This document shows positions 1 through 64,000 of a stretch of 64,000 nt of DNA, one piece after another; within the stretch, counting starts at the first letter, position 1; every line of letters begins with the position of its first letter. Location: the sequence record NC_054920.1; one strand, given 5' to 3'. This stretch comes from Escherichia phage vB_EcoM_G9062. The notes below the pieces were generated by a model, which searched no databases, was not told the origin of the DNA, and saw only the letters and a list, made by a program, of their open reading frames with translations. The position numbers were made by a program, and so were the translations under genes.

Positions 1-507
1 TTGTTCCAGATTGACAAAGAAGCAGTTGAAATTGCTCGTCAGACTGGTCGCGGCGAAGGTAACTTCATTATCGCTTCCCGTAACGTAGTTAACGTTCTGG
101 CTTCAGTTGATACCGGCATTTCTTATGCTGCACAAGGTCTGGCTACTGGCTTTAACACTGATACTACCAAGTCAGTATTTGCTGGTGTTCTGGGTGGTAA
201 ATACCGTGTATATATCGACCAGTATGCTAAACAGGATTATTTCACCGTAGGTTATAAAGGTCCGAACGAAATGGATGCTGGTATTTACTATGCTCCATAT
301 GTAGCTCTGACTCCGCTGCGTGGTTCTGATCCGAAGAACTTCCAACCGGTAATGGGATTCAAAACTCGTTACGGTATCGGTATCAACCCATTTGCAGAAT
401 CCGCTGCTCAGGCTCCGGCTTCTCGCATCCAGAGCGGTATGCCTTCTATTCTGAATAGCCTTGGTAAAAACGCTTACTTCCGCCGTGTATATGTTAAAGG
501 TATCTAA
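1..507 (+). CDS. 23: Major capsid protein gp23, C-terminal 168 aa (5' end lies outside window)
   Basis: ORF open from window edge; C-terminus ...PSILNSLGKNAYFRRVYVKGI matches T4-type gp23; hairpin terminator follows. Confidence 0.9.
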   Translation: MFQIDKEAVEIARQTGRGEGNFIIASRNVVNVLASVDTGISYAAQGLATGFNTDTTKSVFAGVLGGKYRVYIDQYAKQDYFTVGYKGPNEMDAGIYYAPYVALTPLRGSDPKNFQPVMGFKTRYGIGINPFAESAAQAPASRIQSGMPSILNSLGKNAYFRRVYVKGI

Positions 508-522
508 TCTTTGACGATTTAA

Positions 523-548
523 GGGACCTTCGGGTCCCTTTAGTTGTT
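523..548 (+). terminator. Rho-independent terminator after gene 23
   Basis: GC stem agggacc-ttcg-ggtccct followed by T-rich run. Confidence 0.5.
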
Positions 549-555
549 TTTATGG

Positions 556-563
556 TATAAATA
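556..563 (+). promoter_or_regulatory. T4-type late promoter (TATAAATA) for gene 24
   Basis: Exact TATAAATA about 28 nt upstream of gene 24 ATG. Confidence 0.6.
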
Positions 564-590
564 AATCATATAAACTGAAAGGAAAGCGCA

Positions 591-1874
591 ATGGCTAAAA
601 TCAACGAACTTCTGCGCGAATCAACCACAACGAATAGCAACTCAATCGGTCGCCCAAATCTCGTTGCTTTGACTCGCGCTACCACTAAATTAATATATTC
701 TGACATTGTAGCAACGCAAAGAACTAATCAACCTGTTGCTGCTTTTTATGGTATCAAATACCTTAACCCGGATAACGAATTTACATTTAAAACTGGTGCT
801 ACTTACGCCGGAGAAGCTGGATATGTAGACCGAGAACAAATCACAGAATTAACAGAAGAGTCTAAATTAACTCTCAATAAGGGCGATTTATTCAAATATA
901 ATAATATCGTTTATAAAGTATTAGAAGATACACCATTTGCTGATATTGAAGAAAGCGATTTAGAATTAGCTCTTCAGATTGCAATTGTTCTTTTAAAGGT
1001 TCGTCTATTTTCTGACGCAGCGTCAACAAGCAAATTTGAAAGCTCTGATAGTGAAATTGCGGATGCTAGATTCCAGATTAATAAATGGCAAACCGCAGTT
1101 AAATCTCGTAAACTTAAAACTGGTATCACAGTTGAATTAGCACAAGATTTAGAAGCAAATGGATTCGATGCTCCTAATTTCTTGGAAGATTTGCTTGCAA
1201 CTGAAATGGCAGATGAAATCAATAAAGATATTCTGCAGTCTTTGATTACAGTGTCAAAACGCTATAAAGTTACAGGAATTACTGATACTGGATTCATCGA
1301 TTTGAGTTATGCATCTGCACCTGAAGCTGGTCGTTCATTATACCGAATGGTATGTGAAATGGTTTCGCATATCCAAAAAGAATCAACTTATACAGCAACG
1401 TTCTGTGTTGCTTCAGCTCGTGCTGCTGCGATTCTTGCTGCATCAGGTTGGTTAAAACATAAACCAGAAGATGATAAATATCTTTCACAAAATGCCTATG
1501 GGTTCTTAGCTAATGGTTTACCGCTTTATTGCGATACTAACAGCCCATTAGATTATGTAATCGTTGGTGTAGTAGAAAATATCGGTGAAAAAGAAATTGT
1601 TGGATCAATTTTCTATGCTCCGTATACAGAAGGTCTTGACTTAGATGACCCTGAACATGTAGGTGCATTTAAAGTTGTAGTTGACCCAGAAAGTTTGCAG
1701 CCATCTATCGGTTTATTAGTTAGATATGCTTTATCAGCAAATCCTTACACTGTAGCAAAAGATGAAAAAGAAGCAAGAATAATTGATGGTGGAGACATGG
1801 ATAAAATGGCGGGTCGTTCAGATTTGTCTGTTTTATTAGGTGTTAAGCTACCAAAAATTATCGTTGATGAATAA
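591..1874 (+). CDS. 24: Head vertex protein gp24
   Basis: 427 aa, same length as T4 gp24; gp23 paralog immediately downstream of 23. Confidence 0.92.
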   Translation: MAKINELLRESTTTNSNSIGRPNLVALTRATTKLIYSDIVATQRTNQPVAAFYGIKYLNPDNEFTFKTGATYAGEAGYVDREQITELTEESKLTLNKGDLFKYNNIVYKVLEDTPFADIEESDLELALQIAIVLLKVRLFSDAASTSKFESSDSEIADARFQINKWQTAVKSRKLKTGITVELAQDLEANGFDAPNFLEDLLATEMADEINKDILQSLITVSKRYKVTGITDTGFIDLSYASAPEAGRSLYRMVCEMVSHIQKESTYTATFCVASARAAAILAASGWLKHKPEDDKYLSQNAYGFLANGLPLYCDTNSPLDYVIVGVVENIGEKEIVGSIFYAPYTEGLDLDDPEHVGAFKVVVDPESLQPSIGLLVRYALSANPYTVAKDEKEARIIDGGDMDKMAGRSDLSVLLGVKLPKIIVDE

Positions 1875-1877
1875 AAC

Positions 1878-1897
1878 AAAGGGACCTTTCGGTCCCT
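1878..1897. terminator. Bidirectional hairpin between convergent genes 24 and rnlB
   Basis: aaagggacc-tttc-ggtcccttttt; T/A tracts on both sides. Confidence 0.5.
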
Positions 1898-1903
1898 TTT
1901 TAT

Positions 1904-2908
1904 TTAACTTACCAATTCAATCCAAGTCGGACGAAGTACATCTTGTACCATTTTAACTAATTCCTTTTTAACCAAAGAAGGATTATCTGCTTGAGTTAGA
2001 GTAATACCTTCACGAGAAGTTTCTTCCAAAATATCTTGAACAGTTAGTCCCATCACCTTTCCAAAATCCTTCGGACCAATTTCACCAATTTTAGAAATAA
2101 CGTTATTTACTCGGTTCAGTGTAACGTAGCAAGCTAAAATTCCCACCAATTTGTTATCAGCTTCTGATAGTTCAACTTTAGCTTTAATAGGCTTATCAGA
2201 CTTTTTCTTTTCACTAAATTTGGAATTCTTGCATTTGATGGCTACACGATTTCCATTATGAAGCCAAGAAGGATAACAAGGTTTCAATACATATCCTTCA
2301 GCGGTAAATACTTCGCCTTTGGCTTCAGCTTTCCAAACACATTTGTTAGCGTCAACTAATCCAGCATGGTCTACTGTAAAATTATAATCTTGGACGACAG
2401 AATCTAAATCATTTGGCAATTTAATAAGTTCTTCAAATTTACCACGACCTAAAAGTGGAGCCATTTTAAATTTAAATGTATTACAAAATGATTCCATCAT
2501 ATAATCATCGACATAAGTCACATCACCACTTTCTGTAGTGACAATAATGTCAAATACATAAAAATCTTTATCGCCATAATCGACATTCTTCTGAATGCCA
2601 GGTCCAGCGAATTCGCCAAAGACTTGATAAGATACAACCGCTGAGGTTTCCATAATATCTTGTACTGCTTTAATAGAATCTTCGTAATTCTTTAGAATAA
2701 TTTCATACCCAAAGAAATCTTCAGCAGGAAGAATCGGTCCAGTACGTTTAGCGCAAGTTACTTTATCACGCTCAATAATCAATGAGAAATTTGTGCCGTG
2801 AATCTTTTCACGAGCTACCCACTCCCCACCAGTCAATCCCAAGCTATAAAGTTTTTCAATAAATTTAGAGTTGTAATGATTTTCAAGACTGCTATACTTT
2901 TTAAACAT
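1904..2908 (-). CDS. rnlB: RNA ligase 2 (Rnl2)
   Basis: 334 aa; N-terminal nucleotidyltransferase motif KIHGTN; matches T4 Rnl2 in length and sequence. Confidence 0.93.
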
Positions 2909-2917
2909 AATTAATCC

Positions 2918-3196
2918 TCAAAATGTAATTTCTAACCAATCACCATCACGCTGATCACTATTGACTTTAAAGCTGAATCCTTCTTTTCTCAGCCAATCAC
3001 CAATTTCTTCAGTAATCAATTTATCACGAGCAATACAATAATAACTAAAATGTGTTTTACCTTGTTCAGCTGCTTTATTAGCAAGTTCCGAAAAATCTTT
3101 AATAAAACACTCTAGCTTAAACTGTTTACTTTTAAGTGCTTTTTCGCGCAATTGATTAGCAAAAGATTCATTTTCATAAAGATCATACTGTTCCAT
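2918..3196 (-). CDS. Hypothetical protein (position of T4 24.2)
   Basis: 92-aa ORF with ATG start, synteny. Confidence 0.6.
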   Translation of the reverse strand: MEQYDLYENESFANQLREKALKSKQFKLECFIKDFSELANKAAEQGKTHFSYYCIARDKLITEEIGDWLRKEGFSFKVNSDQRDGDWLEITF

Positions 3197-3398
3197 TTTT
3201 CACCTTTTTATTGATATGTCTTTTTCTATAGACGACTTTTTCTCGAGTTTCAAATTTATTTTTAGCAGTCATAGCTCGAGCCCATAATACAGCCACTTCT
3301 TTTGCCTGTAAGTTTAATTCACGAGCAATTTCAATGAATGACTTTCCAGACTCATGAAGAGTAAACACCACAACCTCAGTTCTCATAATCAATCTCAT
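3183..3398 (-). CDS. Small putative helix-turn-helix protein (position of T4 24.3)
   Basis: 71-aa ORF; segment SFIEIARELNLQAKEVAVLWARA resembles an HTH. Confidence 0.5.
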   Translation of the reverse strand: MRLIMRTEVVVFTLHESGKSFIEIARELNLQAKEVAVLWARAMTAKNKFETREKVVYRKRHINKKVKNGTV

Positions 3399-3468
3399 GT
3401 TATCGAGTTGGTGCCATTATATACATCATTTTCTGATTGTGTTTTGTGTGCTTTCAAAATGAAGAAAG

Positions 3469-3482
3469 GGGCCGAAGCCCCT
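3469..3482 (-). terminator. GC hairpin downstream of hoc
   Basis: ggggc-cgaa-gcccc stem; T-rich on minus strand side. Confidence 0.4.
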
Positions 3483-3487
3483 TATGA

Positions 3488-4906
3488 TTATGGATAGGTA
3501 TAGATGATACCAGTTTCTAAAGCAGTTTTATGAATGATGTATCCATTACGCGATTCTTGAACATCAACTTCTGGATAGTCTTTCATCATCTTCTGAAGAG
3601 TGTAACGATGTAGGTAATATTTACTATCTGGGTCGTCAGTTTTCCAATCTTTACCTTCTTCGGTCATTTTTTGGATTTCATCCATAACCCACCAACCGCA
3701 CCAGATATAAGCTGAAGTACGATGTGGAAGAGGATGAACATAAGGTAGTTCACCTTCTGGTTCTGGAGCAACTTTATCAGTTACCTGAACTTGACCTTCT
3801 GCTGTAATAGTTTTGCTATCGTAATCAGTTGCAGTAACGACAGCAGTAACTTCAATAGTTTGACTTCCAACAGATGAGGTATCGACAGTATATACGTTAG
3901 TTGACCCTTCTACAGGAGAAGAATCTTTCTTCCATGAGTAAGTAATTTGTGCTTCTTCTGGAGCACCCGTAACATTAGCCGTAAATGTAGCCGAAGCATC
4001 TTGCTGAACATTAATAGAAGGAGGAGTCAATGTAACCTGTGGATTCATTGTCTTCTTATTAACTGTCAATGATACTTCATTAGAAGTAACTTCCTTTTCA
4101 TTGTAATTTTCAGCAGTTACTTGGGCTACGCATTTAATTCTTTTTACTCCACTTGTAGTTGGAGTATAGCTAAATGTAGAGTTAGTTTCTCCACCAACTT
4201 GTGAATCATCTACATACCACTGATACGTAGCAGACGCTCCATCAGGTTGAGAAGCTAAGGCAGCAGTAAATTGAACTGGGGTTCCGATTACTCCCGCTGG
4301 AGGACTATCAGGAGTTACTGCCAAAGTAGTTGTCTGCGTCTTTTTATTAACAGTTAGTGACACTTCATTGGAAGTAACTTCCTTTGTATCATAATCTGTC
4401 GCGGTTACTTGAGCTACGCACTTAATTGTTTTAACTCCGCTTGCGTCAGGAGTGTAATTGAATGTAGTGCTAGTTGCTTCGCCCACAGGAGAACCGTCAA
4501 CGTACCATTGATACGTAGCGTTTGCACCTGATGGCTGTGAAGCTAAGGCAGCGGTAAATTCAATTGGAGTTCCAATCACTCCAGCATCAGGGCTACCAGG
4601 AGTTACTGCCAAAGTAGTTGTTTGTGTCTTATTTTGAACTGTGATAGTTGTACTAATTTCAGCTGTTTCAGGTTCAGATTCTGCAACTTGATTGGTTGCA
4701 ACTACTTTAATAGTCTTTTGACCGGCAGGTCCTTTTAGTACATAACTAAAAGTTGCTGACGTTTCTTCCTGTGGAGCGTCGTCTACAGTCCAAGCATATG
4801 TAATAGTTCCGCCTCCAGTTTCACCACTGGGTGTAGCAGTAAACTGCTTAGTTTCATCAATAACCCCTGTCGGTGTTTTAGGAGTTATATCAACTGTAAA
4901 AGTCAT
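3488..4906 (-). CDS. hoc: Hoc outer capsid decoration protein, 472 aa with an extra Ig-like domain
   Basis: N- and C-terminal regions match T4 Hoc (MTFTVDITPKTPTGVIDETKQF...; ...YVHPLPHR..IWCGWWVMDEIQKMTEEGKDWK); tandem ~96-aa repeat. Confidence 0.9.
   Translation of the reverse strand: MTFTVDITPKTPTGVIDETKQFTATPSGETGGGTITYAWTVDDAPQEETSATFSYVLKGPAGQKTIKVVATNQVAESEPETAEISTTITVQNKTQTTTLAVTPGSPDAGVIGTPIEFTAALASQPSGANATYQWYVDGSPVGEATSTTFNYTPDASGVKTIKCVAQVTATDYDTKEVTSNEVSLTVNKKTQTTTLAVTPDSPPAGVIGTPVQFTAALASQPDGASATYQWYVDDSQVGGETNSTFSYTPTTSGVKRIKCVAQVTAENYNEKEVTSNEVSLTVNKKTMNPQVTLTPPSINVQQDASATFTANVTGAPEEAQITYSWKKDSSPVEGSTNVYTVDTSSVGSQTIEVTAVVTATDYDSKTITAEGQVQVTDKVAPEPEGELPYVHPLPHRTSAYIWCGWWVMDEIQKMTEEGKDWKTDDPDSKYYLHRYTLQKMMKDYPEVDVQESRNGYIIHKTALETGIIYTYP
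4048..4624 (-). repeat. Tandem in-frame duplication (two ~288-bp units) inside hoc encoding near-identical Ig-like domains
   Basis: Protein repeats TQTTTLAVTPGSPDAGVIGTPIEFTAALASQP... and TQTTTLAVTPDSPPAGVIGTPVQFTAALASQP... ending SNEVSLTVNKK. Confidence 0.8.
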
Positions 4907-4915
4907 AAGTTATCC

Positions 4916-5596
4916 TTATTTTAATGTTACGAAAGAAGAGTTGCGTGTTTCACGAATTAGAACTGATCCGTCACGGTTAATGTAATAAATTAAGCTAAAT
5001 AAAGTTTGGTGTGCTGACGCATGTTCAAAACTAGTTGGGTGAGATTTCCAATCAGGAGTTTCAGCAATCCATTGATAAATCCACCAAGGAACAGTACAGA
5101 ATCCTGGATTTTTTCCAATCAACTGAAGATTCGGGCTAAAGTTTTCCGGAAGAGTAAATACAGACGGCTTTTCAGATTCAATAATCTCAGCTACAGCCTG
5201 TTCAAATTTTTCTTCAACAAATGGAGTATCTTCAATCAAAACATCGGTATTTTCAGGAATTTTATCTGTTTCTACTACTTCAATTTTAATGTCAGATTTA
5301 ACCGGAGAATCAATCAAAAGTGCTGCTTCTGGATTGACTTCTTCATCGTCATATTTTAACCCCTCTGCAGCATCAGCAGCATCAATTAAGTCTTTAATAG
5401 ATAACCCATCAGTCTCCGGCATAGGTTCACTAGCGAGCTTCTGGAGAGCTTCTTCAATATCATTAACGATATTATCAAAAGATTTATTCTTTTTGACCTT
5501 TATACCAAACTGTTCAGCATATTCAGCTAATTTAGCTTTAGCTTCTTTATTATCATCAAGAGCCTTCAGCTCTGCAATATAATCTTTATCTATCAT
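4916..5596 (-). CDS. inh: Inhibitor of prohead protease (Inh)
   Basis: 226-aa acidic ORF at the T4 inh position between hoc and uvsW. Confidence 0.7.
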   Translation of the reverse strand: MIDKDYIAELKALDDNKEAKAKLAEYAEQFGIKVKKNKSFDNIVNDIEEALQKLASEPMPETDGLSIKDLIDAADAAEGLKYDDEEVNPEAALLIDSPVKSDIKIEVVETDKIPENTDVLIEDTPFVEEKFEQAVAEIIESEKPSVFTLPENFSPNLQLIGKNPGFCTVPWWIYQWIAETPDWKSHPTSFEHASAHQTLFSLIYYINRDGSVLIRETRNSSFVTLK

Positions 5597-5609
5597 AATA
5601 TTTCCTCAG

Positions 5610-5617
5610 TATAAATA
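5610..5617 (+). promoter_or_regulatory. Late promoter TATAAATA upstream of uvsW
   Basis: Exact TATAAATA about 30 nt upstream of uvsW ATG. Confidence 0.55.
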
Positions 5618-5646
5618 TAGATATATTTATTACATGGTATTTAGAC

Positions 5647-7158
5647 ATGACTGACATTAAAGTACATTTTTATGATTTTAGTCACGTGAGAATTGATTGC
5701 GAAGAAAGTACATTTCATGAACTCCGTGATTTCTTTAGCTTTGAAGCTGATGGGTATCGTTTTAATCCGAAGTACAAATATGGCCACTGGGATGGACGAA
5801 TTCGTCTTTTAGATTATAATCGCCTTCTTCCATTCGGTTTAGTCGGGCAAATTAAAAAGTTCTGCGATAACTTTGGCTATAAAGCCTGGATTGACCCACA
5901 GATTAACGAAAAAGAAGAATTATCAAGAAAAGATTTTGATGAATGGCTTTCTAAATTAGAAATCTATTCAGGAAATAAAAGAATTGAACCGCATTGGTAT
6001 CAAAAAGATGCAGTGTTCGAAGGATTAGTTAATCGTCGTAGAATTCTTAATCTTCCAACATCCGCTGGTAAATCGTTAATTCAAGCTTTGCTTGCGCGAT
6101 ATTATTTGGAAAATTATGAAGGTAAAATTCTTATCATTGTTCCAACAACTGCTCTAACAACTCAGATGGCTGATGACTTCGTTGACTATCGTTTATTCAG
6201 TCATGCAATGATAAAGAAAATTGGTGGCGGAGCATCAAAAGATGATAAATATAAAAATGATGCACCAGTCGTTGTTGGTACATGGCAAACTGTAGTAAAA
6301 CAACCGAAAGAATGGTTCTCACAGTTTGGAATGATGATGAATGATGAATGCCATCTTGCTACAGGAAAAAGTATTTCATCTATCATATCAGGTTTAAATA
6401 ACTGCATGTTCAAATTTGGTCTATCTGGTTCATTACGTGATGGCAAAGCCAATATCATGCAGTATGTTGGAATGTTTGGTGAAATATTTAAGCCAGTAAC
6501 GACTTCTAAGTTAATGGAAGATGGACAAGTAACTGAGCTAAAAATTAATAGTATTTTTCTTCGCTATCCCGATGAGTTCACTACTAAATTAAAGGGAAAA
6601 ACTTATCAAGAAGAAATAAAAATTATTACGGGGCTTAGTAAAAGAAATAAATGGATCGCTAAATTGGCTATTAAGCTTGCACAAAAAGATGAAAACGCTT
6701 TTGTCATGTTTAAACATGTATCACATGGTAAAGCTATTTTCGATTTAATTAAAAATGAATACGATAAAGTTTATTACGTATCAGGGGAAGTTGATACCGA
6801 AACCCGCAATATAATGAAAACCTTAGCTGAAAATGGTAAAGGAATAATTATAGTAGCTAGTTATGGTGTATTTTCTACTGGTATTTCAGTTAAAAATCTG
6901 CATCACGTTGTTTTAGCGCACGGTGTTAAATCAAAAATCATTGTATTACAAACAATCGGTCGTGTATTACGTAAGCATGGTTCTAAAACAATCGCAACAG
7001 TCTGGGACCTCATAGATGACTGTGGTGTCAAGCCAAAATCTGCTAATACTAAAAAGAAATATGTTCACTTGAACTATCTTTTAAAACACGGCATTGATCG
7101 TATTCAGCGCTACGCAGATGAAAAATTTAATTACGTAATGAAAACAGTTAATTTATAA
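5647..7158 (+). CDS. uvsW: UvsW DNA/RNA helicase (SF2)
   Basis: 503 aa; Walker A LPTSAGKS, DECH box (MMMNDECHLA); length as T4 UvsW. Confidence 0.93.
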   Translation: MTDIKVHFYDFSHVRIDCEESTFHELRDFFSFEADGYRFNPKYKYGHWDGRIRLLDYNRLLPFGLVGQIKKFCDNFGYKAWIDPQINEKEELSRKDFDEWLSKLEIYSGNKRIEPHWYQKDAVFEGLVNRRRILNLPTSAGKSLIQALLARYYLENYEGKILIIVPTTALTTQMADDFVDYRLFSHAMIKKIGGGASKDDKYKNDAPVVVGTWQTVVKQPKEWFSQFGMMMNDECHLATGKSISSIISGLNNCMFKFGLSGSLRDGKANIMQYVGMFGEIFKPVTTSKLMEDGQVTELKINSIFLRYPDEFTTKLKGKTYQEEIKIITGLSKRNKWIAKLAIKLAQKDENAFVMFKHVSHGKAIFDLIKNEYDKVYYVSGEVDTETRNIMKTLAENGKGIIIVASYGVFSTGISVKNLHHVVLAHGVKSKIIVLQTIGRVLRKHGSKTIATVWDLIDDCGVKPKSANTKKKYVHLNYLLKHGIDRIQRYADEKFNYVMKTVNL

Positions 7159-7183
7159 GGGCTTCGGCCCTTTGGAGAAAAAG

Positions 7184-7414
7184 ATGTTACTAGAATTTAA
7201 ACAATTTCTTTATGAAGCTTCTATTGATGAATTTATGGGTAAAATTGCCTCTTGTCAAACATTAGAAGGTTTAGAAGAACTTGAAGCTTATTATAAGAAA
7301 AGAGTTAAAGAAACTGAATTAAAAGATACTGATGACATCTCAGTCAGAGATGCTTTGGCAGGAAAAAGAGCTGAATTAGAAGATTCAGACGATGAAGTAG
7401 AAGAAAGCTTTTAA
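7184..7414 (+). CDS. uvsW.1: UvsW.1 small acidic protein
   Basis: 76 aa from ATG preceded by GGAG; track ORF begins at an upstream TTG. Confidence 0.75.
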   Translation: MLLEFKQFLYEASIDEFMGKIASCQTLEGLEELEAYYKKRVKETELKDTDDISVRDALAGKRAELEDSDDEVEESF

Positions 7415-7420
7415 ATTAAA

Positions 7421-7447
7421 AAAGGCCCAACCAAAAAGGAAGGGCCA
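7421..7447 (-). terminator. Terminator for the minus-strand uvsY transcription unit
   Basis: ggccc...gggcc stem followed on the minus strand by a T6 tract. Confidence 0.5.
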
Positions 7448-7469
7448 AAACTATAGACTAAAGGTCACA

Positions 7470-7637
7470 CTATAGCAAAAGTTGCGTTTCATTTAATTGT
7501 TCTTCCGAACTTTCTGAAACTGGTAGTTCTTTAATGTAATTATAGCAAGGCCCAGGATGTACAGGACCTTTGTCTGTTTCAACAACCAATGCAGAATCGA
7601 TTGGAGTTTTACAGACAACACAAATCTTATCTGACAT
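7470..7637 (-). CDS. uvsY.-2: UvsY.-2, small CxxC protein
   Basis: 55-aa ORF MSDKICVVCKTPIDS...GPCYNY; below the 60-aa cutoff of the ORF track. Confidence 0.65.
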   Translation of the reverse strand: MSDKICVVCKTPIDSALVVETDKGPVHPGPCYNYIKELPVSESSEEQLNETQLLL

Positions 7638-7665
7638 GATTGTCTCCTCTGAATTATATATCTAT

Positions 7666-7890
7666 TTATACAACTCTCATATGCATATCAATGCCCATAT
7701 CTTTAGAATAAAAATATTCATCAAGATATCCGGCAAATTTTCCTTTAATATAAAGAACATCTTCACCGCACGGGTGGTCGGCCAGGATACGAATATCCTG
7801 ACGCTTAAGATTATGCTTTTTCATTAAGAATTGAATTTCCGTTTCAAATTCTTCTTCATAATTAAAAGCATCATCAATGTTATATCTCAT
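7666..7890 (-). CDS. uvsY.-1: UvsY.-1
   Basis: 74-aa ORF; stop/start overlap with uvsY. Confidence 0.75.
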   Translation of the reverse strand: MRYNIDDAFNYEEEFETEIQFLMKKHNLKRQDIRILADHPCGEDVLYIKGKFAGYLDEYFYSKDMGIDMHMRVV

Positions 7891-8303
7891 TATTTTCCAG
7901 CCTCAAATGCTCGCATGTCTTGAATATGCTTAATAGCAAATCCACGTGATTTAATAGCATCAAGAGCTCCGCTACAGAAATCTAATAAAATCCCCCAATA
8001 CTGTAACGAGGTATCAACCTTTAAAACATCCTTATCAGCTGATAGAACTGTCTTCATTTCTGATTTCTCGTAACGATCCATACTAAATTCATCACCATCT
8101 CCTCGTCCCGAGTAGTAGTCTAATTTAGCTTTAAGAGCAACTTTTTTCTGTGCTTCAATTCTAAGCATTTCCTTTTTAATACTTGAATGCTTATTAAGCC
8201 ATTTACTATATAACATCACATTATTAGCTGCTTCATACTGTAATTTAGTCGAATCTATAAACACATCTTTCTTCAATTCTTCTTGAAGATCTTCTAATCT
8301 CAT
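7890..8303 (-). CDS. uvsY: UvsY recombination mediator
   Basis: 137 aa, same length as T4 UvsY. Confidence 0.92.
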   Translation of the reverse strand: MRLEDLQEELKKDVFIDSTKLQYEAANNVMLYSKWLNKHSSIKKEMLRIEAQKKVALKAKLDYYSGRGDGDEFSMDRYEKSEMKTVLSADKDVLKVDTSLQYWGILLDFCSGALDAIKSRGFAIKHIQDMRAFEAGK

Positions 8304-8343
8304 ATTGTTCTCTATTCAATTGTTATTGGATGGACTTAGATTC

Positions 8344-8371
8344 ATTATACCACGTTTATACGTGAAGCATT
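8344..8371 (-). promoter_or_regulatory. MotA-dependent middle promoter upstream of uvsY
   Basis: Minus strand reads aaTGCTTcA, 13 nt, TATAAT. Confidence 0.5.
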
Positions 8372-8768
8372 ATACTCTATTACTGGAAGCCAGTTGTAGT
8401 TTTATCTGCTCAATATCATCAGGGTTATCGATGACTGAAAAGCGTATTTCTACTATCAAAGTATAATCATCATAAACCGGTATTACATTAACTGCTAATT
8501 TATCAATACGTGGCTCATAGTTTCTTACTGCGCTTTCGATATTGCGCTCAACTGTGTCAGCAGTAAGAGGAGTCATATTTTCAAAAAGCTGGTCTGATAA
8601 ATCACATCCAAATTCAGGGTCAAACGGTCTTGAACCTTTTCTTGTTGTAATAATTCCTAAAAGACTGTTTTTAATTGACCTTAATCCAAGCGATCTGGAA
8701 ACATCTTTGTTCCAATCCATTTTCATTTCTGGGTCAATGTCAGAATAAAGCTTATTAATATTTGCCAT
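8370..8768 (-). CDS. 25: Baseplate wedge / sheath initiator gp25
   Basis: 132 aa, as T4 gp25; start overlaps gene 26 stop (TAATG). Confidence 0.92.
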   Translation of the reverse strand: MANINKLYSDIDPEMKMDWNKDVSRSLGLRSIKNSLLGIITTRKGSRPFDPEFGCDLSDQLFENMTPLTADTVERNIESAVRNYEPRIDKLAVNVIPVYDDYTLIVEIRFSVIDNPDDIEQIKLQLASSNRV

Positions 8769-9394
8769 TATAGTAACTCAAAGAACTCTTTGAGGCCTCT
8801 TATTACATGAGCATGGGTTTTTCCACACTCTGGACACTTAATTGGAACAGCCAAATAAACGGTAGGTTTTAAAAGCATATCTTTTATAGCTACAATATCT
8901 GACTCTGTGATGATAGAATATAAATCTTCTAGTTCCTTTTCATTTAAGTCTTCAACTGGAATGCTTTCCCCGTTAGCATGAATCGTTTCTATGCATGATA
9001 CTATCATGTGGGCTATATTTTTATCATCAAAAATTTTAGGGTATCGGAATTTAATTTTAATGTCACCCAGTGTATACCAGAGGTCTTCTGGTGCATCTAT
9101 TTGTGTATGTAATAGATTTATATGGGTTGGTATTTCAGTTCCACAGGTGCACTTCCAAGAGTTTTCGTGATTAACTTCACCAAGAGAATGCGCCCATAAA
9201 TGAATCAGTAATAGTTCTGATTCTTGGCGGTTTAAATCTTTTGCATTTGTACAGTCTTTGATTAGCTTTTTAACAATCTCTTCTACTGAACCATTCTTTT
9301 TAGCAGTAATAAGTTCTAGATATTCTTTAAGCGTGAATGCGCGACAATTGATTATTTTAGAACCAACTCTCACATCAAATTTGTATTCATACAT
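8768..9394 (-). CDS. 26: Baseplate hub protein gp26
   Basis: 208 aa, synteny 25-26 divergent from 51. Confidence 0.88.
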
Positions 9395-9416
9395 ATTTTA
9401 GCTCCTTTATTTATCA

Positions 9417-9428
9417 TATTTATAAATA
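9417..9428. promoter_or_regulatory. Overlapping divergent late promoters for genes 26 (minus) and 51 (plus)
   Basis: Palindromic tatttataaata gives TATAAATA on both strands. Confidence 0.6.
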
Positions 9429-9445
9429 GAATAAAAGGAGCATCT

Positions 9446-10198
9446 ATGGCAAACATTATTCGTTGTAAATTACCAGATGGTGTTCATCGTTTTAAACCAT
9501 TTACGGTAGAAGATTATCGAGATTTTTTGTTAGTTCGAAACGATATAGAGCATCGGTCACCACAAGAACAAAAAGAAATAATTACTGATTTAATTGATGA
9601 TTATTTTGGAGACTATCCGAAGACTTGGCAACCATTTATATTTTTGCAGGTATTTGTAGGGTCAATAGGTAAAACTAAAGTACCAGTCACATTTGTATGT
9701 CCAAAATGTAAAAAAGAAAAGACAGTTCCATTTGAAATATATCAAAAAGAATTAAAGGAACCTATTTTTGATGTAGCTAATGTTAAAATTAAATTAAATT
9801 TTCCTTCTGAGTTTTATGAAAATAAAGCAAAGATGATTACTGAAAATATTCATTCTGTTCAAGTAGATGAAATGTGGTATGATTGGAAGGAAATTAGTGA
9901 ATCGAGTCAAATAGAACTTGTTGACGCCATCGAGATAGAAACATTAGAAAAAATTCTCGATGCAATGAATCCTATTAATTTAACATTGCACATGTCGTGT
10001 TGTGATAAGTACATTAAAAAATACACTGATATAGTAGATGTGTTTAAGCTATTAGTTAATCCAGATGAGATATTTACTTTTTATCAAATTAATCACACGC
10101 TTGTAAAAAGTAATTATAGCTTAAATTCAATAATGAAAATGATTCCTGCCGAGCGCGGATTCGTATTAAAACTGATTGAGAAGGATAAACATCAATGA
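9446..10198 (+). CDS. 51: Baseplate hub assembly catalyst gp51
   Basis: 250 aa, synteny, late promoter. Confidence 0.88.
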
Positions 10199-11367
10199 GT
10201 ATGTTACAACGTCCTGGATATCCAAATCTCAGCGTTAAATTATTTGAGAGTTATGACGCTTGGAGTAATAATAGATTTGTTGAATTAGCTGCTACTATTA
10301 CCACATTAACTATGCGTGACTCTCTTTATGGTCGAAATGAAGGAATGCTGCAGTTTTATGATTCTAAAAATATCCACACAAAAATGGATGGAAATGAAAT
10401 AATTCAAATTTCTGTAGCTAATGCAAACGATATTAATAATGTTAAAACACGAATTTATGGATGCAAGCATTTTTCCGTGTCAGTAGATTCAAAAGGCGAT
10501 AACATCATTGCTATTGAATTGGGAACTATTCATTCTATAGAAAATCTTAAATTTGGTAGACCATTTTTCCCTGATGCAGGTGAATCTATAAAAGAAATGC
10601 TTGGTGTCATTTATCAAGACCGCACATTATTAACTCCAGCAATAAATGCTATAAATGCTTATGTTCCTGATATTCCATGGACTAGCACATTTGAAAACTA
10701 TTTGTCATATGTAAGAGAAGTTGCTCTAGCGGTAGGAAGCGATAAGTTCGTATTTGTATGGCAAGACATCATGGGAGTTAACATGATGGACTATGATATG
10801 ATGATAAATCAAGAACCATATCCAATGATTGTAGGTGAGCCAACTTTAATAGGTCAATTCGTCCAAGAATTGAAATATCCATTAGCATATGATTTTGTTT
10901 GGTTGACTAAATCAAACCCGCATAAACGTGATCCAATGAAAAATGCTACTATCTATGCTCATTCATTTTTAGATTCTTCATTACCAATGATTACTACAGG
11001 AAAGGGTGAAAACTCTATTGTAGTGTCAAGGTCAGGTGCTTATTCTGAAATGACTTATAGAAATGGATATGAAGAAGCTATTCGTCTTCAGACTATGGCG
11101 CAATATGACGGCTATGCTAAATGTTCTACTGTCGGTAATTTTAACTTGACTCCTGGCGTTAAAATTATTTTTAATGATAGTAAAAACCAATTTAAAACAG
11201 AATTTTACGTTGATGAAGTTATTCACGAATTATCAAATAATAATTCCGTAACTCATCTATATATGTTCACTAATGCAACGAAACTGGAAACAATCGACCC
11301 AGTTAAGGTTAAAAATGAATTTAAAACTGATACTACCACTGAAGAAAGTAGTTCTTCCGATAAGTAA
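10195..11367 (+). CDS. 27: Baseplate hub subunit gp27
   Basis: 390 aa; ATGA overlap with gene 51. Confidence 0.92.
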
Positions 11368-11848
11368 TAAAGAAGTTTCTATTCCTAAGATGGGTCTTAA
11401 ACATTATAACATTTTAAAAGATGTTAAAGGTCCTGATGAAAATTTAAAGCTTCTTATTGATTCTATTTGTCCAAATTTATCACCGGCAGAAGTTGATTTC
11501 GTTTCCATTCATTTATTGGAATTTAATGGAAAGATTAAATCTCGTAAAGAAATAGATGGTTATACTTATGACATTAATGATGTTTATGTGTGCCAAAGAT
11601 TAGAATTTCAATACCAAGGAAATACATTTTATTTTAGACCTCCTGGAAAATTTGAACAATTTTTAACGGTGAGCGATATGTTATCCAAATGCTTGCTTAA
11701 GGTCAATGATGAAGTTAAAGAAATTAATTTTCTTGAGATGCCAGCATTCGTTTTAAAATGGGCAAATGATATTTTTACAACTTTAGCAATTCCTGGCCCT
11801 AATGGTCCAATAACCGGAATTGGCAATATTATTGGATTATTTGAATGA
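11315..11848 (+). CDS. 28: Baseplate hub distal subunit gp28
   Basis: 177 aa from the internal ATG ([11 protein letters not shown]...); overlaps the 3' end of gene 27 in another frame. Confidence 0.8.
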
Positions 11849-13617
11849 AAAAGCCACAAGAAATGCAAACGATGCGTAGAAAAGTTATTTCAGATAATAA
11901 ACCAACACAGGAAGCGGCTAAATCCGCTTCTAACACTTTATCTGGACTTAACGATATATCTACGAAATTGGATGATGCTCAAGCTGCTTCTGAATTAATT
12001 GCTCAAACTGTTGAAGAAAAATCGAATGAAATAATTGGAGCAATTGACAATGTAGAAAGCGCAGTGAGTGATACTACTGCTGGTTCTGAGTTAATTGCTG
12101 AAACTGTCGAAATTGGCAATAATATTAATAAAGAAATCGGTGAATCGCTCGGAAGTAAATTAGATAAATTAACGAGTTTACTCGAGCAAAAAATCCAGAC
12201 AGCCGGAATTCAACAAACAGGAACTAGTTTAGCTACGGTTGAAAGCGCTATTCCTGTTAAAGTTGTTGAGGACGATACAGCTGAATCCGTGGGTCCTTTA
12301 TTACCAGCTCCTGAAGCAGTTAATAATGATCCTGATGCTGATTTTTTCCCTACCCCTCAGCCAGTTGAACCTAAACAAGAATCGCCAGAAGAAAAACAGA
12401 AAAAAGAAGCATTTAACTTAAAATTATCTCAAGCTTTAGATAAATTAACAAAGACTGTTGATTTTGGATTTAAGAAATCTATTTCAATTAGTGATAAAAT
12501 ATCAAGCATGTTATTTAAGTATACCGTTAGTGCTGCTATTGAAGCTGCTAAAATGACTGCAATGATATTGGCTGTTGTTGTTGGAATAGATCTGTTGATG
12601 GTTCACTTCAAATATTGGTCAGATAAATTTTCGCAGGCATGGGATTTGTTTAGTACAAACTTTACCAAATTCTCTAGCGAAACCGGAACGTGGGGTCCTT
12701 TATTACAGAGCATCTTTGATTCTATTGATAAAATTAAACAACTTTGGGAAGCGGGAGATTGGGGTGGATTGACAGCAGCTATTGTTGAAGGACTCGGAAG
12801 TGTTCTTTTTAATTTAGGTGAACTTATTCAATTAGGTATGGCTAAATTATCTGCTGCAATTCTTCGAGTCATTCCTGGTATGAAGGATACTGCTGATGAA
12901 GTAGAAGGAAGAGCATTAGAAAATTTCCAAAATTCTACTGGAGCATCTCTCAATAAAGAAGACCAGGAAAAAGTTGCAAATTATCAAGATAAACGAATGA
13001 ATGGAGACCTTGGTCCGATAGCAAAAGGATTAGATAAAATTGCTAATTGGAAAACTCGTGCATCTAATTGGATTCGTGGAGTTGATAATAAAGAAGCACT
13101 AACTACTGACGAAGAGCGTGCGGCAGAAGAAGAAAAATTAAAGCAACTTTCACCTGAAGAAAGAAAAAATGCTTTAATGAAGGCTAATGAAGCCCGTGCC
13201 GCAATGATTCGCTTTGAAAAATATGCTGATTCAGCTGATATGAGTAAAGACTCAACGGTTAAATCAGTTGAAGCTGCCTATGAAGACCTTAAAAAACGGA
13301 TGGATGACCCGGATTTAAATAATTCACCGGCAGTTAAAAAAGAACTTGCTGCTAGATTTTCTAAAATTGATGCTACTTATCAAGAGCTCAAGAAAAATCA
13401 GCCTAATGCCAAACCTGAAACTTCTGCTAAATCACCAGAAGCGAAACAAGTCCAGGTGATTGAAAAGAACAAAGCACAGCAAGCTCCTGTTCAACAAGCA
13501 TCTCCTTCAATCAATAATACTAATAATGTTATTAAGAAAAATACTGTCGTTCATAATATGACACCCGTAACGAGCACGACTGCTCCTGGTGTATTTGATG
13601 CGACTGGAGTTAATTAA
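11845..13617 (+). CDS. 29: Baseplate hub / tail length determinator gp29
   Basis: 590 aa, same length as T4 gp29. Confidence 0.92.
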   Translation: MKKPQEMQTMRRKVISDNKPTQEAAKSASNTLSGLNDISTKLDDAQAASELIAQTVEEKSNEIIGAIDNVESAVSDTTAGSELIAETVEIGNNINKEIGESLGSKLDKLTSLLEQKIQTAGIQQTGTSLATVESAIPVKVVEDDTAESVGPLLPAPEAVNNDPDADFFPTPQPVEPKQESPEEKQKKEAFNLKLSQALDKLTKTVDFGFKKSISISDKISSMLFKYTVSAAIEAAKMTAMILAVVVGIDLLMVHFKYWSDKFSQAWDLFSTNFTKFSSETGTWGPLLQSIFDSIDKIKQLWEAGDWGGLTAAIVEGLGSVLFNLGELIQLGMAKLSAAILRVIPGMKDTADEVEGRALENFQNSTGASLNKEDQEKVANYQDKRMNGDLGPIAKGLDKIANWKTRASNWIRGVDNKEALTTDEERAAEEEKLKQLSPEERKNALMKANEARAAMIRFEKYADSADMSKDSTVKSVEAAYEDLKKRMDDPDLNNSPAVKKELAARFSKIDATYQELKKNQPNAKPETSAKSPEAKQVQVIEKNKAQQAPVQQASPSINNTNNVIKKNTVVHNMTPVTSTTAPGVFDATGVN

Positions 13618-13625
13618 GGAATAAT

Positions 13626-14720
13626 ATGGCAATTGTTAAAGAAATAACTGCTGATTTAATTAAAAAGTCTGGTGAGAAAATTTCAGCCGGACAGAGTACT
13701 AAATCAGAAGTAGGAACTAAAACATACACTGCCCAGTTTCCAACTGGGCGTGCTAGTGGTAATGACACTACAGGGGACTTCCAGGTAACAGATCTATATA
13801 AGAATGGATTATTATTTACTGCATACAATATGTCATCTAGGGATTCTGGAAGTCTTAGATCGATGAGATCTAACTACTCTTCTTCATCTTCGAGTATTTT
13901 ACGTACAGCTAGAAACACTATTAGTAGTACAGTATCAAAACTATCAAATGGATTAATATCAAACAATAATTCAGGAACAATAAGTAAAGCTCCTGTCGCA
14001 AACATTCTTTTACCGAGATCTAAATCTGACGTTGATACATCATCACATAGATTTAATGATGTTCAAGAAAGTCTTATCAGCAGAGGCGGAGGTACTGCTA
14101 CTGGTGTGTTAAGTAATATTGCTTCAACTGCAGTATTTGGGGCACTGGAAAGTATAACACAAGGTATAATGGCTGATAATAATGAACAGATTTATACGAC
14201 AGCCAGAAGTATGTATGGTGGTGCTGAGAATAGAACTAAAGTGTTTACATGGGATTTGACTCCACGTTCAACAGAAGATTTGATGGCTATTATCAATATC
14301 TATCAATATTTTAACTATTTTTCTTATGGTGAAACAGGCAAATCTCAATATGCTGCTGAAATAAAGGGGTATTTGGATGATTGGTATCGTTCTACGTTAA
14401 TTGAACCTTTATCTCCGGAAGACGCAGCTAAAAATAAAACACTATTTGAGAAAATGACATCGAGCTTAACTAACGTTCTAGTAGTTTCAAACCCGACAAT
14501 TTGGATGGTGAAAAACTTTGGTGCAACATCTAAGTTTGATGGAAAAACGGAAATATTTGGTCCATGCCAAATACAGAGCATCAGATTTGATAAAACACCT
14601 AATGGTAACTTTAACGGATTAGCTATTGCTCCAAACCTCCCTAGTACATTTACTCTTGAGATTACTATGAGAGAAATTATCACGTTAAACCGTGCTTCTT
14701 TATATGCGGGGACTTTTTAA
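13626..14720 (+). CDS. 48: Baseplate tail tube cap gp48
   Basis: 364 aa, synteny. Confidence 0.92.
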   Translation: MAIVKEITADLIKKSGEKISAGQSTKSEVGTKTYTAQFPTGRASGNDTTGDFQVTDLYKNGLLFTAYNMSSRDSGSLRSMRSNYSSSSSSILRTARNTISSTVSKLSNGLISNNNSGTISKAPVANILLPRSKSDVDTSSHRFNDVQESLISRGGGTATGVLSNIASTAVFGALESITQGIMADNNEQIYTTARSMYGGAENRTKVFTWDLTPRSTEDLMAIINIYQYFNYFSYGETGKSQYAAEIKGYLDDWYRSTLIEPLSPEDAAKNKTLFEKMTSSLTNVLVVSNPTIWMVKNFGATSKFDGKTEIFGPCQIQSIRFDKTPNGNFNGLAIAPNLPSTFTLEITMREIITLNRASLYAGTF

Positions 14721-15685
14721 TGTATTCTTTAGAGGAATTTAATAATCAAGCAATAAACGCAGATTTCCAACGTAATAATATGTTTAGCTGCGTTTTTGCG
14801 ACAACTCCATCAACTAAAAGCTCTTCGTTGATAAGTTCAATTAGCAACTTTTCTTATAATAACTTGGGTCTAAATTCAGACTGGTTAGGATTATCTCAAG
14901 GCGATATTAATCAGGGAATTACCACGCTAATTACTGCTGGCACACAAAAACTGATAAGAAAATCAGGGGTTAGTAAATATCTTATTGGTGCCATGAGTCA
15001 ACGTACAGTTCAAAGTTTATTGGGCTCATTTACAGTTGGTACATATTTAATTGACTTCTTTAATATGGCATATAATTCATCTGGATTGATGATATACTCT
15101 GTAAAAATGCCAGAGAATAGATTATCCTATGAAACTGACTGGAATTATAACTCTCCTAATATTCGTATAACTGGGAGAGAATTGGACCCTTTGGTTATTT
15201 CATTTAGAATGGATTCAGAAGCTTGTAACTATCGTGCGATGCAAGACTGGGTTAACGCTGTTCAAGACCCAGTAACTGGACTGCGTGCTTTGCCACAGGA
15301 TGTCGAGGCAGATATTCAGGTTAATCTTCATGCTCGTAATGGATTACCTCATACTGCGGTGATGTTCACCGGATGCATTCCAGTGTCAGTGAGCGCTCCT
15401 GAGTTATCATATGATGGAGATAACCAAATAACTACATTTGATGTTACTTTTGCGTATAGAGTCATGCAGGCTGGGTCGGTTGATAGACAAGCTGCGCTTG
15501 AGTGGCTTGAATCTGCTGCTATAAATGGCATTCAAAGTGTTCTCGGAAATAGTGGAGGTGTTACTGGATTATCTAATTCGCTTTCACGACTTAGTAGATT
15601 AGGGGGAACTGCAGGAAGCATTTCAAATATTAATACTATGACAGGAATTGTCAATTCGCAAAGTAAAATATTAGGAGCAATATAA
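14720..15685 (+). CDS. 54: Tail tube initiator gp54
   Basis: 321 aa; ATGA-type junction with gene 48. Confidence 0.92.
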   Translation: MYSLEEFNNQAINADFQRNNMFSCVFATTPSTKSSSLISSISNFSYNNLGLNSDWLGLSQGDINQGITTLITAGTQKLIRKSGVSKYLIGAMSQRTVQSLLGSFTVGTYLIDFFNMAYNSSGLMIYSVKMPENRLSYETDWNYNSPNIRITGRELDPLVISFRMDSEACNYRAMQDWVNAVQDPVTGLRALPQDVEADIQVNLHARNGLPHTAVMFTGCIPVSVSAPELSYDGDNQITTFDVTFAYRVMQAGSVDRQAALEWLESAAINGIQSVLGNSGGVTGLSNSLSRLSRLGGTAGSISNINTMTGIVNSQSKILGAI

Positions 15686-15689
15686 CAAT

Positions 15690-15707
15690 GGGGACCGAAA
15701 GGTCCCC
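15690..15707 (+). terminator. Terminator after gene 54
   Basis: ggggacc-gaaa-ggtcccc then atattttattt. Confidence 0.55.
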
Positions 15708-15712
15708 ATATT

Positions 15713-16003
15713 TTATTTACGGAATGAAATAAAAGCAGCAACTGAAGCAACAGAGGTTTCTTCAATATAAACCTCAATTTTTACCGGAGCTTCTGACTCA
15801 AATTTACCTGTTACTACACCTTGGAAAATACTTTCAGTCTGTTCTGGCTTTGAAAAATTTTCAGAAGGAAAAATTCCGAACTTTTTATCTGTTCCAAAAA
15901 TTTTGATAAATTCATCATAAACTGCTTCATTAAAAGCGTTATTCCTGCTGATAACGCCTTCAACTACAAGTTCTTGACCTAAAAAGCGTAAAGAAGATTT
16001 CAT
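15713..16003 (-). CDS. alt.-3: Alt.-3-like small protein
   Basis: 96-aa ORF just downstream of the early promoter copy A. Confidence 0.7.
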   Translation of the reverse strand: MKSSLRFLGQELVVEGVISRNNAFNEAVYDEFIKIFGTDKKFGIFPSENFSKPEQTESIFQGVVTGKFESEAPVKIEVYIEETSVASVAAFISFRK

Positions 16004-16010
16004 TTTGTGT

Positions 16011-16064
16011 TCCTCATGTTATGTCAGTAAGACTACTATAACACAACACGAGGGACTTGTAAAC
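16011..16064 (-). promoter_or_regulatory. Early promoter plus leader, copy A of a 54-bp exact repeat
   Basis: Minus strand: GTTTAC, 17 nt, gTTATAGT, leader with SD gaggaac; identical to 31874-31927. Confidence 0.6.
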
Positions 16065-18121
16065 TACATTTTGAACTTTTTAGACATTCCGTTGATGTTA
16101 ACCAAAGAAGCTAAGATTTGAGAAACTTCGCTTTCCTCTTCTTTTGATTCTTCTACAAGGAATTGATTAAATCCAGCCATTGGACGAACTTCACCAGTTT
16201 CCATTAGATGGTCGCCATCATATACTGATTCTTCTAATTGTTCAGAAGGAGGAACGATTGTACCTTCGATTAGATACTTGTTATAAGCAGTTTCTTTCAT
16301 AAAGTAAGTACTTACTTTATTAATCTTCAGTAAAATTCCACGTGGTAGAATAACTTCAGCTTCTGACGGAAATCCTGATAAATGACCCGGAACGATAACT
16401 TTGATTCGCTCAGCTCCTTTAATTACCATACCCACGCTAGTTTCAGCATCTTCATTAGCATATGTAGAATGACTACCCATATGCATCAAATCTTCTGCAT
16501 CAACGGAACCTTCTCCTTCACCAGAAAATACTGCGCCGGAATCATCTAGAGCCATATAGTTTTTACCATGCTCACCGAAGATATTTGGTTTAAGCGATGT
16601 GGATACGAAGTTCTTGAAATAGAACATTTTATTTTCAATGTTATGACGCAAAGTTTTAAAGGTAACTTCTTGTCCACGGTAAAGTGTAGTTCCTGGAGGA
16701 AGAACTGAACCTTTAGCGAATGCAGAATCAAGCGTCTCAATATGTTTAATAGCTCGTTCCATATATTCTTCACGGGTAGAATCTGGTTTACCCAAAAGGA
16801 ACGAGTTCATTTCAACATATGAATCTGCACAATAATCTTCAATTACATCAGATTCAGCTTGAGTTAATCCTTTTGGAGTTACTTCAGTGCTTGCGTATTC
16901 ATATGCCTGAGCAGCAGATTCATTAATCAATTTATAAATGCCATTCATGACAAATTGAATAATAGCTGTCTTTTCATCTGGCGTAGCTTTAGAACCTTTA
17001 ACCAAATCATTGATAATTTTCTTAATAACATCAAAGCTATTAGAAATATTAATATCAGCAAGATCGCTTAAAATTTTATCAGTCTTATAATCAAAGAATT
17101 CTTTATTCTTTAAATATTCTTGAGAACCTTGATATGTTATATCGCTCTGTAACTTGATAGATGGATCACGTAAACGTGCATGGGCTAATGCAATATGATT
17201 TCGGAAGCTTTCGAGTTCATAATCACTAGATTTAAAACGAGAAGCGCTTCTCATACCGCCTATAGCTCCTTTGCTGAAGTTTGAACCAATTTGAATAACG
17301 CCAGAGTTCATTGGTCCTTCTGCTTTATACACCGGAACTTTAGATTCAAACTCTTGATATTTCTTAGCAGCGAAGCTATCACCCTGAAGTGAAGCATCAA
17401 CAGTAGAATATTGAGCTTGTGCTGCTAATCGACGACTAATTTTAGTTTTTTGAATAACAGCTTGATCCGTGCGCTTATCATTTTCTAAAGCAATAGAAGC
17501 AGCAACAGCGACAGCTTTAGGAACAGCATTACCTGTTTTAACATCTACATAAACATCACCGACCTTCGATTCAACTTTTGTGAATAACTCAGTTGAAATA
17601 GGAGGTACACCTGGAATGTCTTCTAAATTGGCATTTTTACGGTAAACCATAATATATGCATACTTTTTATCATAGTCCCAGATTTCCTTTAAAAGAACAT
17701 ATCGACCTGCTCCTTTAGTACGTACTAAACGGTCAGCAATAACTTGCATTTGACGAGCAGCGCCATTTGTTTTACTCTTTAGTACGCGGAATAAGCATGC
17801 ATCAATTTTATACTGTTTCATTGTTTGAAGAGCAGTATCAAAAACAGCGTTAATGACGCCAATTGGATTTCCACCCAAGTTTCTAAGTTTAACCAGTGAT
17901 AATTTCTCGTTGACACCTATCATTACGATATGCATCATTTTATCGCCCGGCTTAACGTTTTTATTTGTATCACCTCCAGAGGTGTATGTACAAAATCTAA
18001 ATCCAGGAAGCACGCTTTCTTCGCCGGCTTGAATAGCAAAAATTTGAGGTATTTTATGCTTAGGATTTAAGTTAACAACCGGCGCCGAAGCGCCGTCAAA
18101 TAATTCTGTAATAAGTTCCAT
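16064..18121 (-). CDS. Alt-like ADP-ribosyltransferase paralog (685 aa)
   Basis: Shares N-terminal and C-terminal regions with alt incl. TLYRGQ, YFKNFVSTSL, EAEVILPRG; central region divergent. Confidence 0.85.
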   Translation of the reverse strand: MELITELFDGASAPVVNLNPKHKIPQIFAIQAGEESVLPGFRFCTYTSGGDTNKNVKPGDKMMHIVMIGVNEKLSLVKLRNLGGNPIGVINAVFDTALQTMKQYKIDACLFRVLKSKTNGAARQMQVIADRLVRTKGAGRYVLLKEIWDYDKKYAYIMVYRKNANLEDIPGVPPISTELFTKVESKVGDVYVDVKTGNAVPKAVAVAASIALENDKRTDQAVIQKTKISRRLAAQAQYSTVDASLQGDSFAAKKYQEFESKVPVYKAEGPMNSGVIQIGSNFSKGAIGGMRSASRFKSSDYELESFRNHIALAHARLRDPSIKLQSDITYQGSQEYLKNKEFFDYKTDKILSDLADINISNSFDVIKKIINDLVKGSKATPDEKTAIIQFVMNGIYKLINESAAQAYEYASTEVTPKGLTQAESDVIEDYCADSYVEMNSFLLGKPDSTREEYMERAIKHIETLDSAFAKGSVLPPGTTLYRGQEVTFKTLRHNIENKMFYFKNFVSTSLKPNIFGEHGKNYMALDDSGAVFSGEGEGSVDAEDLMHMGSHSTYANEDAETSVGMVIKGAERIKVIVPGHLSGFPSEAEVILPRGILLKINKVSTYFMKETAYNKYLIEGTIVPPSEQLEESVYDGDHLMETGEVRPMAGFNQFLVEESKEEESEVSQILASLVNINGMSKKFKM

Positions 18122-18124
18122 GAT

Positions 18125-20173
18125 TTATCCTTGAACGAACTTGTAAGGCATGTTTGCAATATCTATGCAAGACGCAATAATTCCAAGAGATGATTCTACT
18201 TTCTGTTTAACATTTGATGAAACAAATGATGCAAAGTCAACTCTATCTTCTATATCACCTGTCATTGTAACCAATTCACCAGTTTCCATTAAATGGTCTC
18301 CGTCATAGATTACCGATTCGGTGAGTTCTTCTGTGGTCATAACTTCAGCTTGAATAAGCTTGTTGTTAGTTTTAACTGTTCCATCATTGTAAGATGCATC
18401 GGTTATTTTATTAACTTTGACCATTAATCCACGTGGCAAAATGACTTCCATTTCATTTGAAGGTGCTAAACTTCCACCGGGTAAAACAACATTGACCTTA
18501 TCAGCCCCAGTAATAACCCATCCAATTCCAACTAAATTATCGCTAGAATTTACTAGTCCTTCATCAGTTTTATCAATAGAAACACTTAGACGCTTTTCGT
18601 CTGGTAAAACACCTACAGATGAATCAGTCATCCAAGTACCAAAAATATTTGGATATAATGATGTTGACACAAAGTTTCTAAAATAAAAAACTCGATTTTT
18701 TACCATTGCTTCATATATTGAAGGTAACATTCGTTGTGAACGATACAAAGTAATACCTTTTGGTAATCGTTCACCATTTTTAAAGGCTGAATCTAAATTA
18801 TCAATAGCTTTTTCTATGTCAGATGCTGTCAAAATACTTGTACGCTCATCTGGATTATATAATCCCAAAAGAGCATTATTTATATCTACATATCCTGAAC
18901 CTACGTATTCACGAATTCCGCGTTTTTGCGCCGGTGTGTATTTAGATGAATCTTTATTTTCGACTATAGGATGTAATGACCATCCAGCTGTAAGAGCATA
19001 TCCACGTAATTCTCTTCGAATAATCTTTGTTTTTATTGCATTCCAAGAATTTTGTACTAACTCATTTGCAGCATCTTGGTTTAAATGCGAATGTTTGTTA
19101 ATATTTCTTTCAAACCAAGCACCTTTATATTTTTCTAAAGTATCATCGACGATAGAAGCAATAGTTTCTAAAGTTTTTATTGAAGTAATAGATTCTTTTC
19201 GTAATCTTTCTAAAGCTTTATTTTTTATTTCTGTATTAACATCAGATTCTTTATCTTCAGGAATTATAGAAGCTTCTCTGAATGCCATTCCAGCTGTAAC
19301 ACTATTAAGAGCATTCTCTAATGCAAATCCTGAAGTAGAAATAACAGTTAATTCGTTAGCATCGGAAATTAAAGGCGCATCAGCGGGTTTATTTAATTCT
19401 GCTGCTGAAGCCTCAAATTTTTGAAACATCGGTGTTTCAAATCTAGAAGATTCCAATGATTGACTTTGCGCAATTGCTCTACGGGAAATTTTAACTTTAA
19501 CGATTACAGCTTGGTCAGAACGTTTATCATTTTCTTGTGCAATAGATGCTGCAATTGCCTCATTTTTAGTTACTTGAGCTCCAGTATCTTTATTGATATA
19601 AACATCACCGACCTTCGATTCAACTTTAGTAAAGAGCTCGGTACTAATTTCTGGAACTCCTGGAATGTCTTCTAGTGATACATTTTTGCGATGTATAAGA
19701 ATATATGCATACTTTTTATCATAATCCCAGAGTTCCTTAAGAAGGACGTATCTGCCGCCTGAACGACTACGGATAAGTCTATCAGCAATAACTTGAATTT
19801 GTCGAGCTTGACCAGCGGTTTTAGACTTAAGAATACGGAGCATACAAGCATCAATTTTATATTGACGCATTGTTTGCATTGCAACAGTAAAAACTGAATT
19901 GATATAATTAATTGGGCTTGGCCCAAGACCTTTCAATTTAGCAATTGAACCTTTAGCGGTTAATGTAAAAGGAACAATATGCATCATTTTATCGCCCATT
20001 TTTAAATCGCGATTAGTATCACCTCCAGATGTATAGGTACATAAACGAAAGCCTGGCTGTTCAATTGCATCATCAACGTGAACTGAAAAAATTTGCGGTA
20101 TTTTCTTCTTTGGATTTAAGTTTGTAATCGGAAGAGTAGTATCTTCGTCAAATAATTCTGTAATGAGTTCCAT
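18125..20173 (-). CDS. alt: Alt ADP-ribosyltransferase, capsid-packaged
   Basis: 682 aa from second Met; TLYRSQ, YFRNFVSTSL, EMEVILPRG motifs (R-S-E type). Confidence 0.85.
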   Translation of the reverse strand: MELITELFDEDTTLPITNLNPKKKIPQIFSVHVDDAIEQPGFRLCTYTSGGDTNRDLKMGDKMMHIVPFTLTAKGSIAKLKGLGPSPINYINSVFTVAMQTMRQYKIDACMLRILKSKTAGQARQIQVIADRLIRSRSGGRYVLLKELWDYDKKYAYILIHRKNVSLEDIPGVPEISTELFTKVESKVGDVYINKDTGAQVTKNEAIAASIAQENDKRSDQAVIVKVKISRRAIAQSQSLESSRFETPMFQKFEASAAELNKPADAPLISDANELTVISTSGFALENALNSVTAGMAFREASIIPEDKESDVNTEIKNKALERLRKESITSIKTLETIASIVDDTLEKYKGAWFERNINKHSHLNQDAANELVQNSWNAIKTKIIRRELRGYALTAGWSLHPIVENKDSSKYTPAQKRGIREYVGSGYVDINNALLGLYNPDERTSILTASDIEKAIDNLDSAFKNGERLPKGITLYRSQRMLPSIYEAMVKNRVFYFRNFVSTSLYPNIFGTWMTDSSVGVLPDEKRLSVSIDKTDEGLVNSSDNLVGIGWVITGADKVNVVLPGGSLAPSNEMEVILPRGLMVKVNKITDASYNDGTVKTNNKLIQAEVMTTEELTESVIYDGDHLMETGELVTMTGDIEDRVDFASFVSSNVKQKVESSLGIIASCIDIANMPYKFVQG

Positions 20174-20210
20174 CATATCCTCTCTAGTGTTTATTCTATT
20201 TATAAAATTA

Positions 20211-20226
20211 AAGGCCCGAAGGCCTT
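20211..20226 (-). terminator. GC hairpin between the ligase operon and alt
   Basis: aaggcc-cgaa-ggcctt with T-rich flank on the minus strand. Confidence 0.4.
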
Positions 20227-20414
20227 TAATAATCTATTGGTAAGAGAGTACGGTATATTTCAAACTTTGGACCTTTTTCATAGGCATCAAATGTTTCTGT
20301 GAATTTATTATAAGCATATGCATCTACAAATTCGAGAATGACTTGTGATACAGAAGTAGAAACATCTCCACCTTCTTTTTGAGCAATGACAATTGTTTCT
20401 AAGTAAGCTTTCAT
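20226..20414 (-). CDS. Hypothetical 62-aa protein
   Basis: ATG start overlapping the ligase stop. Confidence 0.55.
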   Translation of the reverse strand: MKAYLETIVIAQKEGGDVSTSVSQVILEFVDAYAYNKFTETFDAYEKGPKFEIYRTLLPIDY

Positions 20415-21874
20415 AGACCAGTTACCTCATGAAAATCACCAAATACATCCTCGAATGTATTAGCTTTAGTTTTATCTTCACGTAAACGAATCGCAATCGG
20501 AAGAAATAATTTAACGTAATCAGTGCGGCCATCAGATTTTAACCAACCGTTGCATTCGCACTCTAGAATTTTTCCAATATAATAATTTTGGTTTTCCATA
20601 ATGCGAGTACGGTCAAGTTCATGCGATTTTACACCGGCTTTATCTTTTAAGCCTGAACCAGCATTTACTTTAATTTTTCCACACTCTGACTCAAGAATAA
20701 ATCCACCTGCTTTAGTAGGGTCTTTACGGTGAGGATAAATTCCTACAATTTTTAAATCAACATCAATTACTTCTTTAAATTTATAGAGATTTTTTGAACG
20801 AGCATTTTCCCATAATCCATCGATATTTTTGAGAATAATACCTTCAAGACCTTGGTCAATATACTTTTTATAAATTACCTTAGCTTCATCTAGGTTATTT
20901 ACTACCTGGTTTTCAATTAAAATTACTTTATCATATCCCGATGTCATTTGTTCTAGTTTAGAAAAACGTACATCATATTTTAAACGAAACGCTGGAAGAC
21001 CGTATATTTCTACCAACGGGACATAATCCCAGACCTGAAACTTCATACATTGAGCTTCTTTTTCAGAAATGGTTCCTTTTAAGGATTTATTGGCGATTCC
21101 ATTAGAAGTAGTACGAGATTCCGCTACTTCGGCGAATTCTTTGGCTTTACTAATTTCAGGATAAGCATCAAAAAGAAAATCTAGGCCTTCTGGTTCCTTT
21201 TTAACTTGCTCATGGTATACCAATTCGCCATCAATTAACACACCTTCTGGATGAATCTGGCGGGCTTCAGCAGTCATTTTGATTAACTCTTCCTTAAGAA
21301 GATCTAATCCTAGATATTCATTACCAGCTCGTGATAAAAGACGAACATCATCTAATTCATCGCCTCGGACTTCAGCAAAACACCGAGCTCCATCTGCTTT
21401 TAACTGCGCAAAGGCTGGAAACTTGATATTCTTATTAATGCCTTTTTCATCATAAGAACTTGCAAGCATTTGAGGTTGTTCAGGAATTAAACCTGGCCAA
21501 ACTTTATTTGCAATAGATACTGAAGCACCGCATTCAAGGTCTCGCATCATAACTCGACGCAAAACTTCAACATCATCCTTTTTACCATCAGTGATATATC
21601 CAGTTAATTCCTCAATTGCAGCATTTCCAGTCAATTTCCGAGTAGCTAACGTGAATTCAATGAAGTCAAGCATATCGGTAATAGTCAGCATTCCAAAACT
21701 CTGGGTAGCAATACCCGGTTTAGGCCATTTCTTGATATAATACTGTAACCCACGAGAATAAGTCAGACGATATACTCGTTTAAGCAATTCATTATCTTTA
21801 TTCTTTTCAAGAATTGCTTGCTTCTGCTTAGTTGAACCAATAGATGCTATTTCGTTCAGAATTTTAAGAATCAT
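20411..21874 (-). CDS. 30: ATP-dependent DNA ligase
   Basis: 487 aa, same length as T4 DNA ligase. Confidence 0.93.
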   Translation of the reverse strand: MILKILNEIASIGSTKQKQAILEKNKDNELLKRVYRLTYSRGLQYYIKKWPKPGIATQSFGMLTITDMLDFIEFTLATRKLTGNAAIEELTGYITDGKKDDVEVLRRVMMRDLECGASVSIANKVWPGLIPEQPQMLASSYDEKGINKNIKFPAFAQLKADGARCFAEVRGDELDDVRLLSRAGNEYLGLDLLKEELIKMTAEARQIHPEGVLIDGELVYHEQVKKEPEGLDFLFDAYPEISKAKEFAEVAESRTTSNGIANKSLKGTISEKEAQCMKFQVWDYVPLVEIYGLPAFRLKYDVRFSKLEQMTSGYDKVILIENQVVNNLDEAKVIYKKYIDQGLEGIILKNIDGLWENARSKNLYKFKEVIDVDLKIVGIYPHRKDPTKAGGFILESECGKIKVNAGSGLKDKAGVKSHELDRTRIMENQNYYIGKILECECNGWLKSDGRTDYVKLFLPIAIRLREDKTKANTFEDVFGDFHEVTGL

Positions 21875-22140
21875 TGTTCATCCTTTAGAGTTTGGTTTAC
21901 AGCTCTATTATAAATCAATTCATCATTAAGCTCAGTCAAAGACCTGTGGTACGTGGTTCTAACTTTATTTCCTTGCATCCAGTGCTTGACGTAAATGAAA
22001 CCTTGCTCTACACATTTTTTAAAAATTCGTTCGTCTTTTTGAGCTCGGAATTCTGGATTGCATCTAAAAAATTGATTTACGTGACCGTAATCACGTGTAG
22101 TATTACCTTCATTTTCATAAATAGTGTGAACAACAAACAT
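21871..22140 (-). CDS. Hypothetical protein (30.1 position)
   Basis: 89-aa ORF, overlapping stop/start junctions. Confidence 0.6.
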   Translation of the reverse strand: MFVVHTIYENEGNTTRDYGHVNQFFRCNPEFRAQKDERIFKKCVEQGFIYVKHWMQGNKVRTTYHRSLTELNDELIYNRAVNQTLKDEQ

Positions 22141-23003
22141 TAGAATGCTCCTTGGAAAATATTATCACCACTAGTAAATCTATTAAAATATCCTGCATCA
22201 CCAGGCTTAGTATAACTCCACGTATGGAATGGATTCATATGATACGGGTGTGTATAATATGGATTATATGGATGTGTATAATATGGATTATACGGATTAA
22301 ATTCAGGAGTTCTCCAGGTAGTGTTCCAACGAAAAGAATCGTTTTTAACCATCTTCTCAATTACATCTTTTATAGCTTTTTCACTATCAAAACTTTCTTT
22401 ATTTTCCTTCGGTGAAAAAAGCTTATTTTCTACATCATTCCATGTATAAACTCGCTGCGCAGTTTTTGGAATATTGTCACGCTCTCCTCGAGCCATCCAA
22501 TAAACAGGAACATTTAATATTTCACTCGCATGATCGCAGTGGTGGGCGAGATCGTCAATATAACAAATTACATTATATTTCTCTTTTGCCTTTTTGAATA
22601 ACTCTTCTTTTGAAGAATCATGACCACACATCATTACTTCTGAGAAGGCACCAGGAAAAAGAGCATTCAAATTAAATTGACGATTCAGCAGAGCGTCAAT
22701 AGAATCACCCAATGCTGTAACAGCTACAAAATTATAATCTTCTTTTAATTTGTTAATTACACACAGGGCATCTTTATATGGAGACAAGTAACGAATAAAA
22801 TCTGAACGATTGTATTTTTCAATTAACTTGACGCCAAGTTCTTCATCACAATTAAAGAGTTTACCAGGAGAAATAAATTTCTCATCTTGGATCATTTTTA
22901 AAATATGTTCTAACGGAAGATTATATTTCTGAGCAAAATAAGGAAGGCCTGATTGCCAGCTTAAACATACTCCATCAATATCAGTTAAAATAGTAGGCTT
23001 CAT
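22140..23003 (-). CDS. HAD-superfamily phosphatase-like protein (30.2 position)
   Basis: N-terminal DxDGV-type motif (LTDIDGVCL); C-terminal Tyr/Pro-rich repeat NPYYTHPY x2. Confidence 0.65.
   Translation of the reverse strand: MKPTILTDIDGVCLSWQSGLPYFAQKYNLPLEHILKMIQDEKFISPGKLFNCDEELGVKLIEKYNRSDFIRYLSPYKDALCVINKLKEDYNFVAVTALGDSIDALLNRQFNLNALFPGAFSEVMMCGHDSSKEELFKKAKEKYNVICYIDDLAHHCDHASEILNVPVYWMARGERDNIPKTAQRVYTWNDVENKLFSPKENKESFDSEKAIKDVIEKMVKNDSFRWNTTWRTPEFNPYNPYYTHPYNPYYTHPYHMNPFHTWSYTKPGDAGYFNRFTSGDNIFQGAF
22245..22295 (-). repeat. 24-bp in-frame tandem duplication inside the HAD-like gene
   Basis: gtgtgtataatatggattata repeated with 1-2 mismatches; encodes NPYYTHPY twice. Confidence 0.7.
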
Positions 23004-23458
23004 AGAGAGTCTCTTAATAGGTTTAACACATCAATAAATTCAGCTTCAGTTAGTATTGTATCATCTTTTGTTAGACCACTAGCCATGCTGTGCTTCAAAA
23101 CTTTTCCTTTCGAGGCTTGTAATGCATCACGAAAGCCCTTGTTTTGGATCGCTGCTTCAAAATATGCATTTGTATACAGCTCTTTCCACGCCGGGGAGTA
23201 TCTTGAAAACGGAACTCCCAGCCAGAAGAGGGTCCCACGGTCCTGAGCTCTTGCATAAGACCTTCCAGCTTGTTGGGCGGCAAGCCCGGATAACCCAAAT
23301 ATACGACGTTGTTGTTCAGCATTTTTCACCTTGCATCCTTGGAGGAATCCTTCAAGACCTCCGAATTGAATACCATCCATGACGAAAGGCCATTGGGCGA
23401 AATTACTTAATGCACACGATGGCCATCTAAAATTGCTTCTAATCTCTAACTCAGACAT
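23000..23458 (-). CDS. NADAR / YbiA-like domain protein (30.3 position)
   Basis: Motif LSNFAQWPFVMDG resembles the YbiA signature FSNFAxWP; ATG start 6 nt inside the track ORF, which begins at TTG. Confidence 0.7.
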   Translation of the reverse strand: MSELEIRSNFRWPSCALSNFAQWPFVMDGIQFGGLEGFLQGCKVKNAEQQRRIFGLSGLAAQQAGRSYARAQDRGTLFWLGVPFSRYSPAWKELYTNAYFEAAIQNKGFRDALQASKGKVLKHSMASGLTKDDTILTEAEFIDVLNLLRDSL

Positions 23459-23657
23459 TTTCAATACTTATAATTTCAACATCAGCCCAATGACCATAGC
23501 AAGGAAGACGAAATTCAACTGGCCAGTTAGGGTCCTTTTCTAATATAATAGACTTAACTTGTGGTTCTTCATGTTCATCAGTATATGGATTTTTATCTGT
23601 TACTTTATATGTGACCTTAATGTACTGAATTCCAAAAATCTTATTAATTATATTCAT
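23451..23657 (-). CDS. Hypothetical protein
   Basis: 68-aa ORF with ATG start, operon context. Confidence 0.5.
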   Translation of the reverse strand: MNIINKIFGIQYIKVTYKVTDKNPYTDEHEEPQVKSIILEKDPNWPVEFRLPCYGHWADVEIISIENV

Positions 23658-23851
23658 ACTAATTCCTTTAATCCGTAAATAGGAGATAATTCATCACCCA
23701 TACGAAGGTCTTCATTTCCATCTACCCAGGAAACAATATAAGCCTCTTTTATTTGAATACCACTCCATTTAAATGGAGGTAGAACCTTAGAAATTAATCC
23801 AGGTATACCAACTCCCTTTAATTCAACAGTTTGACCTAAAAAGAATTTCAT
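23654..23851 (-). CDS. Hypothetical protein
   Basis: 65-aa ORF, overlapping junctions. Confidence 0.5.
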   Translation of the reverse strand: MKFFLGQTVELKGVGIPGLISKVLPPFKWSGIQIKEAYIVSWVDGNEDLRMGDELSPIYGLKELV

Positions 23852-24138
23852 TAGAACCTCATCTGAAAACCGTGCGATTTAACATTACTACCGCCAATAT
23901 CAGAAATGTTAATTTCACTCGCAATTGAAGGGTCAATGTCAATTTCGCGATTGAGTTTAGTGATAGCTAAAGTATCACGCCCATTTACAGTACGAAACTC
24001 TAAAGGACAAACCACATCAACGTAGTTTTTAATCGATTCGCTAGTAGGTTGCAAATGTGCAGGAAGGTCTTTAGGCGACTTTGAGAAAACAACTTCACAG
24101 AAATTTTTGCGGGTGTCAAAATAAGTAGTCATAAACAT
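23851..24138 (-). CDS. Hypothetical protein
   Basis: 95-aa ORF. Confidence 0.55.
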   Translation of the reverse strand: MFMTTYFDTRKNFCEVVFSKSPKDLPAHLQPTSESIKNYVDVVCPLEFRTVNGRDTLAITKLNREIDIDPSIASEINISDIGGSNVKSHGFQMRF

Positions 24139-24179
24139 AGTATTTTCCTCAGTAAGGGGCCGAAGCCCCTCATTTTATT

Positions 24180-24545
24180 TTAAATATCAAATTCGTTAAG
24201 AACTACATCAAAGATTGCTTCAAGATGCTCAGGTTTAGCTCTGTTACTCAGAATATGACGAATCCAAGTTTTAACCAGAAGCTTGCGATTAACGCCATTC
24301 CAGCAAGGATGAGTCCCTAAATCGCGTTGACGAAAATCATCATCCAAAGCGATTTTAAAAGAAGAACCTTCCATTGTGATTGAAACCGTGATGCCATTTT
24401 CAAATCGCATATAAACGTAGTTAGGAGTCATATATTGTTCAATTTCGCATACTGATCCATTTTGATGTTTCCAAAGGCAAATAGTATCAATAGAACATGC
24501 AATACCATTAGAAAAATATTTACGTTCAAAGTTGATGTAGTTCAT
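24180..24545 (-). CDS. Hypothetical protein
   Basis: 121-aa ORF with SD ggaga; early promoter upstream. Confidence 0.6.
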   Translation of the reverse strand: MNYINFERKYFSNGIACSIDTICLWKHQNGSVCEIEQYMTPNYVYMRFENGITVSITMEGSSFKIALDDDFRQRDLGTHPCWNGVNRKLLVKTWIRHILSNRAKPEHLEAIFDVVLNEFDI

Positions 24546-24577
24546 TTTTATTCTCCGAGATGTTTAATTGCGGTACA

Positions 24578-24611
24578 GGTATATAATATCATATCCTGTA
24601 CCAAAGTAAAC
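24578..24611 (-). promoter_or_regulatory. T4-type early promoter
   Basis: Minus strand GTTTAC, ~17 nt, TGaTATTATAT. Confidence 0.5.
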
Positions 24612-24615
24612 TATT

Positions 24616-24984
24616 TTATGCAACTTTAATCCAATTATCTAAATTTAATTCACCTTTGGCTTTCATTTTTTCAATCAAGAGGTCAGCGGTAATACGACCA
24701 TTTTGATACCACGTAACATCTTCAGAGTAACCAGTTTCTTTATCTTCATAAGTCTCACAGCGAATTTTACCAAGAATCAAAGTTTTTAATTCGTATGTAT
24801 CTCCAGTAAAAAAGTTAGTTAACATTATTTTCCAAGAGAAATCATCAGAAGGACCTTCAGGAGTCATACAATCTACAAATTCAAATTGTTCTTTATATAA
24901 ATGCCACTGAAGTTCTTTAGTTTCGATAGCTTTATAGCCGTCGTGATCTTTACCTTTGATGTATGAGTTAAGATTGATTTTCAT
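24616..24984 (-). CDS. Hypothetical protein
   Basis: 122-aa ORF with SD aaggaga. Confidence 0.6.
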   Translation of the reverse strand: MKINLNSYIKGKDHDGYKAIETKELQWHLYKEQFEFVDCMTPEGPSDDFSWKIMLTNFFTGDTYELKTLILGKIRCETYEDKETGYSEDVTWYQNGRITADLLIEKMKAKGELNLDNWIKVA

Positions 24985-25009
24985 TTTATTCTCCTTTGTT
25001 TGTGTAAAA

Positions 25010-25041
25010 TAATACTATCACAAAGGAACCATACTGTAAAC
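25010..25041 (-). promoter_or_regulatory. T4-type early promoter
   Basis: Minus strand GTTTAC, ~17 nt, TGaTAGTATTAT. Confidence 0.5.
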
Positions 25042-25070
25042 AACTTTGTGCAATCTTTGGAAAATAAAAA

Positions 25071-25090
25071 AGGACTCCCGAAGGAGTCCT
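25071..25090 (-). terminator. Rho-independent terminator
   Basis: aggactcc-ttcg-ggagtcc followed by T6 on the minus strand. Confidence 0.55.
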
Positions 25091-25094
25091 CAAC

Positions 25095-25313
25095 TTATGC
25101 TTTCTGCTTACCAAAACGAGAAGCATCATCTCGAAGAACCGCACGTGCTCGGCGCATGATCTTCTCAACAGTTTGATTGATACGAGAGTTCGACCCACGC
25201 TTGTAACCAGCGCGTTTAGAATCACCAACTTTCTTTTCAACTGCTTTCTTTGCTTTAACTTGTTTTGCCATTATAAATTCTCTTTTAAATGAAAATGCAG
25301 GACTTATTGGCAT
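25095..25313 (-). CDS. Small basic protein
   Basis: 72-aa ORF (or 58 aa from MAKQVKAKK...); Lys/Arg-rich. Confidence 0.5.
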   Translation of the reverse strand: MPISPAFSFKREFIMAKQVKAKKAVEKKVGDSKRAGYKRGSNSRINQTVEKIMRRARAVLRDDASRFGKQKA

Positions 25314-25560
25314 TGCCTGCGCAAGCCCTCAAAGGGGTACTTAGGTTTTGAATATTTACCGACAGGATAACCATAAACCTCGTCATCATACCACCAAGAC
25401 TTACACAGATAACACTTTTCTGACGCATGATAGTAACATTCAAGAGGTACACTGTAAAACTGCCGGGGTCTTAAAACTATAATGATTCGCAAATCATTAA
25501 TCAGACAGTTCGACGGCTCCTCGTTTTAACTTCACACTAAGGCAGTGACTCTCCAATAAA

Positions 25561-25809
25561 TTACTTCAGTGTTACCACAAAGTGACGAACTGCTTTTCGT
25601 GCAGCAGAAGCCAAAGGCTTAGCATATTTAAGTTCATCTTTTTCCTGAAGCTCAGCAGCTAGTGCAGTTTGAGCAGGATTCAGATGTTTGAAATAACGCA
25701 GGATTTCAAGAGCTTCGGCTTCAACATCAATAGATGCGCCATAGTTTTCGTGACCATTATTCCATGCGTTTCGTTGCAGTTCAAGAGCGTGTTGTAATTG
25801 TTTAATCAT
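25561..25809 (-). CDS. rIII: RIII lysis inhibition accessory protein
   Basis: 82 aa, as T4 RIII; position between the 30.x ORFs and gene 31. Confidence 0.85.
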   Translation of the reverse strand: MIKQLQHALELQRNAWNNGHENYGASIDVEAEALEILRYFKHLNPAQTALAAELQEKDELKYAKPLASAARKAVRHFVVTLK

Positions 25810-25956
25810 TTAAAAATTCTCGTTAGAGATTAAAACTCGGTAGTCACGTTCTTCTGAATTTCATCTTCTTTCGACAGATCTCTCAGTTGTAGACTACCAC
25901 ATAGAATTGTTCGGTTAACTTATTATTCCGACACCCAATTCATATTATTATTTATA

Positions 25957-26292
25957 TCACTTATAAAGACACGGAATAGCTTTATAATGACAGGTAACGA
26001 ATTTTTGTTTAATTTCTTTTGGCTGCTTAAGACCCAGAGCTACAAAAGGATGCGGAACGTTTCGAATTTGACCAACTGGAAGAGAAGTCAAATCACCAAC
26101 TTCACAAAAACCTTCAGGAACATCAGGACCGACAGAGTGAATTACACACAGTTCAGGAACTTCACCTTGGACACGTTTACCGATAATAAGTCCTGATTCT
26201 GTAACTTCTTCATCACCGGCTTGTGCAGGTTCAGAAACTAAAATAACATATTCACCGACAGCACGAATTGGTAGCTGTTGTACTTCAGACAT
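25957..26292 (-). CDS. 31: Gp31 co-chaperonin (GroES analogue)
   Basis: 111 aa, as T4 gp31. Confidence 0.9.
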
Positions 26293-26348
26293 CGTTTTTC
26301 CTTTTTGTTAACAGATGAATTAATAATAACAAATAATTCTTAAAGCAT

Positions 26349-26657
26349 TTATTTACCAATAAATTGGAGTAAATGCTCAACTTTCATACCATTAACGGAA
26401 ATCAATTTGTCAATAGAAAAACCTCGCCATGCGCCAAGTTCAACATCAAATACTGGAATCATGTCAGTAGATTCTTTCCGAGTAGATTCAGTCAATTTAC
26501 CAGTTTGCATGGTTGGCATAAAGTCTGCATCACGAGTACCTTTCATAGTACGAATAGTACCATCAGACTTTTCAAAAACTACGTTTGAAACACCCATGGA
26601 CAATTTAGTTTTCAAAATTTCGCGAATTGCTACTTTCTGCTCAGTTGTCAGTTTCAT
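26349..26657 (-). CDS. Hypothetical protein (31.1 position)
   Basis: 102-aa ORF. Confidence 0.6.
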   Translation of the reverse strand: MKLTTEQKVAIREILKTKLSMGVSNVVFEKSDGTIRTMKGTRDADFMPTMQTGKLTESTRKESTDMIPVFDVELGAWRGFSIDKLISVNGMKVEHLLQFIGK

Positions 26658-26894
26658 TTATTTACCTATCACAGTTTTAATATGAGTTGTTCCACGTTCT
26701 TTAAGGGTGGAAAGTAATTTTTGGCATTTTTCTAAATCAGATTTCCAACTATATGGTCTATCAATACTAGTCCAATCAGTTTTATAATACTGTTTCCATT
26801 TAGAGAAAAAATATTTCTTATACTCTACAGCAAATGAGATGTTCTCGTTAGAATAAGAACTAATTGCTGTGAGCTTTACCAAACGAAATTTCAT
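26658..26894 (-). CDS. Hypothetical protein (31.2 position)
   Basis: 78-aa ORF abutting cd. Confidence 0.55.
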   Translation of the reverse strand: MKFRLVKLTAISSYSNENISFAVEYKKYFFSKWKQYYKTDWTSIDRPYSWKSDLEKCQKLLSTLKERGTTHIKTVIGK

Positions 26895-27475
26895 TATTCA
26901 CCACAGAATTCGTTGATATTTTCCCAGTTTAACTTATTCAAGTTTTTCTTAGGAACATTAAACACTTCAATACCTGCATTTCGCAGAATATCATCCCAGC
27001 CAGGTTTATTTTTATCGTATGTTTCGCAATAAACCAGCTTTTTAATACCAGATTGAGCTATCGCTTTTGCACAATCTGGACAAGGAGAAAGTGTTACATA
27101 CATAGTAGCACCTTCAATAGAAGAACCATTTCGTGCAGCAAACAAAATTGCATTTAGTTCAGCATGAATTTCATTTTTAGACGACCATTCAGAGTGAGCG
27201 CTACGGTGTTCTTTCGCCAATACAAAACGATCAGTTGAACCAAACGATACACATTCAGGCTTATGACCTTGAATGATAGTATGTTTAGGCTTATTCAGCA
27301 ACCAACCTTGCTCAGCAGCATAATCACAGCAGTTCACACCACCTGCAGGTGAACCATTATATCCAGTAGAAATAATACGTCCATTCTTTTCAATTACTGC
27401 TCCTACTTTCCAGGAGCAACATTTTGATTCTTGTGATACTAAATATGCAATTTGAAGTACTGTACTCGCTTTCAT
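26894..27475 (-). CDS. cd: dCMP deaminase
   Basis: 193 aa; zinc motifs HAELNAILFAA and PCPDCA. Confidence 0.93.
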   Translation of the reverse strand: MKASTVLQIAYLVSQESKCCSWKVGAVIEKNGRIISTGYNGSPAGGVNCCDYAAEQGWLLNKPKHTIIQGHKPECVSFGSTDRFVLAKEHRSAHSEWSSKNEIHAELNAILFAARNGSSIEGATMYVTLSPCPDCAKAIAQSGIKKLVYCETYDKNKPGWDDILRNAGIEVFNVPKKNLNKLNWENINEFCGE

Positions 27476-27810
27476 TTCATAATCACCAGATAAGCAGATT
27501 TAGCAGTTTCAACACGATAAATTTCGTGACGAAGTTTAGTTATACTTTTAATAACAGAACTAATTATATTCTGCCCATCTTTAAAGCGGTTTTTCTTATC
27601 AATAAAAATTGCACCAGCCATCTTTTTGTGAAGCTCAACTGGATACTTCGTCACAATAATAGCATCATACACAGAAGGATGAATACTATTCACTAGAGTA
27701 TCGTTCATTAAAGTTATTCTAATGAACTGTGCTGTTTCAGAGTCAAGCGCTCTATGATCGCCAGTATCATTTTCAAGACAATTATCAATTATATCAGTTA
27801 AATTCATCAT
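27472..27810 (-). CDS. Hypothetical protein (cd.1 position)
   Basis: 112-aa ORF, ATGA overlap with cd. Confidence 0.55.
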   Translation of the reverse strand: MMNLTDIIDNCLENDTGDHRALDSETAQFIRITLMNDTLVNSIHPSVYDAIIVTKYPVELHKKMAGAIFIDKKNRFKDGQNIISSVIKSITKLRHEIYRVETAKSAYLVIMK

Positions 27811-28043
27811 AGTACGCCATACACCCTTTGTGCTTCAACTAATCCATCAAAATCCAATTTGAGATGTGTTATTTGGTCACCATCACCTGGATTCACAATT
27901 ACTAATACCGAACGAGGAGTTTCGGTAATAACACGAACCGACGTTTCAGGAAATCGTTCAGAAACCTTATTTACCAATTCTTGAGCAAATAGTTTAACTT
28001 TTTCTTGGAATTCTTTAACAGTAATTGGTTTTTCGCTTAGCAT
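27807..28043 (-). CDS. Hypothetical protein
   Basis: 78-aa ORF. Confidence 0.55.
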   Translation of the reverse strand: MLSEKPITVKEFQEKVKLFAQELVNKVSERFPETSVRVITETPRSVLVIVNPGDGDQITHLKLDFDGLVEAQRVYGVL

Positions 28044-28564
28044 GTTGATCCTAGCTCCTTACTTTCAACATTTTTAACTAATTTGACAGAAACTAATTCA
28101 GCATCTTGGGTAATCATTACCGGACCTTCTTCATGCTCTTCAAGATATTCTAGAGCTTTCTTTTTAGCTTCTTCCTTCGTATCAGTTTGAGCATAGATAT
28201 AGAACATACAACCAGTAATACCTACTACTTTCCACTTAATTTCTTTATCAGTTTTAATTTCAAATTTACTTACAGAATCATCTTTTTGAACTTCTTCGAA
28301 AAAAGAATATTCTAACATATAAGCAATTGAAAATAACGGGCTAACTTTATAGGATTCACCCATTACATCAACAGCTTTATACCAACAATCATCAATTTCA
28401 CGTTTAATGCTAATAACATTTTTCGCAGGATCTATTTTTACTTTAAATGAATTTTCCCCAATAAACTGGGCAATTCGTTTATTGGCCCCGCAAGTTTCAT
28501 TAAAAATATCTTTATATCCAGCTTTAAAGCGATAAACCTTATCTTCTTCAAACCATTCGCTCAT
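28037..28564 (-). CDS. Hypothetical protein
   Basis: 175-aa ORF with SD gagga; early promoter upstream. Confidence 0.6.
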   Translation of the reverse strand: MSEWFEEDKVYRFKAGYKDIFNETCGANKRIAQFIGENSFKVKIDPAKNVISIKREIDDCWYKAVDVMGESYKVSPLFSIAYMLEYSFFEEVQKDDSVSKFEIKTDKEIKWKVVGITGCMFYIYAQTDTKEEAKKKALEYLEEHEEGPVMITQDAELVSVKLVKNVESKELGSTC

Positions 28565-28590
28565 TTCAATTTCCTCATTTGTTTTGGTAG

Positions 28591-28624
28591 AGCTATAATA
28601 TCACAACTCTACCGTAAAGTAAAC
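28591..28624 (-). promoter_or_regulatory. T4-type early promoter
   Basis: Minus strand GTTTAC, 18 nt, TGaTATTATAG. Confidence 0.5.
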
Positions 28625-28626
28625 CA

Positions 28627-28902
28627 TTAAATCGCTTTGAATTCCGCAGTTTGAGATTCAAAGCGAATGTCGCCTTTGATAACTAGCTCAGCATCAAGAC
28701 CGAATACGACAATGATATGCGCGGAACCTGGATACAGCGTAATGGCAACAGAATCCACCTGGTCTGGAAGCAAAGTGTTCAATACACGAGTCACTTGAGC
28801 ATGAATTCGAAGCTCAGCTGCGTTATCAAGTTTTTCAAACATATTATTAGCGATAATTTGGCTAAACACTACTTCTACGATTTTAGAGTAAGTCGGAAAC
28901 AT
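28627..28902 (-). CDS. Hypothetical protein
   Basis: 91 aa from the ATG preceded by gaggt; track ORF begins at TTG. Confidence 0.5.
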   Translation of the reverse strand: MFPTYSKIVEVVFSQIIANNMFEKLDNAAELRIHAQVTRVLNTLLPDQVDSVAITLYPGSAHIIVVFGLDAELVIKGDIRFESQTAEFKAI

Positions 28903-28904
28903 AT

Positions 28905-29105
28905 TTACCTCACATAATTTTCTTCGAGCCAATCAATAACATCCAAAGCGTTATCAAAAGTTGCGCCATCTACTTTGTCTTCTGTTTCATAATCAAGAAC
29001 ATCTAGGCCTACTCTTCCGTCAACAATAGGCCATAGACAAAATAGATATTTCTTTTCTTTTTCAATTTTATCACAAAGACGATAAATCTTTTCTAGGTTA
29101 TTCAT
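28905..29105 (-). CDS. Hypothetical protein
   Basis: 66-aa ORF. Confidence 0.5.
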   Translation of the reverse strand: MNNLEKIYRLCDKIEKEKKYLFCLWPIVDGRVGLDVLDYETEDKVDGATFDNALDVIDWLEENYVR

Positions 29106-29294
29106 ACGTTTTCCATGGTAAAGGCAGTTTAGTTTTCTTTACTACTAGTTCAACATCAGGATTCTTTTCTCTTAATTTAAGGCATTCCTCCCATGCTCTA
29201 TTTTCACTAGTAAATACACAAAATTGCCCATTACTAGTACCAACTAAACCGCTATTTACAATAACAATAGCCCAAGTTTCATGGTGCCAAGCCA
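29098..29294 (-). CDS. Hypothetical protein
   Basis: 65 aa from the ATG that abuts the pseT stop (TAATG). Confidence 0.5.
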
Positions 29295-30495
<1,201 letters not shown>

Positions 30496-30499
<4 letters not shown>

Positions 30500-30726
30500 T
30501 TATTTTTCTCAACTAATGATTGAATATAATCATGCAAGTCTTTAGATGCTTTACCCCACTTATTTTGATATTCATTTTTGAGATTAGCACGTGATTGAGC
30601 TAATAAAACATCATTAGTTGGAGGTAAAGATTCTAATCGTTGAATCTGTCGTCCATAAATCATTGCAGCCATCTCGGATTCATAAATTAATCCTTTTAGA
30701 TGTTCAAATTGATACCATGAAATCAT
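30496..30726 (-). CDS. Hypothetical protein
   Basis: 76-aa ORF. Confidence 0.55.
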
Positions 30727-31022
30727 TTACATTTATCCTCTTTTAGCTCTTGACGATAATAACATATCATAGTTTTCTGGTCATGTACATATCGTTTTAC
30801 ATCATTAAGCCAAATACGAAATTCCTGAGAATCTTCAAATGGCATACCTACCCAAGCTTTACCATCAATAACTTTAACTTGCCAAGATAGTTTAGCTTCG
30901 TCATATGACTTTATTTGCACAGGCCAATTAGGATGAACTGTTTCTTTCTTTACTTCTAGAGGCTTTGTCGAACAACCAACTAGAAGACCAATAGATAATA
31001 TTACTGCTGATAGTTTAATCAT
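30723..31022 (-). CDS. pseT.2: Outer-membrane spanin lipoprotein (o-spanin)
   Basis: Signal peptide plus lipobox LLVGCS; directly follows the i-spanin. Confidence 0.75.
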   Translation of the reverse strand: MIKLSAVILSIGLLVGCSTKPLEVKKETVHPNWPVQIKSYDEAKLSWQVKVIDGKAWVGMPFEDSQEFRIWLNDVKRYVHDQKTMICYYRQELKEDKCK

Positions 31023-31372
31023 TTAGAAAGGTCCTGGATGTCTTCTGCGAACTTGTTGAAGGAGTTGTTGATTTGTTTTTCAACCAATCCTGGCTTATGA
31101 GCCACCACATCCGCCTTCTTTGCGTCTTTGCGCAGTTTTTCATTTTCACGCTCAATAGCAGCAATTGCCTCACGATTTTTATTATTCATCGCATCAATAT
31201 AATTATACTGAATTCGCAAATTATTTAATGCTAAGGCGTTTTCATTGGCTGTTTTTGTAATTTCAGTAACTGATGTTTCTAATCTTTCTACCTTATTTTT
31301 TAAAATAATAGATGTTCCGCCAAATGCTATTACAAGTAATAGCAATCCAGCTGTAAAATTACTTACATGCAT
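31019..31372 (-). CDS. pseT.3: Inner-membrane spanin (i-spanin)
   Basis: N-terminal TM helix LLLLVIAFGGTSIIL then coiled-coil rich region. Confidence 0.7.
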   Translation of the reverse strand: MHVSNFTAGLLLLVIAFGGTSIILKNKVERLETSVTEITKTANENALALNNLRIQYNYIDAMNNKNREAIAAIERENEKLRKDAKKADVVAHKPGLVEKQINNSFNKFAEDIQDLSK

Positions 31373-31869
31373 AAAGTTTTAATAACCTCTATAATATCGT
31401 CTTGAGAAAGACCGTTAATTAAAATATGATGTTCAGCTGGAGATTTAGAAATTTTAAAGCATGCCTCAACATCTTCTGCCATATCCGATGCACTACGATT
31501 TGGATTACTAATTCCAAGACGATGCTTTCCAGTCAAAGGATTAACGATGATATAGCATTTACAACTATTGATATGAACATTAGGTTGAGTCTGATTAATA
31601 AATACATCACAATCATATTTCGCAAGCTGATTTTCTAAAAAGACTTTCATCTCTTCAACCGCATCAGGAAGCATATCACGGGCTTGCTCAAGACGACGAT
31701 TTCGATATTCTTTAATGGTCGTTTTCCGCTTGACTTGCTTAGCTAAATCTTTCTTAAGATCGGTGATATATCCAACTCGACGGTTTCCTTTAAATACAGA
31801 AATCCCATCTGTAGTATCACCGTATGCTTCAACGACCATTTCAGTAGTAATAAGCTGCAAATCCATCAT
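31363..31869 (-). CDS. alc: Alc, inhibitor of host transcription on cytosine-containing DNA
   Basis: 168 aa (T4 Alc ~167); position between rnlA and the spanins. Confidence 0.85.
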   Translation of the reverse strand: MMDLQLITTEMVVEAYGDTTDGISVFKGNRRVGYITDLKKDLAKQVKRKTTIKEYRNRRLEQARDMLPDAVEEMKVFLENQLAKYDCDVFINQTQPNVHINSCKCYIIVNPLTGKHRLGISNPNRSASDMAEDVEACFKISKSPAEHHILINGLSQDDIIEVIKTLCM

Positions 31870-31873
31870 AAAG

Positions 31874-31927
31874 TCCTCATGTTATGTCAGTAAGACTACT
31901 ATAACACAACACGAGGGACTTGTAAAC
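31874..31927 (-). promoter_or_regulatory. Early promoter plus leader, copy B of the 54-bp exact repeat
   Basis: Identical to 16011-16064; drives alc. Confidence 0.6.
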
Positions 31928-31930
31928 AGC

Positions 31931-33518
<1,588 letters not shown>

Positions 33519-33526
33519 AATAAAAT

Positions 33527-33540
33527 GGGCCTTGCGGCCC
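33527..33540 (-). terminator. GC hairpin between nrdB and denA
   Basis: gggcc-gcaa-ggccc, T-rich after it on the minus strand; lies between a GGAG and the denA ATG. Confidence 0.4.
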
Positions 33541-33545
33541 ACTCC

Positions 33546-34724
33546 TTAAAAATATTTTTTAAAACTCATCATAACTTTATCATCAACATCATTATCAATC
33601 TGTGCTACAAGATAAGATGACAGTTCTACTTCTTGTGGCGCGGATTGAACATTATCAGAATTAAGATATTCACGAATCCAAGGATACGGATGTTTAACCG
33701 GAGCATCGGTAATTGGGCATGGAAGACCGCACTGTTTCATACGAGATACAGTTAAGTAATCAATAAAGCTCCACATGCTATTTGTATTTAATCCAGGAAC
33801 ATCGCCATCTTTAAATAAATGAACTGCCCAGTCTTTTTCTTGACGGTTAACTTCCATGAAAATATCAACTGCTTCTTGTTCACACTCTTTGGCAATTTTA
33901 ACCCATTCATCACCATCAGTGCCAAGTTGAAGTTGACGAATAATATATTGTGTACCTTTAAGATGAAGCTGCTCATCACGTGCAATGAACTTCATAATCT
34001 TGGCATTACCTTCCATGATTTCCATGTTTTTATGGAAGTTAAAGGTACACGCAAAGGATACATAAAAACGAATAGCTTCTAATGCATTAATAACGTGCAA
34101 ACAGAGGTAAAGAGATTTCATTAGCTCACGCTTCCAATATGTCTCATGCTCAATAGCATCTTCAATAACGTCTTCGTCTGCATTAATTTCTTTTTGGTAT
34201 TCGATATCAGCTTTAGCGTTTTCCCAATAACGAGTTTTAATCAGAACATCATCATAATAACGTCCAATGGATTCAGCACGTTTCATAATAGCTTCATCTA
34301 ATACAATTTCATCAAATACCTTCGATGGATCAGTATAAAGATTTCGCATGATATGAGTATATGAACGACTGTGAATAGTTTCACTAAAAGTCCATGTAGC
34401 AACCCATGTATCAAGACTTGGGTCTGAAATTAACGACATAAGTACAGCAGATGGTGCACGACCCTGAATGCTATCCAAAAGTGATTGATACTTCAAGTTG
34501 TTAGTAAAAATATCTTGCTGATATTGAGGAAGCTTGTTAAATTGCGCAGCATCCATCATTAAGTTTACTTCTTCAGGACGCCAGAAAAATGACAACTGCT
34601 TTTCGGTTAAATCTTCAAAAACTTTATGACGTTGAATATCATAACGCGCAATACCAAGACCTGAACCAAAAAACATAGGTTCTTTTAAAACATCAACTGG
34701 ATTTGTATTAAAAACTGTGCTCAT
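33546..34724 (-). CDS. nrdB: Ribonucleotide reductase small subunit, intronless
   Basis: 392 aa from MSTVFNTNPVDV...; single uninterrupted ORF. Confidence 0.92.
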   Translation of the reverse strand: MSTVFNTNPVDVLKEPMFFGSGLGIARYDIQRHKVFEDLTEKQLSFFWRPEEVNLMMDAAQFNKLPQYQQDIFTNNLKYQSLLDSIQGRAPSAVLMSLISDPSLDTWVATWTFSETIHSRSYTHIMRNLYTDPSKVFDEIVLDEAIMKRAESIGRYYDDVLIKTRYWENAKADIEYQKEINADEDVIEDAIEHETYWKRELMKSLYLCLHVINALEAIRFYVSFACTFNFHKNMEIMEGNAKIMKFIARDEQLHLKGTQYIIRQLQLGTDGDEWVKIAKECEQEAVDIFMEVNRQEKDWAVHLFKDGDVPGLNTNSMWSFIDYLTVSRMKQCGLPCPITDAPVKHPYPWIREYLNSDNVQSAPQEVELSSYLVAQIDNDVDDKVMMSFKKYF

Positions 34725-35455
34725 AAATTTTTCCTCTTTAAAATTCTGCCGTGTTTCCAACCTGGCGGTATAATATCATCTTTACCTATAAGCGTGCATT
34801 CACTTCCATTATTAATCCATTTCTTACCGCGGATTCCTTTATAATCTCTTGGTTTTATTTTGTCAAACTTTGCATCAAGTTGATATGACCATCTAAATCC
34901 ATAAGCATATTGAAATTTACCCTCGGCACAATATTTGATATTTGACCCGTTTCCATTAACTGACCGGGACGCTGCCGCAATAGAGTGAAAGGTTTCTATG
35001 AAATCCCCATCTAATGAGAATTTATGTATTTCTACAGATGGGCACGCATATCTATTCACGTTAGATACATGCTGTTTAGTTTCGTTTTTATGATGCTTGC
35101 CTAGCATCCCTTTAGGATGAGGATTATTTTTCCAATATTTCTTAAAGAACTCAGAATTAGCTTTAGCAAATAATTTTCTGTGTAAGCTGTACAATCTGTT
35201 ATTAATTCTATTGCCAGCTTTATCTGTTGCCATTAACGTTAACGCAGAGGCAAGACCAAAATGGCCTTCATTTATCTTACATAGTAATAGATGAGCTATA
35301 AAATGTTCTCTGGCTGTTAATTCAACTAAATTTTCCTTATCATCAGAACCTCCCATACATTTAGGGATTATATGATGTGTCTCTTTATATTCTAGTAAAG
35401 ATTCCCGAGCCTGAGCTCGGGAAATTAGGTCGTTATAGATTTTTTGATAATTCAT
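34721..35455 (-). mobile_element. mobE: Free-standing HNH homing endonuclease (MobE-like) between nrdA and nrdB
   Basis: 244 aa; HNH motif HHIIPKCMGGSDDKENLVELTAREH; C-terminal YAYGFRWSY DNA-binding-like motif; start overlaps nrdA stop. Confidence 0.8.
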
Positions 35456-37719
35456 TACAATTTACACGCTGCGCAATCATCGGCTTTTGGAGTTTCTATT
35501 TCATAATCATCAGTACCAGAACCATCGCGGGTATTATGATAATAGAAATTTTTAATGCCATAATACCATCCGTATAGCATGTCATCAATCATTATTGACA
35601 TTGGAACCTTTCCTTTTGGAAAAATCTGTGGGTCATAATATGTATTCGCTGAAGCTGATTGACATACCCATTTCAGCATAATAGCTACCTGCGTAAGATA
35701 AGGTTTATTACCTTTCTTAGCTAATTTCCATGTATAATCATAGAGGTCTATGTTATGTTCAATATTGGGCACGACTTGATTAAAGGAACCCTCTTTTGAT
35801 TCTTTAACAGAGACTGGTCCACGTGGAGGCTCGATACCGTTTGTACTGTTAGAAACTTGGGAAGATGACTCACATGGCATAAGTGCTGATAATGTGCTAT
35901 TACGGATGCCAAAGAGCTTAAGGTCTTCCCGCAGCGACGACCAGTCACAAACGTATTTTGGAGCTGCGATTTGGTCAATCTTTTTATTGTACCAGTCGAT
36001 AGGTAATTCGCCTCGAGACCAACGAGTGTCTGAATAATATTCGCAAGGTCCTTTTTCTTTGGCGAGCTTAATGGATGCTTTAATGAGTCCATACTGTAAT
36101 CTCTCAAATAGTTCATGTGTTAAATCGTTAGCATCTTCATAAGAAGCAAAGTTACTTGCCAGCCAAGCTGCATAGTTAGTAACACCTACACCAAGGTTTC
36201 GACGCTTTTTAGCTTTTTCTGCTTCAGGAACTGGATATCCTTGGTAATCCAAAAGATTATCAAGAGCACGAACTTGAACTTCTGCTAATTCATTAATTTT
36301 ATCTTGGTCTTGCCAATCGAAGTTATCCAGCACAAATGCAGATAACGTGCACAATCCAATTTCAGCATCAGGACTATTCACATCATTTGTTGGAATAGCA
36401 ATTTCACAGCACAAGTTACTCTGACGAATAGGTGCCTTTTCACGAATAAACGGAGTATAGTTATTCGTATTATCAATGAACTGTACATAAATTCTTGCTG
36501 TTCCTGAACGTTCAGTCATGAGCAATTCAAATAGTTCACGGGCTTTAATACGCTTTTTACGAATATTAGGGTCTTTTTCTGCTGCTTCGTATAATTCACG
36601 GAAACGGTCTTGGTCTTTAAAATAAGAATAATAAAGCTCTCCACCCATTTCATGCGGACTGAACAAAGTAATGTAATCGTTCTTTCCGAATCGTTCCATC
36701 ATCAAATCATTCAGTTGAACACCATAATCCATATGACGAATGCGGTTTTCTTCTACGCCTTTGTTATTTTTCAAAACGAGAAGATTTTCAACTTCCAAAT
36801 GCCAAATAGGATAATAAGCAGTAGCAGCGCCGCCACGAATTCCACCCTGTGAACATGATTTAACTGCAGTCTGAAAATGTTTCCAAAAAGGAATAACACC
36901 AGTATGGCGTACTTCACCCATGCCAATCTTAGAACCTTCGGCACGAATCATACCAACGTTAATACCAATTCCAGCGCGTTTAGAGATATATTCAACAATT
37001 GAAGCGGAAGCCTTGTTGATAGACTTTAATGAATCACCTGCCTCAATAACAACACATGAACTAAACTGTCGAGTCGGAGTACGACAACCAGCCATAATAG
37101 GAGTTGGTAATGAAATCTGTCGAGTAGATACTGCTTCATAAAAACGAATAACGTGTTTTAATCTATCAACAGGTTCATCTTGATGCAAGGCCATTCCAAT
37201 AGTCATAAATGCAAACTGTGGAGTTTCATAAATTTGACCAGTGGTTTTATCTTTAACTAGATATTTTTCTTTTAATTGCATCGCCCCGGAATAAGTAAAT
37301 TCCATATCCCGTTCGTGCTTAATTTTTGATTCTAAAAATGTAATTTCTTCTGCTGAATATTTTGACAACAGTTCAGGGTCGTATTTACCTTCATTTACAC
37401 AGTAAGAAATATGGTCAATAAATGAACGCGGTTCATACTGCCCATAAACATGCTTACGAAGAGCGAACATTAGACAACGTGCAGCTACATATTGATAATC
37501 AGGCTCTTCAACCGAAATAGAATTCGCAGCGGCCTTAATGACAATAGTCTGAATATCATCAGTTGTCATTCCATCACGGAGATAAGATTTAATATTTTCA
37601 TATAATTCATAAGGATCTACTGATGTTCCCTCAGCTGCCCAAGATAAAACTTTAATAATTTTTTGTGGGTCAAAGCTCTGAGAAACACCACTACTTTTGA
37701 TAACATTAATTAATTGCAT
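35455..37719 (-). CDS. nrdA: Ribonucleotide reductase large subunit
   Basis: 754 aa, same length as T4 NrdA. Confidence 0.93.
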   Translation of the reverse strand: MQLINVIKSSGVSQSFDPQKIIKVLSWAAEGTSVDPYELYENIKSYLRDGMTTDDIQTIVIKAAANSISVEEPDYQYVAARCLMFALRKHVYGQYEPRSFIDHISYCVNEGKYDPELLSKYSAEEITFLESKIKHERDMEFTYSGAMQLKEKYLVKDKTTGQIYETPQFAFMTIGMALHQDEPVDRLKHVIRFYEAVSTRQISLPTPIMAGCRTPTRQFSSCVVIEAGDSLKSINKASASIVEYISKRAGIGINVGMIRAEGSKIGMGEVRHTGVIPFWKHFQTAVKSCSQGGIRGGAATAYYPIWHLEVENLLVLKNNKGVEENRIRHMDYGVQLNDLMMERFGKNDYITLFSPHEMGGELYYSYFKDQDRFRELYEAAEKDPNIRKKRIKARELFELLMTERSGTARIYVQFIDNTNNYTPFIREKAPIRQSNLCCEIAIPTNDVNSPDAEIGLCTLSAFVLDNFDWQDQDKINELAEVQVRALDNLLDYQGYPVPEAEKAKKRRNLGVGVTNYAAWLASNFASYEDANDLTHELFERLQYGLIKASIKLAKEKGPCEYYSDTRWSRGELPIDWYNKKIDQIAAPKYVCDWSSLREDLKLFGIRNSTLSALMPCESSSQVSNSTNGIEPPRGPVSVKESKEGSFNQVVPNIEHNIDLYDYTWKLAKKGNKPYLTQVAIMLKWVCQSASANTYYDPQIFPKGKVPMSIMIDDMLYGWYYGIKNFYYHNTRDGSGTDDYEIETPKADDCAACKL

Positions 37720-38036
37720 AAGTCCTCAACTTGAAAATCGTCTTTAAACAATCGGTTAACTATATGAGCTATTATATCACCATGACACGGCTTTGGTTTA
37801 CATGTGCATCCTAGCCTCATTCCACGTAAAGGCTCTAAATGTGCTTTAGTTATTTCTCCGGATTTAATTCGACGTATAAAATCTTTTTTGAATAATTCAA
37901 TGGCAGCCTCCCGGCTGCCAGCATCTTTACCGACGTAATTTCCCCAAAATGTACCGCGGTGAATATTAACATCAAAGTCGGATTTATATTTATTCACTAC
38001 CTGGCATAGACGGCCCGCGCGGTGATAATTCGTCAT
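37710..38036 (-). CDS. DUF4326-like small Cys/His protein (nrdA.1 position)
   Basis: 108 aa; motif [13 protein letters not shown]. Confidence 0.6.
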
Positions 38037-38265
38037 ATTGTTTTTCCGTTAAAACAGTAATATCATAGTAACAATCAGAAGAAGTTTTAACTGTAGAAAT
38101 TTTATTATCAAAATACTCACGAGTCATTTTATGAGTATAATATTTTTTGCCATAAATGATAATAGGCTGATTTGGTCCTGGAACTTCTAGCTCACTTGGA
38201 TTAGGAAGTGTAAAAAGAACTGCACCAGAAGTATCTTTAAATCGTAAAATCATATATCCTCGCAA
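37990..38265 (-). CDS. Hypothetical protein (nrdA.2 position)
   Basis: 91-aa ORF. Confidence 0.55.
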
Positions 38266-38276
38266 TTAAATTGAAA

Positions 38277-39137
38277 TTACACCGCCATCTTTCCTTTAAT
38301 TGGCGGGTGAGATACATAGTTGTTAAGAACAAAATTATGCGGCTTTGCGAATTGACTCAACCAAAATACCTGTGATTCTGTACCCCATTCATCGAATTCA
38401 TCTGGAAATTTTAATTGCAATTCGCATAAATCCATAGGTTCACGACGCAAAATTTCTTTACATTGTTCTACGTGATTCATATAGATATGAGTATTACCAC
38501 CAGAAAATATCAAATCTCCCGGAATAAGATTACACATCTTAGCTACAATATGAACTAACGCAGCGTATGATGCAATGTTGAATGGCAAGCCCAAGAACAC
38601 GTCAACACTTCTTTGATACCACTGTAAATCCAAATAGCCATTACGCACATTAAACTGATAGAACATATGACAAGGAGGTAATGCCATTTGCTTAAGTTCT
38701 GCCGGATTCCATGCTGAAACAATTTGACGCCTATCATTTGGCAGTTTTTTAATACGATCAATAACTTCTATAATTTGGTCTACACCGCCAAAATCACGCC
38801 ATTGTTTTCCATAAATTGGACCAAGTTCACCGCTATGGTATCCTAAATCTTTTGCTTGATTTTCGTAATTTTCATCCCAGACTGTTTTGCCTTGAATTAA
38901 TGAATTATGTTGAATTAATCGCAAATCATTTACGTTAGTACTTCCTGATAAGAACCACAATAACTCAGAAATACATGCATTCCAGGCGAGCTTCTTAGTT
39001 GTTACTGCAGGAAAACCTTTAGTTAAATCCCAGCGTAATTTAGTACCGAACAAAGCAATTGTTCCTGTGCCTGTTCGGTCATCGGTTTCATAGCCATTTT
39101 CAAAAATGTCTTTAATTAAATCTTGGTATTGTTTCAT
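38277..39137 (-). CDS. td: Thymidylate synthase, intronless
   Basis: 286 aa continuous ORF; catalytic region PPCHMFYQF. Confidence 0.93.
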   Translation of the reverse strand: MKQYQDLIKDIFENGYETDDRTGTGTIALFGTKLRWDLTKGFPAVTTKKLAWNACISELLWFLSGSTNVNDLRLIQHNSLIQGKTVWDENYENQAKDLGYHSGELGPIYGKQWRDFGGVDQIIEVIDRIKKLPNDRRQIVSAWNPAELKQMALPPCHMFYQFNVRNGYLDLQWYQRSVDVFLGLPFNIASYAALVHIVAKMCNLIPGDLIFSGGNTHIYMNHVEQCKEILRREPMDLCELQLKFPDEFDEWGTESQVFWLSQFAKPHNFVLNNYVSHPPIKGKMAV

Positions 39138-39182
39138 TTAGTACCTTATATAAATTATAATACATTTTATGAAGCTAAATAA

Positions 39183-39530
39183 TCAATACGGTTTAGCATC
39201 AAATTTTCTCTCAATTTCAGGCGTGAAATATAATTCTTTACCGCGTTTGGAAAAGCGACCAATAATATGATAATTATTCTCATCAAACGTGATATTACCA
39301 ATATCCATAGCTTTCAACCAAATATCGATATTTCTATCCAGCTTTATGTCAAAATTCCAATACGGTGAACTATTACCGAAAATACTGCAAGCGGATTCAG
39401 TGAAACAACTGCTATAAATCTTGTCTTTAGGAACTACTAATTGATAGACACCTTTAATAAACTGAGGACCCTGCCACTTTGGCTGTTTCGTGTCTTTTTC
39501 TAATAGAATAGGGTAATAATTAAAATTCAT
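39183..39530 (-). CDS. Hypothetical 115-aa protein inserted between frd and td
   Basis: ATG-initiated ORF filling a ~410-bp gap between genes that adjoin in T4. Confidence 0.6.
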   Translation of the reverse strand: MNFNYYPILLEKDTKQPKWQGPQFIKGVYQLVVPKDKIYSSCFTESACSIFGNSSPYWNFDIKLDRNIDIWLKAMDIGNITFDENNYHIIGRFSKRGKELYFTPEIERKFDAKPY

Positions 39531-39549
39531 ATTTCCGCCACGCGTTATT

Positions 39550-40376
<827 letters not shown>

Positions 40377-40387
40377 ATTATCTCCTA

Positions 40388-40720
40388 TTAAAAAGGATCA
40401 GGAACATATCCGCTAGCTTTAATCATTTTAATTAACGTTAACATTCCTTTGTTAACTGCTCGTGAGATTTCATCAAAAACTTCATCACTAAAAAGTTCTA
40501 ACACGCCCTTCTGAACTTTTAATTTACAGCCAACAATTTCGTCATCTCCTATAGTAAATTCGCTTCCGCCAATTCCGCCGAAAAACTTAATTACGCCAGT
40601 TAACTGTCTTCCACGAGAATATGGGTCGTGTGATAAAGTAATATGAGTCACCCCGGGTACAGTTTTAAATTGGCAGCGAATATTTACTTGTGAAATTCCA
40701 ATTACATGAATGTCAGACAT
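40388..40720 (-). CDS. Hypothetical protein
   Basis: 110-aa ORF. Confidence 0.55.
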   Translation of the reverse strand: MSDIHVIGISQVNIRCQFKTVPGVTHITLSHDPYSRGRQLTGVIKFFGGIGGSEFTIGDDEIVGCKLKVQKGVLELFSDEVFDEISRAVNKGMLTLIKMIKASGYVPDPF

Positions 40721-40730
40721 AATATTTTCC

Positions 40731-40973
40731 TCAAATAGACTTTTTCACAATTTTCCAATCAGCTTTAAACTGATCGACGTCAGAGTGATAAATCCAAAAT
40801 CCTGCGCTTTCACCGTCTTCATAAAGCGGACACCCATCACATTCATCTTCCCATCCCATGCCACGTAAAAGGTGTTCAGCTTTTTCAACAAGTTCAGAAT
40901 CTTTACCGATGATATTAAAATACCATTTACCTCTAACTTCTGAATCTTTGATACTCTGACGTTGTAATCTCAT
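40731..40973 (-). CDS. Hypothetical protein
   Basis: 80-aa ORF. Confidence 0.55.
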   Translation of the reverse strand: MRLQRQSIKDSEVRGKWYFNIIGKDSELVEKAEHLLRGMGWEDECDGCPLYEDGESAGFWIYHSDVDQFKADWKIVKKSI

Positions 40974-40982
40974 TTTATTCTC

Positions 40983-41052
40983 CTTAGCAAGCTTTAATCA
41001 AAAGATATAAACAGACCAACATAACTGCTGCCATAATATAAGGTGCGAACAT
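40983..41052 (-). CDS. Possible 22-aa hydrophobic peptide
   Basis: MFAPYIMAAVMLVCLYLLIKAC with SD ggag; early promoter upstream. Confidence 0.3.
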
Positions 41053-41111
41053 TTTCTTTTCTCCATTAGTTTTGATAGGGTAATAGTATCACACTACTAC
41101 CCTTTTGTAAA

Positions 41112-41477
41112 CTACTTTTTGAAAGTTTTTCGCAAAAGTTCAATGATTTCATCTACATTGTTTTCGTCAACAATGCAGTGAATTTTTGTTACGCCAGAAA
41201 CTATGTCTTCGGCTCCATCTTCTTCAGAAGTCGGTTCTTTATACTCGCGAAAACAATGAAATTCGTCTTCACAAACGTTAAAGTAAAAATGCTTTCCATT
41301 TGCGCATTCAATGTGTTTTATTACTCTAAATCCATCAACAAAGAAAGCTTCTTTAACTTCAAACCATCCACCATTTTCTTGAATAATTTTAACTATCGAT
41401 GAATTAGAACGTGGGCGATAATTAATAAATGTATCAATAAGTCTTGGAACAAGCTCATACTTTTTGCCAATATACAT
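41112..41477 (-). CDS. Hypothetical protein
   Basis: 121-aa ORF with SD gagga. Confidence 0.55.
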   Translation of the reverse strand: MYIGKKYELVPRLIDTFINYRPRSNSSIVKIIQENGGWFEVKEAFFVDGFRVIKHIECANGKHFYFNVCEDEFHCFREYKEPTSEEDGAEDIVSGVTKIHCIVDENNVDEIIELLRKTFKK

Positions 41478-41522
41478 TACGTTTTCCTCATTTTAACGGG
41501 GCTTGTAATAGCCCCTTGATAA

Positions 41523-41753
41523 TTATTGTTCAATCAATCCCATGTAAAATTCTGCGTCTTCAGAATCCATACCATCACAATATTCATTAGCCATAAAGCG
41601 GGTGAGGTCTTCAAGAGGACCTTCAATGACAATAGAAAAATTGCAATAATTGGGATCATCGTGAATACTTGTGATACTAAGTTCAGGATAACGATTACGA
41701 ATAATTTCTTCGATATATTCAAAATCAACGATGTCAATATCAACTTTAGCCAT
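41523..41753 (-). CDS. Hypothetical acidic protein
   Basis: 76 aa from MAKVDIDIV...; the longer track ORF would read through the promoter. Confidence 0.5.
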
Positions 41754-41782
41754 ATTATTTTCCTCTTTAATTATCAGCAGTA

Positions 41783-41816
41783 TTGCCGATAGTTGTATAG
41801 TACCATGGAAGGACAA
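41783..41816 (-). promoter_or_regulatory. T4-type early promoter
   Basis: Minus strand GTTTAC, 18 nt, gGTACTATAC. Confidence 0.5.
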
Positions 41817-41857
41817 GGATGTAAACAGTTTTGTGAAAAAATTTTTGAAATAAAAAA

Positions 41858-41876
41858 GGGGACCTCTAGGGTCCCC
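41858..41876 (-). terminator. Terminator downstream of gene 32
   Basis: Imperfect GC stem ggggacc...ggtcccc followed by T6 on the minus strand. Confidence 0.6.
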
Positions 41877-41898
41877 AATTAATTAGTAATATAATCTG

Positions 41899-42807
41899 TT
41901 AAAGGTCATTCAAAAGGTCATCTAGGTCCGTGTCATCAGCACTAGATGAACTGCCAGAGCTTGAGCTCATAAAATCATCTTCAGTTTTTGTTTTGAAGTC
42001 ATCAACATTGAATGCATCCAAATCATCAGCAACTTTATCAGCTTTCTTAGCGGCAGTTGCAGCGGCACCACCCATTGCAGCAGTTCCCATAACTTGACTG
42101 AACTTAGTGCTCAGTTCTTCAAATGATTTGAATTTATCTTTAGAAGTCATTTCAGAAAGGTCAACCATTTGTTCGAACAGTTCTTTCTGGAAAGATTCAT
42201 CGTCAATGTTTGGAATCGCAGATTGATTCAGGAATTTAGATTCGTCGTAGTTACTAAAACCAGAAACTTGTTTAACTTTCAGTACAAAGTTAGCACCTTC
42301 CCACGGGCAAGTTACATCAACCGGAGTTTCACCCATTTCAACATCAACTGCAATCATTGCATTGATTTTATCCCAGATTTTCTTACCGAAACGATATTTA
42401 AATACTTTACCTTCGTTTTCTGGAGCAGCTGGGTCTTTTACAACAAGAATGTTAGCCCAGTAAGAAGTTTTACGTTTAACAAGACTGTACTCTTTATTGT
42501 CAGTGTTGTACAAATCATTTTTACTGATGTACTGACATACTGGACAAGAATCGTAATCACCGTAGGTAGATGAGCATGTTTCGATATACCATTTACCATT
42601 TTTCTTGAAACCGTGATTTACAAGAAGTGCGAATGGTGCTTGTTCATCATTTTTAGACGGAAGAAAACGAATTACTGCTTGGCCGTTACCCGCATTGTCG
42701 AGTTTCAGTTTCCACTCGCCTTTATCTTCAGAAGAAAAACCACCTTTATTTCCAGCCAGTTTAGCCATTTGCGCAGCGAGTTCAGCAGTAGATTTACGTT
42801 TAAACAT
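41899..42807 (-). CDS. 32: Single-stranded DNA-binding protein gp32
   Basis: 302 aa; acidic Ser-rich C-terminal tail [22 protein letters not shown]. Confidence 0.95.
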
Positions 42808-42865
42808 TTTTATTTCCTTTTTAATTTAATTAACAGTTGGTGCTATGACGATGTATGACCTCATA
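42808..42865 (-). promoter_or_regulatory. Gene 32 autoregulatory translational operator (pseudoknot plus A/U-rich region)
   Basis: mRNA reads UGACC-AGCUAUGA-GGUCA-UACAUCG-UCAUAGC then UUAAUUAAAUUAAAAAGGAAAUAAAAAUG. Confidence 0.7.
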
Positions 42866-42891
42866 GCTGGTCAGTGAGATAATTATAATCT

Positions 42892-42899
42892 TATTTATA
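42892..42899 (-). promoter_or_regulatory. Late promoter TATAAATA upstream of gene 32
   Basis: Minus-strand TATAAATA about 85 nt upstream of the gene 32 ATG. Confidence 0.45.
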
Positions 42900-42907
42900 A
42901 TAAGCAA

Positions 42908-43561
42908 TTAATACTTGCAAGATTTCACAGTTTCAATGAAAACATTTTTAGCTTTCTGTGAATCAATATTTAAAATTTTTCTATAAGCCTTTAACTTTAT
43001 AGAATAATTATTCCAGACTAAATTATCAGTCTGTTCATCATGTTTATCAATTATATTTAAAAACGAATCAAGCAAGATAAACGTCTCAAACGAAATTATG
43101 TTCGATTGCAGAAGTTTAAAAATATAACTTGACTGAACCTTTGGATTATATTCAAAGATTTCTTTAAAAGCAGAAACTTCAACTTTTTTACTAAAATAAT
43201 AAATGTTGCGAATATCTTCTTCAAACTTAAATTTAATTTGCTTTAAGCGTCCGATATATTCACGATAAAACACAAGTGCATCAGCGTCAGAGATGTCACC
43301 AATCCAAGCATCCTGGTTAGCAACCAAATTACTTATAAAAATTAAAGCAAGTTCCTTTAATTTATATTTTTCTGATAACTTCTGGAAAAAATACTTATCC
43401 CTTCGCTTTTGATAAGCGGCATCAGACACCCGCATGCACCAATTATACTTAATTACATCATACTTTCCATTCATATGCTGTTTTATCATTAAGTATAATT
43501 TATAAACTGATTTACCATCAATGTATCTTTCACCACCAGCAGGCATGCGGAGTTTAATCAT
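42908..43561 (-). CDS. 59: Gp59 helicase loader
   Basis: 217 aa, as T4 gp59. Confidence 0.9.
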   Translation of the reverse strand: MIKLRMPAGGERYIDGKSVYKLYLMIKQHMNGKYDVIKYNWCMRVSDAAYQKRRDKYFFQKLSEKYKLKELALIFISNLVANQDAWIGDISDADALVFYREYIGRLKQIKFKFEEDIRNIYYFSKKVEVSAFKEIFEYNPKVQSSYIFKLLQSNIISFETFILLDSFLNIIDKHDEQTDNLVWNNYSIKLKAYRKILNIDSQKAKNVFIETVKSCKY

Positions 43562-43896
43562 AGTAGAAAATCTAATGTATTAGTTTTTTCACAACGAACA
43601 ACAGAAGGACGTAAAAGATTTTCGTCAATAGCTTCTGACTGAATTTTTTCAATTATACCCGAAGGAATAAATTTAGCAAATTGAGTTTCAGGAATAGAAT
43701 TTTCTTCTAAGAATGCTGTTGTAGCTTCAAGATAACTCATTCCAAACTCTTCTACCATTTTTTCAATAATAAATCCATTTTCTTGGCGGTCAAGAAGCTT
43801 TGCAATTTCATCCTTTTCTTTCTTAATTGAAAGTTCTTTTTCTGAAAGTCCGGTCTCATCGACCGGACGAATATCATTTAGAGAAAACTGTGTCAT
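43558..43896 (-). CDS. 33: Gp33 late transcription co-activator
   Basis: 112 aa from MTQFSLNDIRPV...; track ORF begins at an upstream TTG. Confidence 0.88.
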   Translation of the reverse strand: MTQFSLNDIRPVDETGLSEKELSIKKEKDEIAKLLDRQENGFIIEKMVEEFGMSYLEATTAFLEENSIPETQFAKFIPSGIIEKIQSEAIDENLLRPSVVRCEKTNTLDFLL

Positions 43897-44143
43897 AAAG
43901 TTCAACTACCTCTTCAGTTTCAGCTTCAAACACATCACGATTATCTTTATGATACAAAGCTAACAGACGATTAAACATCTTACCATCAACGCCAAGTTCA
44001 TCTTTGGCACGAATTCGAATATCTTTAATCAATTCATTATAACCAGAAATTTTCAGTTTATGATCAGATGCTTCTTTAATAAATTTAGCCAAGTCTTCGC
44101 CATGGATAGCTTCATCAAATTCAACCATTTCTTTTTTAGCCAT
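43874..44143 (-). CDS. dsbA: DsbA double-stranded DNA-binding protein
   Basis: 89 aa, synteny 33-dsbA-rnh. Confidence 0.8.
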   Translation of the reverse strand: MAKKEMVEFDEAIHGEDLAKFIKEASDHKLKISGYNELIKDIRIRAKDELGVDGKMFNRLLALYHKDNRDVFEAETEEVVELYDTVFSK

Positions 44144-44151
44144 TATTCACC

Positions 44152-45069
44152 TCAAAATTCATTAATGCTATTAGTTAATTTAGAAAGACCCGCTTTTACA
44201 AAATATGAATAAATTTTGCCGCGCGGTGGTAATTTATATGAATTATAGTAATTCACAATGTTTGAAGCAATATTATCAGGAATATAATCAAAATCAATTA
44301 GAACTAAATTTTCTTTATAACGATTATATTCAGATTCTGTGAGAAGCACCTTAGCTTGCTCACGGTCATTAGCAATAGCTTCAACAATAGAGGTTTTCAT
44401 TGAAGGAGTTCGTTCACCTTCAACTCTGGTAAACCAAAAGTCAGATCGTACTTTAACTGAAGCAACGTTATCCTTTTTGTCGCCTTTAAGGATTTTAGTC
44501 ATACAGTCAATTTCAGCAGAACCGCTTTTAATTTTAACCCATTTCTTGTGCATCGGTGACCATTGCTTAACATTTGGGTATTTGTGAAGTTGAGTAAAGT
44601 CACCATCCGACGAAATGATTAAAATCTTATGTCCTTCTAAAGAGAACTTTTTAACAAGAACAGCGATATGATCATCTGCTTCATACTTATCAATATCCAT
44701 AACGATGTATGGCATATAAGCTTTCAATTCATCTATAACTTTATGACTGGATTCAAAATAACCTTCCCAGTCCCAAGTAGATTCTTCTCGTGCTTTTCCA
44801 CGGTTTTTCTTATAATAATAAGCGAAATCACGACGCCAGTATCCAGATTTCGCATTATCAATACACAATACAATTTTAGTGTATCCAAGAGTTTTTGCTT
44901 TTTTAACATTGAACTTAATTGAGTTCAATATCAAATGACGAACCATTGATAAATTAATTTTTTCTTTATCTGGGAAGTTTACCAGAGCAGTTGAAAGCGC
45001 AATCTGACTAAAGTCAATTAAGCAAATTCCTTCTTTGTAATCTTCATCCAGCATCATTTCTAAATCCAT
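44152..45069 (-). CDS. rnh: RNase H (5'-3' flap exonuclease)
   Basis: 305 aa from MDLEMMLDEDYKEG...; track ORF begins at an upstream TTG. Confidence 0.9.
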   Translation of the reverse strand: MDLEMMLDEDYKEGICLIDFSQIALSTALVNFPDKEKINLSMVRHLILNSIKFNVKKAKTLGYTKIVLCIDNAKSGYWRRDFAYYYKKNRGKAREESTWDWEGYFESSHKVIDELKAYMPYIVMDIDKYEADDHIAVLVKKFSLEGHKILIISSDGDFTQLHKYPNVKQWSPMHKKWVKIKSGSAEIDCMTKILKGDKKDNVASVKVRSDFWFTRVEGERTPSMKTSIVEAIANDREQAKVLLTESEYNRYKENLVLIDFDYIPDNIASNIVNYYNSYKLPPRGKIYSYFVKAGLSKLTNSINEF

Positions 45070-45131
45070 ATGAACCTCGTTCAATTAGTGAGATTTCTAT
45101 TATATACTATCTAAATCTTAAAGTAAACAGG

Positions 45132-45139
45132 TATAAATA
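45132..45139 (+). promoter_or_regulatory. Late promoter TATAAATA for gene 34
   Basis: Exact TATAAATA about 35 nt upstream of the gene 34 ATG. Confidence 0.6.
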
Positions 45140-45173
45140 CTTATTATTGAAAACACAATAGGAGCCCGGGAGA

Positions 45174-48100
45174 ATGGCCGAGATTAAAAGAAAGTTCAGA
45201 GCAGAAGATGGTCTGGACGCAGGTGGCGATAAAATAATCAACGTAGCTTTAGCTGACCGTACCGTAGGAACTGACGGTGTTAACGTTGATTACTTAATTC
45301 AAGAAAACACAGTTCAGCAATATGATCCAACTCGTGGATATTTAAAAGATTTTGTAATCATTTATAATAATCGTTTTTGGGCAGCAACGGATAATATTCC
45401 AAAACCTGCTGGAAATTTTAATAGAATTCGTTGGAAAGCATTACGTACTGATGCCGTATATACAACCGTATCATCTGGACCATATCAATTAAAATCCGGA
45501 GAAGCAATTTCAGTAGATACATCAGTTGGCAATGACATTGAGTTTACTTTACCACCTTCTCCGCTTGATGGAGAAACCGTAATAATTCAAGATATCGGTG
45601 GAAAACCTGGCATAAATCAGGTTAAAATAAATTCTTCAAATCAGAGTATTGTCAATTTTAGAGGTGAACAGGTACGTTCAGTTTTAATGACTCATCCAAA
45701 GTCACAGATGATATTCATTTTTAATAATCGTTTGTGGCAAATGTATGTTGCTGATTATAGCAGAGAAGCTGCGATTGTTACTCCATCGACTGCGTATCAA
45801 GCACAATCTAATGATTTTATCGTACGTAGATTTACTTCTGCTGCACCAATTAATGTTAAACTTCCGAGATTTGCTAATCATGGCGATATTATTAATTTCG
45901 TTGATTTAGATAAACTGAATCCACTTTATCATACAATTGTTACTACATACGATGAAACGACTTCAGTACAAGAAGTTGGAACTCATTCCATTGAAGGCCG
46001 TACATCGATTGACGGTTTCTTGATGTTTGACGATAATGAGAAATTGTGGAGATTGTTTGACGGGGATAGTAAAGCACGTTTACGCATTATAACAACTAAT
46101 TCAAATATTCGTCCAAATGAAGAAGTCATGGTATTTGGCGCGAATAATGGAACAACCCAAACAATTGAACTTCAGCTTCCGACTGATATTTCTGTTGGTG
46201 ATACTGTTAAAATTTCCATGAATTACATGAGAAAAGGACAAACAGTTAAAATCAAAGCTGCTGGTGAAGATAAAATTGCTTCTTCAGTTCAATTGCTGCA
46301 ATTCCCAAAACGTTCAGAATATCCGCCTGAAGCTGAATGGGTAACAGTTCAAGAATTAGTTTTTAATGGTGAAACTAATTATGTACCAGTTTTGCAACTT
46401 GCTTATATAGAAGATTCTGATGGAAAATACTGGGTTGTACAGCAAAACGTTCCAACAGTTGAAAGAGTCGATTCTTTAAATAATTCTACTAGAGCAAGAT
46501 TAGGCGTAATTGCTTTAGCTACACAAGCTCAAGCAAATGCTGATTTAGAAAATTCTCCACAAAAAGAATTAGCAATTACTCCAGAAACGTTAGCTAATCG
46601 TACTGCTACTGAAACTCGCAGAGGTATTGCAAGAATAGCAACTACTGCTCAAGTAAATCAGAACACCACATTCTCTTTTGCAGATGACCTTATCATCACT
46701 CCTAAAAAGCTGAATGAAAGAACTGCTACAGAAACTCGTAGAGGTGTTGCTGAAATTGCTACGCAGCAAGAAACTAATACAGGTACTGATGATACTACAA
46801 TCATCACTCCTAAAAAGCTTCAAGCTCGTCAAGGTTCTGAATCATTATCTGGTATTGTAACTTTTGTATCTACCGCAGGAGCTACTCCAGCTTCTAGTCG
46901 TGAATTAAATGGTACGAATGTTTATAATAAAAACACTAATAATTTAGTTGTTTCACCTAAAGCTTTGGATCAGTATAAAGCTACTCCAACGCAACAAGGC
47001 GCAGTAATTTTAGCAGTTGAAAGTGAAGTAATTGCTGGACAAAGCCAAGAAGGATGGGCAAATGCGGTTGTAACGCCAGAAACGTTACATAAAAAGACAT
47101 CAACTGATGGAAGAATTGGTTTAATTGAAATTGCTACGCAAAGTGAAGTTAATACAGGAACTGACTATACTCGTGCAGTCACTCCTAAAACTTTAAATGA
47201 CCGTAGAGCAACTGAAAGTTTAAGTGGTATAGCTGAAATTGCTACGCAAGTTGAATTCGACGCAGGCGTCGACGATACTCGTATCTCTACACCATTAAAA
47301 ATTAAAACCAGATTTAATAGTACTGATCGTACTTCTGTTGTTGCTCTATCTGGATTAGTTGAATCAGGAACTCTCTGGGACCATTATACCCTTAATATTC
47401 TTGAAGCAAATGAGACACAGCGTGGTACACTTCGTGTAGCTACACAAGTTGAAGCTGCTGCAGGAACATTAGATAATGTTTTAATAACTCCTAAAAAGCT
47501 TTTAGGTACTAAATCTACCGAATCGCAAGAAGGTGTTATTAAAGTTGCAACTCAGTCTGAAACTGTGACTGGAACGTCAGCAAATACTGCTGTATCTCCA
47601 AAAAATTTAAAATGGATTGTGCAGAGTGAACCAACTTGGGCAGCAACTACTCTGATAAGAGGGTTTGTTAAAACTTCTTCTGGTTCATTAACGTTTGTTG
47701 GTAATGATACGGTAGGTTCAACACAGCCATTAGAATCATATGAGAAAAATGGTTATGCAGTATCACCATATGAATTAAATCGCGTATTAGCAAATTATTT
47801 GCCGTTAAAAGCAAAAGCTGCTGACGCAAATTTATTAGATGGTCTAGATTCATCTCAGTTCATTCGTAGGGATATTGCCCAGACAGTTAATGGTTCACTA
47901 ACCTTAACCAAACAAACGAACCTGAGTGCCCCTCTTGTATCATCTAGTACTGCTACGTTTGGTGGATCAGTTTCAGCAAATAGTACACTAACTATTTCTA
48001 ATACTGGAACGGCAACTCAATTAATTTTTGAGAAAGGACCTCAAACTGGAACAAACCCGACTCAAACAATGACTGTAAAAGTGTGGGGAAATCAATTTAG

Positions 48101-49043
48101 TGGGGAGTCAGACACAACACGTTCTACTGTATTTGAAGTTAGTGATGAAACTTCTAGTCATTTTTATTCTCAGCGTAATAAAGCTGGTAATATAACATTT
48201 AATATCAACGGTACAGTAACACCGATAAATGTGAATGCTTCAGGAACATTGAATGCGAATGGCGTTGCTACATTTGGTAATTCAGTCACTGCAACTGGTG
48301 AAATTATTTCTCGAAGCGCAAATGCTTTCCGTGCTATTAATGGAAATTATGGTTTCATTATTCGTAATGACGGGTCAGTAACGAATTTTATGCTTACTGC
48401 ATCAGGCAATCAAACTGGTGGATTTAATGGATTACGTCCATTGTCCATTAATAATCAATCTGGGCAGGTCACAATTGGTGAAAGCTTGATCATTGCTAAA
48501 GGTGCTACTATAAATTCAGGTGGTTTAACTGTTAACTCGAGAATTCGTTCTCAAGGTGTTAAAACATCTGATTTATATACCCGTGCGCCGACATCTGATA
48601 CTGTAGGATTCTGGTCAATCGATATTAATGATTCAGCCACTTATAACCAGTTCCCGGGTTATTTTAAAATGGTTGAAAAAACTAATGAAGTTACTGGACT
48701 TCCATACTTAGAACGTGGCGAAGAAGTTAAATCTCCTGGTACATTGACTCAGTTTGGTAACACACTTGATTCACTTTACCAAGATTGGATTACTTATCCA
48801 ACGACTCCAGAAGCACGTACCACTCGCTGGACACGTACATGGCAAAAAACTAAAAACTCTTGGTCAAGTTTTGTTCAGGTATTTGATGGAGGTAACCCTC
48901 CTCAACCTTCGGATATAGGAGCAATTCCATCTGATAATGGAATAATAGGTAATCTTACTATTCGTGATTTCTTACGAATTGGTAATGTTCGCATTATTCC
49001 TGACCCAGTGAATAAAACTGTTAAATTTGAATGGGTTGAATAA
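45174..49043 (+). CDS. 34: Long tail fibre proximal subunit gp34
   Basis: 1289 aa, same length as T4 gp34; internal repeats. Confidence 0.93.
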   Translation: MAEIKRKFRAEDGLDAGGDKIINVALADRTVGTDGVNVDYLIQENTVQQYDPTRGYLKDFVIIYNNRFWAATDNIPKPAGNFNRIRWKALRTDAVYTTVSSGPYQLKSGEAISVDTSVGNDIEFTLPPSPLDGETVIIQDIGGKPGINQVKINSSNQSIVNFRGEQVRSVLMTHPKSQMIFIFNNRLWQMYVADYSREAAIVTPSTAYQAQSNDFIVRRFTSAAPINVKLPRFANHGDIINFVDLDKLNPLYHTIVTTYDETTSVQEVGTHSIEGRTSIDGFLMFDDNEKLWRLFDGDSKARLRIITTNSNIRPNEEVMVFGANNGTTQTIELQLPTDISVGDTVKISMNYMRKGQTVKIKAAGEDKIASSVQLLQFPKRSEYPPEAEWVTVQELVFNGETNYVPVLQLAYIEDSDGKYWVVQQNVPTVERVDSLNNSTRARLGVIALATQAQANADLENSPQKELAITPETLANRTATETRRGIARIATTAQVNQNTTFSFADDLIITPKKLNERTATETRRGVAEIATQQETNTGTDDTTIITPKKLQARQGSESLSGIVTFVSTAGATPASSRELNGTNVYNKNTNNLVVSPKALDQYKATPTQQGAVILAVESEVIAGQSQEGWANAVVTPETLHKKTSTDGRIGLIEIATQSEVNTGTDYTRAVTPKTLNDRRATESLSGIAEIATQVEFDAGVDDTRISTPLKIKTRFNSTDRTSVVALSGLVESGTLWDHYTLNILEANETQRGTLRVATQVEAAAGTLDNVLITPKKLLGTKSTESQEGVIKVATQSETVTGTSANTAVSPKNLKWIVQSEPTWAATTLIRGFVKTSSGSLTFVGNDTVGSTQPLESYEKNGYAVSPYELNRVLANYLPLKAKAADANLLDGLDSSQFIRRDIAQTVNGSLTLTKQTNLSAPLVSSSTATFGGSVSANSTLTISNTGTATQLIFEKGPQTGTNPTQTMTVKVWGNQFSGESDTTRSTVFEVSDETSSHFYSQRNKAGNITFNINGTVTPINVNASGTLNANGVATFGNSVTATGEIISRSANAFRAINGNYGFIIRNDGSVTNFMLTASGNQTGGFNGLRPLSINNQSGQVTIGESLIIAKGATINSGGLTVNSRIRSQGVKTSDLYTRAPTSDTVGFWSIDINDSATYNQFPGYFKMVEKTNEVTGLPYLERGEEVKSPGTLTQFGNTLDSLYQDWITYPTTPEARTTRWTRTWQKTKNSWSSFVQVFDGGNPPQPSDIGAIPSDNGIIGNLTIRDFLRIGNVRIIPDPVNKTVKFEWVE
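46580..47620 (+). repeat. Degenerate tandem fibre repeats inside gene 34
   Basis: Recurring units such as ITPKKLxxRxATETRRGxAEIATQxE and AVTPKTLNDRRATESLSGIAEIATQ. Confidence 0.5.
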
Positions 49044-49051
49044 GAGGTATT

Positions 49052-50167
49052 ATGGAAAAATTTATGGCAGAGTTTGGACAAGGATATGTCCAAACGCCAT
49101 TTTTATCGGAAAGCAATTCAGTAAGATATAAAATAAGCATAGCGGGCTCTTGCCCGCTTTCTACTGCAGGGCCATATGTTAAATTTCAGGATAATCCCGT
49201 TGGAAATCAAACATTTAGTGCAGGTCTTCATTTAAGAGTTTTTGACCCTTCTACGGGAGCATTAGTTGATAGTAAGTCATATGCTTTTTCTGCTTCAAAC
49301 AATACAACATCTGCCGCTTTTGTCAGTTTCATGAATTCTTTGTCAAACAATAGACTTGTTGCTATATTAACTAGCGGAAAGGTTAATTTTCCTCCTGAAG
49401 TGGTATCTTGGTTAAGGGGAGCAGGAACTTCAGTTTTTCCATCAGATTCAGTATTGTCAAGATTTGACGTATCATATGCTGCTTTTTATACTTCTTCTAA
49501 AAGAGCTATTGCATTAGAGCATGTTAAACTAAGTAATAGAAAAAGCACAGATGATTATCAAACTATTTTAGATGTTGTATTTGATAGTTTAGAAGACGTC
49601 GGAGCGACAGGATTTCCAAAAAGAACTTATGAAAGTGTCGAGCAATTCATGTCAGCAGTTGGTGGAACTAATAACGAAATTGCGCGATTGCCAACTTCAG
49701 CTGCTATAAGTAAACTTTCTGACTATAATTTAATTCCTGGTGATGTTCTTTATCTTAAAGCACAGTTATATGCTGATGCTGATTTACTTGATCTTGGAAC
49801 TACAAACATATCCATTCGTTTTTATGATGCATCAAATGGATATATTTCCTCTACCCAAGCTGAGTTTACTGGGCAAGCTGGGTCATGGGAATTAAAGGAA
49901 GATTATGTAGTTGTTCCTGAAAATGCAGTCGGATTTACTATATATGCGCAGAGAACTGCTCAAGCTGGTCAAGGCGGAATGAGGAATTTAAGCTTTTCTG
50001 AAGTATCAAGAAATGGCGGCATTTCAAAACCTGCCGAATTTGGCGTCAACGGTATTCGCGTTAATTATGTCTGTGAATCGGCTTCACCTCCAGATATAAT
50101 GGTACTTCCTACACAAGCCTCTTCTAAAACTGGCAAAGTGTTTGGACAGGAATTTAGAGAAGTTTAA
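49052..50167 (+). CDS. 35: Long tail fibre hinge gp35
   Basis: 371 aa, synteny. Confidence 0.85.
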   Translation: MEKFMAEFGQGYVQTPFLSESNSVRYKISIAGSCPLSTAGPYVKFQDNPVGNQTFSAGLHLRVFDPSTGALVDSKSYAFSASNNTTSAAFVSFMNSLSNNRLVAILTSGKVNFPPEVVSWLRGAGTSVFPSDSVLSRFDVSYAAFYTSSKRAIALEHVKLSNRKSTDDYQTILDVVFDSLEDVGATGFPKRTYESVEQFMSAVGGTNNEIARLPTSAAISKLSDYNLIPGDVLYLKAQLYADADLLDLGTTNISIRFYDASNGYISSTQAEFTGQAGSWELKEDYVVVPENAVGFTIYAQRTAQAGQGGMRNLSFSEVSRNGGISKPAEFGVNGIRVNYVCESASPPDIMVLPTQASSKTGKVFGQEFREV

Positions 50168-50171
50168 ACTG

Positions 50172-50189
50172 AGGGAGCCTTCGGGTTCC
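50172..50189 (+). terminator. Terminator between genes 35 and 36
   Basis: gggagcc-ttcg-ggttccc then tttttcttt. Confidence 0.6.
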
Positions 50190-50198
50190 CTTTTTCTT

Positions 50199-50206
50199 TA
50201 TAAATA
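50199..50206 (+). promoter_or_regulatory. Late promoter TATAAATA for gene 36
   Basis: Exact TATAAATA about 25 nt upstream of the gene 36 ATG. Confidence 0.6.
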
Positions 50207-50229
50207 ATATTAAAATAAAGGGGCATATA

Positions 50230-50880
50230 ATGGCTGATTTAAAAGTAGGTTCAACTGTAGGTGGATCTGTCATTTGGCATCAAGGAAATTTTCCATTGAA
50301 TTCAGCCGGTGACGATGTACTCTACAAATCATTTAAAATATATTCAGAATATAATAAACCACAGGCAGCTGATAACGATTTCGTTTCTAAAGCTAATGGT
50401 GGTACTTACACCGGTCCAATTACTATTAATTACGGGGTAAATAGTTATCTTCAATTAAGTAATAATGAAACCCCCATTCGAATTCGTTCTGGTGGCGGTA
50501 CCGGTAATACTCTTGTAGTTGGCGGCTCTTCCGGCGGTATTAGTTTTAGACCTGCAGGTAGTGAAATCACTACTGGACAAATTACTATTACACCAGAAGG
50601 TTTGACAACATTTACCAGGGCTGTAACGGCTCCATCGGTAACTGTTACATCTACTCCTTCCGCAGCATCTGATGTTACTCGCAAAGATTATGTTGATGGA
50701 GCAATAAATACTGTTACAGCAAATGCAAACTCTAGGGTATTACGCTCTGGAGACACTATGACAGGAAATTTAACTGCGCCAAACCTTTTTTCACAGAATC
50801 CTGCATCTCAACCTTCACACGTTCCACGATTTGACCAAATCGTAATTAAGGATTCTGTTCAAGATTTCGGCTATTATTAA
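50230..50880 (+). CDS. 36: Long tail fibre distal connector gp36
   Basis: 216 aa, synteny. Confidence 0.88.
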
Positions 50881-50888
50881 GAGGACTT

Positions 50889-53855
50889 ATGGCTACTTTA
50901 AAACAAATACAATTTAAAAGAAGCAAAACTGCAGGTCAACGTCCTGCAGCTTCAGTATTAGCCGAAGGTGAATTGGCTATAAACTTAAAAGATAAAACAA
51001 TTTTCACAAAAGATGACTCAGGTAGTGTTATAGAATTAGGTTTAAAATATGGAGGAACTATAAATGGATCTTTAGAGGTTACAGAAAATATAACTGGAAC
51101 TTTAATTGGAAATTCTAGTACAGCTACTAAATTGCAAACACCTAGGAAAATTAATGGTATATCTTTTGATGGATCAAAGGACATTACACTAACTCCATCT
51201 GATATAAATGTAAATAGTACAACGTTTATAAAAAATAACGGCGAATTACCTGTTGATGCTAATTTAGATGAGTATGGGCCTGTTGAAGAATATCTTGGAG
51301 TTTGGTCGAAAGCAACTTCAACCAACGCTCAACCAGCAAATAAATTTCCAGAAGAAAATGCTGTAGGTGTTCTAGAAGTATTTGTGGCCGGTCAATTTGC
51401 TGGTACTCAGAGATATACAACTAGATACGGAAATGTTTATATTCGTTCCTTGACTGCTACATGGAACGGAGTAAACGGTCCGTGGAGTGCGTGGCGAAAT
51501 ATTCAATCTGGTACTCGTCCACTGTCAACAACGATTGATCTTAATGATCTAGGAGGCGCTGAACACCTTGGTTTGTGGCGAAATAGTTCAAATTCCATTG
51601 CTACCTTTGACAGAAATTTCCCAGAAGAAGGATCGTCCGCTCAAGGACTTTTAGAAGTATATGAAGGTGGAAACTATTCTCGCACACAGAGATATACGAC
51701 CAGATTTGGTGTTGTTTATACTCGTTGTCTTGCTGCTGCGTGGGATGCTTCTGCGCCTAAATGGGGACCTTGGCAACAAGTCGGTAATGTCACACCGGCG
51801 ACTTTCTATGACGGAGATCTGAATGATTTTAAAACTCCTGGGTTATATAATATTTTAGGCACTGATGCCGTTATTAACTGTCCTACCGGTGAAGGTTTGC
51901 CGACTGTTATTGTTGGTTTGCTGGAAGTTAAACAGCGTGCTTCTGGCGGTGCTATTTTCCAAAAATTTACTACTGCCGGAACGGGTGCAACTACTCGCGA
52001 TCGTATTTTTGAGCGTGCATATACTGGTGGTGTGTGGGGTGCATGGAACGAAGTATATACATCTTATTCTCTGCCAATTACTTTGGGTATGGGTGGTATT
52101 AAAACTCAATTAGCGGAGCTAGACTGGCAAACCTTTGATTTTGTTCCTGGTAGTATGTTTAGTGTTCCTTTGAACAAAATAAAGAACATGCCAGCAAATA
52201 TGGATTGGGGTGCGATTGACGGAAACTTGGTTATGTTTTCTGTCGGTCCTAGCGAACACACTAGCACAGGGCGTACTGTTCAGGTTTGGCGTGGTACTGT
52301 ATCCCAGACAAACTACCGTTATTTTGTCGTTCGTGTGTTCGGTAATTCTGGAAATAGAACTTGCACAGTTCGCCGTGTTGTTCTTGAAGACGGATCACAT
52401 ACTTGGACTGCTAAACAAGATTTTAATGGCGCAGTTAATTTTAACTCTACTGTTAACCTTAATAACACTACCACATTTAAAACAGAAGTTAAATTTCGCG
52501 CATTGAATGCGTTCCGCCTGTATGGCGGAAAATTTGGTACATTTTTCCGTAATGATGGAGAGAGTCTTTATATTCTTTCCACCGACGAAGATGATCAAGA
52601 TGGAAACTTTAACACAAATAGACCTTTCCGTTATGAATTAAGAACTGGTGATGTTACTTTGGGTGGTACTAGTGGTGCTAACGTTTTAAAATTAAAACGT
52701 GATTCTCTCACCGCATTTTTTGGTGGTGATATTAACATGAAAGGCTTGATGACTTTTGACGCCGGACGTTTAGGATCACGAGATTATTTTAAATTTAACC
52801 ATTGGGGTGATAGCAATAACGCTCGTGATAACATTATTCAGTTAGAAGATAGCAAAGGCGTTCATTTTTCCACTGAACGTACTTTAGCGACTGGTGCAAT
52901 TAAGACTAAATTTTTTGGTGAAGTTGAATCCGAAGGTAGATTGATTATTAAACGTCCGGGTGATTCTATTGTATTATCAACAACTGCTAGTAATTCTTTG
53001 CATATTCGCGGTGATATAGACGGGACTGGTAACTGGTATATTGGTAAAGGTGGTGCTGATAATGGATTAGCGTTCTATAGTTATGCTACTAATGCTGGTG
53101 TATACATTACAAACGCAGGAGATATCTCGCTAAGTCCAAAGGGTGCCGAAATGGCTCAGGTCAATAACGTTCGATTATATGTTCATGGTGAACGTTGGAC
53201 TGCTAGTCAACCAGGTGATTGGGGTAGTCAGTGGCAAGTGGAAGCGCCAATATTCGTCGATCATGGTTATGTTGGACCAGATAGCTATTATCCAATTATT
53301 AAAGGAAGAAGTGTAATCACCAATCAAGGGTTTGTAACTGCCGTCGATCTTGGTATTCGTCGTGTCAATAACAATTGGGGACAAGCAATTATTCGTGTTG
53401 GATCTGCGGAGGCATCGCCAGCGGCTGGACACCCTAACGCGATATTTGAATTTCATTACGACGGTACTTTCTATTCTCCTGGTAATGGTAACTTTAACGA
53501 TGTGTATATTCGTTCCGATGGTCGACTTAAGATCAATAAAGAAGAGTTAGAAAACGGAGCACTTGAAAAAGTATGCCGACTGAAAGTTTATACATACGAT
53601 AAGGTTAAGTCTATTAAAGATCGTAGTGTTATTAAACGTGAAGTTGGTATTATTGCTCAGGATCTTGAAAAAGAATTATCAGAAGCTGTATCTAAAGTTG
53701 AAGTTGATGGATCTGATGTTCTGACAATTTCTAACTCCGCTGTAAATGCTCTTTTAATTAAGGCTATCCAAGAAATGAGCGAAGAAATTAAAGAATTAAA
53801 AACGCCTTTCTTCACTAAAATTGCTCGCAAAATTAGTAATTATTTTAAATTCTAA
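50889..53855 (+). CDS. 37: Long tail fibre distal subunit gp37 with C-terminal intramolecular-chaperone-like domain
   Basis: 988 aa; N-terminus as T4 gp37; C-terminal ~113 aa begins [14 protein letters not shown] (S74-peptidase-like motif). Confidence 0.9.
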
Positions 53856-53887
53856 CAACAAGGGGCTTTGCCCCTTTGGAGAAAATT

Positions 53888-54688
53888 ATGGCAGTAGTTG
53901 GTGTTCCCGGTTGGATTGGAAGTTCATCCGTAAATGAAACAGGACAACGATGGATGAGTCAAGCAGCTGGTCAATTAAGATTGGGTGTTCCTTGCTGGAT
54001 GAGCCAATTCGCCGGACGCTCAAGAGAGATTATTCATACTGTAAGTGCTAATCATAATTTTAATGGTCAGTGGTTCCGTGATAGATGCTTTGAAGCTGGC
54101 GGTGCACCCATTGTATTCAATATTGTTGGTGATATCGTTTCTTATTCTAAAGATGTGCCACTTTTCTTTATGTATGGGGATACGCCTAATGAATATGTTG
54201 TTCTTAATATTCATGGTGGTGTTCATATGTGGGGTCGTGGTGGTAATGGTGGATACACTCACTCAGGAGGCGACGGTAACGGTACACAAGGCGGTCATGT
54301 TATTCAAAATGATATCGGTGGACGGCTTCGTATTTGGAACTACGGTGTTATAGCTGCTGGTGGTGGCGGTGGTGGTGGTATTGCATATCGTCCACACTCA
54401 GGGGCAAACTGGCAAGATATCGGTGGCGGTGGTGGTCGACCTTTCGGTGGCGCTGGCGGCGGCGGTTATTCCGGTGGTGCTGCTTCGTATGAAGGTCCGG
54501 GTGGTGGTTATGACTATGGTAACGCACACTCCGGCGCTGGTGGTAATGCTGGTGCTTCTGGTCAGAATGCATGGTCTGACGGCGGTAAAGTTCTTAAAGT
54601 TGGTGTTGGTGGTGCGTCTGGTCATGCAGTGTTTGGATCTTCTCCAACTTGGGGTGCTGTTGGAACAATTTACGGACCAAGAGTATAA
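53888..54688 (+). CDS. 38: T2-type receptor-recognising adhesin gp38
   Basis: 266 aa from [13 protein letters not shown]...; conserved N-terminus and glycine-rich motifs; track ORF begins at TTG. Confidence 0.88.
54347..54560 (+). repeat. Glycine-rich motif region of gp38 (low-complexity GGT/GGC codon runs)
   Basis: Encodes [12 protein letters not shown]...[19 protein letters not shown]...GPGGGYDYG...[10 protein letters not shown]. Confidence 0.75.
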
Positions 54689-54718
54689 TTTGAATAAATA
54701 TCCTTAAAAGGAGGGTCT

Positions 54719-55375
54719 ATGGCAGCACCTAGAATATCATTTTCGCCCTCTGATATTCTGTTGGGTGTTCTAGATCGCTTGTTCAAAGATAATGCTACCG
54801 GGAAAGTTCTTGCTTCCCGGGTAGCTGTCGTAATTCTTTTGTTTATAATGGCGATTGTTTGGTATAGGGGAGATAGTTTCTTTGAGTACTATAAGCAATC
54901 AAAGTATGAAACATATAGTGAAATTATTGAAAAGGAAAGAAATGCACGCTTTGAATCTGTCGCCCTGGAACAACTCCAGATAGTTCACATATCATCTGAG
55001 GCAGACTTTAGTGCGGTGTATTCTTTCCGCCCTAAAAACTTAAACTATTTTGTTGATATTATAGCATATGAAGGAAAATTACCTTCAACAATAAGTGAAA
55101 AATCACTTGGAGGATATCCTGTTGATAAAACTATGGATGAATATACAGTTCATTTAAATGGACGTCATTATTATTCCAACTCAAAATTTGCTTTTTTACC
55201 AACTAAAAAGCCTACTCCCGAAATAAACTACATGTACAGTTGTCCATATTTTAATTTGGATAATATCTATGCTGGAACAATAACTATGTACTGGTATAGA
55301 AATGATCATATAAGTAATGACCGCCTTGAATCAATATGTGCTCAGGCGGCCAGAATATTAGGAAGGGCTAAATAA
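54719..55375 (+). CDS. t: Holin T
   Basis: 218 aa, same length as T4 holin; single N-proximal TM segment. Confidence 0.92.
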   Translation: MAAPRISFSPSDILLGVLDRLFKDNATGKVLASRVAVVILLFIMAIVWYRGDSFFEYYKQSKYETYSEIIEKERNARFESVALEQLQIVHISSEADFSAVYSFRPKNLNYFVDIIAYEGKLPSTISEKSLGGYPVDKTMDEYTVHLNGRHYYSNSKFAFLPTKKPTPEINYMYSCPYFNLDNIYAGTITMYWYRNDHISNDRLESICAQAARILGRAK

Positions 55376-55648
55376 TTATTTGTTCGTATACATCTCTAGA
55401 TATCGATATACACTCTCAAACCCCTCGTTGAATTCGTCGATGAGGGTTTTCTTATCTTCTTGGGTTAATTCAGAAACAATTTTACGGAATAAATTCTGAT
55501 TTAATTTTCTACCTTCATGCGTTACTCCAATCTCATTCAGAAATGCAATAAAATTAGCACGATTTTCAACAATATCTTCTCTGGAAAATTTAATCAAAAT
55601 AGATGCAACAGTAATAATTTCACGAACTGTATCAATGTTTTTATTCAT
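55376..55648 (-). CDS. asiA: Anti-sigma70 factor AsiA
   Basis: 90 aa, matches T4 AsiA. Confidence 0.92.
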   Translation of the reverse strand: MNKNIDTVREIITVASILIKFSREDIVENRANFIAFLNEIGVTHEGRKLNQNLFRKIVSELTQEDKKTLIDEFNEGFESVYRYLEMYTNK

Positions 55649-55660
55649 TAACTATACCAC

Positions 55661-55813
55661 TCAATTAGTTGACTTTGTTATAATATCATCAGACACTTGA
55701 TTTGTAAACTGGTCTGTGTTATTTTCTTCAAAAATTTTTTCTACGAATTCCTTGAACGACTCACGTTCCTGAGCTGCATTATGCTCGATTACCATTTCAA
55801 GATTATGACTCAT
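55661..55813 (-). CDS. Small acidic ORF between arn and asiA
   Basis: 50-aa ORF MSHNLEMVIEHNAAQERESF..., ATGA overlap with the arn stop; below track cutoff. Confidence 0.4.
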   Translation of the reverse strand: MSHNLEMVIEHNAAQERESFKEFVEKIFEENNTDQFTNQVSDDIITKSTN

Positions 55814-56088
55814 TCGAAATAATCTTCAATTTCGTAATCATGGACATAAATCATTATAGTTTTTAATACATCATCAATACTTTTTCCTGGAGCTGGAATT
55901 ACGTAAAAATATCCTGCTTTTGAGAGGTCTTTATAAGTTCCAACCAAGAAATCATTATTCTCGAGATGTAATTCTTCAACTAATTCATTAACAATTGAAT
56001 GGTATAAATTTGGTAGAAACTTATATAGCTTTTCTAGAATATCAATTTTGATTGTATATTGAACCACAGATTGAGAATCAATAATCAT
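55810..56088 (-). CDS. arn: Arn anti-restriction protein
   Basis: 92 aa, matches T4 Arn in length and sequence. Confidence 0.88.
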   Translation of the reverse strand: MIIDSQSVVQYTIKIDILEKLYKFLPNLYHSIVNELVEELHLENNDFLVGTYKDLSKAGYFYVIPAPGKSIDDVLKTIMIYVHDYEIEDYFE

Positions 56089-56197
56089 AGACCTTCCCCT
56101 TATGTTTCTGTTTGCGATTAGATTCTTTAAACGCTTTCTTCTTATCCTTATGAACAGAAGCTTTATTAAAATTATGTTTTGCGACTAAATTGTTCAT
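56078..56197 (-). CDS. Possible small basic ORF upstream of arn
   Basis: 39-aa Lys-rich ORF overlapping the arn start; below track cutoff. Confidence 0.3.
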   Translation of the reverse strand: MNNLVAKHNFNKASVHKDKKKAFKESNRKQKHKGKVYDY

Positions 56198-56390
56198 AGT
56201 GCTGAATTACCTCTCTTAAACATTTGCATGTGAATGAAAACTTTTTAGCTACACCACATTCAAATATATGTTCTCTTAAATCATGCGTGTCAGTATATCC
56301 CATCTCAACAATAAAATGTCTTATTAGATTTTTATCTTTATCATTGAGAGAATTAAAATAATCAGATTTTGAATTAATTTCCCTGGCCAA
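56172..56390 (-). CDS. Hypothetical protein
   Basis: 72-aa track ORF with TTG start; my by-eye reading of this line disagreed with the track frame by 1 nt. Confidence 0.4.
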   Translation of the reverse strand: MAREINSKSDYFNSLNDKDKNLIRHFIVEMGYTDTHDLREHIFECGVAKKFSFTCKCLREVIQHYEQFSRKT

Positions 56391-56670
56391 ATTGAATCAC
56401 CTTCAGTTGACGTTTTAGCTCTTTTATCATCTCTTCGTTCATCGCAATATAAAGATCGCGTAAAGCAGGTTTTATCATTCCATTTATTGGGGAACTAAAT
56501 GGGCATACATAATCTTTTCCTACGAGCTTTTTGGTGAATTCCATATCACAGAACTGAAATGCCGGTTCATTGGCATAAATTCCCCAATTAGTTGACATCA
56601 TTTTATTGGCATATTCCAACGCCTGGATTTGATTCTTAATTCCATCAATTTGAAACTTTTTAATATTCAT
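56374..56670 (-). CDS. Hypothetical protein
   Basis: 98-aa ORF with ATG start. Confidence 0.55.
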   Translation of the reverse strand: MNIKKFQIDGIKNQIQALEYANKMMSTNWGIYANEPAFQFCDMEFTKKLVGKDYVCPFSSPINGMIKPALRDLYIAMNEEMIKELKRQLKVIQFGQGN

Positions 56671-57131
56671 TAGTAAAGGTCCTCAGAGTAAAGTTCTTTT
56701 TCACTACCACCGCGTTCAATACGTACTTGTCCGGCGTAAGTTGCAATAATCATTGCTTCTTCACGTGTCCAGTAATTGCTATACTGATCAATAAACCCTT
56801 GGTCATCATCACAAACTTGCTGAGTAACTAATTGGGGTTTAACTACATCTAAAACTTCTGCCATATCTTTAGAATAATGACGAGCACCTGGAATAACAAG
56901 AGTTCGTCCATCTTTTAATTTAAAACGGTTGGCGGCACAAACAATTCGTCGTTGATACTTTTGGTTTTCATCCCAGTATGCGGTCTGCCAACAGATTTCA
57001 GGAACTTCTTTTAGAATATCTTCTTCTGTGCATTTATAACCATGCGCTTTAAATTTTTCAACAAGACTTTCTGGAGTTTCACGACATAAAGGAACATTCA
57101 GCATTTTTAAACGATTAATAAATGGGTTCAT
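56670..57131 (-). CDS. Hypothetical protein
   Basis: 153-aa ORF, overlapping junctions. Confidence 0.55.
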
Positions 57132-57457
57132 TTAAACCATCCTTTAATACGTTGCCATAAAGTTTTCTGTTGAGCTTTGTTAACACCAATTGAACGAATA
57201 ACTGGTTGAGATTCCTGAAATTCTTTATAATCAGCAAGGTAAATTTCGTAAGCTGCATCCATAAATGAACTTATCGCTGCCATAAAATTATTGCGAATAC
57301 CTACTGGAGCATCTTTACTTTCACGAATAATCATGTATTTACCAGTCTTAATCTTTACGATAGTTCCAAGATAAGCTCCATGGTACCAGATGTCCCAACC
57401 CTCTTGAGTAGGTTCTACACAACGACGAAGTTCATTGACAATTTCTAACTTGTTCAT
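57128..57457 (-). CDS. Hypothetical protein
   Basis: 109-aa ORF. Confidence 0.55.
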
Positions 57458-57467
57458 TATTTATTCC

Positions 57468-58103
57468 TCACAGTTCAGATGCTACAGTGATTACAGCTTC
57501 AATGTTTTCTGCCGAGCGTTTAATGTCAAGATACACATTACCGTTTTTAGCGATTTTACATGACATTCCGATATCAGTAAATTTCTGAATATGATGTTCC
57601 ATCATTTTGTATCCAAAAATTCGCATATTTCCATTATTGTTAATTTCAAAATTACGAATTCCGTGAGTGCGTTTTTCTAAAATGGCAAGATAATTACTAC
57701 GATAAGTTTCAACCTTTTTAAGAACAAATCCATTTTCATCTAAAAGTTTTAACATGAGGTCTTTATCTTCTTCCATATCAGAAGTAATCTCACGAGCTTT
57801 ACGAGTTGCTCGTTTTTTCAGTAGTTCCGGAGCATTTTCCTGCGCGTATAAAGTTGCTGCGTTTGAAATAATATCTTGAGCTTCACCTGTAATGATTAAT
57901 CCATCACCAGATTTCTCCACCAGGCCTTTTTTAATCAATACCCCAATATTACTATTAACTACTGCGTTACCTAAATCTGGATGCACCTCACGAACTTCTG
58001 CAGCTGTAATGAAATCTTTCTTAGCAATGGTAATTAAAATCGCAGCAGTTTTTTCATTCAGAACATCGTTAGAAGCTTTGATGATGTAAGTTACTTTAGA
58101 CAT
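57468..58103 (-). CDS. motA: MotA middle-transcription activator
   Basis: 211 aa, matches T4 MotA. Confidence 0.92.
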   Translation of the reverse strand: MSKVTYIIKASNDVLNEKTAAILITIAKKDFITAAEVREVHPDLGNAVVNSNIGVLIKKGLVEKSGDGLIITGEAQDIISNAATLYAQENAPELLKKRATRKAREITSDMEEDKDLMLKLLDENGFVLKKVETYRSNYLAILEKRTHGIRNFEINNNGNMRIFGYKMMEHHIQKFTDIGMSCKIAKNGNVYLDIKRSAENIEAVITVASEL

Positions 58104-58136
58104 TTTAATCTCCGTTTCAGTTCATTTATTTGATAG

Positions 58137-58170
58137 GTCTATAGTATCATGTTTAAAGCAGAAGTAAACA
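58137..58170 (-). promoter_or_regulatory. T4-type early promoter for motA
   Basis: Minus strand GTTTAC, ~17 nt, TGaTACTATAG, then SD ggaga. Confidence 0.55.
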
Positions 58171-58207
58171 CTTTTTGCACTCTTTTTCAAGAGCTCTAAT
58201 AAAGTAC

Positions 58208-58435
58208 TTACTTAATGTTCAGATTACGAACTTCGATTTCGTCTTCATGGGCAAAATCAAACTGTTTGAATTCTGTGTCACCTTTAAATTTAAAAATCAT
58301 TGTGAAGAAAGTCAGAACACCAGGTTTTTCTTCACGAACTCCACAGATATCATATTCAATACCATCTACAACCAGTTTGTTAGCAGTCAGAGCATTTTTA
58401 GCTTTAACAATTTCGTTTTCGATTTTAAATTTCAT
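58208..58435 (-). CDS. Hypothetical protein
   Basis: 75-aa ORF with SD ggaga; early promoter upstream. Confidence 0.6.
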   Translation of the reverse strand: MKFKIENEIVKAKNALTANKLVVDGIEYDICGVREEKPGVLTFFTMIFKFKGDTEFKQFDFAHEDEIEVRNLNIK

Positions 58436-58480
58436 TTTTTGTATCTCCGGGTTGTTTGTTTCAGTTCATTTATTTGATAG

Positions 58481-58514
58481 TTGTATAGTACCACAGTATG
58501 CTTTGGTTGTAAAC
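58481..58514 (-). promoter_or_regulatory. T4-type early promoter
   Basis: Minus strand GTTTAC, ~17 nt, gGTACTATAC. Confidence 0.5.
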
Positions 58515-58545
58515 CGTTTTGTGAAAAAATTTTTGAAATAAAAAA

Positions 58546-58567
58546 GGGAGAGCCGAGGCTCTCCCTA
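58546..58567 (-). terminator. Rho-independent terminator
   Basis: gggagagcc-tcg-gctctccc followed by T6 on the minus strand. Confidence 0.6.
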
Positions 58568-58570
58568 AAA

Positions 58571-58720
58571 TTACTGCATGACTGTGATAACTGTCATGAT
58601 AACACGTTGAATTCCGAACGCAAGAAGACCTCCTGCTACGGCAGGAACAACACCTAAACCCGCCAGTAAAATGCCACCAGATACTAATGCAGCGCTTGTG
58701 ATACCAATGAATGGACTCAT
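58571..58720 (-). CDS. Small glycine-zipper membrane peptide
   Basis: 49-aa ORF MSPFIGITSAALVSGGILLAGLGVVPAVAGGLLAFG...; ATGA overlap with gene 52 stop. Confidence 0.45.
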   Translation of the reverse strand: MSPFIGITSAALVSGGILLAGLGVVPAVAGGLLAFGIQRVIMTVITVMQ

Positions 58721-60045
58721 TTGATTTCCTCTAAATCTTTGGTGTATTCTGTAACTACATCAGTAGTTTTCCAATATTCGTTTTCTTCTTTTTTGGCTTT
58801 AGCTTCTTCAGCAAGTTTCTTTGCTTCGTCGGAAGTCATATGAAAAATGTTCATTCCAACTAGTTTATCAACATAAGAAGAATACATATCAATTTTAGAA
58901 AGTTCTTCGGTCAGTTCTTTGCGAGTTTTACCTTGTACAACAATTTCACCTGAAATTACTTTCTTAATGAAATGTGCCTTGGCAAAAGCTAAACGAAATG
59001 CTGATTCAGTTTCTTTGATTTTGTTATCAATTCGTTTTTGGACATAAGTTTTACGAACTTCAACGAAGTCTTTGATTAAATCAACTACATTATCGTAAAC
59101 TTGCAGCTTTCCTTTCTCATTAATGACGGTAATATTCTGGGAACGACGCTCAATCAACCCGAAGTCTTTCATAATTTTTGCATGGCGTTCTTCTTCATTA
59201 TCGCTCAAAGAGTATTCTTTTCGGAATTTAACTTTGAAGCCAAAGCCATGCTCACCACAAGCATCATCCCATGTAATGAAGCCTTTATCTTCAAGCGGGT
59301 CTAAGATTTTACTCACATAAGTTTCACGATCATACTTATATGGAATCTCAGTGATATGCATTTGAGTTCGTGAAGTAAACTTATATGTTCCACGAATTTC
59401 ATATTGCCCATCAATTTCAACGACTTCACCACGAAATTCTGGGAATTCTACCTTCGGTTTAGTTACTTTCTTTCCTTGAAGAGCTTGCAGTACAGCTTTC
59501 TTGACAGAAGAAACACTATGAGGAAGAATGTAAGTTGCATAACCAGTTGCAATACCGGAAACGCCATTAAGAAGAACAGTAGGAATAATAGGCAAATAGA
59601 AAGCAGGCGGAATGTGTTCTTTATCTTGATGTACTGGAGCATATTCAGTATCTTTATATACGTTATAGAAATTTTTACTTACACGAGCAAAAATATAACG
59701 ACTTGCTGCTGCCTTTTGGACAGTACGAGAACCAAAGTTTCCTTGACCGTCTAACAGAGGAAAGTTATTATTCCAAGTGTTAGCCATCAAAGCACCTGCG
59801 TCTTGCGCAGAGTTTTCACCATGATGATATCCAAGGTCCGCTACACCGCCTGCGATAGAAGCGAGTTTGTGAAACTTATCTTTATTTCCTCGTGCCAAAT
59901 CAAGAGCTCGAGCAATAACAAATCGTTGAACTGGCTTAAATCCGTCAATCATATTTGGAATGGCACGATTTTCAACCGTGTACATAGCATAAGCCAATGC
60001 TTCATTATCAATGATACTTTTTAAATCACGATTATTCAGTTGCAT
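58717..60045 (-). CDS. 52: DNA topoisomerase II medium subunit gp52
   Basis: 442 aa, as T4 gp52. Confidence 0.92.
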   Translation of the reverse strand: MQLNNRDLKSIIDNEALAYAMYTVENRAIPNMIDGFKPVQRFVIARALDLARGNKDKFHKLASIAGGVADLGYHHGENSAQDAGALMANTWNNNFPLLDGQGNFGSRTVQKAAASRYIFARVSKNFYNVYKDTEYAPVHQDKEHIPPAFYLPIIPTVLLNGVSGIATGYATYILPHSVSSVKKAVLQALQGKKVTKPKVEFPEFRGEVVEIDGQYEIRGTYKFTSRTQMHITEIPYKYDRETYVSKILDPLEDKGFITWDDACGEHGFGFKVKFRKEYSLSDNEEERHAKIMKDFGLIERRSQNITVINEKGKLQVYDNVVDLIKDFVEVRKTYVQKRIDNKIKETESAFRLAFAKAHFIKKVISGEIVVQGKTRKELTEELSKIDMYSSYVDKLVGMNIFHMTSDEAKKLAEEAKAKKEENEYWKTTDVVTEYTKDLEEIK

Positions 60046-60049
60046 AAAT

Positions 60050-60190
60050 TTACCATACTAGTGAATGTAGTGCCATAATAACATCAGAAATGAAAAGCAC
60101 GACTTGAATTAATCCGAACATTATTCCGTAATATAATGCTATCAATAAAATAGCAAGGGCTAATGAATAGCCCAAGATTTTCTTAATCAT
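60050..60190 (-). CDS. Small hydrophobic membrane peptide
   Basis: 46-aa ORF MIKKILGYSLALAILLIALYYGIMFGLIQVVLF...; below track cutoff. Confidence 0.4.
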   Translation of the reverse strand: MIKKILGYSLALAILLIALYYGIMFGLIQVVLFISDVIMALHSLVW

Positions 60191-60341
60191 TAGTAGATAA
60201 CAACACAAATGTTAAATATGCACACATACCCTGAGCTAAAGCTTGCGAAAACACACTGCTGGCATCAATACAGATAGTTAAAACACATGCTACTATCCAA
60301 CAAATAAATGAAATAACTCCTAATAATTTTGCGATATTCAT
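60183..60341 (-). CDS. Small hydrophobic membrane peptide
   Basis: 52-aa ORF MNIAKLLGVISFICWIVACVLTICIDASS...; below track cutoff. Confidence 0.4.
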   Translation of the reverse strand: MNIAKLLGVISFICWIVACVLTICIDASSVFSQALAQGMCAYLTFVLLSTND

Positions 60342-60348
60342 ATTTTCC

Positions 60349-60429
60349 TCACTGGCGTCCGAAGACGCCTTTAGTTTTAAGATTATTACGATAGAACTGC
60401 ATCACGTGTTCGTTGTGGAAATTACTCAT
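60349..60429 (-). CDS. stp: Stp peptide (26 aa)
   Basis: Encodes [26 protein letters not shown], which I recognise as T4 Stp; start overlaps the ndd stop. Confidence 0.8.
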
Positions 60430-60887
60430 TAATATGCCTGCAAAACGAATTTAAAATTATCAGCCAACATACGGTTCATTTCTTCAAGTGTTTGATACTC
60501 AGAATGATGATTACGAGTAAACGCTAAAGCTAACTGTCCTTTTCCAAATCCCGTCGTCAGAGGTTTCATCTTAGAAGCAGGCAGATAAAATACTGTGTAT
60601 ACCATATTGTTATTTGCAATAGTACGTGCAAGCTGAGACCGACGTTGACGAATATGACTTAGAACTGCACTGAATCCTTGCTTAGAACGCTGATTACCTA
60701 CATAAAATCGTGCAGACACACATGGATTACTAAATGGACGACCATCTAATTTACTTACTAAAAAATAAAATCCAGGTTTAGATAAAATATCTTTATGCGG
60801 AGTTCCCAAAAACCACTCACCACCCTTGATTGTACCAATAACAGTAGCTCCTGCATTATTCAGATCAGTAACAGTCATGTATTTCAT
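60429..60887 (-). CDS. ndd: Ndd nucleoid disruption protein
   Basis: 152 aa from [18 protein letters not shown]... with SD gagga; track ORF extends upstream. Confidence 0.88.
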
Positions 60888-60947
60888 ATTAATTTCCTCT
60901 AAATTATTTTCTACTCCAAGGCCGCATGAATACACGCGGCCATTAAA

Positions 60948-61163
60948 TTAATCGTCGCAGTCGACGCTCAATTCCCAAAACTCTTCTACAGTATAAGTTT
61001 CAGTATCATTTTCAATACAGAAACGTTCATTACTGTTATTTGCTAAAGTAGCATTAACTGTCGGTTTCTCGCTAGTGCTCTTAAGAGGTGAAATACGAAT
61101 TAACTGATCACCGTTATCTAAACAGAAAATTTCACCAACTTTTACATCTTTAAAACTTTTCAT
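60948..61163 (-). CDS. Hypothetical protein
   Basis: 71-aa ORF. Confidence 0.5.
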   Translation of the reverse strand: MKSFKDVKVGEIFCLDNGDQLIRISPLKSTSEKPTVNATLANNSNERFCIENDTETYTVEEFWELSVDCDD

Positions 61164-61278
61164 AATTCACCTCAAGGAGTATAAAATCCAAACGCAGTTG
61201 TTGACCATCCCATCCAATATGGAAAATTTGCACCAATGTAAAACATAAGAATATAAAACCAACCGCTCAGCAAATTCA

Positions 61279-61497
61279 TCATTTTACACCATTCCAAATT
61301 GTTTCAACCACGGATTTTAAACCATTTTGATGAATATCAATTCCGACTACTGTCATCAAATAGATTCCAACTACAACTGAACCTAAGGCAAAAATCAGCA
61401 TGAAAATGAATAAAGCCGGAAAAATATTATCGAAAAACCATTCAATAAATGTAAAAGCACTGCGTTTACGCTTCATATTTTCCTCACATAAATCCAA
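61279..61497 (-). CDS. Small membrane protein
   Basis: 72-aa ORF with two predicted TM segments. Confidence 0.5.
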   Translation of the reverse strand: MDLCEENMKRKRSAFTFIEWFFDNIFPALFIFMLIFALGSVVVGIYLMTVVGIDIHQNGLKSVVETIWNGVK

Positions 61498-61597
61498 AGT
61501 AAGCGTTTAATACATCAATCATTAAAACGATTGGGAATATACTCAAAACTACTAGTATTATAACTACATTCCATATAGCTTTAACAATCTTTTTCAT
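61484..61597 (-). CDS. Small membrane peptide
   Basis: 37 aa from the ATG preceded by SD ggaggaac (MKKIVKAIWNVVIILVVLSIF...). Confidence 0.45.
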   Translation of the reverse strand: MKKIVKAIWNVVIILVVLSIFPIVLMIDVLNAYFGFM

Positions 61598-61620
61598 TTT
61601 CTGTTCCTCCGTAGTTGATA

Positions 61621-61654
61621 GGTAATAGTACCACGGAAGAACAGTCTTGTAAAC
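61621..61654 (-). promoter_or_regulatory. T4-type early promoter
   Basis: Minus strand GTTTAC, ~17 nt, gGTACTATTAC. Confidence 0.5.
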
Positions 61655-61839
61655 AACTTTTTTAAAAATATTCGTAATAAATGTGAATACCAACTACTAC
61701 CGCTGAAACCTGTGCAACCCACCACGCACAAGCAATAAGTACAGAATTCAAAATTTTCATAATAACCTCATTACAAAAGTAAATGTTAAACAAATTAATG
61801 GAATACTAATTAACCAAACAAAACACCACCATAATGAAC

Positions 61840-62103
61840 TCATAGTTCAATCTCAGCGATTTTCATTTCATTATTGTTAATAGCATTTTTAAGACTATCC
61901 GAAAGAATTACATTCCAGTGGTCATTCATATGACCATTAACTAAGCGTGTAATTTCTTCGGGAGTTGAAAAATAAGGCGTATCAGACTCCCAATGCGATA
62001 ATCCTAAGCGAGTATAAATCATGCCTTCATCATCGCTAGAATATTCAACTGACACAAACTCATCAGTTATTTTATGTTTAGCGTAATAAAATTTAAATTT
62101 CAT
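61840..62103 (-). CDS. Hypothetical protein
   Basis: 87 aa from the internal ATG with SD ggagag; the longer track ORF reads through the promoter. Confidence 0.5.
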   Translation of the reverse strand: MKFKFYYAKHKITDEFVSVEYSSDDEGMIYTRLGLSHWESDTPYFSTPEEITRLVNGHMNDHWNVILSDSLKNAINNNEMKIAEIEL

Positions 62104-62132
62104 TTTACTCTCCAAATCCGTATCAGTTGATA

Positions 62133-62168
62133 GTTGTATAGTACCACGGTCCTTGTGGTATGTAAACC
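62133..62168 (-). promoter_or_regulatory. T4-type early promoter
   Basis: Minus strand GTTTAC, ~17 nt, gGTACTATAC. Confidence 0.5.
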
Positions 62169-62183
62169 ATTTTGTGAAATTTT

Positions 62184-62741
62184 TTAAATGGAAAGATACC
62201 ATCCGCTGTAGTTGCTTTTTCTTACAACCTTACGAAGGTCTTCTCTATCACCGATGAACTTCGGAGTGTATTGGATGACACCTGGATGAATTTCTTTAGT
62301 GTTGAATATAATTATACAGTCAGCGACTTGATGATTTAGAATGGGCCCTAGATTTATTCCAGAACCATATGGATACTCTCCGCTGCATCCTGTTGTCACC
62401 GAAATCCAACGTGAGTCAGTTTGATGTGTCTTAACTTCTACACGAAGCCCGCAGTATCTTGGATGCGCCAATACATCCCATGCATATGTGTACGGATCAT
62501 CGACATCTTCTTGACCTTTGTTAACATACCCGCTCAGCCAATCTGCTACAAAAAACTCTGCGTACACAGCGATACGGCATCTTTCGATAACTTCTGCCTT
62601 ATCCTGATTTGGGTTTTGTTTTAAAGAGTATCTTGCAGTATCAACAATTTTGACCTTCATTTCACTAGTCAAGTCACTGTTCGATAGGGTAAATGTCGGA
62701 ATCTGAAATAGTCTCTGTAACCCCGGATTCGTTTTCTGCAT
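62184..62741 (-). CDS. denB: Endonuclease IV
   Basis: 185 aa, matches T4 DenB. Confidence 0.9.
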   Translation of the reverse strand: MQKTNPGLQRLFQIPTFTLSNSDLTSEMKVKIVDTARYSLKQNPNQDKAEVIERCRIAVYAEFFVADWLSGYVNKGQEDVDDPYTYAWDVLAHPRYCGLRVEVKTHQTDSRWISVTTGCSGEYPYGSGINLGPILNHQVADCIIIFNTKEIHPGVIQYTPKFIGDREDLRKVVRKSNYSGWYLSI

Positions 62742-62808
62742 TTAAACTTTCCTTTTATGTCTGAATCACTGGTATTCATATAATAAATCATAATTTCTCT
62801 TAAAACAA

Positions 62809-62824
62809 AAGGGCCGAAGCCCTT
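62809..62824 (-). terminator. GC hairpin (copy 1 of a repeated hairpin)
   Basis: aagggc-cgaa-gccctt with T-rich flanks. Confidence 0.45.
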
Positions 62825-62827
62825 ATT

Positions 62828-63022
62828 TTATTTGAATTGTGCAATTCTTTTCTCTAGACATTCAGCATAAGATTTCATTGAGATAAACTGCGAAAGTAAC
62901 AGTTCTTGCTCAACTGCATTAACTGTTAGAAACTTTGCGCTTTCTAAAAATTTGCTCAGTGCATTAATTTTGAGCATTAATTGATCGTATTCTTCTTTTA
63001 CTCGTGCTTGATAACCTAACAT
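62828..63022 (-). CDS. Hypothetical 64-aa protein
   Basis: ATG ORF bracketed by two near-identical hairpins. Confidence 0.5.
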   Translation of the reverse strand: MLGYQARVKEEYDQLMLKINALSKFLESAKFLTVNAVEQELLLSQFISMKSYAECLEKRIAQFK

Positions 63023-63039
63023 AATTTTCCTCAGTTAAG

Positions 63040-63055
63040 GGCCGAAGCCCTTATT
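63040..63055 (-). terminator. GC hairpin (copy 2), overlapping the rIIB 3' end
   Basis: Same aagggc-cgaa-gccctt stem as at 62809. Confidence 0.35.
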
Positions 63056-63989
63056 TAAATTGTTCAGTAACGTCTTCAACTACTTCGTATTGGCAGGTAC
63101 GCATTTTAGCATCGTTGTAATCAATCGGAATTGATACTACATCACGCGGATGTACTTTAACTTTTACAACTCGGCTAGTTGAACTGCCAAAGTGACGAAT
63201 ATAAGATTTAGAACACACATGCAGACCGCGAGAACAAGTTTGTGTATCATCGTCATTCACACGAGTACGTGGCATTTTAACTACTTTACCAGGGCTGTTA
63301 TCAAAAGTATTTGAATGACAGTCAAAGTAATTACTGCGAACTACTTTCCAAGCATAGAAGTAACCGTCTTCTGTAATTTCAATATCGTTTGCTACCAAGA
63401 AATCAAAGAGTCGAGATACCGCTTTTTGGCTTGGGTTTTCCAACAGATTTTCCAAGAACGGAAAATAGAATTCAAAGTTTTCGCCTTTTTCCATCGAGTC
63501 AAGAATACGATCAACCAAACCAGATCGCAATTCAATATTTTGATAGAACAAGCTTCCACCTTCAATTCGAACATCGCCGGAAATATATTTTTCAACAGCG
63601 CGACGAACATTAATTTTTTGTGCCGCTTCTTCCAACTTATCCGCTACAAGCAGATTAAGAATTTCCTGGAAGTTTGAATGAGTATTAGGAGTTGCGTTAT
63701 AAGTTACACCGTCAACAGTAATTGAAATGAATTTTTTAGATGCATTCCAAATAATGTCAGATTTAGCAACTGGAGCAATAACTGCATCGCTATTAACTTT
63801 AACTGTAATATCACCGCTAATAGTAACTTTAGAGCGTTTAGCTTCTTCAGCATTTTTCAAAACACGACGAATTGTGTCAACCGATACACCTTGCCAATCA
63901 GCCAATTCCTGTTGGGTGTAATTACCACTTGAATACAATTTAACAATTTCAGCTTGTTCGTTTTTGGTCAGGCATTTAATATTGTACAT
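63051..63989 (-). CDS. rIIB: RIIB rapid-lysis protein
   Basis: 312 aa, matches T4 rIIB; start 11 nt from the window end. Confidence 0.92.
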   Translation of the reverse strand: MYNIKCLTKNEQAEIVKLYSSGNYTQQELADWQGVSVDTIRRVLKNAEEAKRSKVTISGDITVKVNSDAVIAPVAKSDIIWNASKKFISITVDGVTYNATPNTHSNFQEILNLLVADKLEEAAQKINVRRAVEKYISGDVRIEGGSLFYQNIELRSGLVDRILDSMEKGENFEFYFPFLENLLENPSQKAVSRLFDFLVANDIEITEDGYFYAWKVVRSNYFDCHSNTFDNSPGKVVKMPRTRVNDDDTQTCSRGLHVCSKSYIRHFGSSTSRVVKVKVHPRDVVSIPIDYNDAKMRTCQYEVVEDVTEQFK

Positions 63990-64000
63990 AATTTTCCTTA

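Follow-up and report, generated by a model that had tools for sequence, protein, structure and literature searches.

A long-tail-fibre tip module of the T2/T6/Ox2/S16 build, with a predicted self-cleaving gp37 and an apparently chimeric gp38 adhesin, in an Escherichia Tequatrovirus

[quoted passage not shown] The DNA analysed here is a stretch of 64,000 nucleotides (NC_054920.1), referred to as the window; in the region described, it is 100% identical to Escherichia phage vB_EcoM_G29 (MK327940.1, Tequatrovirus). All coordinates are those of the window, and all features lie on its + strand. A preliminary description, made from the sequence without database searches, had placed a receptor-binding tip module at 53514-54688. 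Both ends agree with the gene structure, nt 53514-53516 being the TCC codon of gp37 Ser876 and nt 54688 the last base of the gp38 stop codon.

Results

The locus has the gene order g34-g35-g36-g37-g38-t, and its g37-g38-t arrangement is that of Ox2, T6, T2, PP01 and S16. The open reading frame of gene 37 (50889-53855) encodes the 988-aa precursor of the long-tail-fibre distal subunit. Directly 3' of this IMC-bearing gene, after an intergenic gap of 32 nt, follows gene 38 (53888-54688), which encodes 266 aa plus stop and is assigned as the receptor-recognising adhesin by its Pfam matches, its identity to Ox2 and its AF2 fold. Gene t, the holin gene (54719-55375; Pfam Phage_holin_T, E 9e-118), delimits the module on its downstream side and lies outside it. 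When the + strand was scanned from g35 to gene t for the T4-type late-promoter motif, the sole match was TATAAATA, upstream of gene 36 (50199-50206), with none directly upstream of g38. Judging from what is known of late promoters in T4, this motif would function as a promoter, and a late transcript of g36-g37-g38 probably begins there.

The gap between genes 37 and 38 contains a GC-rich hairpin (AAGGGGC-TTT-GCCCCTT, 53860-53876, from sequence and RNA fold), which directly adjoins the gp38 ribosome-binding site GGAG (53878-53881). Its RNA fold of -13 kcal/mol is not significant on its own (z = -1.3 versus shuffles), and terminator prediction did not call it as a terminator. The program-made list of open reading frames begins gp38 at TTG 53876, but the true start codon is ATG 53888, because GGAG lies six nt upstream of it, the homologues all begin with MAV or MAI, and Ox2 gp38 is annotated with 266 aa.

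The gp37 protein matches PHROG 1699 ('long tail fiber protein distal subunit', E 2.5e-221). It shares 75% identity with T4 gp37 over the N-terminal 64 aa, and over aa 301-800 it is mostly 92-100% identical to T6 gp37 per 50-aa block. Based on alignment with S16 gp37, we predict that the mature protein comprises aa 1-875 (50889-53513) and ends in ...NFNDVYIR; it is expected to form a trimeric beta-helical shaft, with a tip to dock gp38.

The remaining 113 aa, from Ser876 to Phe988 (53514-53852), constitute a C-terminal intramolecular chaperone or Peptidase_S74 domain, assigned from Pfam PF13884 and the AF2 fold. The preliminary description had read the last ~113 aa of gp37 as an S74-type Ser-Lys domain, and the length, the Pfam score, the dyad and the fold all bear this out; the string that it quoted for the beginning of the domain is likewise present, although it begins at Y873, three residues before the start coordinate that went with it. 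The Pfam match covers aa 876-934 (E 1.2e-10, 41.9 bits versus a cut-off of 22) and begins at profile position 1, which falls on Ser876 (nt 53514). Within the catalytic dyad motif S876-D-G-R-L-K881, located by alignment at 53514-53531, Ser876 is predicted to be the nucleophile at the scissile bond, with Lys881 five residues downstream. Both residues are invariant (S-D-x-R-[LIVC]-K) in window gp37 and 11 reference T-even gp37 C-termini, which include S16, T2, T6, Ox2, M1 and PP01 and are 24-96% identical to it, and also in 11 of the 11 database homologues covering the site, for a total of 23 T-even sequences. In PHROG fibre and spike families (at least 25), the S74 domain is always found at the extreme C-terminus.

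Direct sequence matching of the S74 domain to the PDB yields a weak hit (6F45_A, E 0.003). The AF2 model of the domain, with a mean pLDDT of 82, represents a single chain, although the native domain is an intertwined trimer. It agrees with the IMC fold, in which a long C-terminal helix comes after beta-hairpins; its best PDB matches are the MyRF ICA (7DC3; TM 0.70, prob 1.00) and the GA-1 IMC (3GUD; prob 0.99), followed by the endoNF IMC (3GW6) and T5 pb1 (4UW8), so that IMC/ICA domains alone occupy the top of the fold-match list. The cleavage site of S16 gp37, experimentally determined as DLNVS^SDRRIKK (PMC7917993), aligns with DVYIR^SDGRLKI of window gp37, and cleavage at this identical motif has already been predicted in print (PMC7917993); T2 and T6 gp37, too, reportedly undergo cleavage before gp38 caps them (PMC3157838). 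By analogy, the IMC of window gp37 would be released by autoproteolysis. The predicted scissile bond is Arg875-Ser876, so that 'YIR' would remain on mature gp37.

Sequence and fold both place gp38 in the glycine-rich adhesin family to which it had been assigned at the outset, and the T2-type N-terminus quoted for it is indeed read in the downstream open reading frame. Pfam identifies Gp38_N (PF21721) in aa 1-42 (E 3.2e-19) and GP38 (PF05268) in aa 47-266 (E 5.2e-66, profile positions 1-218 of 218), and the protein matches PHROG 2056 ('tail fiber protein; host specificity', E 1e-107). Its sequence matches to solved structures are PP01 gp38 (9V85, E 1e-61) and S16 gp38 (6F45_D, E 2e-43). The AF2 model (pLDDT 86, pTM 0.79) supports a three-domain fold, presumably with a polyglycine-II sandwich, and, in a fold search of the PDB, matches 9V85_C (PP01; TMt 0.88, E 1.5e-25) and 6F45_D (S16; TMq 0.76, E 3e-20), with no other match having an E-value below 1. 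Model confidence is low over the N-terminal 17-40 residues, as expected, because this domain folds against gp37. In the N-terminal attachment domain, delineated by alignment with S16 gp38 (aa 1-42, 53888-54013), W9, W22 and W37 occupy the alignment positions of the three S16 gp38 tryptophans that insert into pockets of the gp37 trimer (PMC6851490). Conservation of W9 and W22 reaches at least 90% across 86 gp38 homologues, and W37 is present in 12 of 12 aligned reference gp38 sequences.

Between aa 116 and 242, gp38 contains eight Gly runs. Column entropy across the 86 homologues confirms the alternation of conserved glycine motifs with variable segments, four in number: most of the motifs score 0.3-0.4 bits, with GRM4 (aa 216-225) the weakest at about 1.0, compared with 1.9-2.7 bits in the variable segments, the most variable columns of the family. 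Segment 1 (aa 123-131, YTHSGGDGN; 54254-54280) has an entropy of 1.9 bits versus 0.4 in the flanking glycine motif. Segment 2 (aa 165-178; 54380-54421) has the highest entropy of the protein, 2.7 bits, and carries the R-x-H-S-G-A motif of 'type 1' OmpA-binding adhesins, common to Ox2, RB32, AV119, FL08 and LHE83; its AV119 equivalents R165-A170 have been named as OmpA contacts (PMC12032242). The IAYR-x-HSGA-x-WQD loop of Ox2/RB32/AV119/FL08-type gp38 is also present. Segment 3 (aa 191-215; 54458-54532; 1.9 bits) is the main site of indels, with an 8-column insertion after aa 192 in 77% of the homologues, and segment 4 (aa 226-241; 54563-54610; 2.3 bits) is nearly identical throughout the Ox2/RB32/AV119 clade. 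The variable segments had been put forward as the likely host-range determinant, a view in keeping with their position as the most variable columns and with published experiments showing that they set the receptor (PMC3157838; bioRxiv 10.64898/2026.04.02.716166).

Alignment with the T2, T6 and Ox2 adhesins, the check suggested in the preliminary description, identified Ox2 as the closest of the three. The label 'T2-type' therefore holds for the architecture but not for the sequence, which is Ox2-type: overall, gp38 is 96.2% identical to Ox2 gp38 (X05675.1) and 48% to T2 gp38. The identity is unevenly distributed, with aa 1-121 being 100% identical to T6 and the specificity region (aa 118-266) 97% identical to Ox2 versus 49% to T6. 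The specificity region is also 83% identical to RB32, 83% to AV119 and 77% to LHE83, but only 42-52% to adhesins of other HVS types, namely those of T6 (Tsx), T2 (FadL/OmpF), PP01/S16 (OmpC) and M1. At the DNA level, sliding identity over 54000-54239 is 100% to T6, with Ox2 at 75-80% over 54000-54179, and from 54240 it is 95-100% to Ox2 and 43-65% to T6, which places an apparent recombination junction at 54180-54253, at and just before glycine motif 1 (GRGGNGG, aa 116-122). Because of this combination of a T6-identical N-terminal part with a 97% Ox2-like specificity region, gp38 looks like a natural T6/Ox2 chimera joined at the first glycine motif. Ten substitutions separate it from Ox2 gp38; six fall in aa 52-83, where the window protein is T6-like, and the remaining four affect the specificity region (N174K, G193R, S224A and A257V, window to Ox2). 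At 174 and 193 the window alleles, N and G, are the consensus of the OmpA clade, from which Ox2 deviates at both positions. Phage PYps5T, which was isolated on Yersinia pseudotuberculosis, has a gp38 that is 98% identical to the window protein.

Discussion

We propose that gp37 and gp38 would be made late, probably on one transcript from the late promoter upstream of g36. Three gp37 chains would fold into the beta-helical fibre with the aid of their own C-terminal 113-aa intramolecular chaperone; once the trimer has folded, Ser876, activated by Lys881, would cut the Arg875-Ser876 bond, and the chaperone would depart. The newly exposed ...DVYIR trimer tip would then be capped by gp38, docking via its N-terminal helical domain and W9, W22 and W37; in the S16 crystal structure, one gp38 monomer is bound per gp37 trimer (6F45). 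The C-terminal half of gp38 would build a polyglycine-II 'sandwich' from the conserved glycine motifs, with the variable segments as distal loops contacting the host receptor. The cleavage event, the 3:1 stoichiometry, the incorporation of gp38 into virions and the binding of OmpA would carry over from homologues, for which the location of gp38 at the fibre tip and its role in receptor binding are established (S16, 6F45; Ox2, T2 and T6 genetics, PMC3157838).

Among known systems, phage Ox2, for which the gene 37 C-terminus and gene 38 are on record, has the same g37-g38-t order and a gp38 of equally 266 aa, and the last 250 aa of its gp37 are 95.6% identical to the window protein, SDGRLKINK cleavage motif included. 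Its gp38 is the classical OmpA-specific 'receptor-recognizing protein' of the Henning laboratory. The tip of Salmonella phage S16 (PDB 6F45; Dunne et al. 2018) shares the build, with a gp37 trimer, an autocleaved IMC of 113 residues and a gp38 cap which, as predicted for window gp38, consists of attachment domain, beta-helix and polyglycine sandwich (PMC7917993; PMC6851490); it is more distant in sequence (48% identity in gp38, 24% in the gp37 C-terminus), has an extra ~90-aa distal domain before the IMC that window gp37 is without, and targets Salmonella OmpC. The Tsx-specific phage T6 has the same IMC, but with a gp38 specificity region that is only 49% identical and differs by indels, so that the receptor of the window phage is expected to differ from that of T6. 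The phages described in PMC7917993 have the identical DVYIR^SDGRLKI site and were given the same reading, in which the DVYIR tip, freed of the IMC, serves as the docking site of gp38; their gp38 proteins are absent from the 60 closest to window gp38, and the receptors reported for these phages are LPS, either together with OmpF or on its own.

Phage T4, which served as a negative control, has the corresponding genes at the same locus position, but the relationship is confined to gp37, where the homologous N-terminus is followed by weak similarity in the shaft that extends to roughly aa 864 in window gp37. T4 gp37 has its own receptor-binding tip, made of Collar and fibre repeats, and no S74 domain, and T4 gp38 is an unrelated chaperone of 183 aa. 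BLASTP finds no similarity between the two gp38 proteins (E 3.5), T4 gp38 has no Pfam match, and thus none to GP38, Pfam detects Collar and Phage_fiber domains in T4 gp37 and not in window gp37, and a PDB search with window gp37 did not return the T4 gp37 tip structure. A T4-type gp37 tip with a gp38 chaperone was accordingly rejected as a class for this locus, given the gp38 E-value of 3.5 and a window gp37 without Collar and Phage_fiber, and the T2/T6 architecture named in the preliminary description is upheld, with no observation running against it. We consider it scarcely credible that gp38 is an assembly chaperone only, staying outside the virion and leaving receptor binding to the gp37 C-terminus. 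The orthologue does go by the name 'distal long tail fiber assembly catalyst' in several GenBank records, and a chaperone role before attachment has been mentioned (PMC7917993); these labels, however, are annotation inherited from T4 gene names, the Collar, needle and head domains of T4 are missing from window gp37, and gp38 resembles the solved S16 and PP01 adhesins in sequence as well as in fold. Hardly more plausible is that the S74-like domain is a degenerate remnant, uncleaved and kept on the mature fibre. The weak direct match of the domain to a PDB sequence would fit such decay, but the Ser-Lys dyad is intact and invariant down to relatives at 24% identity, the domain scores nearly twice the Pfam cut-off, its predicted fold matches solved IMC domains, and an uncleaved domain would block the gp38 docking surface seen in the S16 structure (PMC7917993).

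With a cleaved gp37 and a gp38 cap as the preferred reading, the primary receptor is most likely E. coli OmpA, perhaps with a contribution of LPS as reported for RB32. This prediction follows from the variable segments, which are those of Ox2 and of the RB32/AV119/FL08/LHE83 clade, and from the use of OmpA by all characterised members of this group (Ox2, RB32, AV119, FL08 and LHE83). Ox2 is described as binding OmpA (PMC12032242) and LHE83 as an OmpA phage (PMC10987938); AV119 is likewise an OmpA phage (PMC12032242), and RB32 needs OmpA plus LPS (PMC3157838). Furthermore, when a T6-like phage was engineered to carry an OmpA-type gp38 in its distal half, its specificity changed completely, from Tsx to OmpA (bioRxiv 10.64898/2026.04.02.716166); this construct mirrors the apparent natural T6/Ox2 chimera described here.

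That the architecture is as described and the receptor is nonetheless Tsx, another porin, LPS or a Yersinia protein is unlikely, but deserves more weight than the two readings dismissed above. Residues 1-121 are, after all, 100% identical to gp38 of the Tsx phage T6, but this part reaches no further than the attachment domain and the beta-helix, the four variable segments all resemble those of Ox2, and chimeras map specificity to the variable-region segment (PMC3157838; bioRxiv 10.64898/2026.04.02.716166). Small changes can matter: a single substitution, Q206L, switches the receptor from OmpF to OmpW (bioRxiv 10.64898/2026.04.02.716166), PST gains OmpA recognition a few residues away from T6 (PMC3157838), and window gp38 itself has a few substitutions relative to Ox2; against this, the window protein has the clade consensus where Ox2 deviates, and every characterised clade member uses OmpA. 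Further points in favour of another receptor are that the receptor needs of RB32 and Ox2 were reported to be 'more complex', LPS included (PMC3157838), and that a Yersinia pseudotuberculosis phage has a 98%-identical adhesin. Because of the latter, host or receptor variants may extend beyond OmpA of E. coli K-12. It is a little less probable still that the chimeric gp38 recognises a set of receptors or receptor variants unlike that of classical Ox2, such as the OmpA proteins of both E. coli and Yersinia, or an extra porin or LPS; if so, it would represent a naturally occurring host-range-extended allele.

As the same cleavage motif and architecture have already been published, nothing in the module is new, and with the sequence in GenBank and two crystal structures available for the gp38 adhesin family, the discovery value is small. 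The practical value lies in annotation and prediction. The OmpA specificity, which can be predicted with confidence, is useful for the design of phage cocktails and for foreseeing resistance through ompA mutations, and the T6/Ox2 junction at the first glycine motif would be a clear-cut case from nature of the recombination model for how adhesin specificity is swapped. As to annotation, the GenBank record of G29 labels gp37 'hypothetical protein'; this protein can now be named and its predicted cleavage site marked.

Organization and deposited relatives of the fibre-tip locus

The ORF listing and direct reading of the sequence place 53514-54688 within a plus-strand block of T-even long-tail-fibre genes, in which genes 34 (45174-49043, 1289 aa), 35 (49052-50167), 36 (50230-50880) and 37 (50889-53855, 988 aa) are followed by gene 38 (53888-54688, 266 aa) and the holin gene t (54719-55375). 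Both protein strings quoted in the preliminary description were recovered, as were the end points that it had assigned to the tip module, made up of the C-terminus of the distal fibre subunit gp37 and the downstream adhesin gp38: the Ser876 codon of gp37 begins at nt 53514, with Ser876-Phe988 comprising exactly 113 aa, and the gp38 stop codon ends at nt 54688. For gp38, a mechanical ORF call had proposed a TTG start at 53876. We rejected this in favour of ATG 53888, because a GGAG sequence lies at 53878-53881, all homologues begin with MAV/MAI, and Ox2 gp38 is annotated with 266 aa.

The region 53000-55400 is 100% identical to Escherichia phages vB_EcoM_G29 and G4500 (Tequatrovirus gee9062), and the exact sequence is that of a deposited phage genome. 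In the G29 record (MK327940.1), gp38 is labelled 'putative tail fiber adhesin Gp38', whereas gp37 has been given just the label 'hypothetical protein'. Labels of orthologous gp38 proteins vary, including 'tail protein and peptidase', 'DnaB-like helicase' (ZCEC14) and 'distal long tail fiber assembly catalyst', the last of which is a carry-over from T4. Two further database entries deserve mention. 'Pseudomonas phage PsgM02F' has a coliphage-type locus at 96.5% identity, rendering its host label questionable, and the 303-aa protein P0076 from an E. coli assembly combines Peptidase_S74, Gp38_N and GP38 in one ORF, apparently either as a gp37-C-terminus/gp38 read-through or as an artefact of gene calling in a host assembly that is free of prophages but contaminated with phage reads. 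Within the block itself, aa 58-112 of the hinge connector gp35 unexpectedly match Pfam ILEI, a family with a eukaryotic name (interleukin-like EMT inducer), above the cut-off (E = 8e-8).

gp37 ends in a predicted autoproteolytic chaperone domain

That gp37 terminates in a Ser-Lys domain of the S74 type, as the preliminary description had proposed, is borne out by family match, dyad conservation and fold, with the cleavage itself being predicted. Peptidase_S74 ('chaperone of endosialidase') matches gp37 aa 876-934 (E = 1.2e-10; 41.9 bits against a cut-off of 22), and position 1 of the Pfam profile coincides with Ser876. We aligned this region with the gp37 C-termini of Ox2, M1, T6, T2, PP01, AV119, LHE83, RB32, RB6, PYps5T and S16 from GenBank, which are 24-96% identical to it over the aligned region. 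The motif S-D-x-R-[LIVC]-K is common to all twelve sequences, with the Ser and the Lys at +5 invariant; both residues are likewise kept in 11/11 database homologues covering the site. A word-indexed search with the 123-aa gp37 C-terminus returned 20 matches, enough for a small alignment only; since these were mostly fragments, we judged dyad conservation on the 11 references and on PHROG, where every match of the 113-aa segment is to the very C-terminal end of a tail-fibre or tailspike family. An NCBIfam scan of gp37 and gp38 yielded no family match, which is uninformative, as this library represents bacterial and archaeal proteins.

As phmmer against PDB sequences found only S16 gp37 (E = 0.003) and a single, weak match to a tail fibre for this intramolecular chaperone (IMC), we ran a fold search to reach the classical IMC structures. 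An AlphaFold2 model of gp37 aa 866-988 (mean pLDDT 82) best matched 7DC3, the MyRF ICA (TM 0.70, probability 1.00), and 3GUD, the GA-1 neck-appendage chaperone (probability 0.99), with 3GW6 (endosialidase chaperone) and 4UW8 (T5 L-shaped fibre with chaperone) as the further top matches; all four are S74-type domains. In S16 gp37, the last 113 residues are an autocleaved IMC with the site DLNVS^SDRRIKK, and Yersinia phages fPS-2, -65 and -90 have DVYIR^SDGRLKI, identical to our sequence, with a predicted cut after Arg (PMC7917993). Because these sites align with Arg875^Ser876, we predict by analogy that mature gp37 comprises 875 aa and ends in ...NFNDVYIR.

Further upstream, in the shaft, gp37 aa 519-581 (52443-52631) match Pfam 'Gp34_trimer' (E = 4e-11) and the T4 gp34 C-terminal structures 4UXE, 5NXF, 5NXH and 9X3R, indicating that the proximal and distal half-fibres share a repeated module.

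gp38 as a probable polyglycine adhesin

Pfam assigns Gp38_N to gp38 aa 1-42 (E = 3e-19) and the full GP38 profile to aa 47-266 (E = 5e-66), and the end-to-end match in PHROG is to family 2056, 'tail fiber protein; host specificity' (E = 1e-107). By sequence, the solved structures that gp38 matches are 9V85 (E = 1e-61), which holds the receptor-binding domain of PP01 gp38 as an sfGFP-gp38(PP01) fusion (PMC12892980), and S16 gp38, 6F45_D (E = 2e-43). The same two, 9V85_C (TMt 0.88) and 6F45_D (TMq 0.76), were the sole PDB fold matches at E < 1 of an AlphaFold2 model built from 86 homologues (pLDDT 86, pTM 0.79), in line with a report that the polyglycine sandwich is unique (PMC6851490). In the alignment, Trp9, Trp22 and Trp37 fall on the three tryptophans with which S16 gp38 plugs into the gp37 trimer.

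The described alternation of glycine motifs and variable segments is reproduced by column entropy over the 86 homologues, which is 0.3-0.4 bits in the glycine motifs at aa 116-122, 158-164 and 179-190 and 0.98 bits at 216-225, compared to 1.9-2.7 bits in the variable segments at aa 123-131, 165-178, 191-215 and 226-241. The main indel site in these homologues follows aa 192.

Architecture and adhesin type

In T4, gp38 is only an assembly chaperone, so the reading of gp38 as a tip adhesin had to be weighed against a T4 arrangement. Our gp37 matches T4 gp37 at 75% over its N-terminal 64 aa, and beyond these there is only weak shaft similarity, ending at about aa 864. The T4 gp37 C-terminus consists of Collar and Phage_fiber domains and lacks an S74 domain, and no T4 gp37 tip structure was returned when our gp37 was searched against the PDB. 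Our gp38 is not similar to the 183-aa T4 gp38 (best E = 3.5), which has no Pfam GP38 match either. As both T4 gp38 and the T4 gp37 tip are thus unlike their counterparts here, the locus follows the T2/T6 architecture, as originally proposed. The designation of gp38 as 'T2-type' holds for this architecture, but not for its sequence, which is 48% identical to T2 gp38, the same value as for S16, compared to 60% for PP01, 74% for T6, 86.5% for RB32, 96.2% for Ox2 (X05675.1, also 266 aa) and 98% for Yersinia phage PYps5T. In the PYps5T protein (MT828552.1, 3201-4004), the long glycine run is extended by one Gly, alongside the differences S53T, R46K, S224A, S230Y and T260A.

Within 53760-54300, which takes in gp38 aa 1-137 and the adjoining end of gene 37, gene 38 looks like a natural T6/Ox2 chimera. 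gp38 aa 1-121 are 100% identical to T6, but over aa 118-266, the specificity region, identity to Ox2 reaches 97%, compared to just 49% for T6. The four residues specific to Ox2 in this region are given by N174K, G193R, S224A and A257V. At the DNA level, 54000-54239 is 100% T6-like (Ox2 75-80% over 54000-54179), and from 54240 on the sequence is 95-100% Ox2-like and 43-65% T6-like. The first glycine motif (GRGGNGG) marks this switch, as would be predicted by a published model whereby the block of variable segments is exchanged through conserved motifs (PMC3157838). At 53280-53580, immediately before the IMC, the gp37 tip in turn resembles Ox2 and not T6, making the whole tip region a patchwork. 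The gp37 shaft, too, is mosaic by sequence comparison: within 52989-53588, aa 701-800 are 92-98% identical to T6 and 56-76% to PYps5T, a relation that is reversed in aa 801-900 (74-84% and 96%, respectively).

Predicted receptor and mode of action

The variable segments, including the loop equivalent to R165-A170, are common to our phage, Ox2, RB32, AV119, FL08 and LHE83. Ox2 binds OmpA (PMC12032242), and LHE83 is reported to use it (PMC10987938); RB32 depends on OmpA and responds to LPS composition as well (PMC3157838), and the 'type 1' OmpA phages include AV119 and FL08, whose loop R165-A170 contacts OmpA (PMC12032242). At loop positions 174 and 193, where our gp38 and that of Ox2 differ, ours has the consensus residues of the clade, from which Ox2 deviates. 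When a T6-like phage received no more than the distal half of a gp38 of the OmpA type, it switched fully from Tsx to OmpA (10.64898/2026.04.02.716166); that construct is in essence the arrangement that occurs naturally here. We therefore consider OmpA a highly probable receptor, stopping short of a firmer assignment because a single substitution in the hypervariable segment HVS3, Q206L, switches specificity from OmpF to OmpW (10.64898/2026.04.02.716166). The host of PYps5T is Yersinia pseudotuberculosis, and its near-identical gp38 suggests that this adhesin type works across genera, hinting that OmpA may be recognised in more than one genus, a possibility of the kind that Trojet et al. discuss.

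In the resulting scenario, the IMC would assist gp37 trimer folding, after which the Ser876/Lys881 dyad would cut at Arg875^Ser876; gp38 would cap the exposed tip via its tryptophan-bearing N-domain, and the variable loops of the polyglycine sandwich would bind the receptor, here most probably OmpA. This mechanism is the established one, with nothing beyond what has been published for Ox2, T2, T6, S16, PP01 and the fPS phages. Overall, the initial observation was confirmed and its interpretation supported.

Expression context

Exact T4-type late-promoter motifs (TATAAATA) occur on the plus strand just upstream of gene 34 (45132-45139) and gene 36 (50199-50206). In the window as a whole, the 12 motifs are not above chance (8.9 expected). 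None was found between genes 37 and 38 or upstream of either. Given the lack of a late motif between genes 37 and 38, genes 36, 37 and 38 are probably co-transcribed; a separate gene 38 promoter was rejected on the same grounds, with sigma-70-like matches below chance expectation. A GC-rich hairpin, AAGGGGC-TTT-GCCCCTT (53860-53876; -13 kcal/mol), separates the stop codon of gp37 from the Shine-Dalgarno sequence GGAG of gp38 (to 53881) and abuts the latter. It is not significant relative to shuffled sequences (z = -1.3) and was not called by a terminator scan because it lacks a U-tract. Having considered it as a terminator or RNA-stabilising element, we leave it as an observation; it may contribute to translation coupling or to the stability of the mRNA.
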